Assembly (NCBI GenBank): GCA_951406725.2 | Contig: OX597817.1 | Location: forward strand, 81,468,001 to 81,532,000 | Source: Octopus vulgaris | Lineage: Eukaryota | Direction: 5' to 3' | Length of the DNA stretch: 64,000 nt | In this document: in pieces, positions 1 through 64,000 of the stretch | How positions within the stretch are numbered: the first letter of the stretch is position 1 | Layout: each line of letters begins with the position of its first letter | Notes under the pieces: model-generated | Told to the model about the DNA's origin: nothing | The model's input: only the letters and a program-made list of their open reading frames with translations | Database searches by the model: none | Translations under genes and position numbers: made by a program

Positions 1-337
1 GGTGGGTGTATGTATATATTGTGTAAATTTTATGTAGCCCCAAATATTTCATACACACAAGTTGCAACAAAAAATCCTCCTAGATTTATTATTCTTGATA
101 AACATAAGTGTGGCATGTAAAAAGCACCTCTTGAGTGTTGGGCCTCACAGAGGCAGTGTGGCTGATACCAGCATTGCATAACTAGCAACTGTGCTGGTGG
201 CATGTAAAAAGCACCTTTCAAGCATCAGGCCACATGGAGGCAATGACAAATTACCAAGACCTTTGGCAATATGTCAAGCATGGCATATTGCCAAAAGTCT
301 GTGTGTGTAAAATCTAGTGTCCTATGGTACATGTGAA

Positions 338-1500
338 AAAAATATTCTTCCTTGACAAGATAAATCACAATTAGTTTTAAGATATTTTTCATGAGCTTAA
401 CAAATGCTCATATATGTGTGTGTATATATATATATATATATATGCACTATATGTATACACACATATATTACCATAATGCCAATTACATCAATGAAATGGA
501 ATAGTGAGATATAGGGGTAAGAGTAGAATGGAGTAAACAGAAGACAAACGGCATCTAATTACATGTGTGTGTGTGTATGTAAATACACATACACACAAAT
601 AGTGTGTAGCAGGAAAAAGAAAACTTCCATATGTTTTTCTGCTGAACTCTGCCTTTAGCTAAGTTAGGAAGGTGGTAAAATTGTCTTCTCGTGGATGTTT
701 TAAAGTGGGGTTTTGTTTTTTGTCATCCTCATTTAATGTCCGTTGTCCATGCTGGCATGGGTTGAACAGTTTGACCAGAGCTGGTAAGCTGAAGGGGCTG
801 CACCAGGCTTCAGTCTGATTTGGCATGGTTTCTATGGCTGGATGCCCTTCCTAGCGCCAATAACTCCAAGAGTGTAATGGGTGCTTTTGCATGCCTCCAG
901 CACAGGTGTGACACCAGTATCTGCCAAGTGAAATCAGTCATGTCAAATACCGGTGTCATGCTGGTGACATGCAAAAGTACCCGTTACATCCAGCAGTAGA
1001 AATCATGCCAAATCAGACTGGAATCTGGTGCAGACCCCCTCAACTTACCAGCCCTGGTCAAACTGTTCAACCCATGCCAGCATGGACAACAGACATTAAA
1101 TGATGATGATGATTCAACAGCAGATAGTGTGTATTGGTCCAAACCCTGACCAAAAAAAAAAAAACCTAAAACATCCATGGGAAGACAGTGTTACCCCCTG
1201 CTTAACTTAGCTAAAGGCAGTTCAGCAGAAGGATGTATGGGAGTTTTTTTACACATACAAACAAATCTCAAATGTAAATAGACTCCATTTGTCTTCTGTT
1301 TACTCCATTCTACTCTTACCCCTGTATCCCACCATTCCATTGATGTAGGTAACTGGTATTATAGCAATATGTGTATGTACATATATATATATAGACACAC
1401 ACACACACACATACATTTATACATATGGGCATTTGTCAAGCATTTTTAATGGAAAGTATCTTAAACTGTGATTTATTTTGTTGATGAAGGATATTTCTCT
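338..1500. repeat. Long imperfect inverted repeat (arms ~338-850 and ~985-1500) flanked by ~33-bp direct repeats
   Basis: For example GGGGTAAGAGTAGAATGGAGTAAACAGAAGACAAA (~514) is the reverse complement of TTTGTCTTCTGTTTACTCCATTCTACTCTTACCCC (~1288). Confidence 0.9.
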
Positions 1501-1643
1501 TTTACTAAGTGTGTGTGTGCATGTGTAAAATCTTGTGTTCTATGGTACATGTGAATGAGATTGATGTTTTCAGAAATATATAAATTTGGTTTGAGAGTGA
1601 CAGTTGAGGTAAACCTAATATGTTTTAATTTCTCTTTTCTTAG

Positions 1644-25944
<24,301 letters not shown>

Positions 25945-26414
25945 TGGCCGCGGTGTTGCAGCCCCCCTTGTGGCAGGAACAGTAGGCTTGAAACAAGAAA
26001 GCAGAGGATACAACTAACTACCAGTGTACAAGGCTGCAGTGTCTGACCGGCGGAGAGAACCACAAACCACTCGACGATGATGACGTCTGCTGCACATAAG
26101 TGTCGCAAGTGTACTGGAGGTGGTGGAGGAGGAGGAGGGTGATGGTTGTGCAGTGAGTTAAGGACAGGGAGGTGCATGGCTACTAGTGCTGCAGGTTTGC
26201 TTGTTGCAGCTGTGTCTGATGTTGGGAGCTGCTGGTGCTGTCATCGTAGTGGTGGCAGCTGTGAAGGGTCTGTTGATACTTGTGAGCAAAAAAAAGAGCA
26301 TGCAAGCAAAACAACTCCTTATGCCTCCCCCACCCCCCAAGCGAGAATGAGCTGACAGAAAAAGCAACTGTGTGTCATAGCAACATAACAGGTTGGCAAA
26401 CCAGGCTGATAGTT

Positions 26415-26541
26415 GTAAGTATATACTCATAGAAAATGTCTAAGGTTTTTTATTTTTTTCTAAAAAGTCAAATCAGAAAAAAATTCGTCTAGAAATTTTT
26501 CATGATTTAATTTTTTAATTCCTTCATTTTCTATGATTCAG
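26415..26541 (+). other. Predicted 127-nt intron in the UPF1 3' UTR
   Basis: GTAAGT at 26415; AT-rich body between GC-richer flanks; T-rich tract ending TTCAG at 26541. Confidence 0.6.
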
Positions 26542-27584
26542 AAGGAAATAACAAATTTGCTCTGAGGAATATTTATGTTGGGCCTTAAATGCCTGGCTCA
26601 TAATGGGGCATCTTACTGTAATTGCTGCGAATCGGCTGGAGTTACCGAGTTGTGTGTGGCCACAGCTCCTAAATTACTACTCTCCATTCCCTCCTGCCGA
26701 CCAACTTCATTCACTTACTCCCTGTCGCTGTCACTGCCTGTCAGTCTCACTTGCTGTTTGACTACAGGCAGAACACACACTCTCTCACACACACACATGC
26801 ACACATACACACTTTTACCTTAGAAGCTGAAGACACAGACAGCAGACACTGCCCTAATCTGGATTCATGGCATATTTGAATTAAGACATCATCTGGCTTG
26901 AAATAATTGGGAAAATAAAAAATTTAAAAAAAAAAAAAGAAAATAAAGGAAAAAAAAAAGAAAAAATTAATTGGGAACTATCCTAAATTTGAAACCTCCA
27001 ATGCCACATGTAGGCAGACAGTGCAACTGTGCAGTACAGGACCTGTTAATATCCTGGACATAGCGCTTATTGGGGAGACCAGTTTTGATTCATATTTTTT
27101 TTCATTCTCCTTTAACAACTCCCATTTATTTTTTTTTAGTCTGTCTAAAATAGATATATTTTACTTTAGTTTTAATTTGAAATAATATTTTTAATATTTT
27201 ATATTATTTTTATTTACCCTTTCCCCAATATACTTCTCCATTTTAATCACACACATACACTTAGTTCTTTTTTTGCTGCTTCTAATTTTGGGTGTTCAGG
27301 CACGTTAAACTTTGAAATTCCCTAGTGAAACAAAATAATTTTCTTTATTCTATTGGCTGATGGAACAGCATCAACTTCCCTTTAGCTTCTGAATTTTGTT
27401 TGCTGCCTGAATCAATTGACACTTTCCTTACCATTTCTCAGTATAAAGGGCTTCACATTACTTGTTACTGGAAAAAAAAAAAACTTGTATTTGCTAAAAG
27501 CCATTTTGTCCAGCTTTTTTTTATATATTAAAAAAGAAAGTCCCCCATTACACATTTTAACTTTTGTACAATTTTGAAATAGGT

Positions 27585-27616
<32 letters not shown>

Positions 27617-28367
27617 ACACTGGCACTTTCACAGTGTTTTAACTATCGCTCCTTAATACCTATGTGTCTTTTAATATGGCCCAGACATGTAGGTTTTACT
27701 TCAGTTTGAATTAGTTTTTTTTTTTTTTTTTTTTTTGTGAGATGGGGTAGGTGGGTAGAATAAAAACAACCAGCAAATTATGTCTAAATTGTTTGTAACT
27801 AGGGTGCACTTTTCAGTGGATTTTAATAAGTATAGCTTTGTTTTGGATCTGTATTACATTTTGATTGTTATTAAGTGAAAAAGAAAATTATAAAAATGTT
27901 GTCTTTATTTCTCTAACAACCTTTTCTTTCTTAACTTTCCATTTGGATTATGTTGTACTTGAAAAAGTTTTACAAGTTGTTCAAACCATTTTTTTCTTTT
28001 CCCGACTTGAGCAGCTTTTATTAGGATTAAATTTGTATAGATTTCGTTTCCATCAATATTCCATATATGACAATTATTATTAATCTTGATTGATTCTTTA
28101 TTTTAAATGAGAAAGAAAACATGTTCTATTATTAATTACAAAGCTTCCTTTCATTGCTTTAAGCTGTTCTTTTCAGCTTTGAAACTTGTAGCATAGTGTT
28201 TCCCTCCTTCCTACTGGATGTCTTAAGTAGTTCAGATTGAACCTATTGTTAAGTTATTAGTTGCGAGTCTTTTCAGCAGACTTCTTGCTAATTGTAGTCA
28301 GTAGAAAACTTTGCTATGGGGATTTAAAAGGAATTGTGCTTTTACAGTGTTGTGCTGTTTTAACGTC

Positions 28368-28373
28368 AATAAA
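28368..28373 (+). terminator. Candidate UPF1 polyadenylation signal AATAAA
   Basis: AATAAA followed by GT/T-rich sequence, at the end of a ~2.4-kb nearly TE-free stretch. Earlier AATAAA motifs also exist. Confidence 0.5.
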
Positions 28374-31080
28374 AGTTTTGAAATGAATGTTTTCTAGGTT
28401 ATTGTTTGCATGCTTTTTTTTTACATTTTTATCTCAGCACAAGCATGACTGTGTGGTTAAAAAGTTCACTTCTGAACTGTATGGTTTTGGATTTAGTCCC
28501 ACTGTGTGGCACTTTGGGCAAGCTCCAGGCTAACCAAAGCTTTGTGAGTGCATTTGGCAGATAAAAACTGTGTGTGTGTTTCCTTGTCTCAACATTGCAT
28601 GATAGTTATGAGTGTCACTATCATACTGGGAGTGCCATTCAGTTTCAATATTTTGCAAAAGCATCTCTGGGCACCAGAAAACATTATCTTGCTTGGAAAA
28701 GTGTGAGGACTGGTAACAGGAAGGGCATCCTAGCCATAGAAAATCTGCAATAAATGGACTGATCAACGTAAGCATGAGATAGCAGATGTTAAAATGATAG
28801 TTCATCTTTGACCCTTCAGTATTCAGATTACTCTGTCAAATGTAATGCTTATTTATTCACATTGTTTTGAATTGATCATGTATTATCTTGCAGCTTTAGG
28901 GTTTCAATGATGTGATTTGTTTACTTTTAGAATTACATTGTAGAGTAGATACAAAAGGCAGTATCTGGCTGGTTTAAGTATAAAACAGAATATTTGGGCC
29001 AGATATGGTAAAGGGTTAAAAACACTATTTAATATCTGCTAGTTATAAAGCTTTCATGACTGATTTTAAGAACATGTAATTTAAGTTCCGTTATATGTTA
29101 AGGTCAATATTTTAATGACCAGTGTCTAGTATATTTGTAGAGTGAAAGATATAAATCATTGTTTTTCAGAAGTTCAAATCCTGCTGAGAACCAATTTCTC
29201 TTTGGCCCTTTTGAGTTCGATAAAATATATTGCAATCAAGCACTGGAGTCAGTTAAATTGACTAAACATCTCCAACCAAAATCTGTGGCCTTGTACCAAT
29301 ATTTTTGATTGATCAGTTACTATTTTTCAATAATTTAAATCAACACCTTAATTTGCTTCAGTGAGTGTTAGACTCTACTTTCGCAGATTTAAATGTTGGG
29401 GAATATTTGAAATATTGTGTGCAGTCTCCCAGTTGAAAAACATCATGCTTGCAACAACAACAACAAAAAAAAATTGCTTGTGACATTGTAGAATGCTGTC
29501 CAACCAGTAAAATAAATAAACAGAAATACACCTCATCACTTACAAAAAGAACCATGCCATGTGTCTACATTGTCAGTATGGTTTCTACAAAAGTTTTCAG
29601 CCCTTCAAATACTGATTTTTATTTCTTACAATTGTAATTGTTTAAGTGGAAATTTAGATGGGCTAGCATGGCTCTACGGTTAAGAAGATTGCATACCAAC
29701 TAAGTGATCTTGTGTTCAGTTCCACTATATGTCACCTTGTGAAAGTGTTGTCTACTAAAGCTCTGGATCAACCAAAGCCTTACATATGGATTTGATGAGT
29801 GGAAACTGAAAGGAGCCTATCATTTATTTATGTATATGAGTGCCAATATTATAAAAGTTATATCATTCATTTCCAACCTTCCAGGAAAACATGTCTAACC
29901 ATGGGGGAAATATTACCTTACTTGGAAACAAGCAAGGATTGAGAACAAAATTAGCCTTTGGCTGTAGAAAATCCATGACAAGTTCTAATTCATACAAGCA
30001 TGGAAAAGTGGATTTTAGAACATGCTCACATTATAACCTGGAATATTTAATGCAATGCCATGATTTTAATATAAAATAAGCACTTGCCTAATAGCCTCAA
30101 TATTTTCTTAGTTCACTCCCCACCTCCTAATGCTGAATTAATCAACATGATATCCATAACAAGGTTATGTTTTGATTAGAGCTTTCTTTAAGACAGTTCC
30201 TCCGAAATTATTCAAACAAATTCCATTTCATTTGTGTAACCAAGTCACCACTTGAAACAAAAAAGCATGTAGATGTGTATTACACTGCTTTCTAGCTACT
30301 AAAAATTGGTGCAGGTAAACTACTAGCCTACATCCCTACAATCCAATTTTTTTTTTTTTTTTTTTTTACTATTGGACCCTGTATTCTTGTGTAAAAACAT
30401 TTAACTTTTTTGTTATATTTCTTATTAGAATATACTGCTTTTGTTTTAATGAATTTAGTAAAATAACTTTGCTATGTTAAGCTGATGCATAGAACCAATA
30501 AGCATAAAATTGTTGAAAAGCATTAACATAGATCACTTTAAGCCATGGTATTTAATAGAACTGGTTACAGTCTCAGGGCAGATTGGTATTGAAGGGGTTA
30601 ACATCCAACCACCTAGCTTTTGGGTGTCTTCAGCAGAGTCCACGCTGTTCTAAGCATTAAGACCAGGATAACTTTTCCCTCTTGTCTCGGGGGCCCTCCA
30701 GAAGGTCACCAGCACTACCATCATGACTTAGAAAACTTATTTTTATGGTTGACTAATTTAGATGTGGTGTAAATTCCTATTCATAAATTCTTTAATTTTG
30801 AACAAAGTATATAAAGCTATAAATATGTAAATCTTGACTTAAGACATTTGGATAAAAAAAAAAAATAATCAAAGGCTGACTGCAGGACTCAAAATTTTCT
30901 GAAATGGATTGAGAAATTGGAAAGATTTTGGTACAATGATAGAAAATCTGTCATGTTTACAGATGTGGGTTCTTGTCTTACAGGTAACCTTCTACTTTTT
31001 CTATCCAAACAGGCTTTTTAACCTAATATTTACACACTATTTCTAGCTTTTTGTGCTTTGAGTTCCACTGTTAAAATTCT

Positions 31081-31390
31081 CATCATCATCATCATCATCA
31101 TCGTTTAACGTCCGCTTTCCATGCTAGCATGGGTTGGACGGTTCAACTGGGGTCTGGCAAGCCCGAAGGCTGCACCAGGCCAGTCAGATCTGGCAGTGTT
31201 TCTACAGCTGGATGCCCTTCCTAACGCCAACCACTCCGAGAGTGTAGTGGGTGATTTTATGTGCCAGACGAGGCTGGCAGACGGTCACGCTCGAATGGTG
31301 TTTTTTATGTGCCACCGACACAGGTGCCAGACGAGGCTGGCAGACGGCCACGCTCGGATGGTGTTTTTTATGTGCCACCGACACAGATGT
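31081..31390 (-). mobile_element. Young RTE-tail repeat copy with internal tandem duplication
   Basis: (CAT)7 then CGTTTAACGTCCGCTTTCCATGCTAGCATGG; near-identical to the copies at ~24070 and ~50956. Confidence 0.85.
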
Positions 31391-31595
31391 AAAATATTTA
31401 GTAATTAATCTGAATAATTCAGGGTAATTCAATAATGTGATATTTTGTGAAAATCAATGGCAGACAGCAAAGTGGTTCATTGGTTTTTATTTTTTTTTTT
31501 TTTTCAATTTGCATAATAAAGAATTTCTTACACAACACTTAAATTAGAGCAATGGATAAAAGACTTTTTAATTTTGAGATTTATTAGATATTTTT

Positions 31596-31668
31596 TTACC
31601 ACCGTGGATGGTTGCTATAACGTGTCGGTGTTTGTCCTTGAACAGCTTGAGATACTTCTTCCAAAAAA
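31596..31668 (-). CDS. VPS45: VPS45 last coding exon ([24 protein letters not shown])
   Basis: Pyrimidine tract plus CAG acceptor; phase matches; conserved SFLEEV; TAA stop. Confidence 0.92.
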
Positions 31669-34600
31669 CTGGAAAAGGAAAAACAATTGTTTATGAAAAC
31701 TTAAGATAAATATTTGGGCATGTCTGGAAATTGTTATATACTGTTTAACCAAGTATCTGTTCTATAATAGCAGTGGTTCTCAACCATTTTTGGCCTATGA
31801 ACCTCACTGATTCTTATTTTACTCTACTGGACCCTTGTTAAAAAACATAAAAAAAAAGGTTATATTCTTATAGTTAATTAAGAATTTTTTTTTGTGTGTC
31901 AATCATTTGACTGCAGCCATGCTAAGATACTGCCTTAAAAGGTTTTTGTCAAAGAAATTGGTCCCAGGACTTGTTCTTTGTAAGCTTAGTACTTTATTGG
32001 TATCTTTTGCTGAACCACTAAGTTACAGGGACATAAACACACCAACATTGGTTTTCAAGTGATAGTGGAAAGACAAATGATAACACAGACACAAATACAT
32101 GCAGTGGGACTGTGTGGTTGAGAGGGTTCAGTTTCACTGTGTGGCACCTTGGGCAAGTATTTTATACTATAGCCTCAGGCTGATCAAAGCCTTGTGAGTG
32201 GATTTGGTTGACTGAAACTGAAAGAAGCCCGTCGTATATATGTTTGTGTGCCTGTATTTGTTCCCCCAACATCGCTTGACAACCGATGCTGGTGTGTTTA
32301 CGTCCCCTGTAACTTAGCAGTTCGGCAAAAAGAGACCGATAGAATAAGTACCAGGCTTACAAAGAATAAGTCCTGGGGTCGATTTGCTCGACTGAAGGTG
32401 GTGCTCCAGCATGGCCACAGTCAAATGACTGAAACAAATAAAAGAGTATACTTTTTCTGTAGAAGTGTAACAAAATTATTGCTCATAAACTTTAACAATA
32501 TCTTATATGGACCCTGGTTGAGAACCACTGTATTTACAGTTAGACATGTACAAAACTGGAAACTATTCTTTCGTATATTGTTTTAATCAACTGCTAAATG
32601 CAGTTTGATAGATTGAGGGGGAAAAAATGATGATGACCTTGATGAACTTGTCGGAAAGTTAAGAGGGGGCAGAAAGCAGGCATATAAAGTAAAAGTCAGC
32701 AATGAAGACGAGAAGTAGATGCACAGAATAGTGAACATTATGGTTCAAAGAAGGAGTAGTGATGGCAAATTTTGGCAAGCAATGAATTTTTGAAAGATTC
32801 AGTATCTTAACAGCTAACAACATTTCTAATAGAATTTAATCCAGTGATTTAAATAACTTCTATATCACAGCCATTCTGCTTTCATATTATTTATAGCTAC
32901 TGGTTTTTTTTTTAATTAAAAGAAAATGTTATTAACTATAAATGAATTTAATTTATTGTAGATAAATAAAACTAGCAGCAACTATAGAGAAGTTAGTTGT
33001 CTTTGTTGCTAAGAATGGCATGAAGAATAATTGCATTGTTTTCTACTCAGTAAAAAGTGTGTAAACATTTAATGTTCGTCTGGCATGTGTTTGATGGTTT
33101 GACAATCTTATGAGCCAAAGGACTGCATTGAGCTATGGTTGGATGCTCTTCCTAATACCACCTGCTTTACAGTGTTACTGGGTGCTTTTTCATGGCATTG
33201 GTAAGGTGAGCAAATAGCTCAAAAGACAAGGTTCCCAAACTGAGGTGTGAGTGCAGTAGTACTAAGGGGAGGTGCTTTGTGCCAGGTGTTGAGAGGTGGT
33301 AGTTTGTTAAGGACTAAAGAAGAGATACATGGCTACCTCAGCTGGAAAGAGAAAAAAGATGGTGTTAGGATGTACACTCAAGGTACTAGAAAGAGAATTG
33401 GAAAAGGTAAGTGCACAAGTGTGCAAAAGAGTGACAAGTGGTTAGAGATGGGGACAGAGATAAATGCAGTGAAAGTGTGGTCACTGGTGAATCTCAGGTT
33501 GTGGGAGGGGTTATAAAGTGAAGGATATATGGCAGTGGGTCAAGGAGGAGGTGATAAGTGACAGTAAAAAAGACAACAGCAACTGTATAATAAAACTTAA
33601 AAATAAGGAGATGATGATAAATGTCAGTGGAAAGAATGAGAGATGAACAAAATGGAGAGAGGACATTGAAGACGTGTGTAATGTTATTCAGATTGCAGTA
33701 ATCATGGAAGAAATTGCTTAACCCTTTAGCATTCAGATTACTCTGTCACATGTAATGTATATTTATTCACATTTATTTTGAATTAATTATACATTATCTT
33801 ATAGCATCAACATTTCAATGATGTGATTGGTATTTTTAGGACATTGTAAGGTAAATGTGAGAGGCCAGATATGATCAGTTTAAATTATAAAGGGTTTAAG
33901 ACAAGTATTTGTTATGCAAGAAGATACAGTTTCTGCTGGGTAAAAATCAGCAAATGACACCACTTTCCAGTTAGCTGCACATTTTACTAAAATCTTTATC
34001 ATTATTCTGCTGTTCATGGCTGGAATGCAACTGTTTTAACCCTTTGCCTGTCCAAAGCATTTTCAAAAGTTTGTCTTAAATGTCCTTGCTTGTTTTCAGA
34101 CTTTTAGATAGCCTTTGTTTCATATGTTCTGAATATTATAAAGCTTCCTTTTCATAAGTCCCAAGATATTCTGCTGGTCGAAAAAAGAATTAGGAGTGTG
34201 CATCATATATGATGCATGGACGCTAAGGAAATGTTTGTTGTGCGTCATATGATACATGGGACAGGTAAAGGCTCTGTTATCTTTTCGGTAATATAAAAAG
34301 TGAAGATCTACGAGGGGCGTTCAATAAGTAATGCCCCTGACCCACTTCCCATAGCAGTAGAGCAACGAAACTTGGCACAGCTATTAGTCTTTTTCTACAT
34401 AGGAACCACCCAGAGTTACGCATTTCTCCCATTGCTTGATGCAGCTCTGGAGACCGTTTTTGAAGACCCCAACCTGAACGTGACTTCAGAAATCAAGGCT
34501 GCATCATCTGGGAAACGCTTTCCTTTCAAAAACAACTTCATGACTGGGAAGAGGTGAAAATCAGAGGGTGCAAGGTCAGGAAAGTAGGGGGGATGGGGGA

Positions 34601-37600
34601 GGAGTTCATAGCCATATGCCTGTGCTTCTGATCTGACGACAAGCGAGTTGTGGACCGGAGCGTTGTCCTGCAGGAGGAGGATGCCTTTGCTGATCTTGCC
34701 CTGCCTCTTGATTTTGATAGCTTCTCTTAATTTCCTCAAAAGTGAAGCATAATAGGCTCCTGCAATTGTGGTACCCTTTGCCAGGAAATCTATCATCACT
34801 ACTCCGTCCTGGTCCCAGAAGACTGTGAGCATGACCTTGCCTTCTTTGGAGGGGGTGAGTCACGGTGTTTCCACTGCATTGACTGGGCTTTGGTCTCTGG
34901 ATCATCGTGATGGACCCAGGTTTCATCCTGTGTAATCAGTCTTTTGAAAAATTTTGACTCATCTTGGCACATCTCCAAATTCACCCTCGAGCACTCGACA
35001 TGTTCTTGCTTCTGGAAAGGCGTGAGCAACCTGGGAATCCATCTGGCAGACACCTTTTGCATATGCAAATGGTCATGAATGATAGTTTCCACAGACCCGG
35101 TACTAATCTTGACCTCATGGGCTATTTGGCGAATAGTTATGCGTCGATCTTCCAAAATGGCAGCCTCAACTTGACAGACAGATGCCTCATCAATGGCAGA
35201 AGGGGCGACCAGATCTGGGAGCTGTTTCCACAGAGTTCCAACCATGTTTGAATTCACGATGCCAGCGTTTTACAAGGTCATATGATGGGGCATCATCACC
35301 ATAAGTTACTTTCATTTCATCAAAAGTCTCCCGTGGTGTGCGTCCTTTCAAATACAAAAACCGGATCACTGCTCGACACTCAACAGGCTCCATTTCACAC
35401 TTGACTCAGTTCAAACACCTGTAAATCAGAAACCACAATTAATTCAGAGCTGTAATTTGTCACTTACTCTATAGAGATATAAATGATTGCACATGCAAAA
35501 TTTCAGCTAGATCAAACAACTGCAAGTGGGTCAGAGGCATTACTTATTGAATGGCCCTCGTAACTTCCTGGGTCATTTAGTTTGGAAGTTTCCAACAAAA
35601 AAAGGAAAAAAATTTTATCCGCTTTTCCATGCATGCATGGATCAGATAAAATTTGTTGAAGTAGCTTTTCTACAGTTGGAAGCCTTTTCTTTTGCCAACC
35701 CTCACCTATTTCAAAGTCAAGTAATATTTCCTTATGGTTAAGCAAGTTTTCATAGTATGTTTCAAATGAAGGACACCACTTATATGCTGATGATACAGAC
35801 ACATGTTAGTGGATTTGGTGTATGGAAATTGCACATAAACTATTTTGTGTGGGTGTGTATATATATATATATAATAAAATACAAAATGGGACAAGAACGC
35901 AAAACATCCAGATAGACAACACAGACAGGTCATTCAAAGCCTTTTATCTTCAGTCAAGAACTGGATCATCCTCGCAATTTCAACTGATTAATCTTGAGAA
36001 TGCTCCAATCTGGCCAGCCCCACGGAAAAACTAAGCTAAGAGCATTAGATTCCTTGGAAAAAGCAACGAATGTATACGAAACAAGGACGGAAAAACAGAT
36101 GATGTTACACGAATATAAATAAAAAAAACAATAATAATAGTAACAACAGGCGCCTTTCGACTGGGGACGAATTGAATTCTGCTGGCGTGTATGGGAATTA
36201 AGCCTTACGGCAAAGGGAAGTATATCGACATGGCAGTGACCACAGTCAAATGCTAAAGGGCTAGCAGTCGGCCAACGGTCACGTGAGAAGAGAAGAGAGA
36301 GAGAAAAAGAGGAATTAAGGAGGGGAGAAGAGAGAGAGAGTGTGTGTAGAAGTAGTTAGACTGAAGAATCAAGGAGTGCAAAGTAAGAAAGACAAAGAAA
36401 TGTGAGAGTAGGGAGAAAGATTTGAAAAAGTCGGACAAAATTTAGTGAAATGTGTACTTACATATAAGAGGACAAGGTGTACGTACGCTGCTATATATAT
36501 ATATATATATATACATAAAATAAAATACAAAATGGGACAAGAATACAAAACATCCAGAGAGACAATACAAAAAAACACGGACGGGTCATTCGAAGCCTTT
36601 TATTTTCAGTCAAGATATATATATAGATAGATAGATATATATATATAATATATTCAAGGTGGCGTGCTGGCAGAAATGTTAGCATACCGGGTGAAATGCT
36701 TGGCAGTATTTCGTCTGTCTTTATGTTCTGAGTTCAAATTTCGCCAAGGTCAACTTTGCCTTTTATCCTTCTGGGGTCAATTAAATAAGTGCTAGTTATG
36801 CACTGGGGTCAATGTAATCAACTTAATTCCTATGTTTAGCCCCCTGTGGGCAATAAAGGTAAATATATATATATGTGCATGGCTGTGTGGTAAGTAGCTT
36901 GCTGCTCAACCACATGGTTCTGTATTCAGTCCACTGCATAAAAACTTTGACAAGTGTCTTCAACTATAGCTTTAGGGTGATCAAAGCCTTGTGACTGGAT
37001 TTGGTTGATGGAAACTGAAAGAAGCTTGTTGTACATGTATACATATCTACGTATGTATGTCTGTGTTCGTTCCTCACCACCACTTGACAACTGCTGTTGG
37101 TATGTTTATGCCCACGTAACTTAGCCGTTTGGCAAGAGACCAATAGAATAAGTACTAGACTTAAAAAAAAAGTTCTGGGGTTGATTCATTTGACTAACAC
37201 CCTTCAAGGCAGTGCCTCAGTATGGCTGCAGTCAAGTAACTGAAACAAGTAAAAGATGTATACAATACTCGTCTTACAGTTGCTGTGTTTTGAATCTATT
37301 CACAAGGCTTTGGTCGGTCAGGAGCTATAATAGCAGACACCTATGGTGACACACAGCGAGACTGAACCTGAACTTCTATGGCTAGGAGGTCAAAGTACTG
37401 AGGTGTCACAAAGTCTTTCTCCACTGGTGAGCCACATTTTATGAACATGCATCATCAAAGGGAGGAGGTGTTCAGTCAACAAAAAGCAACAGCAATCGGA
37501 TATTCACATTCAAATCTGCCAGGATGTATTAAGATACATTTATTTTTTTGTATTTTCACTGTTACTGCATGCACGTCATGAATTATTATTAGATAAATAC

Positions 37601-40600
37601 TAAGCTCTACTTAGTTTTGACATAAAGTCTTCAGTGAAATACCCAAAGTCTGATAGCTACATAGATATAGATACATCATATACTGTGTGATGAAAAAGTA
37701 TCATTAATCTTAGGGGTTTCCATCTAATAGGACTTGATAACACAGTCTTTGTCCTTGAGTGGCAACTGTTTTTTCCTATTTGCTCACCCCAAGAAAGTAT
37801 GAAAAATAGCTAATATTTTCTTCAAACTTTGATTTTGTTACATTTATTCAAATCCCAAAGAATCCCTCTCAACACATAACTATGATATTCCCTGACTACT
37901 ACTGCTCATGATCAGTGCACATATTGTTAGCCACTAAGGGACATGTTCAAGTAGTTCAGGTCAAACAAATCTGTGGTATTGAGCAGAATATTTGCTATAA
38001 CAATATTTCTGCTTCAGCAACTCAGTGCTGAATCTGTCTGAAATGTAATGGAAAATAGGTCAGTTTCAAAACATTGATGTCCAGGTCACAAAAGCAAAGT
38101 TTGAAGGGAATAGTCATTTCCTTTGATTTCTAGATAGAAGCAAATCAGAAATAACACTTACTGACCAAAGACAAAAGAAATAATTTTGTTACATCGTGTA
38201 ATGTGATAAAGGAAAGAGAAGCACTGGCACATAGTTACTGAGATGCTAAGGAAGCTAATAGTAGATGAATGGCTAGTGAGGGCTATGTAAGCTTTGTATG
38301 AAGGGTCAATTAGCAAGTTGAAACTAAACTATATGTAAAAATGTAAAGACCCCCTTCACTCATGAATGACAATGGGGTTGCCCTAGAAAGTTACCCTCTG
38401 TGGCACAAGTCCAAGCAATGTGGTTTATGAAAGACCAGGATTTGCCCATACATACCAACTTCCTCCCTCCATACCATTGATGCTATCTAAAGGAAAGGCA
38501 AAGGCTGATACAGCGACATCGCAATTCGTTTCTACAGCTGAGTAAACTGAAACAGTGTGAAATAAAGTGTCTTGCTCAAGAACACAGCTCACAACCCAGT
38601 CCGGGAATCAAACTCACTACCTCATGATTGTGAGCCCAACACTCTAACCACTGAGCCATTCACCTTCACATATATATGTAATATAATGTTTATAAAGTTC
38701 TAGAAATTTAGAGGGCACTGGATAGATATGCTAGACTCTCTTTAAACCAAGTATAATTGTGATAGTTTAGTTTAGTTCTGGAAACTTGCTCACAAACATT
38801 TGTGTTCGAGCCAAGACTGAGTATGGCTACTTTAAATTGACAACATTTTTTAAGGTCAATTTCAATAATAAAGAGACTAAAAACTTTGCCTTAAACAAGC
38901 TAGGATTTGGTTATATTTTCAAAAAGGGAATTAATTTCAAAATAGATATGTAATTCACCATGAATATTGTTTCCCATTTCAGAAACGTATGATTCATTTT
39001 ATGTCTTTTATCTATGTTAGCATGGGTTAGTCTAATATGTTACACGGGTATTATTTTGCAGCCAGATGCCCTTCTTGATATTAACTCTTATCTGTTTACA
39101 AATAAAGGATCCCTTATTCCACAGGTTTGAAAGCCAGCAGGTGAGGCCAAACAGAACAGTGCACAAACAACTTGATTTTTGAATAAGCAAATAGACAGGG
39201 ATGTAGACAATCACACAGATACACATGCATGCACACACACAATGTATATTTATACTTTTGTACAGCACAATTTAAACCTTAAATTGTATGACAACCAGTA
39301 TTTAGAACTCTATATGTGTTTTTGTTCATGTACTGCAATTGTATCCTTTGTTATTAAATCTGGGTTTGAATGTTACAAAGTATATGTAGAAAACAAAACA
39401 AGACATGAGAGATTTAAATATAAGATATATAGTTACACCATTGCACATAAAATGGTGAAACTAGATACTTTGATAACAGTATCTCTCATGTTTTGTTTTA
39501 TACGTACATATATATATATATATGTATTTATACAACAGGCTTCTTTTTCAGGTTTTGTCAACCACAGGTAAACCAATACCTTTTGTGTGAAGTTGTTAAA
39601 TATAAAGTGTGTATGTGTGAGTGAGTTCATATTCCCCATTGTTTTTACATGTGTAAAAGCCTCATTCATATAGAGTGTTACTCAACCATTTTTAACCTAC
39701 AGAACCCCTTTGATTCCTATTTTACTTGGATGTACCCTCAGCCATCCAATGTTTAAAAAAATCATTTATTTTTAAAATTAAATATTATTAGGAATTGCAT
39801 TAAAAAAAAAGTTTACATATTCTGTGTATTGTAGAAGTATGACCAATTTATTGCAGATAAATTTTAACAACAAAATCTCATGTGGATTCCTAAGAGTCAT
39901 ATTGACCTCAATTGAGAACCACTGGGTCATCTGCAGTCCCACCATGAAAGAATGTCAGAGTTTTTTGACATGTCTTAATATAGGCATCACTACAGAGCAC
40001 TGTACAATGGAGACAAGCACAGTTTGAACACAAAAAAGCACATTTTATGCTTTATTATTTTCATGTCAAAATACATTTTTTCTATGGAAAATTATATATT
40101 ATTTGAAAGCTTTGGATATGAACTTCCTTCTCATCTAGTTTTAATTAAAATCCAACTGTTATATGTCATGTCAGAGTCCCTCAAACACACTGGTATTTCC
40201 ACGCATTTGCAAAATTTGTCCCAGTTTTCTTTTTGACTGCTACTGTTTGGCAGTCAAAAAGAAAACTGGGACAAATTCATTCTAGTTCAGTGCACTTAAG
40301 TACTATAACTTGAGTTGTGTTGAAAATCATACTATCATGTAGATGAATGTTTCAGCTTCCTTTTGATATAAAACTCAATGGGGGCAGGAGAGATAATTGT
40401 TACAAAATATAAAAGTGAAAATTTTGTTAATTTTCACTTAGAAAAGAACAATTTCTTGAAGATTTTTATACCATAAGAAAGAAAAATTTCTTGCTAATTC
40501 ATCATGGCCATTGCCAGTTCTGGTCACAGTATAGTGAAAAAGTGCAAAGTCAAAGAAGATGGTGGTACATGGACGTTATATGACTTTTTGTATATGAGGG

Positions 40601-43600
40601 ATTTACATGCAGCGAGAGGTCATACAGAAGACAAATTCATGGCTTCAAATATCAATTTTGATCCAGAATTTCAAGAAATGGATAAATTAATTGGTAAATA
40701 AACATACTTCTATGAGAATTTACACTAATTGGGTTAAACAGTGCTTCTAGAGTCCAAAATTAGCATATAGTCATTGTACTGATAATGTTGTTTATTCCTT
40801 TCCCTTTCATCCTTTCGGGGTCAATAAATTAAGTACCTGTTGCGTACTGGGTCGATCTAATCGACTGCCCTCCCTCCCCAAAAATTTCAGGCCTTGTGCC
40901 TAGATTAGAAAAGAATGTTTATTCCTTCTCGCTGTGTGCCAAACAATGTGTGGATTTTAACTCGTGCATATTCTTGTACAAGTGAATTTCATTTTTCTTA
41001 GAGAAATATTGGTCTAATTTCATCACTAAAATTTATATTGTGCAAAAAATATTATTTTGTACACTATTAAAAGTCCAATGTGATGTTTTTTAATTTTTTT
41101 ACCAAATTTTGAATACAGTTGAATATTTTGTCATAATGTTTGCATTTTCACAAGTAAGATTCATTTTAGGTTTGTTTTTTGTTTTTTTGTGTGTGTCTCT
41201 CTCTCCTACTAAAGAGTTTGCTGTAACTTACAGGTGTTTTTAATGTTAAAGCAAGCAATTAATTTTCAGATGTTACCATTTATGAATGGCAGGCATATGA
41301 ACTGAATCATGGCCATATTTGGCAATGACCATAATGAATTAGTGAGAAATTCTTCCTTCGTTTGGTATAAAAATCTTCAAGAGATTGTTCTTTTCTAAGT
41401 GAAAATTTATAAAATTTTCACGTTTATATTTTGTAATGATTATCTGATCAACTCCCATTAAGTCTTATATCAAAATAAAGCTAAACCATTCATCTACATG
41501 AGCGTATGATTTTCAACACAACTCGAGTTATAGCACACAAGTACATTGAACTAGAACAAGGGCTATTGTTCAGCAGACAAAAAAAAAAATACTGGATAGA
41601 TTTTGTGAATCAATGGAAATAACAGAGTGTTTGAAGGACCCTAACATTTTAGGTAAGTGTCAGATTTTGATTAAAAGTATACGAGGACAAAGTTCACATC
41701 CCAAACTTTCAAATGATATATAATTTTCCTAGGAAAAAGGTATTTTGTCATGAAAATGACGTACAAAAAATGGGTTTTTGCATGATCAAACTGTGTCGCC
41801 CCCTCCTACAGAGCTCTGCAATGATACTTATTAAATTTATTGTAAAGCTCCAAACTTAGTGAAGATTCAGTTTTATACCCTGTATCTGTGTATCAAAACT
41901 GAGCCCCCTACAGATAATGGATCGCAATATAACCAAGGCTGAATATACATGAAATGCTTGCAATAGCTGTAATTTCATTCAATTATTTGGAGGCCTGAGT
42001 TTCAGATCATGATGCTCGCATGAGATGGATTTTCTCTATTGTAACATATTTATCCCATTGTTTTTTCACTGTAGCCTTGGAAATGAAGAGTGGAAGCTTT
42101 TTATGAAACAAAATTTACACCACCCACCCACCTCCAAACCAAGAGAAAATTGAATTTATGTAGGTATCCTGATCTGAAATGGTGTCATGTTCCAAAATCT
42201 CAGGATTTATTTACCTCTATGGTCACTATCAATTAGTGTAATTTGAAGATGATTATCAGCTCAGTTTCAAAGATAGGACAGCACAAATATAGCTACTTAT
42301 TCATTTAGGTAAATTAGGCCATTTAAATGATATTTTCTAAAATATTCAATTTTCACAAATGAAGTATCAAAATATTCTTTTTTTTTTTTGGTGGTGGGGT
42401 GTTGCTCTCCAAGCAAAAGGACTGTAGGAATTACACTTAAATATTTTCAAAAATTCACAGTGATACCTACTTCATATGTCATGCGATCTTAGTAAACAAC
42501 AACTTCAATAGACTATGGAATTATTACCTTGCTTGGAAGCAGGTGAGGGTTGGCATCAGGATGGGATGAAAACTCTTCCTCAATGAAATCTTGTCTGATC
42601 CATGCAAGCATGGAAAATTAGATGTTAAAACAATAATGATGCTGATATATATACTCACATATGTGTGTGTAATAATGTCTTACCTTTTCGAATTATGTAC
42701 AGCTGTACCACCGATAACAATACGCACACCAGTTACAGATCTGTTAATGCAGTGCACAGTTAGAGCCTCTTCATATGTTGTTCCACCAATCATAAATACT
42801 ATAATGTCTTGTGGACTGAAAGTAGAAGAATTAAAACATTTCAGCAACAAAATATATCTTAACCTCTAATTGCTTTAGTTTATATTTTAGTCTTCATGAG
42901 CCTTTTTGATACAAACTCGCCTGATACTGCCCCTGGTTCTGTATTACAAACTTCCTGTCTGGAACTTACCTATGTTAAAATCTTGCTCTGAAATTTCATA
43001 TTTATTTAAGTTGCAAAACCTGCTTAATACTGATAGTCATTTTATTAATTTCTTTATTATTTTCAAAATCAACTGAAATAATCGTACTGTATTTTAACAA
43101 ATGTATGGTAACAAAAGGTTATGTTTATGTATTTGTTTTGCAAAATTCCTGATGTGAAATTGTGTGTCGAAATAGATATTGTTATACTCTTGGATGTCTC
43201 CTTGGGCTAAATTACAGCAACATTCATCCTAAACCAAGACTGCCGTGTTATGTTGGCAAAAAGCTTTACTCCAAAGAACTGTTGCTGAATATCTCTCCTT
43301 GTGAGATTTAAAAATAGTCATTTTCTAATTTATAGATCAGTGACTAGTTGTCACTTTGAAAACTATATATATCGAACAGGAATTTGGCAGCGCCATCTCT
43401 AGCTGAACAATTATTCAGTGCTGATGAATGGAAATAACCCCGAAATCACGATACACGGATATTGTTTTGAGCTGAGTGGGGGTGCTAGATTCCTTTGTTC
43501 GAAAATATAAGAACACAGATCATGTCGTTTAGCCAGCTGGAGATGATGTCTCCTGGGGCTAAATTGCAGCAATATTTGTACTAAACCAGGACTGCCATGT

Positions 43601-46600
43601 TATGTTGGCAAAAACCTTTACTCCAATCTTTCAGTTTCTATGCTTTTAATGAATGCTATGCTTTAAAAATGATTGTCTTATTTAACACCTAAAATCCAAA
43701 GTCTTAGTTTGCTACGAATTAAACCAATTTAAGTTTGACAGGAGAAAACAAACAGTTTTCACATATACAGTTGATATCAAAACTATAGTTTAGTGCTGTG
43801 GCTTCTGCACCTTCTTCACCATCACTAAAAAAAACTCACACAGATATGCATGCATACACACATACACACACACAACCCATCTGGAGCAAAGTATGGCTGA
43901 ACATAGAATCTTGGGAAGAGAATGCAAATCCTTAATTGCATTCTCTATAAAAATCTGCAAGATTTCTTGAGATTTAAAGGATGGCAGTTAAATTATACTT
44001 TCCTTCACAACCTTACTACCAAGTCAGTGGTTGGTCAAAATTTACTCTACATTAAAAAGCAAAAGAGAATGGGACAGACAGACAGACAGACACACACACA
44101 CATGTGTAATGCTGGGCTTCTTTTTCATTTTCAATCTATCTAATTCACTCACAAGGTTTTGGCCAGCCTGGGACCATAGTAGAAAATACTTGCCCAAGGT
44201 GCCACATTGTGAGACTGAACCCAAGACTGAATGGTTGAGAAGCAAGTTTCATAACCACGCAGTCAAACCTGCACCTAAGTCTAAATGTTTAACCTTTAAA
44301 TAACTTGCTTGTGATCATTACTTTTTTTTTCCCTGAAATTAAATTTTAAAAAAAGCAAAAAGCAGGATTTCCACATGTTTGGCATCCAATGACTCAGTTA
44401 CTTCTTTCATATAATACGTAACAATATTACACTTGTGTCAATGTATAATGTTCCCCACAACAATAGAACTTATCAGTAACAAATATACAAAGTAGTATAT
44501 TTCAAATGTTCAGCCTTGTCACATTCTGTGTCACGCTGAATCTCCTTGAGAACTACATTAAGGGTACATATGTCTGTGGAGTGCTTAGCCACTTGCATGT
44601 TAATTTCACAAGCAGGCTAAACATTGATCAGATCAATTGGAACCCTTGTCATCATAACCAGTGGAGTGCCAGTAATGCAACCTGAAATATGTGGCAGCAC
44701 CAATAAGTTCCAGTAACAGGCAGTGATGCATTAATAAATAACTAGTATGATGATAATGTTTTGTTTGAATGCTGTGATAGCCCCAGTATAGCATTCCATC
44801 AACTATGTACTTCATCAAATTTTTATCTCTTCTTAAAGTAGATCAAAATTTTTGATGATTATACCTTCAATGCTGATATCAAAATCAGTAAAACAAGGCT
44901 TGAACAGCATGTCACAAACTCAAGAGAGTATGGAAATCAAGATTGTCAAGAGGAACAAAAATCAAACTGATCCTTGCCACTGCTGAGTCAGTGCTTTTGG
45001 AAGTGGGACATGGACATTTACCAAACAAGCAAAGAAGAGTGTAGTTGGCAGCTATAGATGGAATCTATGAAGAGTCCTGGATGTGAAATGGCAACAGCAC
45101 ATGATCAATGAGTATTTCTATAGGATCCTTCCAAATGTGGCCAACAAGATTGGAGAATGACGTCTCTATATATCAGGTCATTGCAAGCAGCACCAGGAAG
45201 AAGAAGCATCAAAACTTGTGTTCTGGGAATCACATGATACTAGCAAATGAGGGAGATGTTGTCTGATATTTATTGACAACCTGAAAGAGGACATAGGATT
45301 GGATTCTATTCACAAACTGAAAATGGTGATAATGGATTAAGATGTTTGACAAAAAAAGGCTTTGTCTTCACAGGCCACGTAGGAACACAGCTAAAGTAAA
45401 TTATGCTTTTGGAAAGTTTTGAACATCTTGACTTAGGGAAACATCACAACTAGGGGAAAAACCCAAAATGATCTATCACTTTGTCCCTCCTTTCTCACTA
45501 ACCTTTAACACTAGTCCCTTCTCCTATCCATTACATTCACTCTTCCCCTATGGTGCCTATTCTGCTACTCTCTCCACAATCATAACTCTGTCTTCCCTCA
45601 TTTTAGCCTCTCTTAGCATCTCACCTACAATTATCACACTCTCCCCTATTATTCTAAAGGTTGTAGAGGGCCCTTTTATTATTTTTTTTTTTAGTTTTTT
45701 TTAGTTTTGCCTGTTGCATTGGTGCTGGTGGTATGAAAAAAGCACCCAGTATAATCTGTAAAGGGGCTGGTGTGAGGAAGGGCAGTATCCAGCCATAGAA
45801 AACTAGGCCAAAACAGAGACATTGGAACATGACACAGTTCTCAAGACCTTTGTCAAATTATGAAATCCATGCCAGCCTGAAAAAGCAGACATAAAATGAT
45901 GATGATGATAATGGTAATATTTTTAATTTTGGCAAAAAAAGTAATTTAGATGAAAGGAAGTTCTGATGGTGCACTAATATTCATTGTATGACTCAATCTA
46001 GATGAATAAAAGATAAAAGGATGAATAAAAGAGAGTAAAGAAATATCATTTGTATCACTCACCGATCTTTCAATTGCCCAGTCCCTAAATAAGGATAACT
46101 GGATTCCTTCAGCTTGCCCTTTGTTAGTTGATCTAATATGGAATGTAACAGAGGTTTGTGCTGTGTGTAGACATTTTCAACACCCTGAAAGTAGTAAGAC
46201 AGCAGAATGTAAACAGAACTAAACCACTCTAGAAAAAAATTCTAGACTTTAAGATGCAAGAAATTTGTGCTGATAATTGGGTTTCATTTTTTTTGTTAAG
46301 CCCCAAGTCAGCCCTGACTGAACAGACCTTATGATCAAAGACACTCTAATCATGATCATTTCTTCCACTCAAACAATTTGATCAATAAACCTACATTATT
46401 TTGAGATGGTATGGCTGTTGATTCTTGCAGGTTCGACAATTGTGAAGACCCTCTCATCCCATCATTGGCTTATTTTATTTTTAAATCCAAAGAGGCTGAC
46501 AAATGGTCGTGTGTCTAAATTTTAATTGCATCCATATTTTGTACACTCAGGTTGCTATGTTGGTTGATTTCAAATCCACAAGTCAGATATAAACATGAGA

Positions 46601-49600
46601 AATGGCATAAAGCTAAAAAAAACAATGTTCTTGATACACTAATTGAGAAATGAAAGATGAGATAGTCATGACTGAAAAGCCTTTTATTACCTGAGGTTAA
46701 ACAAAATCTAAAAATTTGGGGAGAAAAATACAAAAAACACCACATCAATGGTAGAAATGGACAGGGTTGAACTTAATTTCCATACCATAATTAATAATTA
46801 TGTAGACATGAAGTTGATTGGAAAGAGTCCAAAAAAGAGTAGTGTGTGAATGCCTTCTACCTACATAGCCTGAAATGGATCCTGGACATCAAGTGAACTG
46901 ACCAAATCACCAACAATGGCTTGCTAGTTTCATTATCCATGTCACCAACAATGGCTTGCCAGTTTCCTTATCCAGTTGCAACAAAGATATCTTTGCTGGC
47001 TGAGCCATGTACATTGCAGATGGAAGGATACTAAAAAAATCTGCAGTATGGTGAACTGGTCTCTGGTCAAAGAACATAGGGATGTCCTCATTGTCATCTG
47101 AAAGTTGTCTGCAGGATAGACATGAAGTCTCTTTTCATGAGTGTTGAAAAATGGAAGCACATTGCTGGTGACCACTGGAACTAGACAAGGGTTTAAAAAT
47201 GCAAGAGGAGAAGTTGAGGCTTATTGATGAAATAAAGCAAAATTCATGGGAAAACATTCCCAAGACAATGCCTTCAAATGCTGTTACTGCATCCATGACT
47301 CATTTATGTATGAGTATACAATCACAACAGACACTACTCTTTCTTCTTAGTTTTACATATTCTAGTCATTTGACTGCAGCTATGCCAGAGCACTGTCTTA
47401 AAGAGTTTTAGTTGAAGAAATCAACCCCAGGACATATTCTTTGTAAGCGTAGTGCTTATTCTGTCAGTCTCTTTTACTGAACCAATAAATTACAGGGACA
47501 TAAACACACAAACATCAGTTGTCGAGCAATGGTGAGGAGACATACAAAGACACACACACATAATATATATATATACACACACACACAGACTTCTTTCAGT
47601 TTCCATCTACCAAATCCACACACAAGACTTTGGTCAGCCCGATGCTATAGTAGAAGATATTTGCCCAATGTATCATGCAGTGGGACTAAACCTGGAACCA
47701 TGTAGTTGAGAAGCAAGCTTCTTACCACACAGGCACATTTGCACCTATGAGTTCACTCTGCCGACAATACTAAAACATGACCAGATCTATGGCCTTACAA
47801 GACTAATGGATATCTCCAATTTGGATATGAAACTGACTGGAAATAATTCTGTAGTATTGTGTAGTCTTGTAGGTACTAAAGAAATGAGATATAGATGAAT
47901 AATTTGTGAAAACTGATGCACCTACATATAACAATGTTGTAAGTAAGGTTAGTGTTGAAAGCAAGGAATTTTGTGTACAAATAGATAATCTCATTTCTTC
48001 ATTCCCTTCTATTTATTGAGTGATAATTCAAAGGGACATATTTGCTGATGACCTGCTTCTTAAAACAGAAAGTGATTAGAGATTTCAAAGTATAAAATTA
48101 ATTATCTTAGAAGAATGACTGATAAGACAAAAACCAAAATGCTAATATTAATAAAAGAGCACATGCAAGCTTTTTTGGCCTTACTCTGTAGCTAGTACAG
48201 TGAAATCTTTACTCAGAGGATGCCATGAAAGTGTCGTGGGCCATGGTTTGTCCTTGACTGGTTTAAATAGTAATTGTCAAGTTAATAAAGCAGTAGTCAA
48301 TTAACAAGGTGATTAGCTGTTAATTGGCAACTGGTCCACACACACATACATACATACACACATAAAGTAGACAGCTTCTGTAAATGAATTAACTAGTTTC
48401 GTACCTTTAATCCTTTCAGGAAACGCTTTGTTATTGCAACAGGATCTTCATTCTCAAACAGATCTGTTCCTCGTGCTTGGCTCCCTCCATAATCAAGGAG
48501 TGCTTGCACCTTCTGGGGTGAAAAACAAAAAGAAATAACAAGAACAAAAATAATCAAATTTAATATTTCAGAATCCTTAAAATGTATCCTTGAAATCCAA
48601 TTGTCATTTATATTAACAGAAATTTCAAATTAAACACTATTCAGACACGGTTGTGTGGTAACAAGCTTGGTTCCTAACCACACTTTTGAGTAGATGAGGC
48701 ATGTAAAGATGAAGAGAAAGAGTAAAACACAAAGGAGATAACCAACATTACAATAATTTGATGTCAAGCCGACGTAAACCAGATGTTAAAAGTAACAAAT
48801 TTACCTTTTCTTGTCCTCCTAATGTTAAGTCGTATATCAATGAACAACAGACAACTCAATCCTGCCTCAGATGCACATATAAAGACAAATCTAAATGTCC
48901 TCTAGGAAAGGAGTGCAATATATCTTCAGTTGTTTATGAAGCATAGATTTCAACAAATTACGACAATGGTCGTACAGATATCAAACATAAATATTGAAGC
49001 CATAGAAGGAAAACTTAAATCTAGATAAAACAACTATCTTTCAAATATTAGATACCATGATTAAAAGACATTCAACAACTCTTTTGGCTTTAATCTGGAA
49101 ACTTAAAGATGAAGGGACCAATTTCGACATCAAATAGAAAATCCTCTCCAAATCCAGACCCTATATTAACAGGTCTAAGAAATATTCATTGTGTTCTCTT
49201 GACAAACTGTATCTATTAAAAAACTTGAGAACCTCCAATGAATACATAAATTCAAGGAACAACATTTTTTCTGTATGTCTGCATTTCAAGAATTACATGT
49301 TGTCAGAATTTAAAAGTAGACTACCAGACACTTAGTGAGCCATTAACATCTGGTTTACATCTGCTTGACATCGAATTGTTGTAACATCGGCTACCTCCTC
49401 CAATGTTTTTCTCTTTGTATTCTTTACAAGTGTCTCTTGTTTAAACGTTATTTGCTCAAAAGACAACTGACAAATGGTCTTGTTTTCAGCTTGATAAATG
49501 GAGGAATAAATTATTATTTCCATCAGGAAATCCTGGGTAGCTGCATCTACAAGATTTAGAGAGTTTTATTTCAAGATTATCTTTACTCTCTTAGCTTTTG

Positions 49601-49604
49601 TATG

Positions 49605-49637
<33 letters not shown>

Positions 49638-50044
49638 GCGCAGGAGTGGCTGTGTGGTAAGTAGCTTGCTAACCAACCACATGGTTCCAGGTTCAGTCCC
49701 ACTGCGTGGCATCTTGGGCAAGTGTCTTCTGCTATAGCCAGGGGCCGACCAATGCGTTGTGAGTGTATTTGGTAGACGGAAACTGAAAGAAGCCTGTCGT
49801 ATATATGTATATATATATAAGTGTGTGTGTGTATATGTTTGTGTGTCTGTGTTTGTCCCCCTAGCATTGCTTGACAACCGATGCTGGTGTGTTTACGTCC
49901 CTGTCACTTAGCGGTTCGGCAAAAGAGACCAGCATGGCCGCAGTCAAAATGACTGAAACAAGTAAAAGAGTAAAGAGTATATCTATATATACACACACAT
50001 ATATCTATATACACACATATATCTATATACATATATATACATAC

Positions 50045-50075
<31 letters not shown>

Positions 50076-50384
50076 CATACATACATATATATATACATAC
50101 ATATAGGCGGTGAGCTGGCAGAGACGTTAGCGCGCCGGGTGAAATGCTTAGCGGTATTTCATCTGTCATTAAGTTCTGAGTTCAAATTCCGCCGCGGTCG
50201 ACTTTGCCTTTCATCCTTTCGGGGTCGATAGATAAAGTACCAGTTTCGCACTGGGGTCGATGTAATCGACTTAATCTCTTTGTCTGTCCTTGTTTGTCCT
50301 CTCTATGTTTAGCCCCTTGTAGGCAATAAAGAAATATATATATATATACATACATACATATATACATATATATATATGTATATG

Positions 50385-50421
<37 letters not shown>

Positions 50422-50904
50422 ATATATATATATATATGTATATATATATCAGTTATAAAATGAGATAGGGGTTGAAAATTCAACCCACCATGGGATAACA
50501 TATATCCAATATACTGCTAGAGAGGTACCCAACAAGACTAATACATAAATGTTAAAAATTGCCACGCAATTAATTCATTTACTGTATTATGAGGGCAAGG
50601 GTAAAAATATTACCGTAAATTAATAATACAAAATTAGAAAATGGAGAAACATACTTAAATCAATCAAACATCAACCATCAGATAATACCCAATCAATACT
50701 TTATTACACCATTACATAACAGCAAAGACATTATACAAAATATATTGTAAATATAATTAGACAAGGAAAAAGAAATATAAAATACAATTACATCATATCT
50801 GACAGCTGTTTCGGCCGTGAAGACAAGTATGCCTCATTTAACCTATAAGCCATATAAGGCAGGTATGATTGATTTAAGTATGTTTCTCCATTTTCTAATT
50901 TTGT

Positions 50905-50950
<46 letters not shown>

Positions 50951-52016
50951 GTGTATGGCGTTAGGAAGGGCATCCAGCTGTAGAAAGACTGCCAGATCTG
51001 ACTGGCCTGGTGCAGCCTTCGGGCTCCCCAGACCCCAGTTGAACCGTCCAACCCATGCTAGCATGGAAAGCGGACGTTAAACGATGATGATGATGATGAT
51101 GATGTATGTATGTATATGTATATATATATATGTATGTATAAGTGCTTTTGTATTTATTGAAGCATTACCATATGATATATATAACAGGTTTCCACACAGT
51201 TTCTCTCTACCAAATTCACTCACAAGTCATTGGTCAACCTAAGGCTGTAGCAGAAAACATTTGCCCATTGTGCTACACAGTGGGACTGAACCTGAAACCA
51301 TATTGCTTCAAAGTGAGCTTCTTAATAACACAGCTATGTCTGTTGTAATGTTTTATCTTATTTTTAAGGCAGAGGAATATGAGAAAGAAAGTATATTTAT
51401 TTCTTACTGAACGTAGTTTTTCATTGAGTCCCTTCTTCCGGAGTATATCTACAAGTCCTGAAATCTCATTGCTGCTGTGTTTCTCATAGCGTAGTGCATA
51501 GATCATAACAAGACGTAACATGTCGACATCACGGATTTTTTCCTTATTTAACAGGTTCTTAACTTTCTGCGGAATACAAAAAAAGAAAAGAAAAAAATAA
51601 GGAAGAAAGCTAAAATAATATCTTCAGACATACTTACAAATACACACACACAGAGAAAACCTTCTTGGTTGTGTTGCTTTTTGATTTCCCATAATGTTGT
51701 TGTTGTTGTTGTTTAGCCTTAAATCAATCCTGATTGACCAAATTTGTGATCAAAGATTTATAAAGTAATGCTATCACCTTCAACTGAATACCAGTGCAGG
51801 GTGCTTGTTTGAATCAGTTCACTTTGAAAATATCATGACTGATGGACCCTTGATGAAATTGCAGTGACTAGAATGCATAACTGCATACAAAAGAATGTGC
51901 AGTCACTGCAGTCGAAACGTATGTAGGTCAGAGTTATATATGCTGTAGAAAACTTTTTAGTAAAAAAATTTTGGATGTGAATAAATCTCCACTGTCCTCC
52001 TCGTTTATATTATTAC

Positions 52017-52047
<31 letters not shown>

Positions 52048-55000
52048 AAATCAAACCAAGGAAAAAACCATTTCCTTTAAAGAGATGGAAAACATCCAAT
52101 TTTTACTGGTACTGCAGTTGAATATCACAAATAAAATGGCATAAGTACAATATAAGGACAAAGGCGGCAAGCTGGCTGAAGCGTTAGCACGCCAGGCGAA
52201 ATGCTAAGCGGTATTTTGTCTGCTGCTACGTTCTGAGTTCAAATTCCGCCGAGGTTGACTTTGCCTTTCATCCTTTTGGGGTCGATTAAATAAGTACCAG
52301 TTACGCACTGGAGTCGATGTAATCGACTTAATCCGTTTGTCTGTCCATGTTTGTCCCTTCTGTGTTTAGCCCCTTGTGGGTAGTAAAGAAATAGGTATAA
52401 GTACAATATAAAAATATTAAAAGAAATAGAGAAATACAATAGACATATTAAAAATTTATTTACATTATAATATAATACAATTATACTATAAAAAGATTTA
52501 ATATAATATAATAAATAATTAAAACACATATAAATCGAACAACTTGTTTCGACTCCTATCCACTAGTGAATTTATAAAAATTCACATTTATGCGTATAAG
52601 TTTCCTCAGGGTAAAAGTGAATTTTTACAAATTCACTAGTGGATAGGAGTCGAAACAAATTGTTGGATTTATATTTGTTTTAATTAATTGTGATATTATA
52701 TTATATCATATCTTTTTATAGCATAATTATATTATAATGTAAATAAATTTTTAATATGTGTGTTGTATTTTTCTATTTCCTTTAATATTTGTGTGTGTGC
52801 ATGCATGCGTGTGTGTGCAGGCTACCTCAAAGATGACTGACAATGATCTCATCTTCGTGGCTGGGGATTTCAATGGACATGTCAGATGGCAGCCTGATAT
52901 CTTCCATGGTGTACATAGGAGCCACAGGATTGGTTCTTGAAATGAAGAGGGAATAAAGCTACTGGGGTTCTGTGATGCAAATAACACCAATTTCAGGAAG
53001 CCAGCCAGCCAGCCAGCCACCTGATAACCTACCAATCAGGTGACTGTGCTAGCCATATCAATTACATTCTCACCAGACAGTGGAATGCATGGTTGCTCTT
53101 AAATATAAAATCCCTCCCTGGTGAAGAATGTACTCATAGACTAATCATAGACTAATCATTAGTGACTTTAGACCCTAGGCCAGAAGGAAGCTAAGAAGCA
53201 GACCAATCTGGAAAAGAATGATTTGGAAGCTTAAGGACCCTTCATATGGTCAGAGATATAAGGACATCCTAATTGAGAAATTTGATGAGAGGGAGGAAGA
53301 GCTACAGACGTGTGACTTAAGGGCAACTGGGAATTTCTGCAGGATTTTGTGGCTGGTGCAAAGTCCCATCCAGACCTAGGGTAATGTGGTGATGGAACAA
53401 TACTGTAGACAAGGCCACTAGAGCAAAGAAACAAGCCTGGAAGAGTGGGGATAGCAGGGAACTGTATCAGATAGTTAGAAGGGAAGCTATGAGACAGGTA
53501 TATCTAGCCAAGGGAGAAGCAGAAAAGATGAAGTCTGCCTAAGTTTAGCAACATGAGGACCAAAGAACTGGAGTGTTTTGAATTGCAATGCAGTGAATGA
53601 GAGAAAATTGTGATGTCAAAGGAGAGAAATGTGTTCGCATGGATGATGGTACACTTGAATTTAATGATTCTGAAAAGAAAGAGGCTTGGAAATGCTCCAG
53701 GTATGGAAACAAAGTCTCTTCAGGTAGATGACCCTGCTTGATCTGTAGAAAAGGCAAAAGTAGAAACTCCATAAGTTATAAGCTTTGGACACATAGATGT
53801 AACAATATCAGAGGAAGGTTAACAGGGAAAATAGCTTTTGTATGTGGAAGATGCACAAGTACAATAAACGCCGAAAATGGACTCCATCAACTACCAGTGG
53901 AGTAAGCTAGAGGTAGCAGATAGCTTCCATTATCTAGGTGACCAAGTTAGTAGCTGAGGTGGATGCTCTGTGAGTGTAGCTGTAAGAATAAGAATAGTCT
54001 GGGAAAAGTTCAGAGAGTTCCTACCTCAGCTAGCTACAAAGTGCCTCTCCCTCAGAATTAAAGGCAGATTGTATGATGCCTGTCTGTGAAAAGCTATGCT
54101 ACATAGCAGTGAAACATTGGCTATGACAGCCAAGGACATGCGTAGGCTTGAAAGAAATGAAGCCAGTGTGCTTCGCTGGATGTGCAATGTCAGTGTGCAT
54201 GTTTGACAGAGTGTAAGCATCTTAAGAGTAAAGTTAGGCTTAAGAGGCATCAGATGTGGTGTGCAAAAGAGACATCTGCACCGATATGGTCATGTGATGC
54301 ATATGGACGAGGACAGTGGTGTAAAGAAGTGCTGATCTCTAACTGTGGAGGGAATCTGATAGAGGTAGACCCAGGAAAACATGGGACAAGGTTGTAAAGC
54401 ATGATCTTCAAACTTTGGGGCTCACAGAAGCAATGCCTAATGACCAAGACCTTTAGCAACACACTGTGCTTGAGAATACTCATCAAGCCAAGTGAAATCG
54501 TAATCATGGCCGATGCTGGTGTCACATAACTGACATCTGTGCTGGTGGGACCTAAAAAGCACTTTTTGAGCATTGGGCCTCATGGAGACAAAATAGCTGA
54601 GCTGTTTTTGTGTGTTGGCCCTCACAGAGGCAATGACCGAGACCTTTGGCATTATGTCACGCTTAAGAAAAAGAACCATGAAGCTAAGCAAAATCACAGT
54701 CATGGCAAATACCAGTGTCACACAAATGGCACCTGTGTTGGTGACACGCAAAAGCACCCATTACAGTCTCAGAATGGTTGGCGTTATGAAGGGCATCCAG
54801 CTGTAGAAACCATGCCAAATCAGATTGGAGTCTGATGCAGGCTCCCAGCTTGCCAGCCTTGGTCAAACTATCCAACCTATGCCAGCATGGACAACAGACA
54901 TTAATTGATGATGATGATGATGATAATGATACACACACACACACACATAAATATATATACATAATCGGAAAAATAGAATTACAAAATAAAAAGCAAAGAA

Positions 55001-55513
55001 ATCAAATATTAAAAAGAAAAACAATAAAAGTGTACAAAACCTGTAAAGAAGCTGAATGATCATTCTGACAAGCCAGCTCTTGTTCACATTCAGAAACTTC
55101 CAGTAAGTTATGCTGACCAACAAGACGAGACAGTTCACCTACAACAGTAACATGTTTGGAAACTGTTCCGGACATCTTCTTAAACTGGGGGTAATTCTCA
55201 ACAAAAGCCTGCAAAGCATGAAGGTAATTGATAGATGAAGCAAATAAACAATGGTGGAATAGGAAGATCATCATCATGTCAACTTTTCAATGCTTACATG
55301 GGTTGAACAGAATTTATTGAGGTAGATTTTTTTTTTTACAGTTGGAATGTTTCCTGTCACCAAACCTCACCTGTTTCCAAACAAAGTAATATTTCCCCAT
55401 GACAGATCATGTTTTTCACACAAGGTGTGTGTGTTTGTGTGTATGTATGTATATATATAAAAATATTTGAATGAAACAGTTCTAGTCCTGTAGAAGCTCC
55501 TTCTATAAAATAA

Positions 55514-55546
<33 letters not shown>

Positions 55547-55747
55547 TTACAGAGATGTACTTGCATAGCAAGTGACATGATCTGAGATCATGTGTTGGAA
55601 CAAAAACACTTGCAGTGTGGAAGGTGTTTATAAGCCATTTAAGAAACACACAAAATCCGTTAGATTCACTTCAACATTTAAATTTAATTTGTCAAAATAT
55701 TTTCGTTGCTTTGAGACTGCAACCTGTTCACTGACAAAATTCTGTGT

Positions 55748-55795
<48 letters not shown>

Positions 55796-58433
55796 CACAC
55801 ACACACACAGTATACCAAAAATGCATACACACTCAATTTTCATTTCTTTTTAGATTTAACCCATTAGAAATATTGGGTTCAAATTTTGGCACAAAGCCAG
55901 CAAGTTTGAGGGAGTGGGGCAGGATCAGTCAATTACATCGACCCTGGTGCTCGACTGGTACTTATTTTATCAACCCCAAATGGATGAAAGGAAAAGTCAG
56001 CCTCAACAGAATTTGAACGTAAAGACAGATGAAAAGCTGCTAAGCATTTTGCCTGGTATGCTTATGATTCTGCCAGCTTGCCACCTTACTCATTAAAAAT
56101 ATTGAAGGAAACCAGACTAAGCTTTGAACAAAGAAAAAATTTATCCTAAAGTTCTACTGAAAGTTGAATATGCAGTCAAAGTGCAAAATCAGTTTAGAAG
56201 GGAGTTTCAAACAGAGCCATAAATATAATTTATCATCACTCAAATTGGAGATAAATTTGAAGCAGATGGAACTGTTCAGAATGTCCACAAGAAACATTCT
56301 AGAAGATTATGGATATCGACGAGCCCTACAAAGCAAGAAAGGGTACTAGAAATACAGAGCCAGAGGTCAAAAAAATCTTTATAATAAGTGCAGATAACAC
56401 TCGCTCAAGGTGCTGTATGAGTGATTGAACCTGAAATCACATAGTTGAAGAGCCAATGTCTTAACCACACAACCAAGCTTGCACCTATACATCATTTAAA
56501 TTACTTGAGCATTTAAATTACTCAGTCATATGTAATGCTTATTTATTCACATTGTTTTGAATTAATCATATATTATCTTATAGGTTCAAGATTATGATAA
56601 TGTGATTGTTTATTTTTAGATTGACATAGTAAGGTAAGTGTAAGAGGCCTGATCTGGTTGGTTTGAACATAAAACTGGTAGAATATTTTGGTTAGATATG
56701 GCTGGTTTAAATGTTAGAGGTTAACCCTTTAGCATTCAGATTACACTGTCAAATGTAATGTTTATTTATTCACATTTTGATTAATCATGCATTGTCTCAT
56801 AACTTTGAGACTTCAATGTTGTGATTGTTTTATATTTAGAATGGCATTGTAGGATAAGTGTGAGAGACCTGATCTGGCTTGCTTAAACATGAAACTAGTA
56901 GAACATTTTGATCAGAAATGGCTTGTTTAAATGTTAAAAGATTAAAAGTTGCAATACTTTGGATATCTTGATCTTAACTAGCAAACTGTGTCCATTTATG
57001 GGATTGAATTATCAAAATCAAAAGACCTTCTTGTAAAAACAATTCAAAACAGTTCCCCCATTATCATCACTTGTGTCCCTTACTCTATGCTGGTATTGGT
57101 TGGATGGTTCAACAGGAACAAACAAGCTAGAGAGCAGTGCCAAGCTCCACTATCTGCCTGCTTTGGCATAGTTTCCACAGCTGATTCCCTTCCTAACATC
57201 AATCACTTCACAGAGGGTACTGAGTGCTTTTTGTAGCAAAATTTAATTAAATTGGTAGATAAAAATACATGAACAATAAGAAAAATGAACTGTACTTTCA
57301 TATCTGCAATTGATTCCACTTTAGCATGGCCTTTAGACTTCTTTTGAAATTCTTCCATAAGTTGTTTTATGTTGTTGCCAATTTCTCCAAAGTTCATGTA
57401 CAAATTCTGAAAAACGAAGATATTAATTTAGATGAAATGAAATTACTGAACAACAACAATAGTAAATAATACAGATCAGATGGAAATAGTGGTAACACAC
57501 ACACAAACACGTGTGTGTGTTACCACATATATCCACATATACACACACACACACACACTTATTCGCTTTCTCTTTCTCACTCCATTTTGCTCAATAGCCA
57601 CTTTTATGGTCATTCTCTCACAAACCAGCCATCTCAATATGAACACACCATTCCCATTTCTGCCAAAATATTGCCTGGATATTTATGCTATGAACACACT
57701 ACTCATACTTTGCTGTAATACTATCTGGATTTACCTTGGATTTTACCTAAGGATATATGAACTAACATCCATACCCTCTGAAAAATTAACTGTGAACTCT
57801 ATTTCCTTATTTCCTTACTCTCTACTCTTCCATAAAAAAGATAACAATGGCACTCTTCTTTTTTTGCTTCTATATGACCTGGAGGAGTAACCTCAATCCT
57901 ATAAATATTACCAAAATGAAGTGGATTGACAAGTTTATTTTTTGAACCTGTGGAAGACACACAAGATGTCGAAATATCATTCACTTGATAACAATGGCAA
58001 TCTTCTTCTTTTGCTTCTAATAATGATAATAATAATAAAGAGGAATATAAAGGAAATCAGAATGGAGTGCCCAGTACAACTGTTACAAAAGGTTTGCTTC
58101 CTTTGCACCATCAGAATAATCAGGAAAGTATTAGATAGTTGAAAAGAACAGATAGCATGGTACTGTAGGCTACAGGCAGCAAGCTTGCTATACATGCAAA
58201 ACTCTAGGAGTTCCAACAAAATCTGAGTTAATAAATAATAATAGTAATCCTTTCTAATTTGGGGACAGGGCCAGGAATTTTGAAGGGAGGAAGTAAGTCA
58301 GTTACATTGCCCTCAATCCTTAACTAGTACTTATTCTATCTACCTTGAAAGGGTGAAAGACCAAGTCAGCCTCAGAGGAAAATGCCATGAAGCATTTTGT
58401 TTGGTGTATTAACAATTTTGCCAGTTCACTCGC

Positions 58434-58477
<44 letters not shown>

Positions 58478-60496
58478 GCCGTAACTGAAGACAGCCACAG
58501 AAAGAAGAAAGGCCTCAGTATGGCCTGGATTGACTACAAAAAGGCGTTTGATAGCATCCCCCACACATGGATCCTCGAAACACTAGCCATTAACAAAGTA
58601 GCACCAACAATCATAAAATTCATAGAGCACTCTATGAATAAATGGCAAACAGTCCTACACCTCCAAACAAAAGAGGGACTCATGAAAACCAAAGACATCC
58701 CCATTAGAAGAGGAATATTCCAGGGAGACACGCTCTCTCCACTCCTTTTCTGCTTGGCACTGTCACCTCTATCTGATATGCTAAATAGAACTGGATGCGG
58801 ATATAAATGTTACGGCAAAACGATCAGCCACCTTTTATATATGGATGACCTAAAACTATACGCTGCAAATGACAAACAGCTGGAAACACTATTAAAGACA
58901 GTTCATGGATTTACCAAAGAAATAGATATGAAATTTGGATTAGAAAAATGCGCCAAAGTAACCATGAAAAGAGGAAAACTAGTTAAGAGTAACAACATCA
59001 CATTAGATAAAACCAATGAAATAAAAGAATTAGACCAAAGCCAAACTTACAAATACTTAGGAATCCATGAACTAGATAAGACACAACACACACAAATGAA
59101 AGAGAAAATAAAAAAAGAATATTATAGACGAGTTAGATCAATACTAAAAACAGAGCTCAATGCTAAAAACAAGATAATAGGTATCAACACTTTAGCTGTC
59201 CCAGTTATAAGTTACAGCTACAATATCCTTAACTGGACACGAAATGAACTGTCCAAAATAGATAGGAAAACAAGAAAAATACTGACAGGATCTAGGATGC
59301 ATCACCCAAAATCTGACATAGAAAGACTATATATACAACGTATAGAAGGTGGTAGAGGCCTTATACAGCTGGAAAACTACTATAAAATAACCGCCATAGG
59401 ACTGCAAAAATATCTACTTCAGAAGGAAGGAAAACTGATCCAGCAGCAAAACACGAGCAAAACAAAAAACTGTTCTCAGTATTTAAGGAAGCTGACAAAT
59501 ACAAACAAGAAATCATACCACCTAATAAACATGAAGAAGAAGAAGAAGATGATGAAGAAACAACAAAAGCTATAAAACAAATGAAATCCAAACTAAAAAT
59601 AGAACAGCAACGAACCATGATAAAACGATGGCAAGAAAAACCCCTTCATGGTAAATACTGCACTAAACTAAACGCAAAAGAAATAGACAAAGAAAAATCC
59701 CAGCAATGGTTGAGAAGCTCAGTACTCAAAGCAGAAACAGAGGGATTTTTAATTGCAGCACAAGACCAAAGCCTCCCCACCAGAAATTACCAAAAACATG
59801 TAATGAAAAGAAATATTACAAGTAACTGCAGAATATGTGGAGATGGACAAGAAACAATAAATCATATTATCTCTAGCTGCCCAGTCCTGGCTAAGAAGGA
59901 ATATATTCACAGACATGACAGAGTTGGAACCTACATACATTGGAAGCTATGCCAACATTATGGAATAACAACAGAAAAAAGATGGTATAGGCACACACCA
60001 GAAAAGGTCACAGAAAACGAGAAAGCAACCATACTCTGGGATATGCCGATACACACAGATAGAGAAATTAAGCCCAACAGACCAGATATAGTTGTCAGAG
60101 ATCATGAAGAAAAAAATGCTTTCTAATTGATGTATCAATACCGGCAGATGACAACGTGTCTCTAAAAGAAATGGAGAAACTCTCAAAATACAAAGACCTG
60201 GAAATAGAGGTAACTAGAATGTGGAATCTGAAAACAGAAACAATTCCTATCATAGTAGGTGCATTAGGCATGATAAAAAAATATTCAGACAAATACATAA
60301 CAAAAACACCAGGACTTACAAACACATATAACATACAGAAAATTGCACTACTAGGCACTGCACACATCCTACGCAGAACACTTTCCATACAATAACCATC
60401 AGAGCATCACAGCACATACCCAAGGCACACAGAGCTGCGCTCGGTAGTGAAGTGAAAGCACGCTATAAAAATAGAACTACTGAATAATAATAATAA

Positions 60497-60527
<31 letters not shown>

Positions 60528-63297
60528 AAGAAGAAGAAGAAGAAGAAGAAGAAGAAGAAGAAGAAGAAGAAGAAGAAGAAGAAGAAGAAGAAGAAGAAGA
60601 AGAAGAAGAAGAAGAAGAAGAAGAAGAAGAAGAAGAAGAAGAAGAAGAAGAAGAAGAAGAAGAAGAAGAAGAAGAAGAAGAAGAAGAAGAAGAAGAAGAA
60701 GAATGATATTGATAATAATAGCAACATTGTACTAATTTATACATTAAAGAAGCATTGGTTCATCTGATGAGGAAAGAATTACACAAGGGGTTAGAACTGG
60801 TTACCATTCCAGAGGGCAGTATTTTGAAGAATTAAATAAACAAAAACAGAAATAAAATATATAATGGCTTTAAGTAGCTGAAATACCAAAATCGGTAACA
60901 GTTTATGGGCTAAAAGTCTCTTACATTAGCGTAAAATTCATCATGCTCAGCAGAAAGGACTACTTCTTGGAGGTCACGTGAAATTCCAGGTACACTCGAC
61001 AGATTAATTCTGTTGTTGTTGATGGAAAGTAATTCATGAACCATTGCCTGATAGGTCCACTATAGTAAACAAAAGAAAGAGATAAAGAAAAAAATAAACA
61101 TTAGCTAATATTTCAACAGTAAATAAAGAGTTAAATAAAGATTGTTGTATGGTGCATGGGGAATATGTCCTGTGTTTTATATTTGATACACAGGACAGGT
61201 TAAGGACTAAAGGAAATTAAAATGCTTAAGTCTGAATTTTGCCAAAACTTCTAAAATAAGTGATATCTTCCCAGTAGTGAGTCATATAATTTGTGGCACT
61301 AATGACATTGTCTTCATGTTGTTTACCAAGAGCAAATCATTCTGGTAGCATTCATTCTTCTCTAATTTATACACCTCAATACAAGCATACAATCACTTGT
61401 CACTTACATGGAATATAGAATGCCCACTGATAACTGCAATAAACTTTACTTCCCTATGGTTACCCACTTATGGCCAAGTAAGCCAAGTCATTTGAGAGTT
61501 AAGTGATTTGATTAATCATTTAACACAACACTTCAACTCACAGATTACTTGCAAGCTACCTACAAGTACCAGTGTCTTAATGACACAGTATTTGTACAGA
61601 TTTACAGATAGAATTATTCATAAGCTACTTGGTTATTTTGAGAGGTTAAAGTTTCAATCCTATTATGGTTGACACAGACTGTAAGAGTTTAGTGCTATTT
61701 TAATGAAGGCTCCCCACCCATAAATTTTGTTTCTTTTTGATTTAGGCAGGAGTAAGTACATGTGCCCAAGATTGTTAAAGATTGATAAGGCTGGCATTTT
61801 ATTTAAATAAGTAGGTATCACAATGAATTTTTGATAATATTTAAATGCAATTTCTACTGTACTTTTTCCTGAAAAACATGCAAAAAAGAAAGCGTTTGAT
61901 ACCTCATTTGTGAAATTTGAATGAATATTTTAGGAAATATGACAATTTGAGTGATCAGTGAAATGGTTGAAATCTTGCCCAATTAGCCATATTTGTGACA
62001 TCATATCTTTGAAACTGAGGTTAAAATCATCTTCAAATTACACAAATTAATAGTGACCATGGTATAGCAGTTGCCTTTTTTTTTAGGTTTATGTAAAGCC
62101 TATTTTGTTATATGTCACAAACAGTCAATCTCACATGTGGGACTTTGTAAATGATGGAAATACCAGGATGTTTGAGTGACCCTGACATGATATGTAACTG
62201 TTGGATTTTAATTAAAATTATATGAGAAGAAAGTTCACATCCAAAACTTTCAAATGATTTTCCTCAGAAAATATTTGTTTTGACATAAAAATGATGAAAC
62301 AAAAACTACGTATTCACATGTTCAAACTGTGCTTGTCTCCACTGTATAGCATTCCATAATGATGCTGAGTGCAAGGCATAGTCTACAAGAAAAATGTGAA
62401 TAGGAAAAAATTGTAGACGACTAATATCCTAAGGTGAAGGCCTGGATGTACAAAAAACATCCACCAGATGGTAGCAAGATAAACAGTGTGTAATCAAAGT
62501 GGTTGGTTACTGAGATAAAGCAGAATATTCTATGCAGGCATAACTCTGTGAAAGCTTCTTCATGGATCAGAGTACAACACAAACAAGGTCTTGCTTTCCT
62601 CAAATCATTAAATATTTTACTTCAACAAGAATAAATGAAACTGAAGAATTTCGAAACTGAGAGAAAATATGGAAATGTAATGTAAAAATTAAATAATTCC
62701 TATAAAATAAACAGACCTCATTATTTGTAGCATGTTTTTCTCATCAGCTACAGTATACTTCGAAATAAAATATACATATATCTTTTAATTTTTTACTAGT
62801 TTCACTCATTGGACTACAGCCATGCTGAGGCACTGCCTTTAGTCAAGGGCTTAGTCAAACAAATTGACCCCAGTATTGTTTTTTTTTAAGTCTGATATTT
62901 ATTCTATCAGTCTCTTTTGTCAAAATGCTAAGTTATAGGAATGTAAACAAACCAGTAGTGGTTGTCAAGCTGTGGAAGGTAAGGACAAACACACACACAC
63001 ACACATGTGCGCGTACGTGTACATGACAGGCTTCCACACAATTTCTGTCAAATTCACTTGCAAGACATCTATCAGCTCAGAGCTATAATAAACGACACTT
63101 GCCCAAGGTGCTGTTCAGCAGTTGCAAAGTGAGCTTCTTAATCATATATATATATATATAGAAAAAATAGAAAATAAAAATAATACTTGATTCAAAAGCG
63201 GTGTCACAGCATCATCTCGTCGATCCAAAATAAGAAGCAGTGGAGTTATGTCTGTCTTTCGGAATTCAAACAAAGCTGCTTCCTTATTGATGACTTG
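31596..63297 (-). CDS. VPS45: VPS45, Sec1/Munc18-family vacuolar protein sorting protein (5'-partial gene model, 9 exons in window)
   Basis: Spliced translation matches VPS45 ([67 protein letters not shown]). Introns are GT-AG and phase-compatible. Confidence 0.97.
31771..32530. mobile_element. hAT-like MITE with nested SINEs; second copy ~39673-39924
   Basis: TIRs CAGTGGTTCTCAACC / GGTTGAGAACCACTG. Confidence 0.75.
34311..35560 (-). mobile_element. Mariner (irritans-like) DNA transposon with both TIRs and a frameshifted transposase
   Basis: TA TSDs; ~37-bp TIRs CGAGGG(GCG/CCA)TTCAATAAGTAATGCC(C/T)CTGACCCACTT; [26 protein letters not shown]; DD34D spacing counted. Confidence 0.95.
34416..35393 (-). 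pseudogene. Mariner transposase pseudogene split over several frames
   Basis: ORFs 35190..35393, 34799..35257 and 34416..34832 give consecutive transposase segments. Confidence 0.92.
35874..36615. mobile_element. Non-coding element with ~90-bp terminal direct repeats, embedded in (TA)n
   Basis: AAAATACAAAATGGGACAAGAA...TTCAGTCAAGA at ~35874-35959 and ~36516-36615. Confidence 0.7.
39975..41835. mobile_element. Fold-back / non-autonomous DNA element with ~550-bp imperfect TIRs; partial arm copy at ~62130-62370
   Basis: ~39975-40517 is reverse-complementary to ~41320-41835 (e.g. CACTTAGAAAAGAACAAT / ATTGTTCTTTTCTAAGTG). Confidence 0.85.
42684..42815 (-). CDS. VPS45: VPS45 exon ([18 protein letters not shown]...VHNSK)
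   Basis: Translated by hand; CAG acceptor, GTAAGA donor. Confidence 0.95.
43418..43456 (+). ncRNA. Minimal type-I hammerhead ribozyme-like motif (canonical core, weakened stem II)
   Basis: GTG-CTGATGA-(atggaaataacccc)-GAA-ATCACGAT-A-CAC. Confidence 0.55.
44900..45390 (+). mobile_element. Degraded RTE-type LINE 3' end
   Basis: Broken-frame motifs [25 protein letters not shown]. Confidence 0.6.
46063..46184 (-). CDS. VPS45: VPS45 exon ([11 protein letters not shown]...YPYLG...KDR)
   Basis: Translated by hand; CAG acceptor, GTGAGT donor. Confidence 0.95.
46820..47240 (+). mobile_element. Degraded RTE/BovB-like LINE 3' end
   Basis: [31 protein letters not shown] remnants. Confidence 0.6.
48405..48512 (-). 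CDS. VPS45: VPS45 exon ([10 protein letters not shown]...KRFLKGLK)
   Basis: Translated by hand; CAG acceptor (CAGAAG tandem), GTACGA donor. Confidence 0.93.
48700..49560 (+). mobile_element. Penelope-like element 3' fragment (GIY-YIG remnant) bracketed by an inverted pLTR copy
   Basis: [16 protein letters not shown] and [14 protein letters not shown] remnants; inverted repeat 48717-48789 / 49343-49416; degenerate hammerhead at 49487-49543. Confidence 0.75.
49637..49978 (+). mobile_element. tRNA-derived SINE with CORE-like segment; many older copies across the window
   Basis: A-box-like TGGCTGTGTGGT, B-box-like GGTTCAGTCCC, then TTGGGCAAGTG; lies in (TA)n. Confidence 0.8.
50106..50334 (+). 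mobile_element. Second tRNA-derived SINE family; copies ~36657-36862 and ~52162-52395 (15-bp TSD ATAAGTACAATATAA)
   Basis: GGCGGTGAGCTGGCAGA head, GAGTTCAAATTCC B-box-like, GCCTTTCATCCTTTCGGGGTCGATA central domain. Confidence 0.8.
50335..50449. repeat. Compound (TA)n/(TACA)n microsatellite, one of many (also ~11921, 27586, 49610, 49980, 50910, 55750)
   Basis: Directly visible. Confidence 0.9.
51408..51566 (-). CDS. VPS45: VPS45 exon (KVKNLL...[11 protein letters not shown]...KLRS)
   Basis: CAG acceptor, GTAAGA donor; protein match. Confidence 0.94.
51845..51929 (+). ncRNA. Near-intact type-I hammerhead-like motif
   Basis: GACC-CTTGATGA-stem II (TGCAGTGACT/AGTCACTGCA)-GAA-ACGTATGT-A-GGTC. 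Confidence 0.55.
52411..52790. repeat. ~380-bp AT-rich palindrome / fold-back
   Basis: TGTTTCGACTCCTATCCACTAGTGAATTT / AAATTCACTAGTGGATAGGAGTCGAAACA, with arms extending ~170 bp. Confidence 0.85.
52818..54925 (+). mobile_element. Internally deleted RTE-clade LINE (APE fragment, post-RT C-terminus, tandem-repeat 3' UTR, (GAT)n tail)
   Basis: [50 protein letters not shown] remnants; its tail matches the abundant short repeat family. Confidence 0.85.
55041..55208 (-). CDS. VPS45: VPS45 exon (AFVENYPQF...DHSASLQ)
   Basis: CAG acceptor, GTTTTG donor; protein match. Confidence 0.95.
55552..55745 (-). mobile_element. Short dispersed repeat between (TA)n/(CA)n tracts carrying a hammerhead-like fold; second copy ~63680-63803
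   Basis: ~125 bp nearly identical between 55618-55741 and 63681-63804. Confidence 0.8.
55688..55738 (-). ncRNA. Candidate G3-C8 variant minimal type-I hammerhead ribozyme
   Basis: TTTGTCA-GTGAACA-G-GTTGC(agtctcaaa)GCAAC-GAA-AATATT-T-TGACAAA. Confidence 0.5.
57296..57406 (-). CDS. VPS45: VPS45 exon ([10 protein letters not shown]...ESIADMK)
   Basis: CAG acceptor, GTACAG donor; protein match. Confidence 0.95.
58038..58230 (+). mobile_element. Severely 5'-truncated R4/Dong-like retrotransposon end
   Basis: C-terminal [17 protein letters not shown] motif; degenerate (TAA)n on both sides. Confidence 0.6.
58477..60482 (+). mobile_element. 5'-truncated R4/Dong-clade non-LTR retrotransposon (RT, CCHC, restriction-like endonuclease) with 2 frameshifts
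   Basis: [32 protein letters not shown]; CxxC-x8-H-x4-C; RHD, RPDI, KYKDL; (TAA)14 upstream and (AAT)5 downstream. Confidence 0.92.
60500..60703. repeat. Uninterrupted (GAA)68 microsatellite
   Basis: 204 nt of pure GAA, counted from coordinates. Confidence 0.97.
60925..61059 (-). CDS. VPS45: VPS45 exon ([11 protein letters not shown]...DEFYAN)
   Basis: Translated by hand; TAG acceptor, GTAAGA donor. Confidence 0.95.
63187..63297 (-). CDS. VPS45: VPS45 exon ([12 protein letters not shown]...TPLLNQ)
   Basis: CAG acceptor, GTATTA donor; lies in ORF 63142..63372. Confidence 0.95.
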
Positions 63298-64000
63298 CTG
63301 TAAATGGAAAGCATAAAATGAAGTTACAAAATATGAAATGATGAAAGACAATGTTTTACTGAAGTCTATCACTTAATCCATTTGATACCAACATTCTTGA
63401 GATAGCTCTTGGTTCTATTATACAAGTTTCCTGTGTTTAAGTGATCTGAATTTAAAATTTTCCATCCAAATTTTCTTTTATTTTTCAAACATAAGCTTAA
63501 TAATGACAATATTATTTTACAAAATTCTTCATTATTTTTTAGAAGAATTCAAACAAAGCAAAGTATTTCATTAGAAATATAGTTAAGTAAAGAAGTCCTT
63601 AGGTCACCATGAAAAACATGGAAATATAAAAGAGAAGAAATACAACCGATTTTCTTCATAATTTTTCTGACTTTGCAGCATGGAAGGTGTTTATAAGCCA
63701 TTTAAGAAACACACAAAAACCGTTAGATTCACTTCAACATTTAAATTTAATTTGTCAAAATATTTTTGGCGCTTTGAGACCACGACCTGTTCACTGACAA
63801 AATTTCGTGCTGCATCACTTTGTTGTAGTAAAAAGTAGAATCATTAGAGCATGTGACAAAATCCTTGTGGTATTTAGTTACAGCTCTTTCAAATCCTATG
63901 AGATTAACTTTACTATTTATCCTTTTGAGGTCAATAAAATAATTTACTAATCAAATACTAGGTTTGATTTAATATTTTAATAAAATATCCTAGATTTGAA

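Follow-up and report, generated by a model that had tools for sequence, protein, structure and literature searches.

A candidate intron 470 nt past the stop codon of Octopus vulgaris UPF1 and its possible part in feedback regulation

The principle that NMD factors limit their own mRNAs is established in plants, fungi and mammals, according to the accounts cited below. Whether NMD needs exon junctions in organisms other than vertebrates, plants and some fungi is described as unsettled, with conflicting results in flies and many lineages uncharacterised (PMC6173133), and among the matches listed in our search of titles and abstract openings, which covered few subscription journals, there was no paper on junction-dependent NMD in molluscs. 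A short AT-rich block far past the stop codon of UPF1 in Octopus vulgaris raises two questions in this respect, namely whether it is a spliced intron and, if so, whether the junction that it leaves turns the mRNA of the core NMD helicase into a target of NMD. A short intron so far past the UPF1 stop would be a cheap and direct test of the junction rule in a mollusc. Both the intron and the feedback had been proposed in a first-pass annotation of the window, by which we mean the whole stretch of 64,000 nt that was analysed and to which all coordinates refer.

The UPF1 gene and the candidate intron

The coding region of UPF1 in the window (1644..25944, + strand) comprises 18 exons and 17 GT-AG introns and encodes 852 aa followed by the stop; about 278 N-terminal aa lie outside the window. 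The assignment of the gene to UPF1 was borne out by Pfam matches in its frame (UPF1_1B_dom and AAA_12, the 1B and helicase domains), by an SQ-rich C-terminus and by high identity to named UPF1 proteins, the best of which, among the matches listed, are those of molluscs at about 88% (Liolophura 730/831, Mizuhopecten 728/827 and Haliotis 734/832). Identity to P0001, a protein of 1130 aa from another species, reaches 812/849. The frame ends at a TAG (25942..25944, +) preceded by ...SQLSQGPFH, and the terminus SQLSQGPFN was found in 8 of 10 named mollusc UPF1s, with a one-residue difference in the other two (19 of the 120 matches listed). Because the end of the frame matches the mollusc C-terminus, we regard this stop as genuine, and the distance of 470 nt from stop to junction that had been given for the locus holds. 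The last coding exon and the proximal 3′ UTR (25825..26414, +) would form an internal exon of 590 nt if the intron is spliced. A coding terminal exon was considered as an alternative and rejected: the stop coincides with the mollusc C-terminus, Pfam matched none of three UTR ORFs, and the + strand frames across the junction stay open for at most 50 codons and lack an ATG.

Several other features of the gene were observed. A 36-nt micro-exon (19658-19693, +) lies in the variable C-terminal region; its skipping keeps the frame, and it is a candidate alternative exon. The intron at 4306-7983 holds decayed LTR-retrotransposon-like remnants at about 5700-7450 (+), with RNase H- and integrase-like fragments recognised by eye, and the divergent exon at 21926-22102 gave no match when used as a search query. 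Readthrough or A-to-I editing at the UPF1 stop would add 34 residues, and the stop region (25939-25949) can pair with 26178-26188 in an 11-bp duplex, a weak prediction that appeared in one of three folds. A known structured RNA in the post-stop region was rejected, the best Rfam match (E 0.78) being far below the cut-off.

The candidate U2-type intron (26415..26541, +) is 127 nt long, begins with GTAAGT and ends with TTCAG. The AT-rich body described between GC-richer UTR blocks was found at exactly the coordinates given earlier, with a GC content of 0.21; the 470 nt between stop and donor have 0.52 and the 350 nt beyond the block 0.45. Its candidate 5′ splice site, GTT/GTAAGTAT (26415..26422, +), offers eight contiguous pairs to U1 and has a weak exon side; what had been called a perfect GTAAGT donor is perfect on the intron side, but the exon side, GTT, is non-consensus. 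The same 8-mer occurs twice on the + strand of the window, at the candidate donor and at the true donor at 10371. Two TTAAT motifs (26507..26519, +; A at 26510 and 26518) resemble branch points, and a motif of this kind lies 12-55 nt from the intron end in 10 of the 17 true introns. The pyrimidine tract and tandem acceptor (26512..26544, +) include a CAG at 26539-41 (score 11.5) followed by an AAG at 26542-44 (score 7.1), in agreement with the T-rich tract and CAGAAG tandem reported before. The pyrimidine fraction is 0.78 (0.59-0.81 in the true UPF1 introns), the AG-free zone before the acceptor measures 49 nt (19-87 in the true introns), and the GC content compares with 0.21-0.31 in the short true introns. 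The two short coding introns to which the candidate had been likened in size were both recovered, at 123 nt (17312-17434) and 133 nt (22107-22239); in length, GC, T-tract and AG-free zone, the candidate falls inside the ranges of the 17 true UPF1 introns.

Taken together with the shuffle tests, the transcript extent and the post-stop intron of vertebrate UPF1, all described below, this anatomy makes it likely that 26415-26541 is a spliced U2-type intron. The first half of the original proposal, a probable intron, is upheld to that degree, and the second half, the feedback, stays a prediction.

A possible distal junction and proposed feedback on UPF1

Between stop and donor lies a GC-rich spacer (25945..26414, +; 470 nt, GC 0.52). 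No other stretch of this length in the window has so high a GC content (median 0.349, 99th percentile 0.483), and the coding region stands at 0.44. The spacer carries GCTG and GGA runs and holds 10 GCTG motifs versus 1.7 expected at the window rate. We propose that 26415-26541 is removed from at least part of the UPF1 transcripts, which would run to about 28390, and that splicing would deposit an exon junction complex some 445 nt downstream of the stop, beyond the reach of the terminating ribosome. This complex, together with a GC-rich spacer that may load UPF1 and a 3′ UTR some 2.3 kb long, would make the UPF1 mRNA an NMD substrate, in which case its level should go up when NMD falls and down when NMD is strong. 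Since the donor is modest, splicing may well be incomplete, and transcripts that retain the intron would then be the more stable form. Given splicing, we lean slightly towards the junction as the driver of feedback. The reading as a whole, in which a real intron leaves a distal junction that renders the UPF1 mRNA an NMD substrate, is our best explanation and a tentative one; junction-driven self-regulation of UPF1 is plausible, at somewhat less than an even chance.

Feedback through 3′ UTR introns has been reported for plant SMG7 and Barentsz (PMC3711448). The octopus locus shares two features of that type: the gene encodes an NMD factor and, if the intron is spliced, its junction lies 470 nt past the true stop, beyond 50-55 nt, where an intron could serve as a sensor of junction-dependent NMD as it does in SMG7 and Barentsz (PMC3711448). 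The plant loops were established with reporters and mutants and by the conservation of the introns (32 of 35 SMG7 and 38 of 42 Barentsz mRNAs; PMC3711448); the octopus candidate, a prediction from sequence, differs in concerning the core helicase, a mollusc and a single intron rather than a proximal-distal pair. If the inferred steps hold, the candidate would work like the SMG7/Barentsz loop.

In vertebrates, UPF1 has an intron 3 nt past the stop in human, mouse and zebrafish, according to the S3 table of PMC7310861 (transcripts ENST00000262803, ENST00000599848, ENSMUST00000075666 and ENSDART00000162582), where the distance is 3 in five of the six UPF1 rows and the sixth is a two-exon human fragment at 126. 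The gene is the same, and in both cases the intron follows the last coding exon and leads to a non-coding terminal exon; however, the vertebrate intron at +3 falls within the classically NMD-immune zone, in contrast to the octopus candidate at 470 nt. The vertebrate intron raises the prior that a post-stop UPF1 intron is real. By exon order, the candidate stands where the stop+3 intron stands in vertebrates. It may therefore be that very intron, moved downstream as the GC-rich block grew, and the vertebrate case suggests displacement rather than invention. A vertebrate-like donor beside the octopus stop was considered and rejected, the sites at 25944 and 25953 scoring -4.3 and -0.9.

Feedback on mammalian UPF1 is attributed mainly to its long 3′ UTR and, to our knowledge, the principal mammalian UPF1 transcript has no distal 3′ UTR intron. 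The likeness to the octopus proposal is that the UPF1 mRNA is itself an NMD target: a review describes the mammalian mRNA as such a target, regulated by the UPF3B- and EJC-dependent branches (PMC8082775), and feedback on mammalian NMD factors including UPF1 is credited to Huang 2011 and Yepiskoposyan 2011, as cited in PMC8082775 and PMC3962487. NMD and termination factors of Neurospora likewise self-regulate through 3′ UTR features, with the difference that the intron route is reported for eRF1 and not for upf-1, which relies on uORFs and a long UTR (PMC10578600). Since UPF1 mRNA has already been reported as its own NMD target in mammals and Neurospora, any novelty in the octopus would lie in how far the intron is from the stop and not in the loop. 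Among the matches listed from the octopus, cephalopod and mollusc literature on UPF1 and NMD (titles and abstract openings, few subscription journals), there was no account of the intron, and it is not described in the titles and abstract openings of the literature on the UPF1 gene, UTR introns and feedback; genome annotations may already show it. PMC3854533 provided background only.

Whether a junction at this distance would be regulatory can be judged against reports from other animals. Human NMD targets were best predicted by the presence of a 3′ UTR intron over 50 nt beyond the stop, the UTRs of targets are GC-rich and UPF1 binding prefers GC-rich UTRs (PMC5238794). In HCT116 cells, true 3′ UTR introns at any distance, including beyond 55 nt, were not NMD-sensitising as a class, and one of them protected its mRNA (10.1101/2024.01.10.575007). 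The response of distal 3′ UTR introns is variable in zebrafish (PMC7310861), and evidence on the junction complex in fly NMD is mixed (PMC6173133); as tabulated for flies, a 3′ UTR intron was present in 14 of 154 direct NMD targets and 256 of 5289 non-targets (P 0.47), the direct targets being marked by UTR length, not introns (PMC3962487).

It is possible, if on the unlikely side, that the octopus intron is spliced and its junction is not regulatory, so that it would be an inherited terminal intron and feedback would either come from the long, GC-rich UTR, with no part for the junction complex, or be absent. The spacer, as the GC-richest stretch of the window, could help either the junction or a route based on length and GC, and the UPF1 3′ UTR would measure about 2.3-2.4 kb, compared with a median of 350-380 nt in octopus (PMC9699675). 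Intronless NMD targets are marked by GC-rich, long UTRs (PMC5238794), and Arabidopsis UPF3 feedback works through UTR length, not through the intron 19 nt past its stop (PMC4417159); the fly targets and Neurospora upf-1 mentioned above fit the same route. However, 470 nt is squarely within the NMD-enhancing range wherever junction-dependent NMD works, and an essential gene would presumably pay a price for keeping such a junction if it were neither tolerated nor put to use.

If the intron is real and conserved, it would show that feedback on the core helicase can arise when an old intron is moved beyond the 50-nt limit; if it is spliced but neutral, this would count as evidence against a junction rule for molluscs. 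A more speculative and quite improbable extension is that the displaced +3 intron, with its GC-rich and UPF1-loading spacer, acts as a splice-or-retain switch for the UPF1 level, perhaps with a 21-bp helix, described below, that links the switch to the choice of 3′ end. On that reading, the locus would be an endogenous reporter of junction-dependent NMD in a spiralian.

Splice sites, composition and chance

The block could also be a pseudo-intron, that is, an AT-rich part of a continuous UTR exon with chance or rarely used sites, any splicing of which would be noise cleared by NMD; we consider this unlikely. Site strength was scored with local matrices built from only 24 donors and 26 acceptors, of which a convergent Sec1-family gene contributed 7 donors and 8 acceptors. 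As these matrices are small and overrate GTTT donors, donors were also judged by their pairing with U1, which does not depend on the matrices. The candidate donor beats 3 of the 24 true donors in the simple matrix, 8 in the conditional matrix and 11 by U1 duplex energy (-7.3 kcal/mol, with 142 of 7011 GT sites equally strong), and of the 11 sites tested in its exon none pairs more strongly with U1. It is mid-to-weak because of its non-consensus exon side, a weakness that would suit a pseudo-intron. G stands at +5 in 7 of the 8 true donors without G at -1, and likewise in the candidate donor, which fits the usual -1/+5 compensation. Two GT sites upstream, at 26195 and 26392, outscore it in the local matrices, and CAG/GTTGGC at 26392 is a possible second donor. 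The candidate CAG acceptor is as strong as the true acceptors of the window: it lies above 13 of the 26 in leave-one-out scoring, and 40 of 7518 AG sites in the window score at least as high.

Sites of this kind recur elsewhere, as a pseudo-intron would have it. GTAAGT occurs 15 times on the + strand of the window and 18 times on the - strand, with only 3 true donors; the UTR has other AT-rich blocks at 26912-72 and 27083-27216 and other acceptor-like sites scoring 10-15 at 27139, 27741 and 28437; and splicing would require an internal exon of 590 nt, the largest coding exon here being 381 nt. However, the placement of the two sites argues for an intron. When three composition segments were shuffled separately in 5000 trials, donor and acceptor both fell at the block edges once with GTAAGT, 17-27 times with GTRAG and 14-16 times by U1 energy, and correction for four or five AT-rich UTR blocks leaves a chance of at most about 1-3%. 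Among 48 GTRAG-acceptor pairs (60-300 nt, both strands), compared at thresholds set after the candidate had been seen, the candidate alone has flanks that both exceed it in GC by 0.15 or more, and the other AT blocks gave no + strand GTRAG-acceptor pair with such an exon-intron-exon profile. A looser donor pattern yielded five pairs at three acceptors, namely the candidate, one true acceptor and a - strand TA microsatellite.

By splice-site scores alone, the candidate pair is not outstanding. It ranks 61 among the 5237 pairs that use no true site, or 17 when composition is added; among all 5511 pairs it ranks 125, the four true short introns, which belong to the training set, ranking 1, 6, 7 and 19, and with composition added it ranks 38 versus 5, 7, 14 and 29 for those four. 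Change-point fits placed the 5′ composition break at 26409-26413, matching the donor, and the best 3′ break at 26558-26579, 17-38 nt past the acceptor, with a 90% interval that includes 26541. Because such fits missed one end of the four true short introns by 20-194 nt, the offset of the 3′ break counts little.

A search with the antisense frame over the candidate donor gave five matches. P0122 (a 164-residue ORF, E 1.9e-22) is homologous and was the only related sequence that the searches gave; two others, P0124 and P0126, proved on inspection to be unrelated repeats, while P0123 (24 matched stretches) and P0125 (8) are probably low-complexity. P0122 matches the window from 26430 to 25944 and differs by a longer A run near 26288 (26288-26295) and one substitution (about 26242). 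As it begins inside the candidate intron, its source was unspliced at the donor, which is in line with a pseudo-intron; if this source is genomic it says nothing on splicing, and if it is RNA it shows retention. The donor region is kept in P0122, and with about two differences in about 490 nt the two sequences are too close to inform on conservation. An ORF query downstream of the intron, meant to reveal a spliced junction, gave no match, which is a weak test. A spliced intron at 26415-26541 is the reading that we carry forward.

Extent of the UPF1 transcript

On indirect signs, the UPF1 transcript probably runs through 26415-26541. No AATAAA or ATTAAA lies between the UPF1 stop and 26914, and none of the 14 hexamers tested lies near 26400, AAGAAA at 25995 and AACAAA at 26550 being the only ones before 26914. 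The best poly(A) signal candidate, an AATAAA at 28368..28373 (+), has the most U-rich downstream element; alternatives are found at 26914/26942 in an A-rich tract and at 27527, 27759 and 28026. The putative terminal exon (distal 3′ UTR, 26542..28395, +, with an inferred end) is free of dispersed repeats, and its GC-rich first 350 nt form a unique block, just 3% of equal-sized windows being as GC-rich. Repeats cover 23% of the window, and the first dispersed repeat after UPF1 starts at 28446; the longest stretch without window-shared repeats, 24621-28445 (3825 nt), ends just past the AATAAA at 28368, which is suggestive only, because the next-longest stretches include single-copy transposon remnants. 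P0001, from another species, lies on a 6262-nt contig, which leaves room for a UTR of up to 2.9 kb. The poly(A) signal and the repeat distribution favour a transcript end near 28390.

It is highly improbable that the mRNA ends at or before about 26430-26450, with the AT-rich block as a U-rich post-cleavage zone and no junction after the stop: a drop in GC is expected past a 3′ end, a UTR of 470-500 nt would be near the octopus median and 29% of octopus cleavage sites are reported without a canonical signal or variants (PMC9699675 and its supplement), but hexamers are missing near 26400 among the 14 tested, a second unique GC-rich block follows, the repeat-free stretch continues to 28445 and, indirectly, the P0001 contig would accommodate the longer UTR.

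The tract at 26912-26972, which is 79% A and includes two AATAAA, is a likely internal-priming site that could yield false oligo-dT 3′ ends; it can pair with a T run at 27709-27738. An opposite-strand feature at the candidate was considered and rejected, as the convergent Sec1-family gene (63297-31593, - strand), which we take to be VPS45-like, stops some 5 kb away, at about 31593, and has poly(A) signals by 31491. Eight exons of this gene were located, and at least one between 60925 and 55208 may be missing. Elsewhere in the window, a long GAA repeat comes after a non-LTR reverse transcriptase ORF (RVT_1, E 3e-22) at 58391-60400 (+), and a DNA-transposase-like remnant, presumably of the mariner type, with a weak HTH match lies at 34300-35500 (-).

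Positions 26289-26309 can form 21 contiguous pairs with 28402-28422 (+; 5 G-C and 2 G-U, -25.6 kcal/mol), linking the proximal UTR to the U-rich element just past the AATAAA at 28368. A comparable helix was found in none of 300 local shuffles and in 2 of 25 real 2.5-kb tiles, both in repeats, a significance that is overstated because shuffles break homopolymer runs. Such a helix could tie the choice of 3′ end to the spacer or serve as a substrate for editing.

What the first reader, a model, noticed from the sequence alone, without database searches (positions are those of the whole stretch)
55688..55738. Dispersed repeat with hammerhead ribozyme geometry and a swapped G3-C8 core
Seen: the minus strand (VPS45 sense) reads TTTGTCA|GTGAACA|G|GTTGC-agtctcaaa-GCAAC|GAA|AATATT|T|TGACAAA. 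That gives a 7-bp stem I, a 5-bp stem II, G12-A13-A14, a 6-nt palindromic stem III and a UUU site, with one extra G after A9. Known: minimal type-I hammerheads of Penelope-like elements and newt satellite 2 have this layout and use the palindromic stem III to dimerise. C3-G8 is a tertiary Watson-Crick pair, and a G3-C8 double swap partly rescues cleavage in vitro. GUGAACA is exactly CUGANGA with both positions swapped. Inference: a natural variant ribozyme family spread by a short mobile repeat, which standard CUGANGA searches would miss.
Basis: partly seen in the sequence, partly recalled or inferred. Interest (0 to 1): 0.85.

Follow-up and report, generated by a model that had tools for sequence, protein, structure and literature searches.

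The report
Penelope-element hammerhead with swapped core pair
This intron repeat is a leftover end-piece of a Penelope-like jumping gene whose hammerhead-shaped RNA motif has two paired core letters swapped relative to its sister families, which likely means selection kept the cutting fold, although cutting itself is untested.

Summary
The motif is real and sits in a ~210-nt repeat with at least 4,693 copies. The repeat is a solo pseudo-LTR (pLTR) of an RT + GIY-YIG Penelope-like element (PLE), not a free short element. One near-full-length copy reads pLTR, ORF, pLTR, and its tail encodes the ORF start. A sister family, found through the protein alone (55% identity), has C3-G8 at the aligned positions. 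Four related families keep G3-C8 and U17 while their flanks fall to 65-71% identity. The same genome also holds U3-A8 and A3-U8 PLE hammerheads. This supports selection on the 3-8 pair between families. Copy 5' ends do not pile up at the predicted cut. Cleavage is untested. Natural G3-C8 was not in the papers I could read, but the main survey (Lünse 2017) was not available. Verdict: new variant of a known kind.

The parts
55546..55755 (-). Solo pLTR plus tail of a Penelope-like element (subfamily A), decayed, in a Vps45-like intron
   Evidence: Aligns to the subfamily A majority sequence over positions 3-211; homologous to the ends of RT + GIY-YIG copies
55688..55738 (-). Type I minimal hammerhead motif with G3-C8 core
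55732..55738 (-). Stem I, 5' strand (7 nt)
   Evidence: pair probabilities 0.70-1.0 in a whole subfamily B unit
55725..55731 (-). Core positions 3-9 (G3 at 55731, C8 at 55726)
   Evidence: G-C in 62 of 71 copies chosen outside the motif
55724..55724 (-). Extra nucleotide between A9 and G10.1
   Evidence: a nucleotide here is a described feature of PLE hammerheads (PMC4209133)
55705..55723 (-). Stem II (5 bp) with 9-nt loop II; one pair altered by CpG decay in this copy
55695..55704 (-). G12-A13-A14, A15.1, 4-nt loop III, U16.1 and U17; predicted scissile bond between 55695 and 55694
   Evidence: the position of the bond is inferred from hammerhead numbering
55688..55694 (-). Stem I, 3' strand (7 nt)
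55546..55638 (-). Start codon (55638-55636) and first 31 codons of the PLE ORF; the last ~60 nt form the optional tail; broken by a stop in this copy
   Evidence: In L268 the same ATG opens a frame that runs on into the element's protein; homologous to the sister family's N-terminus
55752..55793 (.). (TA)n tract at the 5' junction, the likely insertion target
   Evidence: 73 of 101 copies have (TA)n within 14 nt of their 3' end
63673..63816 (-). Second copy without tail; G12 is mutated to A and stem II has a mismatch, so it is predicted dead

Best explanation
The motif is the hammerhead of the pseudo-LTR of an RT + GIY-YIG Penelope-like retrotransposon, in a lineage whose core 3-8 pair is G-C where its sister families have C-G; it likely still works as a slow, probably protein-assisted self-cleaving RNA on the master elements, while this intron copy is a decaying passenger. 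Shown: the repeat is the element's end and overlaps the ORF start; the 3-8 states are reciprocal between homologous families; G3-C8 goes with U17. Inferred: the swap arose once from C3-G8; it was kept because the 3-8 pair forms in the active core; U17 avoids a G3-C17 mispair; any cleavage needs a second hammerhead or the element's protein; most copies were reverse-transcribed from uncut RNA, starting at two sites inside the ORF start.
For: Linkage: five ORF-bearing copies carry the motif 982-1,038 nt after the stop codon. L268 reads pLTR, ATG, ORF (one stop, one frameshift), pLTR, with the two motifs 4,261 nt apart. The C-terminus matches Pfam GIY-YIG above cut-off. PLE anatomy in 101 copies chosen outside the motif: 56 have an inverted partner, 54 end with the tail and 46 without, 73 end at (TA)n; this matches PMC8557442 and PMC11167929. 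Sister family found by protein search (442 of 800 residues identical) has C3-G8 and an A-U for G-C change in stem II; core 8 of 9 v flanks 52 of 139 identical. Families B, C, D keep core 9 of 9, stem II 10 of 10, G3 and C8, with flanks 94%, 65%, 71% and loop II 2-4 of 9. In family D, where the search left 3 and 8 free, 22 of 30 are G-C and none is C-G. Stem I has a compensatory change in C and D. U17 in 97 of 98 A/B copies; C17 in 8 of 13 S1/S3 and 3 of 3 S2 copies. Predicted G3-N17 pairing is 0.98 with C17 v 0.67 with U17, in line with a data-not-shown remark in PMC3884650. In a PLE hammerhead, C3G/G8C partly restores cleavage, which needs the protein (PMC11167929).
Against: No cleavage data. 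The swap is one event on the tree, so the covariation counts are not independent. Families C, D, S2-S4 were found with motif-based patterns or seeds, which inflates their conservation; only S1 is free of that. Only 2 of 101 copies start near the predicted cut, and those two are a local duplication; 56 start 5' of stem I. The loop III segment self-pairs at only -0.2 kcal/mol, and cofolding two copies did not form the expected dimer helix. Family C lacks the palindrome, and the young C3-G8 sister has C at position 9, so cores may be drifting. S4 has C3-G8 with U17 (9 of 9), so U17 is not specific to the swap. PMC11167929 found that hammerhead mutants do not impair insertion in vitro.
Confidence: 0.7

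Rival explanations
1. The motif descends from a PLE hammerhead but no longer cuts; its fold is kept for another job, such as binding the element's protein or shaping the 5' UTR, promoter or splice site.
For: No pile-up of 5' ends at the cut; A-U-only palindrome and G3-U17 wobble trap; non-palindromic loop III in family C; insertion is independent of cleavage in vitro (PMC11167929); function described as unclear in PMC8557442.
Against: The single-stranded catalytic positions are unchanged between families whose flanks share 42-71% identity (A v C, D, S2, S4). Positions 3 and 8 changed together, and this pair is described as a feature of the active core (PMC3884650).
Confidence: 0.22
2. The ~210-nt unit is an independent non-autonomous element of the retrozyme or SINE type that spreads through a self-cleaved circular RNA.
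For: Most copies are short and share a sharp 5' boundary (56 of 101); retrozymes are proposed to derive from pLTRs (bioRxiv 10.64898/2026.07.22.740005); a few direct repeats exist (L009, L016).
Against: 0 head-to-tail junctions with a spacer up to 25 nt for the exact pattern tried; the direct repeats seen are separated by (TA)n; 552 copies extend 5' into the element's UTR; the unit is contiguous with an RT-EN ORF at both ends. Short copies may still come from a short transcript of their own.
Confidence: 0.06
3. The hammerhead geometry is a chance pattern in an AT-rich repeat.
For: Folding z-score only -1.9; no Rfam match; single copies show no selection.
Against: It aligns column for column with canonical CUGANGA motifs in homologous pLTRs; 0 descriptor hits in 60 simulations.
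Confidence: 0.02

Closest known systems
Minimal type I hammerheads of metazoan PLE pLTRs, including U3-A8 (Cervera & de la Peña 2014, PMC4209133; read: Results, Discussion, part of Methods, supplement 2 part 2)
   Same: Type I layout in a pLTR; extra nucleotide between 9 and 10.1; G10.1-C11.1; one-pair stem III with palindromic loop; mostly solo copies, often in inverted pairs; U17 common.
   Different: Core is G3-C8; the supplement rows I read show only C or U at position 3. The extra nucleotide is G where their consensus gives H. Stem I is 7 bp.
PAc (Anolis Poseidon) hammerhead and tail mechanism (Frangieh et al. 2024, PMC11167929; read: parts 1-2 of 4, main text)
   Same: Hammerhead next to the ORF start; two 3' ends inside the ORF start that define the tail; AT-rich targets; uncut RNA as the main template.
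   Different: There C3G/G8C is an engineered partial rescue; here it is the natural state. Here the ATG lies about 55 nt past the predicted cut, and the protein has a CX3CX2C linker that Penelope/Poseidon lack.
Short-stem-III hammerheads of PLEs that cleave as dimers (Lünse et al. 2017; seen only as a citation in PMC6765202)
   Same: By the review's account: very short palindromic stem III, type I, PLE-associated.
   Different: Cannot tell; the paper was not held and may already list G3-C8.
Natural core variants of Perreault et al. 2011 (PMC3088659; read: section 8 and passages)
   Same: Natural covariation at 3-8 (U3-A8).
   Different: G3-C8 and A3-U8 are not named in the text I read; Figure 5 and the supplements were not seen.
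Non-LTR retrozymes (bioRxiv 10.64898/2026.07.22.740005; read: parts 1-2 of 5)
   Same: Short hammerhead-bearing units related to pLTRs.
   Different: Defined as tandem arrays; this family is solo or head-to-head and has an autonomous parent.

Membership tests
Penelope-like element (C-terminal EN+) | Single ORF with RT followed by GIY-YIG endonuclease | tested here: met
   YVDD-bearing RT region and Pfam GIY-YIG above cut-off. The RT fragment did not hit Pfam RVT_1; it aligns weakly to another PLE RT (E 4.5e-4).
Penelope-like element (C-terminal EN+) | pLTRs flanking the ORF; inverted 5'-truncated partners; one-sided tail | tested here: met
   L268; 56 of 101 inverted, 54 with tail v 46 without
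Neptune or Nematis clade | CX2-5CxxC linker before the GIY-YIG domain; placement in an RT tree | tested here: inconclusive
   CX3CX2C is present (definition from PMC8557442). No tree with reference PLEs was built, so the clade is not assigned.
Minimal PLE hammerhead | Literal core CUGANGA | tested here: not met
   Positions 3 and 8 are G and C
Minimal PLE hammerhead | Watson-Crick 3-8 pair with U4, G5, A6, A9, G12, A13, A14, A15.1-U16.1 and H17 | tested here: met
Minimal PLE hammerhead | Stems I and II, G10.1-C11.1, extra nucleotide after A9 | tested here: met
   compensatory changes between families
Minimal PLE hammerhead | Palindromic stem/loop III for dimer formation | tested here: inconclusive
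   Palindromic in A, B and (shorter) D; not in C or S1; -0.2 kcal/mol for A/B
Minimal PLE hammerhead | Site-specific self-cleavage | not testable with these tools
   Only assembled contigs were available; they cannot show RNA ends
Rfam hammerhead families | Covariance-model match | tested here: not met
   No hammerhead family among 62 matches at E <= 10 in 50000-60000
Non-LTR retrozyme | Head-to-tail tandem units without coding capacity | tested here: not met
   0 junctions for the pattern tried; unit overlaps a PLE ORF start

The most novel reading that the evidence does not exclude
A PLE lineage crossed a two-transversion valley in the hammerhead active site and has run for a long time on a fully swapped G3-C8 core with U17. 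All four Watson-Crick states of the 3-8 pair (C-G, U-A, A-U, G-C) coexist in PLE families of one genome. That would show that PLE hammerhead catalysis is under selection, and that many PLE families scored as lacking a hammerhead carry swapped cores that CUGANGA searches cannot see.
Probability: 0.45. Interest if true: 0.72.

Novelty: new variant of a known kind. Interest (0 to 1): 0.56.

Why it matters
What PLE hammerheads do is an open question: they cleave poorly, are dispensable for insertion in vitro (PMC11167929) and have been suggested to be parasites of the element (PMC8557442). A reciprocal swap of a pair that belongs to the active core, kept across several families, argues for selection on the catalytic fold. 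The two sister lineages give a natural matched pair for assays with their own proteins. Practically, descriptors should allow any Watson-Crick pair at 3-8; this genome alone holds thousands of G3-C8 and at least 717 A3-U8 motifs that the standard descriptor misses.

Tried and rejected
Rfam scan: no hammerhead match. Pfam GIY-YIG search: the 30 best loci and 20 longer stretches were other PLE families, into whose (TA)n ends this repeat had merely inserted; none was the parent. Pairs of copies 2.7-6.4 kb apart were nested in larger duplications, not full elements. A search for unrelated G3-C8 families with an ACNNGT loop III gave 23 hits v 26 in the control; only L174 proved related. Retrozyme junction search: 0. 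A cap-derived extra G at the 5' junction: G in 7 of 18 copies, confounded by microhomology, not accepted. Expression: no RNA holder listed; contigs cannot show ends or strand. Literature: 'G3-C8' gave 1 paper, 'G3C8' 0, 'C3G'+'G8C' 2, 'U3-A8' 1, 'C3 and G8' set 2, 'positions 3 and 8' 0, 'hammerhead ribozyme'+'octopus' 5 (4 listed); none described a natural G3-C8 in what I read. Lünse 2017 and a hammerhead review could not be read; bioRxiv supplements and one file of PMC4209133 were not seen and may bear on novelty.

Full report
Observation. RNAfold returns stems I and II with z = -1.9, so the fold alone proves little. No Rfam hammerhead model matches. A descriptor allowing any Watson-Crick pair at 3-8 found this one site in the window and none in 60 simulated windows. 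The site lies between Sec1-family exons at 57296-57409 and 55047-55232 on the same strand; the latter best matches Vps45. A second copy at 63673-63816 has lost G12.

The repeat. The unit is about 210 nt. Exact-match counts are 1,139 for a 34-mer across the motif and 4,693 for a 30-mer outside it, each with 0 control hits. I fetched the first 100 listed places of the second search, all on one contig, which gave 101 aligned copies chosen without regard to the motif. Of these, 56 have an inverted partner within 400 nt upstream, 54 end with a ~60-nt tail and 46 without it, and 73 have (TA)n within 14 nt of the 3' end. That is the PLE anatomy described in PMC8557442 (passages). Two subfamilies exist, A (38 copies, mean 4.0% from their majority sequence) and B (35 copies, 2.3%); 28 copies are truncated in loop II or beyond.

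The parent element. Loose ends in public contigs pointed to a 5' extension present in 552 copies. The longest run about 1 kb up into the end of a GIY-YIG ORF. A protein search gave about 70 close matches and a sister family at 55-57% identity among 150 scored. Five ORF-bearing copies have the motif 982-1,038 nt after the stop. L268 reads pLTR, ATG, ORF with one stop and one frameshift, then pLTR. The tail is the first codons of that ORF. This fits the two internal reverse-transcription starts shown for the Anolis element (PMC11167929, main text). The repeat is therefore a solo pLTR. The linker is CX3CX2C, of Neptune or Nematis type; I did not assign the clade.

The swap. The sister family was found by protein alone (442 of 800 residues identical). 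Its pLTR aligns to ours and has C3 and G8 where ours has G3 and C8, plus A-U for G-C in stem II. A pattern for the C3-G8 lineage gave 5,079 hits, among them subfamilies with the canonical CUGANGA core. Older relatives C and D keep G3-C8; in D, where 3 and 8 were left free, 22 of 30 fetched copies (of 31 hits) are G-C, 8 differ at one position and none is C-G. Against family A, the other core positions are 9 of 9 identical in B, C, D, S2, S3 and S4 and 8 of 9 in S1 and S3b, while flanks are 37-94% identical and loop II 1-4 of 9. In a hand-picked alignment of 16 copies the 3-8 pair is G-C in 10 and C-G in 6, never unpaired. A nine-row tree splits G3-C8 from C3-G8 families at 100/100. This is one event, the root is a midpoint, and the direction is inferred from the canonical core. 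In four public runs labelled as four organisms, 97.5-98.7% of depth reads C at position 8, and the listed variants inside the motif lie in loop II or keep a G-U pair; one run may be the assembly's own sample.

Position 17. U17 is in 97 of 98 A/B copies; S1/S3 have C in 8 of 13 and S2 in 3 of 3, but S4 has U in 9 of 9. A C17 would pair with G3 (predicted 0.98 v 0.67 for U), the mirror of the C3-G17 trap; PMC3884650 mentions, data not shown, that G3-C8 is less active with C17 (passages). That U17 eased the swap is an inference.

Results against. The window's apparent compensatory pair in stem II is CpG decay. The loop III segment self-pairs at -0.2 kcal/mol against -4.6 and -8.3 for two other families, and cofolding two copies did not give the dimer helix. 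Family C has no palindrome and the youngest sister has C9. Only 2 of 101 copies begin near the predicted cut, while 56 begin upstream of stem I, so most templates were uncut, as reported for the Anolis element. Families C, D and S2-S4 were found with motif-based seeds, which favours conservation.

Mechanism. Shown: a pLTR-borne type I hammerhead motif with reciprocal 3-8 states in homologous families. Inferred: transcripts of full elements carry two motifs about 4.3 kb apart; cleavage, if any, is slow and helped by the partner motif or the element's protein, as in PMC4209133 and PMC11167929, where the engineered C3G/G8C form partly cleaves. Most insertions bypass cleavage. The Vps45-intron copy is a solo, decayed monomer and probably does nothing to the host transcript. 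I put this at 0.70, a non-cutting structural role at 0.22, a retrozyme at 0.06 and chance at 0.02.

Novelty. PLE minimal hammerheads and natural U3-A8 are published (PMC4209133, PMC3088659). G3-C8 appears only as an engineered rescue in what I could read (searches). The largest survey, Lünse et al. 2017, was not available, so absence from print is not established. Two unchecked notes of this scan report G3-C8 motifs behind PLE genes in other genomes; I did not test them. This genome also has U3-A8 and A3-U8 motifs (717 exact hits) behind GIY-YIG ORFs. Verdict: new variant of a known kind, interest 0.56.

Noticed in passing
L058:+2050, L087, L344-L355: A separate PLE family carries an A3-U8 minimal hammerhead with a 2-bp stem II, a strong palindromic loop III and C17; 717 exact pattern hits; 10 of 12 fetched loci pass the descriptor and 3 have a same-strand GIY-YIG region upstream. 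I saw no natural A3-U8 in the papers read.
   Followed up: partly
L045, L047, L048, L051, L056, L062, L069, L116: PLE families, one with an intact 781-aa ORF, carry U3-A8 hammerheads, some with A17.
   Followed up: partly
L272-L275 (sister family S1): A very young PLE with a 1,310-1,312-aa ORF holding a long Asn-rich insert; its hammerhead has C in place of A9 and a non-palindromic loop III, while older subfamilies have A9.
   Followed up: partly
L226-L250, just 5' of window position 55755 in longer copies: The sharp 5' boundary of short copies falls at a branch-point-like motif, pyrimidine tract and CAG about 15 nt before stem I. It may be a splice acceptor, as near the D. virilis Penelope hammerhead, or a transcription start; unresolved.
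   Followed up: partly
L021, L066, L072, L116, L172: The repeat often sits in the (TA)n tract at the end of, or beside, other PLE insertions, which suggests shared targets.
   Followed up: no
window 52412-52790, 340-1496, 31888-32443: Long inverted repeats seen in the self-comparison of the window; not examined.
   Followed up: no
L032, L033, L037: Copies of the repeat are nested inside a larger ~3-4 kb repeat with long inverted arms, present at several loci at 95-99% identity.
   Followed up: no
L072, L086, L172, L278: A short repeat with a canonical C3-G8 minimal hammerhead occurs near several loci.
   Followed up: no
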